Notes under the pieces: model-generated
Told to the model about the DNA's origin: nothing
The model's input: the letters and a program-made list of their open reading frames with translations, nothing else
The model's database searches: none
Translations under genes and position numbers: made by a program
In this document: in pieces, positions 1-37,287 of the stretch
Numbering within the stretch: the first letter of the stretch is position 1
How the letters are laid out: every line of letters begins with the position of its first letter
DNA from: a virus
Lineage: Duplodnaviria > Caudoviricetes
IMG/VR virus record: IMGVR_UViG_3300030106_004177
Location: 1 to 37,287 of that record
Length of the DNA: 37,287 bases
Direction: 5' to 3' (one strand)

Positions 1-364
1 AGATGAACCTGTCATAGAGCCAATAGAGCCAGAAAACATTTTGTTTGATCCAGCGGCTGATTGGCTAGACCCTGTTGGCAGTAGCCCATATCTTATCGTC
101 AGACGGCCTATGTTTGCTATTGATGTTAAGCAAATGATGGTTGATGCAGACCCCAAGACAGGTCAGCCAGCATGGAAAGAACTGGATGATGCAACGCTAC
201 AGCAAGGCAAAGAAGAGGATGCCGCTGATTTAGACGATGCACGAAATATGTTTGATGGGCCAAGCAGACGTGACACGGATGCGCCGATTGATGATTACGA
301 AGTTGTGTTTGTGCATGAAAACTTCGTAAAGCGCGGCGATCAAGACTACCACTATTACACGCTG
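1..364 (+). repeat. Terminal direct repeat, left copy (imperfect)
   Basis: Ungapped match to 36924-37287 with 21 mismatches counted by hand, all synonymous in the portal frame. Confidence 0.97.
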
Positions 365-1516
365 GCAACGGCGGCAATGCTGACAGATCCAACACCAGTT
401 GGCGAAGTGTATTTACACTGCAAAAACGGTGACAGGCCTGTGGTCGTTGGTTACTCAAACATCGAAGCGTTTAAGCCATATCCATCGAGCCGTGTGGAAA
501 TGCTAGGGCCACTACAGCAAGAGTCAAACGACTTAGCAAACCTACGCATGGACGCACTGAAGTTTAGCCTAACGCCTATGGTCAAGGTAAGGCGTGGTAA
601 CAAGGCGCTTGTGCCAGCATTAATGAATAGATCACCCGCTAAAGTTATTACAATGGATGATCCAGCTACTGACGTTATCGAGATGGCTCCACCGCCAGTT
701 AACAGTCAGGCTTATGCAGAGCAAGACAGGATCAACCTAGATTTTGACGAACTAGCTGGTAATTTTAATAACAGCAGTATTCAGTCTAATCGCCGTATGA
801 ATGAAACAGTCGGCGGCATGGCAATGTTGTCAGGGCAAAGCAACACGCTAATGGAATATGACTTGCGTGTATTTAGTGAGTCGTTTGTCGAGCCTGTGTT
901 GCGTCAGATGGTGCATTTAGAGCAAGCATATGAGACTGACAGCGTTGTGCTAGCATTGGCGGCTGAAAAGGCAGACTTGTTTCAGAAGTATGGCATAAAC
1001 CAAATCACTGACGATCTGTTGCAGGGTGAGTTAACGGTAAATGTAAACGTAGGCATAGGCGGCACAGATCCATTAATGCAAGGTCGCAAGTTTGCGCTTG
1101 CTATGCAGACGTTCGGTCAGCTTGTATCGCCACTGGTGCAACTGTATGGGCCTAATGTGTTGGAAACGTCAGGCGTGGAAGCAATAGCGTCAGAGATATT
1201 TGGCAAGGCTGGATACAAAGACGGTCAGCGGTTCTTAAACTTCAAAGACGGTCAGGGCGAAGACCCACGCATACAACAGCTACAAGCGCAGTTAGGCCAG
1301 ATGGGTCAGATTATCCAACAGCTACAGGGTCAAGTAAAAGACAAGAATATAGACCGACAAGTTAAACTAGCAGAAGCGCAGATGAAGGGTCAGATGGACG
1401 CACAAAAAGCGCAGATGGATGTTGAGGGCAAAGCCGCACTTGCAGAGCAAGGATTTAAGCTTGATCTAGCTAGAGCGCGATTGATGCCTAATGCAAGCAA
1501 CGTCAATGTCATGTAA
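2..1516 (+). CDS. Portal protein, C-terminal part (continues from 36316 across the contig junction; about 707 aa in total)
   Basis: The frame is open from position 2 and the translation is identical to the end of the 36316 ORF. It lies after terL and has a Gln-rich coiled-coil C-terminus typical of P22-like portals. The track's TTG start at 41 is an artefact of the cut. Confidence 0.9.
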   Translation, partial: DEPVIEPIEPENILFDPAADWLDPVGSSPYLIVRRPMFAIDVKQMMVDADPKTGQPAWKELDDATLQQGKEEDAADLDDARNMFDGPSRRDTDAPIDDYEVVFVHENFVKRGDQDYHYYTLATAAMLTDPTPVGEVYLHCKNGDRPVVVGYSNIEAFKPYPSSRVEMLGPLQQESNDLANLRMDALKFSLTPMVKVRRGNKALVPALMNRSPAKVITMDDPATDVIEMAPPPVNSQAYAEQDRINLDFDELAGNFNNSSIQSNRRMNETVGGMAMLSGQSNTLMEYDLRVFSESFVEPVLRQMVHLEQAYETDSVVLALAAEKADLFQKYGINQITDDLLQGELTVNVNVGIGGTDPLMQGRKFALAMQTFGQLVSPLVQLYGPNVLETSGVEAIASEIFGKAGYKDGQRFLNFKDGQGEDPRIQQLQAQLGQMGQIIQQLQGQVKDKNIDRQVKLAEAQMKGQMDAQKAQMDVEGKAALAEQGFKLDLARARLMPNASNVNVM

Positions 1517-3033
1517 TGGTCGATTTGCCGCCAGTTGCAAGGGTGCAACCTAGACAATTAATAGCTTATGACACTGCTGGGCAAGTGCCAGTGGCGCAAC
1601 CGCGAGGCGGCGGTGAGTTAGCGCCGTTGTTGCAAGCAGTTATGCAAGGTGGTCAAGCAGTTGCAGAAGGTTTTAGTTTGCCAGAGATGATGGCGCAGTA
1701 TGCTAGGGCAACAGATCCAGTTGCTAGTCAGAATATGTCAGGGTTAGAGCGTTTGTTTGCAACTAATCCAGCAATAAACACAATGGCGGGCAGTCTCATT
1801 AGTAGGTTGCCACAGGGTGCGGTGCTTGGGTCAAGTGCGTTGAGAAGACAAGGTGATGATGCGTTGCCGCAAGTAGATGAGATTGTTGCCTATCACGGTT
1901 CGCCGCATGATTTTGACAAATTTCAGATGGACAAAATTGGAACAGGCGAAGGGGCGCAAGCATTTGGGCATGGTCTTTATTACACTGATTTAGAAGACAT
2001 AGCGACAGGCTATAAAGATAAATTAACCCAGAGTTCGTTTGTAACGGTTGATGGGCAAGTCTTTGATCCATATGAAAAATTGTCGGATGGTTCATACACA
2101 ATAAAGAATTTAAACGTTAGGGCTAATCTCAACAAAAATGATGGTGATATTGATAAAGCGATTGAAAGGGCAACCGACATAATAGACAAAGCCCCTGATG
2201 AAGAGGCTGGTATTTTAGCCGCACAAGATTTAGCGTTGCTAGAAAACATAAAAGCACGTGGCGGGTTGCAAAAAAATAAAGGAAAAACATACAAAGTAGC
2301 AATTCAATCAAAATTAGATGATATGTTAGATTATGATGAGCCGTTGCTAGATCAACCTGTTAAAGTGCAAAACGCAATTAGAAATATTTATAAAAATTTT
2401 GCGTACAAAAATTTTCCTAACACAGAACCGCCAAACGGTTGGCAAACTGGCAAATTAACTTTAGAAGAAATGCGACATATGGGGTTATCTGATAATGCGT
2501 CTGGATCAAACGCATATCGGTTAATATCCGAAAAATTAAATCCCAAAAAATTTACCCCTAAAGCTGATATGTCAACTGATCAAATTAGAAAAGGGATAAA
2601 GGAAGAATACAAAAGTGGGGAAGTTATGATGTCTGATCTTTTAAACAGAGAGGGCATTAATGGGATGAGATATTTAGATGCCGATTCAAGAAATGCGCCA
2701 TATGAAATAAAATTATTTAATAAAAAAGGGCCATATGACACAGAAAAAATATCCGCTACTTCTAAACGACAGGCAGAGCAACTAGCTGATAATTACAAAG
2801 AAAAAGGTTTTGAAACGGAAATTGTAAAAAGCGGTACAAATAATTACGTTATTTTTAATGAAGACCTTGTAAACATTTTAGCTAAATATGGCATCGTTGG
2901 CGGTGCAGGGTTAGCCGCCGCAAACGAATTTAGTTCACCAGCGCAAGCAGATAGCTACCCTAACTATATGCCGCCACAAGCGCCAGAGTTAGATGCTAAC
3001 CCATTGCCAACATTACCGCCTAACATGGTTTAA
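1516..3033 (+). CDS. Putative ADP-ribosyltransferase-fold protein (ART of polyvalent/injected phage proteins), 505 aa
   Basis: Motifs YHGSPHDFDKF, IGTGEGAQAFGHGLYY, GINGMRYLDADSR and NYVIF. The N- and C-termini are low-complexity. Confidence 0.65.
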   Translation: MVDLPPVARVQPRQLIAYDTAGQVPVAQPRGGGELAPLLQAVMQGGQAVAEGFSLPEMMAQYARATDPVASQNMSGLERLFATNPAINTMAGSLISRLPQGAVLGSSALRRQGDDALPQVDEIVAYHGSPHDFDKFQMDKIGTGEGAQAFGHGLYYTDLEDIATGYKDKLTQSSFVTVDGQVFDPYEKLSDGSYTIKNLNVRANLNKNDGDIDKAIERATDIIDKAPDEEAGILAAQDLALLENIKARGGLQKNKGKTYKVAIQSKLDDMLDYDEPLLDQPVKVQNAIRNIYKNFAYKNFPNTEPPNGWQTGKLTLEEMRHMGLSDNASGSNAYRLISEKLNPKKFTPKADMSTDQIRKGIKEEYKSGEVMMSDLLNREGINGMRYLDADSRNAPYEIKLFNKKGPYDTEKISATSKRQAEQLADNYKEKGFETEIVKSGTNNYVIFNEDLVNILAKYGIVGGAGLAAANEFSSPAQADSYPNYMPPQAPELDANPLPTLPPNMV

Positions 3034-3323
3034 TGACACCACATGATGATTTGCTGGGCCTTGCTAGATTAGGCGCAGATATAGAAGCAGAGTTAGAAAC
3101 ACCGTTATTCAAGTATGTGCTTGGGCGCATGGTAGAGCGTGTTGACGAGTTAAAAGAAAAGCTGGTCGATTTATGCCCAGAGCAACAAGCATCAGAGATT
3201 AGACGTACACAAGCCGAAATAAAACGTTTCGATTGTATGCAACAAGATATCGAGCAGATCATAAACGATGGCAGACAAGCCTACCGTGAGATCGTCGAGG
3301 CGGAACAAGTCGAGGACTTGTAG
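3033..3323 (+). CDS. Small helical head-module protein
   Basis: 96 aa, coupled to the upstream stop (TAATG), in the usual position between portal and scaffold. Confidence 0.7.
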   Translation: MTPHDDLLGLARLGADIEAELETPLFKYVLGRMVERVDELKEKLVDLCPEQQASEIRRTQAEIKRFDCMQQDIEQIINDGRQAYREIVEAEQVEDL

Positions 3324-3357
3324 GGCGAAAGCCTTTAATTTTAACCAAGGAAAAGGA

Positions 3358-4476
3358 ATGTCTGATACAGAAACTACCCTCGATAATGAGGATGTTAATG
3401 TTGAGGCAGAACAGGCTCCGGCTGAAAAGCCAGAGTATGACGTACAAGATTTGCACCGCAATAATATTGAGGATGCAATGGCGGCACGTCGAAGCCAACA
3501 ACTAAACGATGAATCGACGCTACCCTCATTGGATGCGATTGATGACAATACCGAAGAAGAAGCAGAGGAACAGGACGGTCAACAGCAAGCAGACCCACCC
3601 CAAGGGCGGTCAGCTTCTGAACAACCCACGCCTAAAACTGAAGCTAGTTCTAAGGGCGATGACTTACATACTCTTATCATTGATGGTGAAGAGGAACGTA
3701 AGCCATTAGCGGAAGTTTTGAAATTAGCGCAAAAGTCACGTGCGGCTGACAAGCGATTTCAAGATGCGGCGGCGGCATTACGCCAAGCTAACGAACTGAA
3801 ATTACAGTTTGAACAGCAACAGCAAATGCAACCACAACCGCAAGCGCCAGTACAAGAGCAACAACCAGTGTCTACCAATGATGATGACGCTCTTGTAAAT
3901 GCTTTTATGTATGGCGATGAATCGCAAGTCAGAGATGCAGTCACACAGCTTAGAGGCAGTGGTCAAGGTCAACAGCAACTAAATCCAAATCAAGTTGCAC
4001 AAATGACGGCGGCTATTGTTCGTGAGCAAACAGAGCATCAAACCGCGCTGAACAATGCGTTAACTGAATACCCAGAGATCAAGGAAGATCCAAACCTACA
4101 ATCTATCGCCGTTAATTTTGTTAACCAAGGCTTAAAAGAAGATCTTATGAGTTTAGGTTATACAGAACAGCAACTTAACGCCGCGCCTATACAATCGTGG
4201 TGGGAACGCCACAGGGAAGCGCGACAAGCTGGTTACGGTGTTAAATCATATCAGGATTTACTTATGGATGGTGGGGCTAAGACTCGTTCTTGGTACAATG
4301 GACGTTCAGACGGTCAGACAGACGGTTTAGCTGACAAGCAAAATCGAAAGGCTGGCACAGCAAAACAACCGCGAAAAGTGAGCGCGGCAACGCCTAGTCG
4401 TGGAACCCCACGTCCTAAAACTCAATCAGAGATTATTCGTGAGGAACGCGAAGCTAGGAACTTGCCCATTTATTAA
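3358..4476 (+). CDS. Capsid scaffolding protein
   Basis: Acidic N-terminus, IDGEE...LAQKSRAADKRFQDAA segment, coiled coil and basic C-terminus, directly before the capsid gene. Start moved to ATG 3358, which follows a purine-rich AAGGAAAAGGA tract. Confidence 0.8.
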   Translation: MSDTETTLDNEDVNVEAEQAPAEKPEYDVQDLHRNNIEDAMAARRSQQLNDESTLPSLDAIDDNTEEEAEEQDGQQQADPPQGRSASEQPTPKTEASSKGDDLHTLIIDGEEERKPLAEVLKLAQKSRAADKRFQDAAAALRQANELKLQFEQQQQMQPQPQAPVQEQQPVSTNDDDALVNAFMYGDESQVRDAVTQLRGSGQGQQQLNPNQVAQMTAAIVREQTEHQTALNNALTEYPEIKEDPNLQSIAVNFVNQGLKEDLMSLGYTEQQLNAAPIQSWWERHREARQAGYGVKSYQDLLMDGGAKTRSWYNGRSDGQTDGLADKQNRKAGTAKQPRKVSAATPSRGTPRPKTQSEIIREEREARNLPIY

Positions 4477-4501
4477 CGCCTAACAGAAATAGGAGGCATA
4501 A

Positions 4502-5479
4502 ATGGCTGGACAATTATGGTCTACCAATACGCTTGGCGGCTATCTATATGCTGATGAACTGTCCTCAGTTTTACGCATGGAAGTACGAGCGTCTACTAAA
4601 TTCCGTCAGTTCTGCGATGCTAAAGACTTTGCAGATAAAGGTTTAAACAACGGTTCAACTGTTACATGGAACGTTTATTCCAAGGTTGCAACTGGTGGCT
4701 CTACCTTAACTGAAGGAACTGCAATTGCAGAAACTAACTTTACAATCAACCAAGCTACAGCAACGGTTGTTGAATGGGGCAACTCTGTTCCGTTTACAAG
4801 CTTGACTGATATGCTTGGTAAGCACAATGTCATGGACGTTACAAGAAATGTTTTGTCCAGAGATTGTCGTGAAACTCTTGACACTGAAGCAGAAGCTAAG
4901 TTTAGGCTTACACCGCTGAAGTATGTTGCTACAGGTGCGGCGGCATCAACTGGTACGTTGTACACAGATGGAACCGCTACAGGCAACAACGACGTTGGCT
5001 TGACTAAAACGCACGTGCGTAAGATTTCTGACTTGATGAAAGAGCGAAACATACCAGCTTACGAAGGTGATGATTACATCGCTATCGCAAGACCTACAAC
5101 GTTTCGTGATCTCAAAGATGAGTTAGAACAAGTTGATCAATACACAACTACTGGTTATCGCAAGATTACTAATGGTGAGGTTGGTCGATTTGAAGCAGTA
5201 CGCTTTGTTGAGCAAACCCAAATCTTGTCAGGTGGCGTAAACGCTTCACCAGCAAGAGATGGTACAAACAACTGGACAAATGGTAAGTCTGACTGGTGCT
5301 ATTTCATGGGCGCTGACACTGTGGCAGAAGTCATAGCAATGGCTCCAGAAATTCGCGGTCGTATTCCATCTGACTATGGACGGTCAATGGGTATGGCTTG
5401 GTATGCACTGGAAGGTTTTGGCCTTGTTCATTCTGATGCAACAAACGCTCGAATTATCGAGTGGGCATCAGCGGCTTAA
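4502..5479 (+). CDS. Major capsid protein (N4-gp56-like family)
   Basis: 325 aa with a strong AGGAGG RBS; motifs KFRQF, EWGNSV, GEVGRFEAVRFVE and DYGR..GMAWY. Confidence 0.9.
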   Translation: MAGQLWSTNTLGGYLYADELSSVLRMEVRASTKFRQFCDAKDFADKGLNNGSTVTWNVYSKVATGGSTLTEGTAIAETNFTINQATATVVEWGNSVPFTSLTDMLGKHNVMDVTRNVLSRDCRETLDTEAEAKFRLTPLKYVATGAAASTGTLYTDGTATGNNDVGLTKTHVRKISDLMKERNIPAYEGDDYIAIARPTTFRDLKDELEQVDQYTTTGYRKITNGEVGRFEAVRFVEQTQILSGGVNASPARDGTNNWTNGKSDWCYFMGADTVAEVIAMAPEIRGRIPSDYGRSMGMAWYALEGFGLVHSDATNARIIEWASAA

Positions 5480-5497
5480 TTAAGAAAGGATAATAGA

Positions 5498-5677
5498 ATG
5501 GCTATATTAAGAGGTGCGGGTCGCGGTTCGCAATCCATCATGGAAGCTTGCCCACCCGAAAATGCTTCAACTGCTGGTTCTATGCCAGACAAGTCGGACA
5601 TTAAATACGCTGGCATGGCTGACAAAGCCCCATATGGTAAAATGGGGAAAGCCGCCATGAGTTACAGCGGCAAGTAA
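5498..5677 (+). CDS. Small 59-aa protein after the capsid gene (not in ORF track)
   Basis: AAAGGA RBS, then MAILRGAGRGSQSIMEACPP...MSYSGK, ending just before a terminator. Confidence 0.7.
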   Translation: MAILRGAGRGSQSIMEACPPENASTAGSMPDKSDIKYAGMADKAPYGKMGKAAMSYSGK

Positions 5678-5683
5678 TGAGAA

Positions 5684-5714
5684 AGGGGCTGGCACACACC
5701 AGCCCCTATTCTTT
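5684..5714. terminator. Intrinsic terminator, probably bidirectional
   Basis: 9-bp stem AGGGGCTGG/CCAGCCCCT with a 6-nt loop, between convergent genes. Confidence 0.75.
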
Positions 5715-6117
5715 AGCTTGTTGGTTTTGCGTAATACCCATAAACCATTTTGTAAGAGCAGTCCCATGTGTCATGGATCTCTTGTTCAACAAGTGCCGAA
5801 AGGTGTCTCGCCATTCGCATAATGATTCTGCCGTTAGGCATATCGTAGTAGCGAGCTTTTCTACCCTCTAGCTTTGGGGCTGAGTGCCAAACCCAACCAT
5901 GTCTTTTTAGAAACTTTTCGTAGTTGGCTTTATGCGTACCGCCTCTAGCCGTTTTTTTGCCCTCAGTTTCTTTGTTAAGGGACGCTAGTTCGTCGTAGCA
6001 AGTTTTGTAGTCAAGCTCTAAAGCAATTGCTATAGCTCTGACAACGCAATCACCAGCATTTTTGCCTTTGAAATATTGTGAGCGTCCACCATCGTTGTAT
6101 TTAAAAGATTTTGTCAT
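5713..6117 (-). CDS. Hypothetical phage protein with a papain-like Cys-His-Asp arrangement, 134 aa
   Basis: GDCVVRAIA...HLSAL...HDTWD. Start set at ATG 6117, behind a TTTGGAGAA RBS. Confidence 0.7.
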   Translation of the reverse strand: MTKSFKYNDGGRSQYFKGKNAGDCVVRAIAIALELDYKTCYDELASLNKETEGKKTARGGTHKANYEKFLKRHGWVWHSAPKLEGRKARYYDMPNGRIIMRMARHLSALVEQEIHDTWDCSYKMVYGYYAKPTS

Positions 6118-6135
6118 ATCAATTTCTCCAAAAGG

Positions 6136-6151
6136 AGGGGCCGTAGCCCCT
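6136..6151 (-). other. cUACGg tetraloop hairpin between the two minus-strand genes
   Basis: The minus strand reads AGGGGC-TACG-GCCCCT followed by CCTTTT. Confidence 0.6.
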
Positions 6152-6155
6152 GTTG

Positions 6156-6476
6156 TTAAATATTTTTGTGAATAATTTTTGTGGCTAATAAAATATTCAA
6201 ACAATTTGTAAGTTGAGCTTTGGTTACTGCATCGTTGCATAAATTTTGAAATTGCTGTTTGGTGCATTTCATTTTTGTTTTGTCAGATGCTAAAATGCGT
6301 TGAGTTGCCTCTGCTTCTTTAACTACGTCTTCAAAAAAAGACACTGCCTCAATTTTTGCAGTACCGTCCGATGCAAAACTTATCATGTCTTGAGTAGACC
6401 AATTTGAGCCGCCACCGGAAAAAGTTTTTGTAATAATTTCGCCGTTTTCTTTGTGTTGTTTAACTTGCCAAAACAT
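6156..6476 (-). CDS. Hypothetical protein, 106 aa
   Basis: MFWQVKQHKENG...; TTTGGAGAA RBS and an upstream promoter. Confidence 0.7.
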   Translation of the reverse strand: MFWQVKQHKENGEIITKTFSGGGSNWSTQDMISFASDGTAKIEAVSFFEDVVKEAEATQRILASDKTKMKCTKQQFQNLCNDAVTKAQLTNCLNILLATKIIHKNI

Positions 6477-6537
6477 ATTAATTTCTCCAAATAAGTAACA
6501 ATAAATGTAATATAATACACATTTACATATGTTGCAA
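6477..6537 (-). promoter_or_regulatory. Sigma70-type promoter and leader (early-type cassette copy A)
   Basis: TTGCAA-17nt-TATATT, then GTTACTTA-TTTGGAGAA; aligns with 31405-31464 and 31847-31911. Confidence 0.75.
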
Positions 6538-6544
6538 GAGGTAA

Positions 6545-7909
6545 ATGCAAAAAAAATCAAATATTTCTGATCCCAAGTGGTTTATTGTGCCGTATAGTCG
6601 CGGCATAGTAATGCAGATAGGTGGTGATCAACCTTTGTATGGTCATTTTCTGTTAACCGACACTGTAGAGATTATTGCAGATGGTAAATTAGATGCGCTG
6701 GTAATCAATGGCGCTGAAATATTAGAAAGCAACACGTTTGAAGATTGGCGCAGGGTGATCAAGCCAGACGGCTACATAATCTTTGTCAATCAAGACGAAA
6801 CAGAAGCAAAAAACATATTAAGTGTTTGGTCAGATTGCGTGATAGCAAAACAGCGTGATCAGTTACTGGTTGTCACGCCAAACAAGAAAGAAAAGCAAAA
6901 GCCAAAGCCAGACAAGTCGTGTCTTGTGATAAGATATGGCGCATGGGGCGATCAGATTATATGCGCTGGCATATTCCCATTGCTCAAAAAGCAAGGATAC
7001 CATGTGACGTTAAATTGCCAAGCGCCACAGCACGTTATAAACGCAACGCACCCTGACATTGACGAATTGATGGTGCAAGACCGCAACCAAGTGCATAACG
7101 ATGACTTGGTGACGTACTGGCAAGCTATCGCAACCGAATATGATAAAGTTGTTAACCTCAGTTCAAGCATAGAAGGGCAGTTACTACTTAGCCACGAACA
7201 CCCAAAGTATTTTTGGTCACAATCTGCAAGGCACAAGTTGTTTAACCAGAATTATATGGAGATAACACATGATCTTGCTGACGTGCCGTATAATTTTCGT
7301 GGATGCGTTTTCCATGCAACGGCTGATGAAAAAGAACAGGCCAAAGAAATACGGCAAAGGTTTGATGCGCCGTTAGTCACATGGGCTGTTGCTGGTTCCA
7401 GCGTACATAAATGGTATCCGCACATGGCAGACGTGCTTGTAGGGCTGTTAGAACAGACAAATGCCTACGTCATGTTGATGGGCGATAAAGAAGCAATGGT
7501 TCTGCAAGAGTCTGTGCTTGAAGAGACAGAAAAACGATATGGCTCTGTAGAGCGCATAGCGGCTCAATGCGGCACGTTGCCAATGAGGGCATCAATGGCA
7601 CTGGCGCAAGTGTCAGACGTGGTTGTAGGGCCAGAAACAGGGCTTCTAAACGCTGTTTGCATGGAAAAAAACCATAAGGTTGTAATAGTCAGTCACAGTG
7701 GGCCAAAACAACTAACAAAACACTGGAAAAACACAAAAGAAATCTTGCCGCAAAATACGGCGTGTTTTCCATGTCACCGACTGCATTTTGATTTTGAACA
7801 CTGCAACCAAGATGACAACACAAAAGCGGCAAGATGCAGTGCCAGTATAGAGCCAGCAACAATTATTAAGGCTATAAAGAATGGATTACACAACGCTAGT
7901 CGCAAATAA
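6545..7909 (+). CDS. Glycosyltransferase family 9 (heptosyltransferase-like) with a degenerate methyltransferase-like N-terminal domain
   Basis: VIRYGAWGD, SSVHKWYP, VVGPETGLLNA and a C-terminal CFPC..C..C cluster. The N-terminal WRRVIKPDGYIIF resembles class I SAM-methyltransferases. Confidence 0.8.
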   Translation: MQKKSNISDPKWFIVPYSRGIVMQIGGDQPLYGHFLLTDTVEIIADGKLDALVINGAEILESNTFEDWRRVIKPDGYIIFVNQDETEAKNILSVWSDCVIAKQRDQLLVVTPNKKEKQKPKPDKSCLVIRYGAWGDQIICAGIFPLLKKQGYHVTLNCQAPQHVINATHPDIDELMVQDRNQVHNDDLVTYWQAIATEYDKVVNLSSSIEGQLLLSHEHPKYFWSQSARHKLFNQNYMEITHDLADVPYNFRGCVFHATADEKEQAKEIRQRFDAPLVTWAVAGSSVHKWYPHMADVLVGLLEQTNAYVMLMGDKEAMVLQESVLEETEKRYGSVERIAAQCGTLPMRASMALAQVSDVVVGPETGLLNAVCMEKNHKVVIVSHSGPKQLTKHWKNTKEILPQNTACFPCHRLHFDFEHCNQDDNTKAARCSASIEPATIIKAIKNGLHNASRK

Positions 7910-8510
7910 AGCTACTGACGGTTCTATTAAGAATTGGGTCAACAATGACAGCTTTTCCGCACCGACAATATTAGCAGAGGCAGAAGATTTTATTTACAGG
8001 CGTTTGCGTGTGCGTGAGATGCTGAAATTAACCACTGGCAATATGGTTGTGGGTCAAGACTACATAGACGTGCCTACTGACTTTATTGGCTCACGCTCGT
8101 TGTTCTACAGCGGCACAGAGAAGCTTGCGATGAACCACACAACATTGGATGCAATCGAGTCAGCTAGATCATACGATACAAGCGGTAATATAAGTCAGGG
8201 CAAGCCGACACAGTTTTACATTGACGCTGACAAAGCATTTTTTCCGTTAGCACCAGATCAAACCTATGCTTACAGGTGGCGTTACTATTGTCAGCCAGCG
8301 GCATTGTCTGGAAGCAATACAACTAACTTTCTGACAAACTTCAACCCACGTTTATTACGTTGCGTCTGTTTAGCAATGGCTAATGAGTTTCTGAAGAACG
8401 ACAGCGATAAATTGTATTGGTTGCGTTTAGCAGAGGGTGAAATAGAAGTATTGCATAAAGCTGACGATGAAGTGCGCTGGGATTTAGACGTGTCAGTAGT
8501 CGTTACGTGA
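7881..8510 (+). CDS. Head-tail adaptor (tail tubular protein A-like)
   Basis: AEDFIYRRLRVREM, PTDF, GKPTQF, PDQTY and SNTTNFL pattern; size and position fit. Confidence 0.8.
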   Translation: MDYTTLVANKATDGSIKNWVNNDSFSAPTILAEAEDFIYRRLRVREMLKLTTGNMVVGQDYIDVPTDFIGSRSLFYSGTEKLAMNHTTLDAIESARSYDTSGNISQGKPTQFYIDADKAFFPLAPDQTYAYRWRYYCQPAALSGSNTTNFLTNFNPRLLRCVCLAMANEFLKNDSDKLYWLRLAEGEIEVLHKADDEVRWDLDVSVVVT

Positions 8511-8511
8511 T

Positions 8512-8871
8512 ATGCCTTATTTGCCAATTGATCAGGCGGTCGCTGACTTAGAAAACAGAAAGCGCGACAGACTGCCTTATGTCAGTGATTTGCCTACGCA
8601 AAGCGTTGTGACTTTAGGTTCAACGGCAACAGATGCGTCAGACATAAATGCTACATTAGTTTTGTTAACTACAGTAGCGTCAGGAACAGGCGCAAAATTG
8701 CCGTTAGCATACGCTGGTAGCTTTGTATGTATAAGAAATAGTGGTGCTAATACTGCTACAATTTATTGCCAAGCTAACGAAACAATAGACGGCGGTTCAT
8801 CAACAACAATTACAGCGTCTGGAAGCAAACTGTTTTTTGCCCCAGCCGCGCAACAATGGTTTACAATCTAG
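8512..8871 (+). CDS. Small beta-rich virion protein (decoration or tail-associated)
   Basis: LPLAYAG..CIRNSGANTATIY....ETIDG motif common in phage structural proteins. Confidence 0.55.
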   Translation: MPYLPIDQAVADLENRKRDRLPYVSDLPTQSVVTLGSTATDASDINATLVLLTTVASGTGAKLPLAYAGSFVCIRNSGANTATIYCQANETIDGGSSTTITASGSKLFFAPAAQQWFTI

Positions 8872-8880
8872 GAGTAAAAC

Positions 8881-11361
8881 ATGGCTTCAACACCATCAGA
8901 ACGCCTTTCATTACGTTTGATTGGCACAGGTGATTTCGCTGATACGTGGGGTGCTGAACTTAACTCAGATACCTTGGCGCTAATAGATGAGGCTGTGTCG
9001 GGTGTAGAAGAGATAAGCCTTACTGGTAACATAACTCTATCAACAACGCTGTATCAAACGAACCAAGCACGAAATAGGGTATTACGATTTACAGATGGTG
9101 GTTTATCATCAGCGCCTACTATTGGGCTACCATCTACAGAGCGTTGGTATGTAATTCAGAACGCTACTGGTGGCACTTACGCATTAACATTCAACAACGG
9201 ATCATCAAGCGTAAGCGTAGCCGCAAATATCGACACAGCGATTATCTGGCAAACTGGTAGCACACTATATGGAATAGACTTAGCAAAAGGCACAGATGTA
9301 GCCACAGTTGCCCCAGAAATAGCCAACAACAACCTACAAACGGTGGCTGGGCAGATAGCGCCAACTAATAACTTATCTACCGTTGCAGGGATAAGCAGTG
9401 ACATAACAACGGTTGCAAACCCTACTTATAAGGCGCTTGTCGAGGTTGTTGGAGAAGCAACCTACAAGGCACTGGTCGAGGTTGTTGGCGAGACAAACTA
9501 CAAAGCACTGGTCGAAGTTGTCGGAGAGTCTGTTTATAAATCTCTTGTCGAAACAGTAGGTAACGCAACTTATAAAGCGTTAGTCGAAACGGTTGGGGAA
9601 ACAACCTACAAAGCATTAGTAGAGACAGTAGGTGAGTCAGTTTATAAATCCGTTGTTGAGACGGTAGGAGAGGCTGTCTATAAAGCGAAAGTTGAAACAG
9701 TCGCTGATGCAACTTATAAAAGCCAAATTGAGGCGCTAAACGATGTAACATATAAAGCACAATTGCAAGATATTGCAACAAGCCCATACAAACCGATAAT
9801 TGAAACGGTGGGTAACGCAACCTATAAAGCACTCGTTGAAGTAGTTGGTGAGTCAACTTACAAAGCACTCGTTGAGACTGTAGGAAATGCCACATATAAA
9901 GCGGTAGTGGAAACGGTTGGTGAGTCAGTTTACAAAGGAAAAGTTGAGACAGTAGCAGGAATTAGCAACGAGGTGCAATCTGTTGCTAATGCGGAAGCCA
10001 ATGGCGCTGTATCGGCGTTTGGCACAATATACCAAGTCAGCACAAATGATCCGACAGCTAGAGGTAACGGTGCAACGCCACTGGTTGCGGGTGATTTGGC
10101 CTACGTGACCTCAAGTAGCAAGCTCCGAATTTGGAACGGAACACAGTTCGAGGACGCTGGGTCTGCTGTATCTGGATTGCGTGCAATACATGATTTTGTA
10201 GCAACTGCAAACCAAACTGTATTTCCAGCGTCAGGAAGCATTGCCTACGATCAAACTGCTGGCGGGGCGGCAATTTCAGTTTATCTCAATGGTGTTTTAC
10301 TGAAAGCAACTGATTATACAGCCACTAACGGCACATCGATTACTCTAGCCTCTGGCGTTAATGCAAATGACGAAGTTTGCATCCATTGTTTTTCAACAAC
10401 GCAATTTGCAAACACGTATGACCAGAGCCAAGTAAATAATTTACTTGCCGCGAAAGCTGATTTAGCAAGCCCAAATTTTTCTGGCACTCCCCAAATAAGT
10501 GGCGCGAATATAATCACTGAAGTATCACAAGACACTTCGCCAGCACTTGGCGGTGACTTGCAGATGGGTAGTTTTGCCATAAGCGATGGCACCTTGGCGG
10601 TCAAGAATAATGGCACACCTTCAGAGCTTCGTCTTTATTGTGAAGCAGGGTCTCATTATGTTTCGCTAAAATCGCCTAACCACTCAGCATTCTCAGGAAA
10701 TCACAGTATCACCATGCCCCCAAATACTGGTAACAGTGGTGAGTTTCTGAAAACAGACGGCAACGGAGTGACAAGCTGGGCGGCGGCTGGCGGTGGATCT
10801 TGGGATTTGCTGTCAACAACAACTGTCACAAGTAGCGTAGCCTCAGTAACTATAAATGGTACAGCGGCAGGGTTTGATGATGCCACCTATGGTCAATATT
10901 GTATTATTTTCCCTTATTGGCAACATAGTGGCAGTTTAGGTAACGCAAGAGTCTCGTATTTATATACATCAGGTGGTTCTGTTTTAGTTGCCCCAAGGCA
11001 TAAATTCTCTATGGCACAACACTATAATTCGTACAGTCAAGCAACTGATAATAGTGGCAACTACATTACAATAGGAAACGGTGATGGAACAACATTGTCA
11101 GGACAAATATTTTTTACTCTTGCTAACCCCCCATACGGATCAGGTGGAAATAGCGCACCCGCTGGAACAGGTGGTCCGCGATTTATAGCGCAATGTGCTA
11201 TGGATAATAACTGGTTCTCCCAACATGGCAATAGAACTATGATCACACACACTGCGGCAAACGCATATGAAACATCATACACATATACAGGGTTAAGGTT
11301 TTATGGTGAGTACGGCAATATAACTAACGCAAAATTTTACTTGTATGGAATCAAAAAATGA
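8881..11361 (+). CDS. Tail fibre protein, 826 aa, with 12-aa tandem repeats
   Basis: N-terminal anchor (L.LIGTG...TWG..LN), repeat shaft, VYLNGVLL..DYTATNG module, G.FLKTDGNG..SW knuckle and a C-terminal head ending FYLYGIKK; followed by a chaperone gene. Confidence 0.9.
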   Translation: MASTPSERLSLRLIGTGDFADTWGAELNSDTLALIDEAVSGVEEISLTGNITLSTTLYQTNQARNRVLRFTDGGLSSAPTIGLPSTERWYVIQNATGGTYALTFNNGSSSVSVAANIDTAIIWQTGSTLYGIDLAKGTDVATVAPEIANNNLQTVAGQIAPTNNLSTVAGISSDITTVANPTYKALVEVVGEATYKALVEVVGETNYKALVEVVGESVYKSLVETVGNATYKALVETVGETTYKALVETVGESVYKSVVETVGEAVYKAKVETVADATYKSQIEALNDVTYKAQLQDIATSPYKPIIETVGNATYKALVEVVGESTYKALVETVGNATYKAVVETVGESVYKGKVETVAGISNEVQSVANAEANGAVSAFGTIYQVSTNDPTARGNGATPLVAGDLAYVTSSSKLRIWNGTQFEDAGSAVSGLRAIHDFVATANQTVFPASGSIAYDQTAGGAAISVYLNGVLLKATDYTATNGTSITLASGVNANDEVCIHCFSTTQFANTYDQSQVNNLLAAKADLASPNFSGTPQISGANIITEVSQDTSPALGGDLQMGSFAISDGTLAVKNNGTPSELRLYCEAGSHYVSLKSPNHSAFSGNHSITMPPNTGNSGEFLKTDGNGVTSWAAAGGGSWDLLSTTTVTSSVASVTINGTAAGFDDATYGQYCIIFPYWQHSGSLGNARVSYLYTSGGSVLVAPRHKFSMAQHYNSYSQATDNSGNYITIGNGDGTTLSGQIFFTLANPPYGSGGNSAPAGTGGPRFIAQCAMDNNWFSQHGNRTMITHTAANAYETSYTYTGLRFYGEYGNITNAKFYLYGIKK
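9424..9963 (+). repeat. 15 x 36-nt coding tandem repeat (consensus TYKALVETVGEx)
   Basis: Fifteen consecutive YK-anchored 12-residue units with heavily varied synonymous codons. Confidence 0.95.
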
Positions 11362-11654
11362 GTGAGCGACAATACACACAAACTCCTGATGGTTTTGATA
11401 ACATTCCGTTTACAGACGAAGAGCAGGCTGAATGGGAAGCGCGACAAGCTGGTGCTAATGATGGCATAGCCGCGATGAGATCAAATGTTGCGCGGCAAGA
11501 AAGAAACAGATTGTTAGGCGAAACCGACTATGCCGCCTTGCCTGATACACCCGAAATGAGCGATGCGATGAAAACGTATCGACAGGCATTACGTGATCTG
11601 CCAGCGCAAGATGGCTGGCCCAATGTTGAGTTTCCAGAAAGGCCAAGCGAATGA
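11358..11654 (+). CDS. Tail fibre assembly chaperone
   Basis: R.ERNRLL.ETD....PD.P.....YRQALRDLP signature. Confidence 0.85.
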   Translation: MSERQYTQTPDGFDNIPFTDEEQAEWEARQAGANDGIAAMRSNVARQERNRLLGETDYAALPDTPEMSDAMKTYRQALRDLPAQDGWPNVEFPERPSE

Positions 11655-13243
11655 GTAGAGCGAGAGATGTTGCTTCCAACAATTTGGCGTTAATTAATCC
11701 AACTTCTGACGGCAACTTATTGACTGCAAGCAGCGGAGCATGGGTATCGCAAGCACCAGCCCCAGCGCCGCCAGCGGGTAATCAAGTGCAACTGACGGCA
11801 TCAGGCACGTTAGCAAATGGCGATCCTGTAGTCCTCAATGCAAATGGCACAGTTTCAGCGGTTGCTGGTACTCAAGGCGGGGCGGCTGGAAAAACGGCTT
11901 ATGTTGCCAATAACGTAGGTATCAATAGTGGATGTTTTCATGCAGGGCAAAATGCTTTTGTCATAGCTTACAGCGATAATACCCAATCTGGGTCTGGCTA
12001 TGTTGTCGCGGGTACTGTCAATGCTTCTACAAACACATTTACGTTTGGCACACCAGTACAGTTTGAAAGTGATTATGTAGCTAACTTAGACATTTGTTAT
12101 GACTCTGGGTCACAGCTTGTCCATATAGCTTATACTGAACAAAATAACGGTTATGCAACGATTCGCGCTTACTCGTTAAGCGGAACAACCTTAACAGCCG
12201 CAACGAGCGCAACAGCCGTAAATGGAACTAATTCAGCCGCGCACACACGAATAACCTACGATGCTTATTATGATCAACTTGTAGTCGGATTTAGAGATAT
12301 TTCATCAAGTAATTACGCAAGAGCCAAAGCCTACAATTATTCTGGCGGCAGTTACACAACTGGCGGTATTATTACAATGCAAAGTAGTTTGTCTTATAGC
12401 AACCAGCAAGCGTATGATCCTGTAAACTACAAGCACGTTCATGTTTGTGCTGGTAATAATGGTTGGCCTCAAGCATATACGCTTACTGTAAGTGGTACAG
12501 GCGCATCCCCTACTTTATCAACTAGCCCAGCAACGCAAATGTTTGGTAATGCAGTTTCATATTTTGCTTTGGAATATTTTCCACCTACGCAACATATGGT
12601 TTTTGTGTATCAGTTAAATAGTAACTCCACTGGTTATGTATCCATTGGGTTTTACAATAGTAATCTTGGGCGTTGGGATGCGTGGACTTCTACTGGTACT
12701 AGTTATATCATTTCACAAGGCGGTGGCTACGGTGGATCAATGAGTAACTCTGCAAATACTCGCTATGGTTACGACGAAGACAACCAAGAATTAATTATAA
12801 CATATGCAGGCAGTGGGTCTGATGGTGCGTTAGTTGTTGCTGTTAAAGTCGATGCAAACGGTGCAATAACGACACGCGGGCCACAACAATTTGACACCAC
12901 TGCTAGTTATTATCATGGCACTGTTTATGACACTTCGCAAAATGTGCCTGTAGCTACATTCCACGATCAAAGCGATGGCAACAAGGGATCAACCGCCATC
13001 GTACGTTTTGACTCAACAAATCTAACTGCATCAAACTTTATTGGGTTTAGCGCAGGGGCAGTTACGGATGGAAACACTGCAACGGTACAAACTACTGGCA
13101 ATGTTTCTGATGCACAAACAGGGCTAACGGCTGTCACTGATTATTTCGTGCGGATAGATGGCACTTTAAACACCACGGCAGATCCAAACTTTAACGTACC
13201 TGCTGGCAAAGCATTATCCGCAACAAAGCTATTAATTGCGTGA
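11651..13243 (+). CDS. Second tail fibre/spike, beta-propeller-like receptor-binding protein
   Basis: ASGTLANGDPVVLNANGTVS...NLTASNFIG...AGKALSATKLLI frame enclosing repeated YD-containing beta blades. Confidence 0.75.
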   Translation: MSRARDVASNNLALINPTSDGNLLTASSGAWVSQAPAPAPPAGNQVQLTASGTLANGDPVVLNANGTVSAVAGTQGGAAGKTAYVANNVGINSGCFHAGQNAFVIAYSDNTQSGSGYVVAGTVNASTNTFTFGTPVQFESDYVANLDICYDSGSQLVHIAYTEQNNGYATIRAYSLSGTTLTAATSATAVNGTNSAAHTRITYDAYYDQLVVGFRDISSSNYARAKAYNYSGGSYTTGGIITMQSSLSYSNQQAYDPVNYKHVHVCAGNNGWPQAYTLTVSGTGASPTLSTSPATQMFGNAVSYFALEYFPPTQHMVFVYQLNSNSTGYVSIGFYNSNLGRWDAWTSTGTSYIISQGGGYGGSMSNSANTRYGYDEDNQELIITYAGSGSDGALVVAVKVDANGAITTRGPQQFDTTASYYHGTVYDTSQNVPVATFHDQSDGNKGSTAIVRFDSTNLTASNFIGFSAGAVTDGNTATVQTTGNVSDAQTGLTAVTDYFVRIDGTLNTTADPNFNVPAGKALSATKLLIA

Positions 13244-13250
13244 GGAATTG

Positions 13251-13520
13251 ATGAAAGCACAAATTAGAAAAAGTGATAACACGGTCGGTCGCTTCTGGCC
13301 TGATGCAAAAACGCTTGAGTTGAATGGCGAACAATTAACGGTGTCAGAAGGCGACTTTATAGAATTGATTGATATGGATGCAACAACCGAAAACACGACT
13401 ATCGTTGAAGGCCTTGATGAGCCAGAAGATTTTCAACCGCATAAATATCAATACGTTGACGGTGCTTTGAGTGTCGTTGATGGTTGGATTGATTTGATAT
13501 ACGAAATAGTTGAGGAATAA
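13251..13520 (+). CDS. Small acidic tail-associated protein
   Basis: GAGGA RBS before ATG 13251; PEDFQPHKYQY.DG motif; follows the spike gene. Confidence 0.6.
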   Translation: MKAQIRKSDNTVGRFWPDAKTLELNGEQLTVSEGDFIELIDMDATTENTTIVEGLDEPEDFQPHKYQYVDGALSVVDGWIDLIYEIVEE

Positions 13521-15614
13521 ATGCCATTAGTAGCAGTACAACCGCAAGCTGGCACTGTTAAAGACGCTAGTGAATACAGCATTGGTGCGTATGTCGATAG
13601 CGATAAAATACGTTATAGGTCAGTTCAAGGCGCTGGCGCACAACCACAAGTTATTGGCGGTTGGGAGTTAAAATTTACCGACACAATGTTGGGCCGTGTA
13701 AGAGGGGCGCACCAATGGCGCGATAATGACGGCAACGCATATTTAGCTATTGGCAGTCATCGCAAGTTAATGGTCGAGCGCAGTGAAAATCTGTGGGATA
13801 TAACGCCAGTAGAAGCACCAGCTTCTATGCCAACCGATCCTGTCAGCGTTGTTAATACAGAGACAAAAGCCACTATTACAACGTCAGCAAGTCACTATAT
13901 GACAGTAGGCACATTTGTTTATATTACAGGCTTAACGGCTGTTGGCGGTGTTACAATTGGTGGTGGCTCTGGCACGTTTGCTAGTGGCCCATTAGCTGTA
14001 ACAATAGGCAGTACAATCATCAGGGTAACATTAGCCAATCACGGTTTAAGCAATGGTGACTTTGTTACGATAAGCGGTGTAAGTGGCGCACAGAATGGCA
14101 TACCAGATACAGAAATAAACATACGACACAGTGTATATGTATCAAGCACGTCTGAATTTTTAATTGAAGTAGAAACGCCAGCTACATCGTCAGGCTCTGG
14201 TCTTGGCGGTTCACCAAATTATGTTACGCATACACAAGCGGAAGTCTTAACGGTTCCAAGCGCAACGACTTTTACTGTTGCGTGTCCAGCGGCTAATGCT
14301 ACGGCATCAGGCGGTGGGGTAAACGGTGAGATTATTATAGAGTTAGCGGCTGGCTTGCAGAATACAACATCACAAGCTGGCTATGGGACAGGTGGGTACG
14401 GATTAGGCGTATATGGGTCAGGTGGCGAACAACTGACATCGTATGACGCAAGAATTTGGTTGCTTGAAAACTACGGCGAAGACTTAGTAGCTGTACCAAG
14501 AGGCGGTAGTTTATACCGTTGGCAATTGAACAGGAGTCAACGCTGTGTAGTTAATGCCGCTACTGACTGCCCTACACAAATCAATTATATGGCAGTTACG
14601 CCAGAGCAATTTTTGGTGTTAGGCGGTTGTGACGCTGGCTCTGGATTTGATGGCTTGCTGGTTATATGGGCCGCGCAAGCGCAAGGATTTACTACTGGCG
14701 ATTGGACAGCGGCGGCAACGAATACATCACGATCTTTGCGGCTAGGCGCTGGTTCTAACATTATAAGCATTGTGCCAAGTAGTTTTGTGACTGTCGTATT
14801 TACTGACGCAAGTATGCACCAGCTTAGATACTTGCAAGATACAGTATTTATTTACAGCCAAGACTTGGTGGCAGATGTTGGCATCATAGCGCCAAGGGCA
14901 TTTGCTAAAGACTCGCAAACAGGCGGTTTAGTGTTTCTGTCATCAAACTGGCAGTTCTACAAATTTCAAAACCAAACGTTGCAAGCGATACCTTGTGCTG
15001 TGCGCGATTTTATGCGCGATGAAGTGGTTACAGGATCACAGCAAGCCAAAATAGCTGGCGTGGGCATATCACAGTTTAACGAAGCATGGTTTTTCTATCC
15101 AGCGTCAGGGTTAGAGTGCAACAAGTATATTATATTCAGCATACAGGAAAATGTGTTTGCTACTGGCACGTTTGACAGAACGTTTGGGATAACAGGTGAA
15201 AACTACCCAATTATGTTTAGTTGGTCACCTGATTATAATTACGCCGAAACTTATCTGCATGAAAAGGGTGACAGCGCCCAAGGTGATCCGTTTGAGGCAT
15301 TTGTAGAGGCCGCGCCTGTTGATCTTAATGTAGGTGGCGGCGAAGGTGAAGTAATGATGGATGTGTCAGGTGTTGTGCCAGACTTCCAATCATTATCTGC
15401 TGGCGGCGATTTAACGTTAATTACAAAAGACAAACCTAATTCTACACCTGTGAACAATGGGCCGTTTACGATTGGGCCAACAACAGAGCGTGTTGACGTG
15501 CGTGTAACAGGAAGACAATTAGGTTGGAAGTTTAGTCGCAATGGAGCGCCGAATACTTGGAGACTTGGTAAAATGAGATTTGACATAGACGCAACTGCTG
15601 GACGGAGAGAGTAA
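13521..15614 (+). CDS. Tail nozzle / DNA stabilisation protein (P22 gp10-like) with inserted beta-sandwich domains
   Basis: KIGGW-like start, W.L.NYGEDLVA, FNEAWFFYP, VVPDF, R.TGRQ and WRLG..RFD....GRR. The insert carries two H.(L/M)..G.FV.I.G modules. Confidence 0.75.
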   Translation: MPLVAVQPQAGTVKDASEYSIGAYVDSDKIRYRSVQGAGAQPQVIGGWELKFTDTMLGRVRGAHQWRDNDGNAYLAIGSHRKLMVERSENLWDITPVEAPASMPTDPVSVVNTETKATITTSASHYMTVGTFVYITGLTAVGGVTIGGGSGTFASGPLAVTIGSTIIRVTLANHGLSNGDFVTISGVSGAQNGIPDTEINIRHSVYVSSTSEFLIEVETPATSSGSGLGGSPNYVTHTQAEVLTVPSATTFTVACPAANATASGGGVNGEIIIELAAGLQNTTSQAGYGTGGYGLGVYGSGGEQLTSYDARIWLLENYGEDLVAVPRGGSLYRWQLNRSQRCVVNAATDCPTQINYMAVTPEQFLVLGGCDAGSGFDGLLVIWAAQAQGFTTGDWTAAATNTSRSLRLGAGSNIISIVPSSFVTVVFTDASMHQLRYLQDTVFIYSQDLVADVGIIAPRAFAKDSQTGGLVFLSSNWQFYKFQNQTLQAIPCAVRDFMRDEVVTGSQQAKIAGVGISQFNEAWFFYPASGLECNKYIIFSIQENVFATGTFDRTFGITGENYPIMFSWSPDYNYAETYLHEKGDSAQGDPFEAFVEAAPVDLNVGGGEGEVMMDVSGVVPDFQSLSAGGDLTLITKDKPNSTPVNNGPFTIGPTTERVDVRVTGRQLGWKFSRNGAPNTWRLGKMRFDIDATAGRRE

Positions 15615-16210
15615 TGGCTCGTTACACACTACCACCTATAAATCAAATTGCTGGGTTTAACACAATGGGCAGACCAACCATGAACCCAGCGTCTGCCCGA
15701 CAAGCTTTTTTTCAAACGCCAGAAGGTGAGCCAATAAGCGCCGTCAATGCTGGCGAAGCCGTTTACGTGACGCAACAAGGTTACAACCCATTGTTTTACG
15801 GACAGACAGCCGCATACACAGGGCCACAAGGCCCAACAGATCGTGGCGAAAATATTTTTAGACTGCCAGAATTGCCAGAGGTTGTAGCTGATGACGGGCC
15901 AAAACAAGGTGTAAGTCAGGCGCAAATGCAAGGTCTTCAAAATATGATGATGTTTGGTGATGGTGGTTATAGCCGTCCACAATTCGGCAACATGGGTGTG
16001 CCAAACATTTATGAAATTTTTGAGCAAGCTTCAGACGGTTCTTATGTTTTGCCTGATAAATCAACTGGCGCATATGGCGCTGAATATTTTTATAATCAAG
16101 CTGGTACGCCGTTGCATAAACAATTAATGGATGACGGTTCAATGTTTGGTTATGATCGGGCTTTAAGAATAGGCGGTATGAGATTAAACCAGATTGATGA
16201 ACTTGCATAA
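15614..16210 (+). CDS. Hypothetical virion-module protein
   Basis: 198-aa ORF tightly coupled to both neighbours. Confidence 0.55.
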   Translation: MARYTLPPINQIAGFNTMGRPTMNPASARQAFFQTPEGEPISAVNAGEAVYVTQQGYNPLFYGQTAAYTGPQGPTDRGENIFRLPELPEVVADDGPKQGVSQAQMQGLQNMMMFGDGGYSRPQFGNMGVPNIYEIFEQASDGSYVLPDKSTGAYGAEYFYNQAGTPLHKQLMDDGSMFGYDRALRIGGMRLNQIDELA

Positions 16211-16615
16211 ATGCTTAGATTAGAAGGTGACGCATTAAGGACGGCATGGCCTCAACTGCGATATATGATCGAGCAAGCACGAAACAAAAGCAAATGCACT
16301 GACGCATTTATTGTAGAAGACGTTTACCACCAGTGCATGATCAACGACACATTTTGTTATGTGGTTGGAGAAGGTGCAACAATACAAGGCGCTTTGTTTT
16401 TGCGTCCAGTGAACAACTTTGGTGAGATGGAATTACACGTGTGGTTAGCGTGTTTTAGAAGACCAGCATCATTGGCAAACCATGTGCAGTGGCTAGAAGA
16501 TTTAGCCAGATCAATCAAGGCGCAACGTATTACCTGTCATTCGCCAAGGGCGTTTGAGAAGTATTTAGAAGGAACAGAAGTAGTCAGCAAACGATTTGTA
16601 AAGGAGTTATTCTAA
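16211..16615 (+). CDS. GNAT-fold-like protein (positional equivalent of T7 gp13)
   Basis: About 134 aa between nozzle and ejection genes; LHVWLA...LEDLARSIKAQRI pattern. Confidence 0.55.
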   Translation: MLRLEGDALRTAWPQLRYMIEQARNKSKCTDAFIVEDVYHQCMINDTFCYVVGEGATIQGALFLRPVNNFGEMELHVWLACFRRPASLANHVQWLEDLARSIKAQRITCHSPRAFEKYLEGTEVVSKRFVKELF

Positions 16616-16959
16616 TGAGTGGCGGCTCACAAACATCATCATCAACAGTCAAACTTGATCCAAGGTTACAAAGCCTTGTTGACAGCATTTTGGATTATAC
16701 GCCAGCAATCATGGAAAGACCTTTTCCTAAATATGACTTGCCGCGTATTGCCAGCTTTACGCCTGATCAATTGGGTGCATTTGATATGACAAGGGCAAAC
16801 GTTGGATCTTTTCAGCCAGCTATGAACCAAAGCATAAATACGCTTGCACGATTTGCACAAGGGCCAAGAGTGCAGGGTACAAGTATGCAAAATGGCATGG
16901 TCAATACGCAACGTGCCACAGGAATACCATTGCCTAAATTACCAATGCCAACCGCTTAG
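16615..16959 (+). CDS. DNA-ejection/internal virion protein, N-terminal module
   Basis: MSGGSQTSSST...PFPKY..PRIASFTPDQ..AF, typical of the N-termini of podoviral pilot proteins. Confidence 0.65.
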   Translation: MSGGSQTSSSTVKLDPRLQSLVDSILDYTPAIMERPFPKYDLPRIASFTPDQLGAFDMTRANVGSFQPAMNQSINTLARFAQGPRVQGTSMQNGMVNTQRATGIPLPKLPMPTA

Positions 16960-16967
16960 AGGTTTAA

Positions 16968-18140
16968 ATGAGTAACCTAGACGTATTTGATAGAGATTTT
17001 TTGCTACAAAATTTTGATGAAGACGCTTACTTGGCGCAAAATCAAGACGTGGCAACTGCAATAGCAGACCCCAACAACCCTTTTACAATCGCGGCAAACG
17101 CCGATGCGGATGGCGATGGGGTTATCACTGGCCTAGATCATTTTTTAATTCATGGTATGGGTGAGGGCAGAGGCGCACCACTTATAACACAGCCAGAGCC
17201 AACAGTTACATACACGCCAGCCGCGCCACAGCCTACTTATTCGCCTGATCCTGTGCCTGTCAGTGAAACAATCCCAATGGCCCCACCGCCAATGGAGCCA
17301 ATAAATTTAAACGTGGTCGAAGGTGCTGACTTAGCGGAAAACTATTTCAATCCTTATCAAAATGAAGTAATCAACCAGTACATTAATACTTTTGGCGATG
17401 CGTTATCTAGAGCGCAGTTGTCTAATAACGCACTTGCTACAGCCGCTGGTGCATTTGGTGGTAGCGGTCAAGGCGTTGCAACGGCGCTAACAAATGAAGC
17501 CGCATTAAATACATTCGGTGATGACGTTGCAAAGCTACTGCAACAGGGGTTTGACACGGCTAATACGTTTGGCCTACAGGATGCCAGCCAATATAACGAT
17601 ATGACAGGTCTGGGCGCACAATTACAGATGCAGGGTGCAACAGCGTTGCCTAATGCCTCGCAGTCGCAACAAAATATGCAAAATACTGACGTGCAAAACT
17701 TGTTGAACATAGGCGGCGCACAACAAAATTTAAGTCAACAAAGCTTAGACCTTGCTTATGACGATTTTATCAAACAGTTCCAATACCCAATGGAGATGGT
17801 TAACTTTGGTGCTGGCCTTGCCTCTGGTGTACCTACAGGAACGACAACGATTGGCAAAACGCCAAGGGACATGGGCGGTAAAATGTCAGGTGCTGGTAAC
17901 TTATTGTCAGGCGGGGCTAAGATAGCTGGCAAGATGGGGGCTGGCGGTTGTTGGGTTGCTAGGGCTGTTTACGGCGAACAAAACCCACAATGGTTATTGT
18001 TTAGAGAGTGGTTATTTTCCGATGCGCCAGAGTGGTTGAGAAAAGGTTACATGGCCTACGGTGAGCGTATTGCAGAATTTATAAAAGATAAGCCAACAAT
18101 TAAACGTGTGATTAAATTCTTTATGGATAAGGTAATATAA
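16968..18140 (+). CDS. DNA-ejection/internal virion protein with an N-terminal FDExxYL domain and a C-terminal CWVAR (CFI-box-like) domain
   Basis: NPYQNEVI, AGAFGGS and DF..QFQYP core; ends GAGG-CWVARAVYG...FMDKVI. Confidence 0.7.
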   Translation: MSNLDVFDRDFLLQNFDEDAYLAQNQDVATAIADPNNPFTIAANADADGDGVITGLDHFLIHGMGEGRGAPLITQPEPTVTYTPAAPQPTYSPDPVPVSETIPMAPPPMEPINLNVVEGADLAENYFNPYQNEVINQYINTFGDALSRAQLSNNALATAAGAFGGSGQGVATALTNEAALNTFGDDVAKLLQQGFDTANTFGLQDASQYNDMTGLGAQLQMQGATALPNASQSQQNMQNTDVQNLLNIGGAQQNLSQQSLDLAYDDFIKQFQYPMEMVNFGAGLASGVPTGTTTIGKTPRDMGGKMSGAGNLLSGGAKIAGKMGAGGCWVARAVYGEQNPQWLLFREWLFSDAPEWLRKGYMAYGERIAEFIKDKPTIKRVIKFFMDKVI

Positions 18141-18141
18141 G

Positions 18142-19626
18142 ATGGCTGTAATTGTAAATCCATTCATGGGGCGTGGCGGTGCAAGCGGGGCAAGTATACC
18201 GTTACAATTACGACAAGTTGCTAGTGGCGCTAGTGGGATTGCCCCACAAGTAACAGCAAGGGGCCGACAGCTTCAAACTGCCGCACCGACTATTCCACGT
18301 AATTCTTTTGCACAAGGCGCGGCGGCGTTTAACAAGTTAGCAGATGATGTTGTAGCGCAAGGGAAAATAAGCCGACAGAAAGCTAATCGTCGCGCAGTGG
18401 TAGAGGGTTTAATGTCAATGGAAAACGCTGATCAAGCCGATGCGTTTAACGTTAGTGCGTTAGGTGACAACGAAATGTTTGGCGATGATGAACCAAATAT
18501 TCCAACATTTTCTGAAACGACTGCCGCTACACCTTCTGCAAAAGTAAACCCATTACAAGAATTAGGCATGGGCAAAAAAGCCCAAGACGCTTTTAAACGC
18601 TATGCCGAAAATGGGATGTATGACGAAGCATTTAGTTTGTATGATACTTTTGTAAAAGCCAAAAAAGACAGAGTTATATTAAGCGAAGGGCAAGCCGCAT
18701 ATGAAGTAGGTGCAGATGGTAATTTAACTGAAAAAGCACAACGTCCAAAAACATTTGCGCCTGTAAAACCTGATGCACCCAAAGTATTTTATGATCGTAG
18801 CACAGGGAAAAACCGCGCCGTTACGTCAGCAGAGTTGAGTGCTAATCCATCAAGGTATACGACTGCTATAAAATCGACAGACTTGTTTGATCCTGACGGC
18901 AAGCCTATTCAAGAAAGAATTGATATTCAACAAAAGTTAGCAAAGGCTGGTGTTGCACAGCCAGAAAACATTTTTAAGAAAGAAATAGCTGAAGTTTTCG
19001 CCAAAGAGTTTGGAACTGCTCGTGAGCAAGCGAGAGATGCTAGAACTAGGTTAGATAATTTTGCAGAAGCCAGCAAAATGTTAGATAAAATAGAGAGCCT
19101 TGGCGGTCAAACTGGTATTGGCTCTGCATTGTTTTTAGAAGCAAAGAAGCTTGGAAATCGTTTATTTGACGCTGGTTTCGATCCAGAGTTGATAGCAACG
19201 GAAGAAGCTTTTGCCGCGAAAACAGGACAACTGGCAATGGATTACATTTCGCAAACCAAAGGCGCTATTTCTGATAGAGAAATGGACAGGTTTGATAAAA
19301 TGTCACCAAATTTGACAACGAGCCTTGAAGGCAATCGTCATTTGATCAAATACGCTCAAATTAGAGCAAGATTAATATTAGATACGCAAAGAGCGATGAA
19401 TAAGTATATGAAAGAAAACAACGGCGTTTTAGATGCAGGGTTTGATGACGAATTAGCGAAATCAACACAAGGCGTAAAAGATGAAATAGATCGTTGGTAT
19501 GTTGAGGCAAGCGACATAGCGCGAACTTCAAACTTGTTTGAGGAAACTGGTGGAGGTTTGCAATCGTCTAATAACAATAGTGGGGGCATCAATGTTCCTC
19601 GTAATTTTTCTATAAGAATAGAATAG
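18142..19626 (+). CDS. DNA-ejection/internal virion protein (P22 gp20-like position)
   Basis: Helical, Ala/Lys/Glu-rich, with a KGAISDRE...PNL motif; position in the ejection cluster. Confidence 0.65.
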   Translation: MAVIVNPFMGRGGASGASIPLQLRQVASGASGIAPQVTARGRQLQTAAPTIPRNSFAQGAAAFNKLADDVVAQGKISRQKANRRAVVEGLMSMENADQADAFNVSALGDNEMFGDDEPNIPTFSETTAATPSAKVNPLQELGMGKKAQDAFKRYAENGMYDEAFSLYDTFVKAKKDRVILSEGQAAYEVGADGNLTEKAQRPKTFAPVKPDAPKVFYDRSTGKNRAVTSAELSANPSRYTTAIKSTDLFDPDGKPIQERIDIQQKLAKAGVAQPENIFKKEIAEVFAKEFGTAREQARDARTRLDNFAEASKMLDKIESLGGQTGIGSALFLEAKKLGNRLFDAGFDPELIATEEAFAAKTGQLAMDYISQTKGAISDREMDRFDKMSPNLTTSLEGNRHLIKYAQIRARLILDTQRAMNKYMKENNGVLDAGFDDELAKSTQGVKDEIDRWYVEASDIARTSNLFEETGGGLQSSNNNSGGINVPRNFSIRIE

Positions 19627-19637
19627 TGTGAGGCAAA

Positions 19638-22031
19638 ATGCCAAAAGCTAAAATAAGCACACCAGACGGTAAAACTCTTGTTATAGAATATCCAGAGGGT
19701 ACATCACAGCAAGAGTTACAAAGTGTTGTTGATAGCGCAGTGCAACAATATACGGCACAAATGCAACAACAACCACTACAACCACCGTTACCAGAACAAA
19801 GTGTCGAGGCTGGTATGCAACGGTTGCAAGAGGCTGGGTCAAATGTTGGTGGTTTTATTCAACGAGGTGTAGGCGCAGTAAAAGATTTTGTGACTGGCGA
19901 AAACCGCACAGAGTTTCCAAATGTTCCAGAGTTACCTAATATTCTGACTCCAAAAGGTATGTCAGCAGAACGTATGTCATTAGCTAGAGGCGATCTTGGT
20001 AAATTTCAGATATTAGAAGACAGTTTAGGTCAACGGCTCAATCAAGGAACAGATCAGTTCGGCAACGTGTTTGTTGATATTACGCCAGAACAGGCAAAAC
20101 AATTCAACATTGAGCCACAACGGTATTATCTCAACAAAGCTGGTATTTCTGGTCAAGATTTCGCTGATTTAGGTACAACCGCCGGAATTGAAGCATTGTC
20201 TATTGGCGCATTGGGAAAAGTTGCAAAACCAATAGGCGGCGCACTTGGGCGTTTGCTCGCAGTGGGTGGCGGTGCGGCTGGCGGTAGCGCCGCGCAAGAT
20301 TTATTAGCTAAACAAGCTGGATCAGACCAAGGTGTTGATTATTTAAACGCTATAGTTTCTGGTGCGTTTGGGATTGGCGGTGAACTAGCAGGGCGTATTT
20401 TAACGCCTGTATTCAGACGATTGTTCACAAGCAATGACATAACACCTGATGGCAATTTAAGTCCGAAAGCTAAACAAGTTTTAGACAGTTTAGGCGTAGA
20501 CTCTGATAATGTCACAGAGCAATGGACACGACAATTTAGCACTGTGAACAAAAAGTTAAACACAGAACAAGCGGCGGCAGTGGCTGATGCTAAAACACTA
20601 CCAGAGCCAATTGACTTAACGGCTGGACAAGCAACACGCGATTTACAAGTGCAAAATCTTGAAAGGAACGCTGAAAGGGGCAACCTTGGGCCAGACGCTC
20701 AAAACATCATCACAACAAAAACAGGTGAACAAAATTTACAACTTTTGAAAAACAGAGAGTTGTTACAAGATGAACTAGGCACAGGCGAAACATTATTATC
20801 AGGTCAAGGCGCTAGATTGGCTGGCGAACAATTAACACGACAAGCTGATCAATTAAAAGAAGCTGGCAACACTGCCTATGATGTTGCAAAAAATGCTGGC
20901 GCAGATTTAGATGCTGGTGGTGTAAAACAGTTTCTTGATGTGCTGAAAGCAAACTTAAAAGACGAATTTCCAGATCCAAAAAGACGAACTAATGTTTTAT
21001 CATCAATTGACAGCCTTTTAGAAGATGCTCCCGCTGATTTCGCTGTAAGCAATAGAGGAACAGTAAGCCCAACAAATTTATCAGCAAAAAGATTAGAAGC
21101 TTTTCGACAAGATTTAAGTGCTTTTGCTAGACAAGAAAGAGGAACAGCAGAAGGAGCCGTATACAACAGCGCGATTAAACAATTAGATGATTTTATCGAA
21201 GGTGCGTTTGATGCTGGTTTAGTCACTGGTGACATAAACGCTCTCAATAAATTTAAAGAAGCAAGAGGTATATGGCGCAATTTGCGACAAAATTACGAAG
21301 GGAAAGATGCTGGTTTAGTTAATAAAATAATAGACAAAGTTAGGGCTGGTGAGGCAGACGCTAACATTGCAAACGTAATTTTCAATGCCAATGATGTTGG
21401 CATGAAAACAGGAGCGTTGCCAGCTATGAGAAAGCTTAAAGAATTGCTTGGAGAAGATAGCCGCGCATTTAAGGGCATAAAAGAAGAAGTGGTTATGCGT
21501 TTATTCCGCAAAAATGACGGCACAAATAATATGGATGCTGAAATGAATCCTATTTTTAGCGGTGATGTTTTTGCTACTTCTTTTAAAAAAGCAATGAAAG
21601 ACTCAAGAGAATTATTGCAAGAGGTGTTCACGCCACAAGAGTTGTCACGGCTACAACAATTTTCACGTGTAGCGCAAAGGGTTACAAACAAGCGAGAGCA
21701 AGTTATAAGCCCTCAATCTGGTGATGCCCCTGTGCAATTTATTCGTAAGTTACTCGAAGGTGTTGGGCCTGTTGGTAGATTAATTTTTGGCGGTGGTGAA
21801 AAAACACGGCAAGCCCTTCTGCGTGGTACGCAACTGCAAGATCTTAAAACGCAAGTTGCAGACCCTACGGCTGGTTTTCGACAACCGAATGACTTTGATA
21901 TGGCAAATAGATTTACAAATCGTCCGAAAATTTTGTTGCCAAATGTGTCAGCGGTAGTCGGTGCCTCTTCTGCAAATCCAACAACAACAGAAGAAATAAG
22001 AAAACAATTACCGCAAAGATTTGGCAGGTAA
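19638..22031 (+). CDS. Large DNA-ejection protein (P22 gp16-like)
   Basis: VTGENRTE, DQFGN, YYLNKAGIS.QD, a Gly/Ala-rich hydrophobic segment and LTAGQAT; 797 aa. Confidence 0.7.
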   Translation: MPKAKISTPDGKTLVIEYPEGTSQQELQSVVDSAVQQYTAQMQQQPLQPPLPEQSVEAGMQRLQEAGSNVGGFIQRGVGAVKDFVTGENRTEFPNVPELPNILTPKGMSAERMSLARGDLGKFQILEDSLGQRLNQGTDQFGNVFVDITPEQAKQFNIEPQRYYLNKAGISGQDFADLGTTAGIEALSIGALGKVAKPIGGALGRLLAVGGGAAGGSAAQDLLAKQAGSDQGVDYLNAIVSGAFGIGGELAGRILTPVFRRLFTSNDITPDGNLSPKAKQVLDSLGVDSDNVTEQWTRQFSTVNKKLNTEQAAAVADAKTLPEPIDLTAGQATRDLQVQNLERNAERGNLGPDAQNIITTKTGEQNLQLLKNRELLQDELGTGETLLSGQGARLAGEQLTRQADQLKEAGNTAYDVAKNAGADLDAGGVKQFLDVLKANLKDEFPDPKRRTNVLSSIDSLLEDAPADFAVSNRGTVSPTNLSAKRLEAFRQDLSAFARQERGTAEGAVYNSAIKQLDDFIEGAFDAGLVTGDINALNKFKEARGIWRNLRQNYEGKDAGLVNKIIDKVRAGEADANIANVIFNANDVGMKTGALPAMRKLKELLGEDSRAFKGIKEEVVMRLFRKNDGTNNMDAEMNPIFSGDVFATSFKKAMKDSRELLQEVFTPQELSRLQQFSRVAQRVTNKREQVISPQSGDAPVQFIRKLLEGVGPVGRLIFGGGEKTRQALLRGTQLQDLKTQVADPTAGFRQPNDFDMANRFTNRPKILLPNVSAVVGASSANPTTTEEIRKQLPQRFGR

Positions 22032-22048
22032 AATAAAAGGAGTTTGTA

Positions 22049-22339
22049 ATGCGAATAGCCGCTACATTGGCGGCATTTTTCTTTTTTATAAATTTTGCTG
22101 TAGCTGAAAAAGTAGGATGCCCACCGCGAGAAAAGCTTATGCAATCTCTTAAAAATACTGGCATGGTAAGCGTTTATCGTGGGTGGTCAGATCGTGGACA
22201 CATAACCGAAATATGGATGCAATTAGAGGGTGATGGCGGCGCATGGGCCGCTGTTGTTCATCTGCCAAACAACCATTCATGCGTTGTTGATCAAGGTATA
22301 AAAGCTACATTACAACTGTCAGGTAAGACGGTAATATGA
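22049..22339 (+). CDS. Small secreted protein with two cysteines
   Basis: Signal peptide ending AVA; C.PR...G.W..VV..P....C pattern resembling alphaproteobacterial hypothetical proteins; AGGAG RBS. Confidence 0.6.
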   Translation: MRIAATLAAFFFFINFAVAEKVGCPPREKLMQSLKNTGMVSVYRGWSDRGHITEIWMQLEGDGGAWAAVVHLPNNHSCVVDQGIKATLQLSGKTVI

Positions 22340-22551
22340 ACATGACACCAGAAGAACGCGACAGGTTGAGTAAAGCGGAGCAAGCAATTGCAGATATGCG
22401 GGAAGATATAGCCGCAATACGCAAAGACACCACACAGCTTACAAAAGCCTTGAATATGTCGCGTGGCGGCTTCTGGGTAGCGTTGAGGTTTGGCGGTGTG
22501 CTTGTGTTGTTAGCTGGTGCTGTAGCGTGGGTATGGGAAGCTATACGCTAA
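22336..22551 (+). CDS. Small coiled-coil plus single-TM membrane protein
   Basis: Heptad N-terminus and hydrophobic C-terminal helix, in the lysis region. Confidence 0.6.
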   Translation: MNMTPEERDRLSKAEQAIADMREDIAAIRKDTTQLTKALNMSRGGFWVALRFGGVLVLLAGAVAWVWEAIR

Positions 22552-22558
22552 TTGTCTC

Positions 22559-22957
22559 ATGGAAGACAACAAAATAAAAAGCCATCAATCCCACAGGCTT
22601 GGCACGTGGGCTGAATTGACGGCGGCGGCTTTTCTAACGAGACGAAAATTTGAGGTGTTTTTACACCTTGGTCAACAATCGCTATGTGACTTAATTGCTT
22701 ACCAAAGGCGCGGAATTGCTGGGCCACCAATTATATTATTAATCGACGTAAAAACGGTAAATTTAGAAACTAAGTCAGGGCCAAGACCGTTAAGCGCAGA
22801 ACAAAAAGCGGCAAAGGTCGTGCGAATGATTGTCGGCACTGACGGCGCTGTCGTGTGTGAATTTGATTTATACGAAAAAGGAAATAGAGGCGTTGAACGT
22901 ATTAACAAAACTAGGGCCAAGTTATCTAGCACCAAAGACCCCGCAAAAGACAACTAA
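22559..22957 (+). CDS. PD-(D/E)XK endonuclease-like protein
   Basis: G..AE..A...L....EVF...DLIA...IDVKT motif. Confidence 0.75.
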   Translation: MEDNKIKSHQSHRLGTWAELTAAAFLTRRKFEVFLHLGQQSLCDLIAYQRRGIAGPPIILLIDVKTVNLETKSGPRPLSAEQKAAKVVRMIVGTDGAVVCEFDLYEKGNRGVERINKTRAKLSSTKDPAKDN

Positions 22958-23096
22958 TGTATGGGCAGAGGTTGACGGTGATAATGTAGTGGTTAAAACA
23001 GAAAGCAGTTCTCTGTTGTTTAATGAACGACAAGCAGAAGAAATAATACAGGTAATACACGCAAATTTGCAAAAACTTAGAGGGAAGAAAAAATGA
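22893..23096 (+). CDS. Hypothetical protein (start uncertain)
   Basis: Fills the gap to the next ORF and overlaps the nuclease 3' end; GAGG precedes TTG 22893. Confidence 0.4.
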   Translation: MNVLTKLGPSYLAPKTPQKTTNVWAEVDGDNVVVKTESSSLLFNERQAEEIIQVIHANLQKLRGKKK

Positions 23097-23224
23097 ACCA
23101 AGTATATGAACTAGCCGCTGACATAAAGGCGTGGTGGCAGAGGCAAACAAAAACCAGCAAAGTGCTGTGTATTGGCGTGGCTGGATTTCTAATTCTTGTC
23201 GGCGTAGCTGAATTGGTTAAGTAG
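23093..23224 (+). CDS. 43-aa single-TM peptide (not in ORF track)
   Basis: MNQVYELAADIKAWWQRQTKTSKVLCIGVAGFLILVGVAELVK; GAGGG RBS and ATGA overlap. Confidence 0.65.
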   Translation: MNQVYELAADIKAWWQRQTKTSKVLCIGVAGFLILVGVAELVK

Positions 23225-23225
23225 C

Positions 23226-23675
23226 TTGCTTACTATTCTTGGATCATTGTTAGGTTTTGGCACTAGCTTTTTGCCAAAAATACTTGGTTATTTTGAGCAA
23301 AAACAAAGTAACGCTCACGAACTTGCAATGCTTGAAAAACAGGCCCAACTCGCAGAGCAAACGGCAAAGTATCAACTAGAGCAAGCGCACGTCGAAAGCA
23401 TGAGCAATGAGATGGTGGCTTTATATGCCAGCAAAGCGCACGAAAAAAATGACGGTTGGGTTGGCACTTACAGGGCGATGGTGCGGCCTACAATAGCGTT
23501 TGCTTTTCTTGGCGCTTATTTAGGGATTAAAGCCGTGTGTCTTTGGAACGCGATGGCAAACGGCGTTGTCGCGGCTGACGCATTGCCCCTGATCTGGGAT
23601 CAGTCAGTGGATAGCCCTGTGTTGGCAAGTATCATTAGTTTCTATTTCGGCAGTCGTATGTTTCAGAAAAGGTAA
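23226..23675 (+). CDS. Putative holin (3TM / GTA-holin-like)
   Basis: LGSLLGFGTS.LP, VRP.I.F and IISFYFGSR motifs. Confidence 0.7.
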   Translation: MLTILGSLLGFGTSFLPKILGYFEQKQSNAHELAMLEKQAQLAEQTAKYQLEQAHVESMSNEMVALYASKAHEKNDGWVGTYRAMVRPTIAFAFLGAYLGIKAVCLWNAMANGVVAADALPLIWDQSVDSPVLASIISFYFGSRMFQKR

Positions 23676-23679
23676 TGCA

Positions 23680-23844
23680 ATGGAAGGTGCAACATTACTG
23701 GATATTTTCAACGCGATTTGGCCTGTGTTGGTAGCTGTAACGGCGGCAATCGTTTTATTTGCTAAAGCGTTTAATCGTTTAGACGTATTAGAAGAGAAGG
23801 TACGGACGTTATTTCAACTGTGGAATGAAAGGGATAAAAAGTGA
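23680..23844 (+). CDS. 54-aa TM plus coiled-coil peptide (not in ORF track)
   Basis: MEGATLLDIFNAIWPVLVAVTAAIVLFAKAFNRLDVLEEKVRTLFQLWNERDKK; AAAGG RBS and GTGA overlap with the next gene. Confidence 0.7.
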   Translation: MEGATLLDIFNAIWPVLVAVTAAIVLFAKAFNRLDVLEEKVRTLFQLWNERDKK

Positions 23845-24032
23845 GTCTTTACAGAAATATCCATAGAAAAAGAGAACGTATAAAAGCACAGAAAGCGGCT
23901 GGTAAAAAACCAGAGAGGATGCGTAAACCTAACAGTAAGGGTGCGCCAACTGACAAAGCGTTTGCTAAAGCGGCTCTAACAGCAAAAGATCGTAAAAAGA
24001 AAACGACTAAACGCAAAACGAGAAGAGCCTGA
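23841..24032 (+). CDS. Small highly basic protein, 63 aa
   Basis: LY.NIH.KR.RI....E.MRKP.SKGAPT..AF pattern recurrent in aquatic phages. Confidence 0.75.
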   Translation: MSLYRNIHRKRERIKAQKAAGKKPERMRKPNSKGAPTDKAFAKAALTAKDRKKKTTKRKTRRA

Positions 24033-24262
24033 TGGCAACGCCAGCAAAAGGTAAGGCTAGGGTTAAAACTGTTAAAAACTCGAAAACAGGCCGCACTAGA
24101 AAAGTTAGTTATGGACAAAAGGGCGCAACAATCGGTAAGCAAGGCTCTGCACGTCAGAGGGCGTATTGCAAGCGTAGTGCTGGTCAGATGAAGAAGTTTC
24201 CAAAGTCTGCAAGAGATCCAAACAGCCCATTACGGTTGAGCCGAAAGCGTTGGAAATGTTAA
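24032..24262 (+). CDS. Small basic protein (DUF6321-like), 76 aa
   Basis: YC.RSAGQMKKFP..A.DPNS.LR..R.RWKC. Confidence 0.7.
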   Translation: MATPAKGKARVKTVKNSKTGRTRKVSYGQKGATIGKQGSARQRAYCKRSAGQMKKFPKSARDPNSPLRLSRKRWKC

Positions 24263-24598
24263 ATGGAACAAATAGACAAAATCTCTCTAGATGTAGCAGT
24301 GTGGTTAACACCTATTATTGCTCTGTCGTTGTCTTTAATAATTGGTTTGGCTTTAAAAAACGCAATAACTAATTTTTTATGTGGCGTTAAATTTATTATG
24401 GGCGAAGCTTTCAATAGCGGTGATTTAGTAATTATTGACGGCACACAACAAGCATTAATTATTAAAGTCGGTTTATATGAAACAATATTTCAGACGCAAC
24501 ATGACGGTCAAACGTTATGGCGGCACGTGCCAAATAGCCGTCTTGATTTTATGAACATCAGCCGTGTTATCCAGCAAATCAATGAAAACGAACAGTGA
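24263..24598 (+). CDS. Truncated MscS (small mechanosensitive channel)-like protein
   Basis: TM helix, then LKN.I.NF..G, F..GD.V.IDG, I.KVGL..T and VPN. The MscS C-terminal domain is absent. Confidence 0.7.
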   Translation: MEQIDKISLDVAVWLTPIIALSLSLIIGLALKNAITNFLCGVKFIMGEAFNSGDLVIIDGTQQALIIKVGLYETIFQTQHDGQTLWRHVPNSRLDFMNISRVIQQINENEQ

Positions 24599-25028
24599 AG
24601 GAAAAGCGCTAATTCGCAAGTGGGAAGGGTTTTGCAGTGATCCATATATTTGTAGCGGAGGCGTGTGGACAATTGGGTACGGCGCGACTAGATTGCTGGA
24701 TGGTAGCCGTGTGTCAAAAGATACGCCGCCTGTCACACAAGACGAAGCGTTAGACCTACTTGAACAACAGCTAATTAGTTACGAAAAAAGTGTCAGTAGA
24801 CTCATTCCCTCTCATTTTTTGAACGTTAACCAATACTCTGCGCTTGTGAGTTTTTGTTATAATCTTGGTAGCAGAAGTCTAAAAGCCTCGACGCTCCGTA
24901 AACATATATTGGCAGAGCGCAATGAACAGGCCGCAGATGAATTTCCTAAGTGGTGTTTTGCGGCAGGACGCAAGCTTAAAGGTTTACAATTAAGGCGGCT
25001 CGATGAACGCCGTTTATTTTTGTCGTGA
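24582..25028 (+). CDS. Endolysin, GH24 phage lysozyme
   Basis: EG.....Y.C.GGVWTIGYG, NQY.ALVSF.YNLG, AADEF.KW and GL..RR..ER.LF. Confidence 0.92.
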   Translation: MKTNSEGKALIRKWEGFCSDPYICSGGVWTIGYGATRLLDGSRVSKDTPPVTQDEALDLLEQQLISYEKSVSRLIPSHFLNVNQYSALVSFCYNLGSRSLKASTLRKHILAERNEQAADEFPKWCFAAGRKLKGLQLRRLDERRLFLS

Positions 25029-25066
25029 ATTATTATCGACGTTATTACGGCAGAAAGGCTTATGTG

Positions 25067-25171
25067 ATGACTACTGAAAAGAAATGTACTTGTGAAGATT
25101 GCCAGTGTAATTGCAACCCAGAAACGTGTGCTTGCAAGTGCCAAAATGAAGAGGACGCTGACGAGGAATAG
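25067..25171 (+). CDS. Metallothionein-like Cys-rich peptide, 34 aa (not in ORF track)
   Basis: MTTEKKCTCEDCQCNCNPETCACKCQNEEDADEE has 8 Cys and a CxCxxCxC motif. AGAAAGG RBS; an alternative in-frame GTG at 25025 overlaps the endolysin stop. Confidence 0.7.
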   Translation: MTTEKKCTCEDCQCNCNPETCACKCQNEEDADEE

Positions 25172-25421
25172 GCGGCGAAACGTAATACTTTATTTTAACT
25201 GGAAAACACGATTGGTCTTCGATTCTAACATTATATTCTGTTATGAAGTGATCAGGTATAGCCTGTAAATAATGTTGCACTTGTTCAACGCACTCTAAAC
25301 GGTCAACAAATCTATCCCCAAGTGTAAATCTTTTTTCTTCTCTAATTTCTGGCACTGCCATGTTTGCAACAAAGCTTATGATAACAGCCGCTTTGTATAG
25401 AGTTGTTTCTATTAAGATCAT
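25071..25421 (-). CDS. Hypothetical protein with a hydrophobic N-terminus
   Basis: Last ORF of the minus-strand operon, with an ATGA overlap. Its 3' 101 nt overlap the Cys-rich ORF in antisense. Confidence 0.5.
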   Translation of the reverse strand: MILIETTLYKAAVIISFVANMAVPEIREEKRFTLGDRFVDRLECVEQVQHYLQAIPDHFITEYNVRIEDQSCFPVKIKYYVSPPIPRQRPLHFGTCKHTFLGCNYTGNLHKYISFQ

Positions 25422-25651
25422 TTTATTCTCCGCAAATTAAACCAAGGTTGAGGCTTGCTTGCCCTAACTTTTTTCTTTGCCCATATTTGGTAGTGATTAC
25501 GTTTGATTTTTTTTGTTACTACCCAATGAGTGCCAGCGTCAGACAAACCCCGATACTTTTGCAACTCTTTGTTGTATTCGGGCAACCATCCCAACTGCCC
25601 CACCTTTTTGCTGTCAGCGATGACGTGCCACCCTTGGGCGTTTTTCTCCAT
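25418..25651 (-). CDS. Hypothetical basic protein
   Basis: 77-aa ORF within the minus-strand operon. Confidence 0.5.
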   Translation of the reverse strand: MEKNAQGWHVIADSKKVGQLGWLPEYNKELQKYRGLSDAGTHWVVTKKIKRNHYQIWAKKKVRASKPQPWFNLRRIK

Positions 25652-25663
25652 AATACTTACCAG

Positions 25664-25759
25664 TTAATGCACAATACTTAATTGTGTTAAGCCGCCATAG
25701 ATTGCTAGAAGATTTAAACTTATTAAACACGCCCACGCTAAAATTTGCACACCTGTCAT
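25664..25759 (-). CDS. 31-aa hydrophobic peptide (not in ORF track)
   Basis: MTGVQILAWACLISLNLLAIYGGLTQLSIVH; AAAGG RBS. Confidence 0.45.
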   Translation of the reverse strand: MTGVQILAWACLISLNLLAIYGGLTQLSIVH

Positions 25760-25853
25760 CGTTCAGCCTTTCTTTGTTTGTTTAACCGTTTCTATGTAAT
25801 AATAAACTGCTTCTTTCTCTTGCTGGTTAAGTGATAACGAAGATAAAAAAATC

Positions 25854-26282
25854 TTAGAAATCAAAATCATCGTCGGTTTCTATCTTTCTCATGCTTGGCG
25901 CAATTGGCGCATGAAACCCGCCGTCTGGCGAGTCTTTCTTTCCAAGCATTGTTAACTCCCCCTTATATTTTTGCAAGACTATTTCGGTAATGTAGCGAGT
26001 CTCGCCGTCCTTATCGTAACTGCGTGTTTGCAGTTGTCCTTCAATGTAGACGGTTGAGCCTTTTTGCAAAAATCTCTCTGCTACACCTACAAGACCTTCA
26101 TTATATATAACAACTTTATGCCATTCCGTTTTTGTTTTTCGTTCGCCAGATTGTTTGTCTTTCCAAGACTCGCTAGTAGCAATATTAAGGTTGCACACTT
26201 TTCCGAAATCTGATTCTCGAACTTCTGGGTCACGCCCAAGATTTCCAATAAGCATAACTTTGTTCAATCCCGCCATTTTCAT
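25854..26282 (-). CDS. ssb: Single-stranded DNA-binding protein
   Basis: NKVMLIGNLGRDPEVR, ATSESWKDK, TEWH.V, VYIEGQLQTR and acidic tail DDDFDF. The start may be 26276. Confidence 0.97.
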   Translation of the reverse strand: MKMAGLNKVMLIGNLGRDPEVRESDFGKVCNLNIATSESWKDKQSGERKTKTEWHKVVIYNEGLVGVAERFLQKGSTVYIEGQLQTRSYDKDGETRYITEIVLQKYKGELTMLGKKDSPDGGFHAPIAPSMRKIETDDDFDF

Positions 26283-26482
26283 TTACCCTTTCGTTTTTGC
26301 AAAATTTGTTTTTGCTCTGTGATGAGTTTAATAATTGATTGCATATTTATGTCACCAGCCGACAGGTTATCTTTGCCCCATTTGAGGGCATAGGTAGCGG
26401 CGGCGTTAAACTGCTTTGCGGTGGTCGCTTGTGCAATCTTACGTTTTAATTCTATTAATTCTTTGGCTTGTTTTTCATTCAT
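26279..26482 (-). CDS. Hypothetical protein
   Basis: 67-aa ORF overlapping both neighbours. Confidence 0.6.
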   Translation of the reverse strand: MNEKQAKELIELKRKIAQATTAKQFNAAATYALKWGKDNLSAGDINMQSIIKLITEQKQILQKRKGK

Positions 26483-27134
26483 TTTTTTTACCAGTTAATG
26501 CACGATACTTACTTGTCCGTAACCCATTATATACAGCGGTCAATTCGTCTTTATCTTCTTGCGTCAAAGACTCCAACTCAACCATCTGTTTAATTGCTTG
26601 CCTATTTGCTTCTAATGCTTCAAGTGTTTGGGCTTGTTGCAATTTATTGATTAGCATAGTTAAAACTTGTTTGCTTGCTTTGTCTTTAAGTGCAGAAGTA
26701 GTTTGGACATTCGACGGCGCTTCTGGTTGTTCTTCTGTTAATGGTATTTCACTGTCGGCGTAGAAAAACCCTTGCAAATTAAGTGCTTCTAATATCGCTC
26801 GATCTAACGCCCTCTTATACGCCATCATCACAGGATAAGCATTTTTATTGTTTTTAGGATCTGCCTCTGCAACTGAACAAAACTGTTGGCCCTCTGCATT
26901 TTCTACAGACAGAAAACACGTAGCTTTATTTAATTCTGCATAGAACTTTATATCAACGCTACTTGGAATTGGTTTAATCTTTTGCAGACCCGCAATTTGT
27001 TTTAAATACTTGTGCTTAATAATTTTCATACCACTTTGCTTATGAAGCCATACAGCATCTCTAAAATCGCTGTCAGATGGTAAAAACTCGCGTAGCCGTT
27101 TGTCGCTACTTTCTAACGGTGTATTGTTTGCCAT
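26475..27134 (-). CDS. Putative single-strand annealing protein (recombinase partner of the exonuclease)
   Basis: Lies between exonuclease and ssb; EA.P.N.KN.YP..MA.KRA.DR.IL....L...Y..SE motif; TTTGGAGAA RBS. Confidence 0.55.
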   Translation of the reverse strand: MANNTPLESSDKRLREFLPSDSDFRDAVWLHKQSGMKIIKHKYLKQIAGLQKIKPIPSSVDIKFYAELNKATCFLSVENAEGQQFCSVAEADPKNNKNAYPVMMAYKRALDRAILEALNLQGFFYADSEIPLTEEQPEAPSNVQTTSALKDKASKQVLTMLINKLQQAQTLEALEANRQAIKQMVELESLTQEDKDELTAVYNGLRTSKYRALTGKKNE

Positions 27135-28003
27135 TAATCATTCTCCAAAAGTTTAACACGGCGTTGCCCCCCGCCTGTTCTGTACACTCGCACAGTATCG
27201 TTAAATATTTCCTTATCATCGTCTTTCAATTTGCCTTTTAGCTGTGAGTCTATCGCGCTAAAGGCTTTGTAACTGTCTTTGTAGCGTACCCACTGCGCGG
27301 CTAATTCACAAAACTCGTTGTCTTGGTGCATCTGTCGCGTTTGATGCGGCACAACTTTAGGGATTTTAATTTTAGGCTCCCAATCAGAATCTGGCGCTTC
27401 ATCGTTCATAACGTGCTGATAAAAGCCTCTATACAACGACAACAAACTTTGCTGTGTATCTGGCTCCGCTGGTATAGGTATAACATCCCATTTACTGTTT
27501 CCGAAAAACACTGACAATTCCGATTGCGTAACTGGCACTCCGAAAGCCGCTTGTGCAACCAGCATTTGCATTTGCATTTGTGCAGAGTAAGTATCTACTA
27601 ACTCTTCTTTGTTGCTCCACTTTCTTTCGTTTGTATGCTTGAAGTCTACTAATACAATGTTGCCAGCATCATCAATTCGCCATTGATCAGGGTGGGTTAA
27701 CAACCAAGGATAGTCAGGGTGTTGTGTTTCTAGTTCGAGTTTGTCACGCCACGTTTTACGCCAAGCGTCATTGTCAGCAAATTCGTACCCTGTCATCATT
27801 TCGTAATAACGTTTATTGAGACTTTCGGTATGACTGCCCATCAAGACGTTAAGTTTTGTTGACAAATCTTCTGGCTCTTTTCGGCCTGTGTATTCCAGCC
27901 AAGCATCCATCAAACCATTTTTCATATTGATCAATCGGTAGGCAAGAGAAGCACCTAGATAGATGTTGTTTTTTGACGCTACTCTATCGCTTGGTTGGCG
28001 CAT
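27134..28003 (-). CDS. YqaJ / lambda-exonuclease family recombination nuclease
   Basis: LGAS, W.E.TGR.EPEDLS, G...E, HP.YPW....PD, DFKHT and Y..Q.Q.QM. Confidence 0.88.
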   Translation of the reverse strand: MRQPSDRVASKNNIYLGASLAYRLINMKNGLMDAWLEYTGRKEPEDLSTKLNVLMGSHTESLNKRYYEMMTGYEFADNDAWRKTWRDKLELETQHPDYPWLLTHPDQWRIDDAGNIVLVDFKHTNERKWSNKEELVDTYSAQMQMQMLVAQAAFGVPVTQSELSVFFGNSKWDVIPIPAEPDTQQSLLSLYRGFYQHVMNDEAPDSDWEPKIKIPKVVPHQTRQMHQDNEFCELAAQWVRYKDSYKAFSAIDSQLKGKLKDDDKEIFNDTVRVYRTGGGQRRVKLLEND

Positions 28004-28172
28004 TGATTTTTTCCCATAGCTTTTTGAAACGTTTTGACTCTCTGGTTAAACCCACTAGCCGTAAACATTCCATTGTGATTGTTTCATAATGGCCTAACGG
28101 ATACGGCTTACTATTGATCTTTTCGATAGTCGCTTGTGATAATATCGGTTCGTCCGTTTGTTTATTTGTCAT
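27984..28172 (-). CDS. Hypothetical protein, 62 aa, first gene of the leftward operon
   Basis: ATG 28172 follows a TTTGGAGAAG RBS. Confidence 0.65.
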   Translation of the reverse strand: MTNKQTDEPILSQATIEKINSKPYPLGHYETITMECLRLVGLTRESKRFKKLWEKINAPTKR

Positions 28173-28269
28173 AATCTTCTCCAAAAATTTTTTACACCTT
28201 ACTTTACTTTTTGTAACGTGACAAGTTATAACGGTTGAAAGACTTAACAAAATGTAATACAGGTGATTT
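28173..28269. promoter_or_regulatory. Divergent promoter region between the recombination and replication operons
   Basis: Leftward TTGTCA-17nt-TAAGGT; rightward TTGAAA -35 candidate; dyads TTGT-N6-ACAA (28211-28224) and GTTATAAC. Confidence 0.6.
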
Positions 28270-28479
28270 ATGGATGTTTACTTAGCCAGAAAAATTATTG
28301 ACGCACTTGGCGGCGTTTCGTTGGTTGCAGAGATGATAGGCGTTACGCCGTCTGCTGTTACCCACTGGAAAAATCGCGGTTTACCCGCAAGCATTAAAAC
28401 ACGAAAACAGTTAGAAAAGTTGCTAGTGCAAAAAGTTAAAGATGCTGACACTTTTATAGATGAGTTGTGGCATGGCTAA
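28270..28479 (+). CDS. Cro/YdaS-like HTH regulator
   Basis: IIDALGG...VA...GVTPSAV..WK.RGLP. Confidence 0.85.
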   Translation: MDVYLARKIIDALGGVSLVAEMIGVTPSAVTHWKNRGLPASIKTRKQLEKLLVQKVKDADTFIDELWHG

Positions 28480-28792
28480 AAGTCGCGCCGCAAGACTTGG
28501 CTATGCTGATGAGCAAAAAGTTTTACGTCAATTTGAAAAGATTGGAGTAAAAGGATTTCGTGTTGACAAACGAGCCGGACAATTGGGCGCAAAAAATTCT
28601 TATGATAATTGGCTTACTTACCCAAACGGCAAACAGTTACCTAATGAGCAAAAGCGTAAAAAGGGTGGCTTGGCTTGGGTGAGAAAGATTTTAGAGGGTG
28701 CGCCACCCGACACGGTGTTGACGGTGACAGAGCCAAATCAAAAGACGCTGGTGATTAAATATATGGAAACGGAAGGAAAGTGCATAAAATGA
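28472..28792 (+). CDS. Holliday-junction-resolvase-like PD-(D/E)XK protein
   Basis: G..DE..V......G....RV......G....D........E.KRKK pattern; position in the replication operon. Confidence 0.55.
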   Translation: MAKSRAARLGYADEQKVLRQFEKIGVKGFRVDKRAGQLGAKNSYDNWLTYPNGKQLPNEQKRKKGGLAWVRKILEGAPPDTVLTVTEPNQKTLVIKYMETEGKCIK

Positions 28793-29631
28793 TATTGCCG
28801 ACTATTCGTGATTTACGGTTGCCGCCTAGCGAAAAGTTGACGCTGTTAATTTTGGCAAGTCATCTGCCTAACGTGTTTCCATCCATCGACACACTTACTG
28901 AAGAAACAGGGTTAAGCCGCGCTACGGTACACAGGTGTTTACAGAGTTTGAAAAGACGAAATTACATTATTTGGGAGAAGACAGGGCGCAGTTCATCTTA
29001 CACAATTACCCTGCCTATGGATGATGGGAGAAGTCTCATGGTGAGACATCAGAAGTCTCATGGTGAGATAACAGATGTCTCACAGTTATACTCTAAGAAT
29101 CAAAATAAGAAACAAGATAAGAATATAAATAGTGTACAAGAAAAAATGCACGAAGAGTTTGAGCAATTTTACAGTAAGTATCCAAACAAGAAGGGTGACA
29201 AAAATTCTGCAAGACAACGGTTCCTAAAAACACGAAAAAAAGGCACAACCACAGAAAAAATTATGAGTGACTTGCAAGCGTATATTAGAACTAAACCTGA
29301 TTGGCAAAGTTTCGCTCATTGTGCAACATGGTTGAAGCAAATGATGGATGGCGATTATTGGCGCAATGACGTTTACGAAAATACCGAAAAGACGAGTGCT
29401 GTCAAAAGATTGCAAGCACAATGGGAAAAGTACGGCAATATCGGTAAACAGCCGTGGGCAACTGATCAGACACGACTGCAAGAAGAACGGCTTATCCAAC
29501 AAGCTTTTTACGAGGCAACCGATAGTGAAAAGACAATGCTCATACAGCAAGCGCCAGAGGGTGCAAATTTGCCAAGTAATGTCGTGAGGATGAAAGCAAA
29601 AACAAAAATGAGGGTGGTGCAATGCGACTAA
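28789..29631 (+). CDS. Replication initiator (lambda O-like: N-terminal HTH, iteron-encoding linker)
   Basis: FPSI.TL..ETGLSRATV.R.L..L and FE.FY..YP.K...K..A...F; contains internal iterons. Confidence 0.85.
   Translation: MILPTIRDLRLPPSEKLTLLILASHLPNVFPSIDTLTEETGLSRATVHRCLQSLKRRNYIIWEKTGRSSSYTITLPMDDGRSLMVRHQKSHGEITDVSQLYSKNQNKKQDKNINSVQEKMHEEFEQFYSKYPNKKGDKNSARQRFLKTRKKGTTTEKIMSDLQAYIRTKPDWQSFAHCATWLKQMMDGDYWRNDVYENTEKTSAVKRLQAQWEKYGNIGKQPWATDQTRLQEERLIQQAFYEATDSEKTMLIQQAPEGANLPSNVVRMKAKTKMRVVQCD
29029..29130 (+). repeat. Putative replication origin: 22-bp-period iterons plus AT-rich 12-bp repeats
   Basis: AGAAGTCTCATGGTGAGA at 29029 and 29051 with a partial third copy at 29073; TAAGAA at 29094, 29106 and 29118. 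Confidence 0.8.
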
Positions 29632-30155
29632 ACGTATTTCCAAAACACGGCGGCCAACCGTTACGGCTACAAATTTTTATACAAGGCCAAGCGAAGCCTG
29701 TTATTGACTACGCAATGGATGACAAAAAGACGGCGTGGTTGGTTAGCAAATTGTCAGAACAGCTTGCCGTAGAGCCTCACTTATCACTAAATCACGCTAT
29801 TAACGCACGTTACAAAGAGGCTGAAGTGTTTGCACAAATCAAAGAGTTTGTAGCGCAAGAGTTCGATTTAGACCCAATGTGTAATTTCAACTTACAAAAC
29901 AGAACGTCACACATTGCATTGCCACGTCAGGTAGTAATGTATTTAGCTGAAAAACATTGTCGCAGTATGGGTGTGACACAAATCGCCAGAATGTTAGAGC
30001 GTGATCACACGACTGTTTTGCATGGTGTAAAAGTAATAAAGGATAAAATTATGCAAGATGCTGACTTTGCAGAGCGTTTGCAAGTCATCGAAGAAAATCT
30101 AAATTCATGGATTTTACGCCGACAACATATATATCTGGAAAGGTACGATGAATAG
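29622..30155 (+). CDS. Protein with a DnaA C-terminal (domain IV) HTH
   Basis: R...IA.PRQV.MYL.......IA..L.RDHTTVLHG..I signature; no AAA+ domain. Confidence 0.88.
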   Translation: MRLNVFPKHGGQPLRLQIFIQGQAKPVIDYAMDDKKTAWLVSKLSEQLAVEPHLSLNHAINARYKEAEVFAQIKEFVAQEFDLDPMCNFNLQNRTSHIALPRQVVMYLAEKHCRSMGVTQIARMLERDHTTVLHGVKVIKDKIMQDADFAERLQVIEENLNSWILRRQHIYLERYDE

Positions 30156-30672
30156 GGCTTTCGTAATTAGTAATTTCACACGCCACGAATTTGATCATTA
30201 CCCAACAGTCGATGGTAGATGTATTAAAAGTTTGCTTGCGGCTTACCCTGACATACCAATGCCAGCTTTAGACCCCTTTTGCAACGGAACGGAGCCAACC
30301 AGATTATTTCCAGCAGTCAACGGCACGTTACGAGATATGAAAGGACGTTTTCAAAGCGTCATTACAAACCCGCCATATAAAAAAAGTATTGTTGATGATT
30401 TAATGCAGACGGTTATTACCGCTGTTTCAGAAGGTGATATACAGGTTGCCGCCGCTTTGATGCGGATTAGCTGGGATTGCGCTAAAACTAGAGCCAGTTA
30501 TTGGCAGTGGCCTTTCGCTTGCAGTCTCCGTTTGCAATATCGGCCTTATTGGTCAGAAGAACCAGCAAAGGCAAGCCCTATCCATAACTACCAATGGCTT
30601 ATTTTTGACAGGAGAATACCACACGAAAAAGAACCAGTTGTAAGGTACCACAACGGAGTCACCAATGAGTAA
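30148..30672 (+). CDS. Putative amino (N6-adenine) DNA methyltransferase
   Basis: D.YPT, DPFC.G and ITNPPY motifs; 174 aa, compact phage type. Confidence 0.7.
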   Translation: MNRAFVISNFTRHEFDHYPTVDGRCIKSLLAAYPDIPMPALDPFCNGTEPTRLFPAVNGTLRDMKGRFQSVITNPPYKKSIVDDLMQTVITAVSEGDIQVAAALMRISWDCAKTRASYWQWPFACSLRLQYRPYWSEEPAKASPIHNYQWLIFDRRIPHEKEPVVRYHNGVTNE

Positions 30673-31162
30673 AAAGAAAGAAGCATTAGAGCCGCCAGAG
30701 TTACGAGAAACGCCGGAGAGAAGCCAACATAGTCCAGTTGATGATGTAGCGTTTAAACCTAAAGGCGGTAAGGCTGTGCAGACTGTTCGCCGTGTGAGAT
30801 ATGAACACCCATTAGATGTAATGTTGCATCGAAGCTTGCTGACTGACAAACAATACGAAGCTGGCAACCTTTTTCGGCAACACTATTACAGGTCTGTAAA
30901 TCAAAACAGGGTGACAGCGAGATATGGCGCTAGTGCTGGTGTAGGCGGCGGGGTAGATGATGAAGTCTATTCGAGGGAGCAAGTGCGTGACGTGTTGGGG
31001 CGTCTGACTTTGCGGCAAGCATCTGTGCTAATCGGCGTGTGTGGTCATGGTGAGTTTGCAACCACGTGGGCGCATAAACTCAATTGGAAGCCGTCGAAAG
31101 AAACGCCAGTATCATTGTTGCGTCAGGCTTTAGATGAGGCGGCGAGCCTATGGAAGCTTTAA
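30665..31162 (+). CDS. DUF6456-like late transcription regulator (Q/GafZ-like)
   Basis: PLD.M..R..L...QY.AG..F...Y...VC...LR.ALD, at the end of the replication operon where lambdoid Q sits. Confidence 0.65.
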   Translation: MSKKKEALEPPELRETPERSQHSPVDDVAFKPKGGKAVQTVRRVRYEHPLDVMLHRSLLTDKQYEAGNLFRQHYYRSVNQNRVTARYGASAGVGGGVDDEVYSREQVRDVLGRLTLRQASVLIGVCGHGEFATTWAHKLNWKPSKETPVSLLRQALDEAASLWKL

Positions 31163-31336
31163 CCATTCGTCGCGCTTATCTGCACTCATTAATTCTAATG
31201 CGTGAATTAAAGCTGTATATCGTTTGTTTTCAGTTTTCATACCATTTTGTAAAGCACGTAACGACACACCTATTTTTGCACTGAAATCTTTTTGCGGAAT
31301 CTGCATATCCCGCAACCTCTTACCATATTGGTGCAT
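31148..31336 (-). CDS. Small XRE-like HTH protein
   Basis: L..M.I.QKDFS.KIGVSLRALQ; GGAG RBS before ATG 31336 (alternative start 31348). Confidence 0.65.
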   Translation of the reverse strand: MHQYGKRLRDMQIPQKDFSAKIGVSLRALQNGMKTENKRYTALIHALELMSADKRDEWLKLP

Positions 31337-31404
31337 TTTACTCTCCATTGTTTTTTTCTTTATAAATTAAAATAAAAAAAAGTGCAATAAGCTACAGAAA
31401 AAAC

Positions 31405-31464
31405 TTGTGGCATATATAGAAGTGTATTATATTTCTTAAATCGTTACTTACTTTGGAGAAAATA
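31405..31464 (+). promoter_or_regulatory. Sigma70-type promoter and leader (cassette copy B)
   Basis: TTGTGG-17nt-TATATT...GTTACTTAC-TTTGGAGAA. Confidence 0.7.
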
Positions 31465-31788
31465 ATGGAAAATATATTTGATCTTTTCACAGCCGCTGAT
31501 GAGTTAGTGGCTATCGAGTCAGATTTAAAAAAATTGGTTCAACGTAAGCGCGAAATACACGCTGAATTTAAAGCACGTGGTAAGGATGTAAACATCATTG
31601 GTAACAAGGCTACGATTGAGGTTCGCACTCACAAGCGCACAATGGTTGACAACAAAGAAATCCATAAACACGTGTCACGGCAACTATTAAGAGCGCACAC
31701 GACGAAAAAAGACGTCACAAGTGTTAACATCAAGCCTGTTGCCGCTTCTGTAGATAGGTCGTTATTGTTTGCCGCAAAAAGCGCATAA
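31465..31788 (+). CDS. Hypothetical early protein, 107 aa, N-terminal coiled coil
   Basis: Has its own promoter, RBS and terminator. Confidence 0.75.
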   Translation: MENIFDLFTAADELVAIESDLKKLVQRKREIHAEFKARGKDVNIIGNKATIEVRTHKRTMVDNKEIHKHVSRQLLRAHTTKKDVTSVNIKPVAASVDRSLLFAAKSA

Positions 31789-31798
31789 TAATTTACAA

Positions 31799-31824
31799 GG
31801 ATGCCCGAAAGGGCATCCACTTTT
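31799..31824 (+). terminator. Intrinsic terminator with GAAA tetraloop
   Basis: GGATGCCC-GAAA-GGGCATCC followed by ACTTTT. Confidence 0.8.
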
Positions 31825-31846
31825 CAAAATGGCTAAAAAACAGCAG

Positions 31847-31911
31847 TTGACATTTAGTAAAAAGTGTAGTATACTTCTTAGATTGTTAATAACTTTTGGA
31901 GAAGTTGTAAA
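31847..31911 (+). promoter_or_regulatory. Strong sigma70 promoter and leader (cassette copy C)
   Basis: TTGACA-17nt-TATACT...GTTAATAACT-TTTGGAGAAG. Confidence 0.85.
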
Positions 31912-32136
31912 ATGAAATTCAAAATGCCAAAACACGCTTATGGCAAGAAGCCACCAAAAACGCTAAACGGCGCAACCTTTATGTGGGTACACTTACAAGA
32001 CGAACTGCCACGCATCGGTTGTGGCAATCGCACTGTATGGGCCAAAAGTGGAACGAAGTGGACACACGTTTGCGACACAATGGGCAACAGAGCCAAGTTG
32101 CTTAATGCACAATTCGACAAAATTGCAAAAAGGTAG
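31912..32136 (+). CDS. Hypothetical early protein
   Basis: 74 aa, behind a promoter and RBS. Confidence 0.75.
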   Translation: MKFKMPKHAYGKKPPKTLNGATFMWVHLQDELPRIGCGNRTVWAKSGTKWTHVCDTMGNRAKLLNAQFDKIAKR

Positions 32137-32147
32137 GGAGAATAATA

Positions 32148-32471
32148 ATGGCTAACATACAGCAAGCGCCCTACACATTGGATGTAGGTAAAGACAGCCA
32201 AGAGGCTATTGACAAACAGCTAGGTAGCCTTATCGGTGAGACAGTTTGTGTTTCATGGACAAAGGTTATCCACGCGAACAAAAAATTTGCACTTGGTTCT
32301 AGGAAGCATTTTGAGCCTCAGATTTCTGTGCAAGGAACACTTGAGGGAAACGAAGAGACAGGGAGGTATCGCGTTCTATTAAACGATAGCACCTACTCGT
32401 ATTTCTATAACGACAGTGTGTGGTCGATGGGGCAAGCCGTCGGTAAACGCGCAATCGTATTTATATTATAA
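32148..32471 (+). CDS. Hypothetical early protein
   Basis: 107 aa; GGGAGA RBS. Confidence 0.75.
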   Translation: MANIQQAPYTLDVGKDSQEAIDKQLGSLIGETVCVSWTKVIHANKKFALGSRKHFEPQISVQGTLEGNEETGRYRVLLNDSTYSYFYNDSVWSMGQAVGKRAIVFIL

Positions 32472-32485
32472 AGGGAGTCAAAAAA

Positions 32486-32587
32486 ATGTGGCGTTTAGTA
32501 AGTGAAATTATTGGGGGGCTGATCGTAATGATCGGCCTACCAGCTTTAATGTTTTTTTACGGTGTTGCTTTCGGGTTAGTACAATGA
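32486..32587 (+). CDS. 33-aa single-TM peptide (not in ORF track)
   Basis: MWRLVSEIIGGLIVMIGLPALMFFYGVAFGLVQ; GGGAG RBS and ATGA overlap with the next ORF. Confidence 0.65.
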   Translation: MWRLVSEIIGGLIVMIGLPALMFFYGVAFGLVQ

Positions 32588-32808
32588 TTGCCCCGACATT
32601 GCGGCAGACTTGCCGATACAATGCAAGGCGCAAGGCATTAGAAGAGGCGCTGGCGTTGTTGCAACAGCTTAGTGATCATCTTGTGGAAGCAGATAAAGAT
32701 TTCGGCAACGTGACTAATGCGTTTGCCTTTGCGCATGAAGACTTAGGCAACAGCCGACAAGGGCTAGAGGAAGAGTTAGAAGATTTAGATTATGAGGACG
32801 AGACATGA
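32584..32808 (+). CDS. Hypothetical acidic helical protein
   Basis: 74 aa, translationally coupled on both sides. Confidence 0.65.
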   Translation: MIAPTLRQTCRYNARRKALEEALALLQQLSDHLVEADKDFGNVTNAFAFAHEDLGNSRQGLEEELEDLDYEDET

Positions 32809-33116
32809 AAATGTATAAAGCAATTCTCAACGATGAACGTTGGAATAAAATTTACCAGCAAGATCGTGACGTGGACGCTGTTTGGTTATACAAAAATTTA
32901 AAATCAACAGATACTGAATGGTGCGAAACTATCAAGGGTGCGAGGAACGAAGCGTTAGATCTTGGGATGCCAGCCAATTCGGTTATTTTAGGTGTTAATT
33001 TCAAGGATGCGCGAAAAGCGTTAAAAGATTTTATGAACGGCAAGCCTCATGTGAATGGGCGAGTAGAATTTGTAAGATATATAGACCGCAATATAACCGC
33101 TATTCTACAGGGATAG
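32805..33116 (+). CDS. Hypothetical protein
   Basis: 103 aa; GAGGA RBS. Confidence 0.7.
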   Translation: MKMYKAILNDERWNKIYQQDRDVDAVWLYKNLKSTDTEWCETIKGARNEALDLGMPANSVILGVNFKDARKALKDFMNGKPHVNGRVEFVRYIDRNITAILQG

Positions 33117-33117
33117 A

Positions 33118-33522
33118 ATGATGAAAAAGAAATATTCTGTTAGCGTTAATGTAAACTTTTCAGATCACATCGAAGCAGACAATGAAGATCAAGCATGGAA
33201 AGCTTTGAAAAAAACCTCTGGGATTAATAGTTTTCTTTTTGCAATTTTCCGCTGTCAAAACCGCTTTAGTAAACGCTTTGCGAGTCGGCGCCTACTTACC
33301 GTGAAATTTACGGAATCTTTAGAAAAGATAAAATCAAAACATAAGAAGGGGGGCTATAAACAATTGGCTTACTTACCTAACAAACGGCACCCTGTTTCTT
33401 CGTTTAGTGTGCCAAATTTCCCACTTTATTTAAATCTACAAAGGACAGTGGGACAACGCTTAGTACGCACACGAAAAATGAACGTTCGTTACGCACAACA
33501 TCTAGTGCAGAAAGTGGGTTGA
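33118..33522 (+). CDS. Hypothetical ORF of chimeric appearance
   Basis: The first ~32 aa look like a typical small phage protein (Y.V.V......IEA.NE..A). The remainder includes an inverted decayed gene fragment. Confidence 0.4.
   Translation: MMKKKYSVSVNVNFSDHIEADNEDQAWKALKKTSGINSFLFAIFRCQNRFSKRFASRRLLTVKFTESLEKIKSKHKKGGYKQLAYLPNKRHPVSSFSVPNFPLYLNLQRTVGQRLVRTRKMNVRYAQHLVQKVG
33223..33312 (-). pseudogene. Inverted decayed copy of part of the 63-aa basic protein gene (23922-24011)
   Basis: 68/90 nt identical without gaps. Translates RKFHGK*APTRKAFTKAVLTAENCKKKTIN versus RKPNSKGAPTDKAFAKAALTAKDRKKKTTK. Confidence 0.8.
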
Positions 33523-33547
33523 CGTACTAAAAATTCGATATTAGAGT
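33519..33547 (+). promoter_or_regulatory. Sigma70-type promoter upstream of the late genes (pR'-like)
   Basis: TTGACG-17nt-TAGAGT, with a second -10-like TAGATT at 33560-33565 just after the predicted start. Confidence 0.75.
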
Positions 33548-33554
33548 TATTTCC

Positions 33555-33761
33555 ACTGTTAGATTTCTGCCTTGTGCATTTATACAATGTGATCTCCTGT
33601 TTTAATATCACCGACAGTAACAATCCAATAGTAACTTCTCCAAAGTGAACGTGTATAAATCACAGGCAGAGTCTAGCAGACCATAGCGGTTTTGACATTG
33701 CCGCTTCACTCCTTTGTTAAACGGCTGGTAGCATCCTCCAACACTGCCAGCCGTTTTTTTT
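33555..33761 (+). ncRNA. Structured ~205-nt leader/small RNA with four anti-SD motifs
   Basis: Bounded by a promoter and terminator; ~28-bp bulged stem 33556-33586/33652-33679; CU-rich motifs at 33594, 33636, 33709 and 33735 in predicted unpaired regions. Confidence 0.7.
33719..33761 (+). terminator. Intrinsic terminator (tR'-like)
   Basis: AAACGGCTGGTAG/CTGCCAGCCGTTT stem, 12-nt loop and T8 tract. Confidence 0.85.
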
Positions 33762-33771
33762 GGAAGCAATT

Positions 33772-33963
33772 ATGAAAATACAAGATTATTTCAACAATCC
33801 AGAGATAGGAACAGGCAACGTTTCTGTTTGGGAACACGTGGACGGTTCATGGGTTGTGATCGAAGTTACAAGATTTGCCGCTAGTGACAAAGAAATGGCA
33901 AGACAATATGCGTCTATGTTAGCAGGGGAAGAGTGCGTCCCAGTTGATGCAACAATGCACTGA
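33772..33963 (+). CDS. Hypothetical protein, 63 aa, first late-region ORF
   Basis: ATG 33772 after GGAAG, immediately downstream of the terminator. Confidence 0.55.
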   Translation: MKIQDYFNNPEIGTGNVSVWEHVDGSWVVIEVTRFAASDKEMARQYASMLAGEECVPVDATMH

Positions 33964-34003
33964 TAACTTGAAAAAAAACCAATTATAAACCAAGAGGAAT
34001 ATT

Positions 34004-34387
34004 ATGGCACATGGCGGCCCAAGGCCGAATTCTGGGCGAAAAAAAGGTAGTAAAAACGTCAAATCAATTGAGATAGCTAACCGTTGTGCAGAAGAGGGAA
34101 TAACGCCTTTAGAATATATGCTCAACATTATGCGTGATCCAACGCAAGAATTTGACACACGTATGGATGCCGCGAAGTCAGCCGCGCCATACATTCACCC
34201 TAAACTTGCATCAGTCGAACAGAAAGTAGAAGCAGAGGTAAACGGTTCAATATATGAATGGCTCACAAGATCAGTGGCAGAGGCTGGGCAGAGCGTGGTC
34301 GCAGAACCCAACGATGTTCGTGGAACAGACGTTGAAGGTGACGCCGGAGAAATGGCAAGCGGAAGCACTGACAGCACTATGCACTGA
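34004..34387 (+). CDS. terS: Terminase small subunit
   Basis: GG.RPNSGRKKGSKN, TPLEYML..M and R.DAAK.AAPYIHPKL; overlaps terL. Confidence 0.8.
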   Translation: MAHGGPRPNSGRKKGSKNVKSIEIANRCAEEGITPLEYMLNIMRDPTQEFDTRMDAAKSAAPYIHPKLASVEQKVEAEVNGSIYEWLTRSVAEAGQSVVAEPNDVRGTDVEGDAGEMASGSTDSTMH

Positions 34388-35636
34388 AGACCGCATAGCT
34401 GTCAGGTCAGGTCACGGTGTAGGCAAGTCAGCATTTAGCGCATGGTCAATACTTTGGTGGATGTATACCAAATCACCGTCTAAGATTGCAGTGACAGCGC
34501 CGACAAGTCACCAATTGCAAGACATACTTTGGTCAGAGCTAGCAACGTGGCACAGGAAAATGCCGAAAGCGTTGCAAGATTTATTTGAATTGACTGCAAC
34601 ACGATTTTATTTGAAATCACAACCTGACACAGCATTTGCAGTGCCAAGGGTTAGCCGTCCAGAGAAGCCCGAAGCTTTCCAAGGTTTTCACAGCGATAAT
34701 ATGTTGTTTATCGTAGACGAGGCTTCTGGGGTAGACGAGGTAATTTTTGAGGTAGGTCAGGGCGCTATGTCAACCAAGGGCGCTAAGACGTTGATGGTTG
34801 GCAACCCTACAAGGACAAACGGTTATTTCTTTGACGCATTTAATCAGCAACGAAGCAACTGGTGGACAAAGCGTGTTAGTTGTGCAGAAAGCACAAGGGT
34901 CGATCCCAGCTTTATAAAAGAAATGGCATCTAAGTATGGTGCTGACAGCGCAATATACGCCGTCAGGGTGCTTGGAGACTTCCCAGAGCAATCAGATGAC
35001 GCAATCATCTCTTTGTCGCTCTGTGAGGCCGCTATACGTCGAGATGTAGAGCCGCTAATGGGTCAGCCCACATGGGGCTTGGACGTGGCAAGGTTTGGTG
35101 ATGATCAAACGGCTTTAGCCAAACGTCAGCGCAATGTGATGTTAGAGCCAGTAAAAAGCTGGCGTAACAAGTCAGTGACACAGGTTGCTGGCATAGTAAT
35201 AGACGAATACTTGCAAACGCCGTCATCAGAGCGCCCAGCTAAGATACTGATTGACTCGATAGGCGTAGGCAGTGGCGTGGTTGACATACTGCAAGATGAA
35301 GACTTGCCAGCTATTGGAATAAACGTAGCAGAAAGCCCAAGTGTCAGGGCTAGATATATGCGGCTACGTGATGAATTGTGGTTCAAAGGCCGCGAATGGT
35401 TAGAGGCCAGAGACTGCAAGATGGTCGATGATCCAGATTTAATAGGTGAGTTGACTGCCCCACGTTATGCAATGACAGCAAGCGGCAAAATACAGGTAGA
35501 GCCAAAAGATAAAACAAAGCAACGTTTGGGTGGCTCACCAGACCTAGCAGACGCATTTTTACTTACGTTTGCATCGCCTGATCATCGTGTAAGCGAAGAT
35601 CATTACTACGAAACCGACTATTACGAGGATAGTTAA
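34254..35636 (+). CDS. terL: Terminase large subunit
   Basis: Walker A RSGHGVGKS, Walker B FIVDEA, GNPT, and nuclease motifs GLDVARFGDD, IDSIGVG and SPDLADA. Confidence 0.95.
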   Translation: MNGSQDQWQRLGRAWSQNPTMFVEQTLKVTPEKWQAEALTALCTEDRIAVRSGHGVGKSAFSAWSILWWMYTKSPSKIAVTAPTSHQLQDILWSELATWHRKMPKALQDLFELTATRFYLKSQPDTAFAVPRVSRPEKPEAFQGFHSDNMLFIVDEASGVDEVIFEVGQGAMSTKGAKTLMVGNPTRTNGYFFDAFNQQRSNWWTKRVSCAESTRVDPSFIKEMASKYGADSAIYAVRVLGDFPEQSDDAIISLSLCEAAIRRDVEPLMGQPTWGLDVARFGDDQTALAKRQRNVMLEPVKSWRNKSVTQVAGIVIDEYLQTPSSERPAKILIDSIGVGSGVVDILQDEDLPAIGINVAESPSVRARYMRLRDELWFKGREWLEARDCKMVDDPDLIGELTAPRYAMTASGKIQVEPKDKTKQRLGGSPDLADAFLLTFASPDHRVSEDHYYETDYYEDS

Positions 35637-35762
35637 ATGGCAATGTACAAGAAGAAAACTACCAAGCGTAAAGGGCCAGCACCATCAGGCCGTATGATTA
35701 CGAGGGGTAGAGGAATGTATCAAAACACTCGTGGTATGAACCCAACAAAGAAGAAAAGGTAA
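35637..35762 (+). CDS. 41-aa basic peptide (not in ORF track)
   Basis: MAMYKKKTTKRKGPAPSGRMITRGRGMYQNTRGMNPTKKKR; GAGGA RBS. Confidence 0.65.
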   Translation: MAMYKKKTTKRKGPAPSGRMITRGRGMYQNTRGMNPTKKKR

Positions 35763-35768
35763 ATAACA

Positions 35769-35810
35769 ATGCCATATCATAAAAAGAAAAAAGGCGGCAA
35801 AAAGAAATGA
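35769..35810 (+). CDS. 13-aa poly-lysine micropeptide (not in ORF track)
   Basis: MPYHKKKKGGKKK; AAAGGT RBS; stop overlaps the next start (ATGA). Confidence 0.5.
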   Translation: MPYHKKKKGGKKK

Positions 35811-35986
35811 CAACCATTTCATTCAAGTCGCTTGTGTTAGAGGCCGACAGGGATTTTTACGAAAAAGCTTACTACCCTTGGGTCTACAAGTTTGGCAAGC
35901 CGTCAGACACATATGATGCAGACCAATCAGGTCGCTACTTTGTGCAAGGTGAGCCACGTGCAGGGCAGAAGTATGGATGGAAGTGA
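35807..35986 (+). CDS. 59-aa hypothetical protein (not in ORF track)
   Basis: MTTISFKSLVLEADRDFYEKAYYPW...KYGWK; fills the operon gap with overlaps at both ends. Confidence 0.55.
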   Translation: MTTISFKSLVLEADRDFYEKAYYPWVYKFGKPSDTYDADQSGRYFVQGEPRAGQKYGWK

Positions 35987-36305
35987 GAACGTCACGATTT
36001 ATCGTGATGTAGCTGGTGTACCTACGCCGACAGAGATGAATATGGCATCACGTGCGGCGGCACAACTTGACAAGCATTACACAGGTTATAGATGGCAAGT
36101 GGCAGTGCGTGGCGCTGTTGCTATCGTGCGTAATCCAGCATTAAGCGCAGACATGGGTTACTTCATAAATTTAAACGATCCTAGCGTTACTTTCGAAGAC
36201 GCAATAATGAGGGCTGGCGGCGAAATACTAGAGCGTCACAATTTACGGCGCGGCAATGTAGACGTGGCGGCATATGCTGAAGAAGCCAGTAAGAGTCCTT
36301 GGTAG
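35973..36305 (+). CDS. Conserved-looking hypothetical protein upstream of portal, 110 aa
   Basis: L.KHY.GY.W.V...LS..MG...RAGGEILER pattern; start set at ATG 35973. Confidence 0.65.
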   Translation: MDGSENVTIYRDVAGVPTPTEMNMASRAAAQLDKHYTGYRWQVAVRGAVAIVRNPALSADMGYFINLNDPSVTFEDAIMRAGGEILERHNLRRGNVDVAAYAEEASKSPW

Positions 36306-36315
36306 GGAATAAGAA

Positions 36316-37287
36316 ATGCGTATTACAGACGGTTCAGCCGACTCAAAGCTTATGGACTATGAGGTTGATGATGATGGCGAAGGTCTATCACCAGAAGATG
36401 ACACCGATTGGTTAGAGTTAAGCCGTAGTTGTTATGACAATGCTGTTGACTATGTGCAAGCGGCTCATAGGGATGATTGGGAACGCAACTTAAATCTGTT
36501 TAACAACGAACACCCAGCAGGGTCAAAATATAACTCAGACGCATTTAAACGACGTTCCAGACTGTTTAGGCCAAAGGTCAGGTCATATGTAAGAAAAAAC
36601 GAAGCAGTCACTGCACAGGCGTTTTTTAGCACCAATGACGTGGTTAACATATCTCCGCAAAATGACAACGATCCTAACCAGTTAGCGTCTGCTGGCATCA
36701 TGCAAGAGTTGCTGAATTACAGACTGCAAAAGACAATACCTTGGTTTAGGTTGCTGGTTGGCGCAAGACAGACAGCCGACATTTACGGCATCACAGCCGC
36801 CAAGATCTTCTGGCATTATGCTGAAGCAGAGGACGGCGAAGAGGTGGTAGCTGACGAAAATGGTATGCCAATCATCAATGATAAAGGTGACATTGACGTA
36901 CAGCCCCGCATGACGGTGGTAAAAGATGAGCCTGTGATAGAGCCAATAGAGCCAGAAAACATTTTGTTTGATCCAGCGGCTGATTGGTTAGACCCTGTTG
37001 GCAGTAGCCCATATCTCATAGTCAGACGGCCTATGTTTGCTATCGACGTAAAGCAGATGATGGTTGATGCAGACCCCAAGACAGGCCAGCCAGCATGGAA
37101 AGAACTGGATGATGCTACGCTACAGCAAGGCAAAGAAGAGGATGCCGCTGACTTAGACGATGCACGTAATATGTTTGATGGCCCAAGCAGACGTGACACA
37201 GACGCACCGATTGATGACTATGAAGTTGTGTTTGTGCATGAGAACTTTGTAAAGCGCGGCGATCAAGACTACCACTATTACACGCTG
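36316..37287 (+). CDS. Portal protein, N-terminal part (runs off the contig end; absent from ORF track)
   Basis: AGGGA RBS; MRITDGS...W...F...H..GSKY...RSRLFRPK..., open for 324 codons and in frame with the repeat shared with 2-1516. Confidence 0.9.
   Translation, partial: MRITDGSADSKLMDYEVDDDGEGLSPEDDTDWLELSRSCYDNAVDYVQAAHRDDWERNLNLFNNEHPAGSKYNSDAFKRRSRLFRPKVRSYVRKNEAVTAQAFFSTNDVVNISPQNDNDPNQLASAGIMQELLNYRLQKTIPWFRLLVGARQTADIYGITAAKIFWHYAEAEDGEEVVADENGMPIINDKGDIDVQPRMTVVKDEPVIEPIEPENILFDPAADWLDPVGSSPYLIVRRPMFAIDVKQMMVDADPKTGQPAWKELDDATLQQGKEEDAADLDDARNMFDGPSRRDTDAPIDDYEVVFVHENFVKRGDQDYHYYTL
36924..37287 (+). repeat. Terminal direct repeat, right copy
   Basis: Matches 1-364 with 21 synonymous substitutions. 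Confidence 0.97.

Follow-up and report, generated by a model that had tools for sequence, protein, structure and literature searches.

The DNA analysed here (37,287 nt in total, referred to throughout as the window) comes from a marine phage. It is apparently a complete genome in circularly permuted form, in whose end overlap 343 of 364 bases agree. Gene calls and family searches identified portal, capsid, tail and lysis genes on its plus strand, along with terminase, cro, a replication initiator and a recombination operon that runs leftward; the family searches of the genome found no integrase and no CI gene opposite cro. The host is probably alphaproteobacterial, since the SSB, the DUF6456 protein and a weak GapR match point to this class. 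A Halobacteriovorax bin containing a contig similar to the relative G003 was considered as a lead to the host and rejected, the contig being probably mis-binned (SSB matches are mostly alphaproteobacterial); outside the phage contig, this bin carries the sequence tag described below before an ATG 22 times in ~4.9 Mb.

Ahead of the late genes, on the same strand, lie a sigma-70-type promoter, a region predicted to be transcribed as a leader RNA and an intrinsic terminator, followed by a small ORF (Table 1). A preliminary description of this DNA had drawn a promoter-to-terminator unit with a long bulged stem at this place, and all of its coordinates check: the basal stem, the hairpin and the terminator (a stem at 33719–33756 plus a T run) are present in the fold, the four anti-Shine-Dalgarno (anti-SD) motifs lie at 33594, 33636, 33709 and 33735, and the segment at 33633–33646 reads AACTTCTCCAAAGT as claimed. 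The plus strand of the unit folds at −66.4 kcal/mol (z −6.68), which none of 200 shuffles equalled, and the minus strand has a z of −3.37. A simple terminator scan had found no terminator because its loop limit is 8 and the loop here is 12 nt. Rfam 15 gave no match in the window at the gathering threshold, and the best score in 33300–34100 was 21.6 bits against 50 required, covering the terminator only; the unit therefore belongs to no curated family (ar14/cuckoo, AbcR and C4 included, if curated). Assembled contigs of one RNA run (X1, share 0.07) lie at 33971–34142 and 35445–35632 and none falls on the unit, though contigs cannot show absence. Upstream, the ORF at 33118–33522 was considered as a Q-like gene and dropped, having no family match.

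Table 1. Features of the window that bear on the leader RNA and its candidate targets; rank is the place among 59 start sites in the interaction ranking.
Feature	Position	Strand	Details
Conserved box upstream of the −35, likely protein-binding site (predicted)	33495..33505	.	kept in 7/7 copies printed
Sigma-70-type promoter	33519..33547	+	−35 TTGACG at 33519, −10 TAGAGT at 33542; 9/12
Predicted 207-nt leader RNA, promoter to terminator	33555..33761	+	fold z −6.68; found by model built without clade A
Basal stem P1, closing the loop region	33556–33586 with about 33652–33679	+	from the fold
Seed hairpin, invariant seed TTCTCCAAA at 33636–33644	33634..33646	+	shared by 10/10 copies
Second module: hairpin (33685–33705) with GACAT loop, then single-stranded CTCCT	33685..33713	+	
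Intrinsic terminator	33719..33761	+	no other strong terminator-like site on + from 31400 to 33780
Conserved 63-aa ORF, first gene past the terminator	33772..33963	+	no Pfam/PHROG match
Tagged RBS of gene 31912	31895..31906	+	12-nt complement; behind promoter 31847–31875; rank 2/59
Tagged RBS of gene 31465 (weakly GapR-like)	31450..31460	+	11-nt complement; rank 1/59
Tagged RBS of gene 28172, first in leftward operon	28176..28185	−	10-nt complement; rank 9/59
Tagged RBS of gene 27134	27141..27149	−	rank 3/59
Tagged RBS of gene 6476, first in island behind capsid gene	6483..6491	−	promoter-like site at 6537; rank 5/59
Tagged RBS of gene 6117, behind cassette hairpin	6124..6132	−	rank 12/59
DUF6456 protein, candidate GafZ-like antiterminator of late operon	30665..31162	+	PF20057 E 2.8e-4, sub-threshold; above cut-off in G006
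Protein with DnaA C-terminal HTH, candidate GafY-like partner	29622..30155	+	PF08299 E 1.6e-15

Conservation of the leader unit

Relatives were gathered through terminase, promoter-pattern and small-ORF searches. One pattern scan returned nine stretches, three of them unrelated (L012, L017, L018); another returned 24, of which 14 were unrelated and left out and 10 were of this phage group, all containing the seed; a further scan returned five, one unrelated (L081). Ten copies of the unit were compared, from clade A (the window, L002, L009, L045 and L006), lineage D (L007 and L008) and clade B (L004, L005 and L053). None of 50,697 named phages matched the unit in blastn.

The copies are 136–223 nt long and 40–98% identical in pairs (minimum 0.40). 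All ten have the basal stem, the terminator and, behind it, the same 63-aa ORF, which has few true relatives, and the plus strand folds better than the minus strand in 9/10. The −35 hexamer is the same TTGACG in 9/9 copies examined, in all of which the first paired base at the 5′ end falls 34–36 nt after the −35 start. Cargo genes separate the unit from terS in L006–L008, so the unit travels with its promoter; the cargo between the 63-aa ORF and terS in these three is ParB-like and methyltransferase-like by translation alone. A model built from clade A only found four of the five B/D copies (E 1.8e-6 to 0.03; L005 was missed), and one built from clade B and lineage D only found L045 and, weakly, the window, starting from exactly 33555 (E 0.19). 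In the B/D alignment, 7 of 33 basal-stem pairs have changed on both sides, as good a result as in 1 of 500 shuffles; with five sequences from two lineages and a structure derived from the same sequences, these paired changes are supportive of a conserved structure, short of proof. Conservation of a structured unit in relatives, which the preliminary description had proposed as a check, is supported.

Upstream of the promoter, the sequence beyond the conserved box differs among the seven copies. This box, about 10 nt from the −35, resembles an NrdR box, and homologs of it occur in L004, L006, L007, L008 and L045 as well as in the unrelated L021, L032, L041 and L042. NrdR boxes have a tandem spacing (PMC2892513), and we saw no clear second box beside this one; the box could instead bind the phage DnaA-HTH protein. 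An inverted repeat at ~33420–33456, about 100 nt upstream of the promoter, is kept in some clade A and B copies (L002, L004, L005) and absent from L006–L008 and L045.

The seed and the ribosome-binding-site tag

Words of at least 6 bases that every one of the ten copies contains fall exclusively inside TTCTCCAAA. In every copy this seed forms a small hairpin with CUCC open, at an opening cost of 0.01–0.28 kcal/mol, although its place in the loop region differs: clade B and lineage D have it on the 5′ side, clade A on the 3′ side. The 9-mer of the window makes up the loop plus the arms of a weak 4-bp hairpin, which would cost about 2 kcal/mol to open as a whole and 0.3 at the CUCC core. The seed is predicted to be accessible, as had been proposed, with CUCC open in the fold. 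Variant contigs of four other runs, from strains that are few and close, carry 13 substitutions, none of them in the seed. A function had also been suggested for the other three CU motifs, which we do not uphold as they are not invariant among the ten copies; the motif at 33594 is found in three, the terminator-loop CCTCC in one, and the motif at 33709 is altered in L045. A second candidate seed, GTAACAAT (the complement of ATTGTTAC in some 5′ UTRs), was rejected because it is lost in L045.

The counterpart of the seed is TTTGGAGAA, hereafter the tag, which occurs seven times in the window against 0.45 expected, a count seen in 0/100 shuffles. Six copies stand 4–8 nt before ATGs at 6117, 6476, 27134, 28172, 31465 and 31912, precisely the six starts named before, and their perfect complements of 9, 9, 9, 10, 11 and 12 nt agree with the 9–12 nt then given. 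Four of these genes are on the strand opposite to the unit and therefore cannot be its cis targets. No upstream 9-mer is more frequent in the window or in G003 than the reverse complement of the seed, and shuffled RNAs matched as many starts in 7 (window), 22 (G003) and 12 (G001) of 3000 trials each.

The seventh copy of the tag is antisense, inside the unit, which raises the question of whether the minus strand is the functional one; the motifs would then belong to an antisense transcript, either as RBSs of micro-ORFs or as the decoy copy of a site bound by a protein. A promoter-like site at 34010–33982 on that strand and an SD plus ATG on the minus strand of the second module in 9/10 copies would fit this explanation. 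However, the peptides vary in length (8–26 aa) and in sequence, no ATG follows the TTTGGAGAA copy in the unit, the 34010 site is present in only 3/9 copies, all of clade A, and it is the plus strand that folds better and has the promoter and a T-tailed terminator. We regard a functional minus strand as highly improbable.

Tag placement separates gene classes in the window: it precedes none of 37 late starts and 6 of 22 other starts (Fisher p 0.0017), and among GGAG-type starts none of 5 late and 6 of 9 others (p 0.028), under a late/non-late split and a gene list made for the present analysis, partly from automatic gene calls. The absence of the tag from structural genes, previously noted for a few of them, thus extends to all late starts of the window. 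In G001, where the gene caller missed the fourth tagged ORF (32 aa), the late/non-late split alone gave p 0.076, and in clade B the seed is matched over 10 nt by one gene of the late region. The preliminary description had further taken the tag to mark early/recombination genes. Only 27134, beside the YqaJ exonuclease, is a likely recombination gene (it likely encodes a single-strand annealing protein, a function that is only a lead), and we abandoned this part. Judged from its placement, the tag follows leader position, not function, marking the first gene behind an early promoter or cassette hairpin. Across 11 records, some of them near-duplicates, all 44 tag occurrences are accounted for, 35 by ORF starts and 9 by the copy within the RNA itself; the 35 tagged proteins form 13 unrelated clusters, ArdC included, and homologs have the tag when first behind a promoter or cassette hairpin and lack it when internal. 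It is missing from the clade B homologs of 27134.

Several observations concern the tagged regions themselves. The minus-strand island at 5713–6545, behind the capsid region, has its own promoter; its genes differ in each relative, and the hairpin-plus-RBS leaders are kept. PADLOC matched none of eight proteins. A small HTH-like gene at 31148–31348 on the minus strand, conserved in all clades, is divergent from the tagged rightward operon, and its product is a candidate transcriptional repressor of that operon. A conserved 33-aa hydrophobic ORF at 32486–32587 (plus strand), absent from the ORF list, carries the tag in relatives when it is first in the operon.

Clade C (L073–L077, L087 and L088; DUF6456 identity 49%, G+C 62%) has a structured leader at the same place, from which seed and tag are jointly absent. 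The tag was found in none of three clade C records, one of them complete, and the syntenic leaders of L089 and clade C had no seed, no tag and no match to the unit models; no substitute seed/tag pair was found in clade C. The seed is therefore dispensable for this genome plan. The clade C leader itself (L076:11471–11766; also L073–L075, L077, L087 and L088) is 215–295 nt long and multi-hairpin, with duplicated terminator-like hairpins and a single-stranded CU-rich stretch. Early leaders of clade C share GGGAG(A/G)A, for which no pairing link to the leader RNA was found. In clade C and L089, small ORFs stand behind the leader in a position similar to that of the 63-aa ORF.

An origin of the seed is hinted at by the B/D stem model, which also matches the antisense strand of a cassette leader (L045:11372–11405, E 1.5), so that an inverted copy of such a leader is a plausible source. 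Taken further, this match and the seedless leader RNA of clade C could mean that an inverted cassette leader was captured once, that the seed has no pairing role and that the unit is an attenuator-like spacer for antitermination. Against this, the seed is the sole invariant word down to 40% identity, its loop stays open whatever the surrounding structure, and its flanks vary with those of the leaders (see below), which leaves a pairing-free relic scarcely credible.

Predicted pairing between the leader RNA and tagged genes

Interactions of the RNA with the 59 starts were ranked with our own script, which approximates IntaRNA using contiguous helices only and takes accessibility into account. 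The six tagged starts took ranks 1, 2, 3, 5, 9 and 12, with energies that are modest (−4.4 to −10.9 kcal/mol, contiguous helices only), and the late genes 22049 and 16615 took ranks 4 and 6 through the second motif. The perfect complement reaches 12, 17 and 17 bases in the three lineages. All seven clade B leaders continue with ATT and the clade B RNAs are extended to match, so that on these leaders they have a mean perfect complement of 14.7 nt, compared with 9.0–10.0 for clade A RNAs. The one tagged gene of L086, which overlaps L007 at 117/118 bases, is ArdC, and its leader is complementary to the RNAs of L007 and L008 over 15 and 17 nt, compared with 9–13 nt for the other five RNAs. A same-lineage RNA was the strongest partner for 15 of 18 leaders. 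For none of the window's six leaders did its own RNA come first among the seven, and a clade B RNA suited three island leaders of clade A better, clade A making up three of the seven columns. Within a scope of three lineages, one of which (D) contributes a single leader, the comparison supports the conclusion that the seed flanks change in step with the tagged leaders. Many tagged leaders fold weakly around UUGGAG, the first four bases of which fit the YUNR U-turn pattern, and such a turn speeds antisense pairing (PMC6562991).

These results, with the conservation of promoter, stem, seed and terminator and the restriction of the tag to non-late starts in the window, favour a trans-acting RNA. 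We think it probable that the unit is a pR′/tR′-type leader RNA, as predicted here, that represses tagged start sites in trans. Through its conserved UUCUCCAAA loop the RNA would bind the UUUGGAGAA tag that covers the RBSs of likely early and accessory genes, and so block their translation. On this model the promoter at 33519, read by host sigma-70, would fire from entry onward, also in lysogens of temperate relatives; transcription would end at 33761 until the DUF6456 protein antiterminates into terS, and the terminated, stable RNA would accumulate. Its open CUCC loop would first touch UUGGAG in the target, often presented in a weak AU-rich hairpin, after which the arms would zip to 9–17 bp across the SD and 30S entry would be blocked. 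Genes needed at entry (ArdC in lineage D) would in this way be restrained after a delay and the islands kept silent in the lysogen, and whatever gene is exchanged into the place behind a tagged leader would come under the same control.

The main rival is a cis-acting tail, in which the hairpin is the 3′ end of a rightward early message (from 31847 or 31405) and folds back on the RBS of its first gene, the other tagged leaders being alike by shared descent. No strong terminator lies on the plus strand between 31400 and the unit, so the unit's hairpins would also end the rightward early message, and both the longest complement in the window (12 nt, at 31912) and the sole one known in lineage D (ArdC) belong to first genes of this operon. 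The dedicated promoter, conserved at a fixed distance, speaks against such a tail. So do the pairings in G001, whose strongest partners (−12.6 and −12.0) are on other transcripts and whose upstream first gene pairs less strongly (−8.5), and the situation in G003, where the seed persists in the RNA although the tag is gone from the homolog of 31912. The minimum-free-energy fold of the 1.9-kb read-through message also leaves the seed unpaired with the 31912 RBS, which is weak evidence. Overall, we consider a mainly cis-acting role unlikely.

A different objection concerns the second module, whose loop reads GACA(T/A) in 9/10 copies and which, together with the CUCC that follows, reads as an anti-AUG plus anti-SD element. 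In six pairings it had no consistent phage target; the only matches were, in G003, to the gene that opens the leftward set and, in G001, to one close by. The RNA might then be a generic anti-SD RNA aimed mainly at host mRNAs, as AbcR1 and ar14 RNAs apply anti-SD loops to many host mRNAs (PMC4152367; PMC7143759), and the tag a strong RBS that spread with duplicated promoter cassettes; promoter and 5′ UTR sequences are indeed alike in three tagged leaders. With a host target there would be no reason why the flanks track the phage's own leaders in clade B and lineage D, over up to 17 nt, and we hold this account to be improbable. For trans repression of tagged phage genes, what remains of the preliminary interpretation is the structured, conserved unit, the accessible seed, the non-late tag and the covarying flanks; the CI-less switch, the recombination class and the additional motifs are not supported.

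Timing and comparison with known systems

The RNA had been cast as an early-to-late switch made from a late promoter in a phage without CI. That timing now seems less likely, as the promoter, with its −35 near consensus in 9/9 copies, looks sigma-70 constitutive, not late-only. In the Caulobacter gene transfer agent (GTA), a consensus −35 removed the need for activation (PMC11150451, PMC9638019), which, taken with the near-consensus −35 here, suggests that the RNA is made without late factors. Given TTGACG in all nine copies, we consider it more likely that the unit is made from entry onward and in lysogens, as is lambda 6S RNA. As for CI, the window indeed has none opposite cro. Nevertheless, an integrase is present in the relatives G001, G004 and G006 (and absent in G003), G001 has an HTH repressor-like gene opposite cro, and both G001 and G004 keep the RNA unit and the tag; since they do so despite these genes, the RNA, to go by gene content, does not stand in for CI. 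In clade C, L076 has a CI gene, and the stretch of L074 from cro to the leftward genes showed none.

In lambdoid phages, the transcript that starts at the late promoter and stops at the terminator long passed for a by-product. The layout of the unit is that of lambda pR′–tR′, with a sigma-70 promoter, an intrinsic terminator 130–260 nt on and late genes next on the same strand. The lambda 6S RNA (~194 nt) starts at the late promoter, ends at the terminator that Q overrides and is present in the lysogen and the lytic cycle; Hfq RIL-seq gave it several host targets and one in the early operon, and its role is stated as undetermined (bioRxiv 10.1101/2024.10.31.621285). Our likening is by layout, not sequence, and the accessible part of that source describes no shared RBS tag or covarying seed. 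StxS is a regulatory sRNA from a terminated late-promoter transcript that represses a phage gene at its RBS; in contrast to the unit, it is a processed 74-nt Hfq RNA, and the targets given in the available portion of the report are host rpoS and a cargo gene of the late region, in contrast to a tagged early set on several transcripts (PMC7547250). As precedents, StxS and lambda 6S RNA support a function for terminated leader RNAs.

The C4 antisense RNA of P1/P7 is structured, occludes RBSs of phage mRNAs with a loop, and supports lysogeny and immunity; RNase P releases it as a 77-nt RNA of three hairpins, with loops a′ and b′ (PMC5320573). For the unit, complementarity to phage RBSs and loop accessibility are shown in silico only, and its architecture is not that of C4: it has its own promoter and terminator, one invariant seed, a length of 136–223 nt and no Rfam match. 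With AbcR1 and ar14/cuckoo RNAs it shares an alphaproteobacterial setting, unpaired CU-rich anti-SD motifs, modular hairpins and variable stems, whereas those are chromosomal RNAs that, in the portions of the reports consulted, act on host transport mRNAs (PMC4152367; PMC7143759). Membership of these families, which the preliminary description had cited as known examples, is not supported: besides the lack of an Rfam match, the anti-SD motif is not in all hairpin loops as it is in ar14/cuckoo RNAs, the second loop holding GACAT. The cuckoo motif has nine bases and is C-rich, and it is found in none of the ten copies. Taken together, these comparisons make it likely that the unit acts like StxS and C4, sits like lambda 6S RNA and falls outside every curated family.

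In phage T4, RegB and RegA recognise early phage mRNAs at the translation-initiation region (GGAG) and shut them down (PMC3014915); they are proteins, whereas the unit would use RNA. A literature search over the main texts of mostly open-access papers turned up no account of a phage RNA that recognises an RBS tag common to several genes. If true, our reading would offer a case, testable by compensatory mutations, of an RNA doing the job of RegA and RegB, would show how phages can keep exchangeable entry genes, ArdC for example, in check with no need of a further regulator and would supply a compact seed/tag pair for synthetic control. Tentatively, the idea can be carried a step further: it is possible that one late-leader RNA reads the tag in mobile leader cassettes as an open-ended regulon, so that swapped-in anti-defence and accessory genes would be timed and silenced in lytic and temperate relatives and a resident phage would silence the entry genes of related superinfecting phages.

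Release of the late operon may fall to the DUF6456 protein, for which a fold search gave no match at E 0.001 and weak sigma-4 and Q21 rows only. GafZ is an antiterminator in Caulobacter GTA control (PMC11150451; PMC9638019). As with Caulobacter GafYZ, a DnaA-like HTH gene and a DUF6456 gene lie upstream of a packaging operon that has a long leader and a terminator; the GTA −35, by contrast, is degenerate and needs activation, whereas that of the window is near consensus, and no regulatory RNA from the GTA leader is described in the available parts of these sources (PMC11150451; PMC9638019). A GafY/GafZ-like pair in a phage (DnaA HTH plus DUF6456) bears on the phage origin of GTA regulators. 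In the Komagataeibacter phage phiKX1, a DUF6456 homolog (L085:7824–8396) lies directly before terS, in Q's place.
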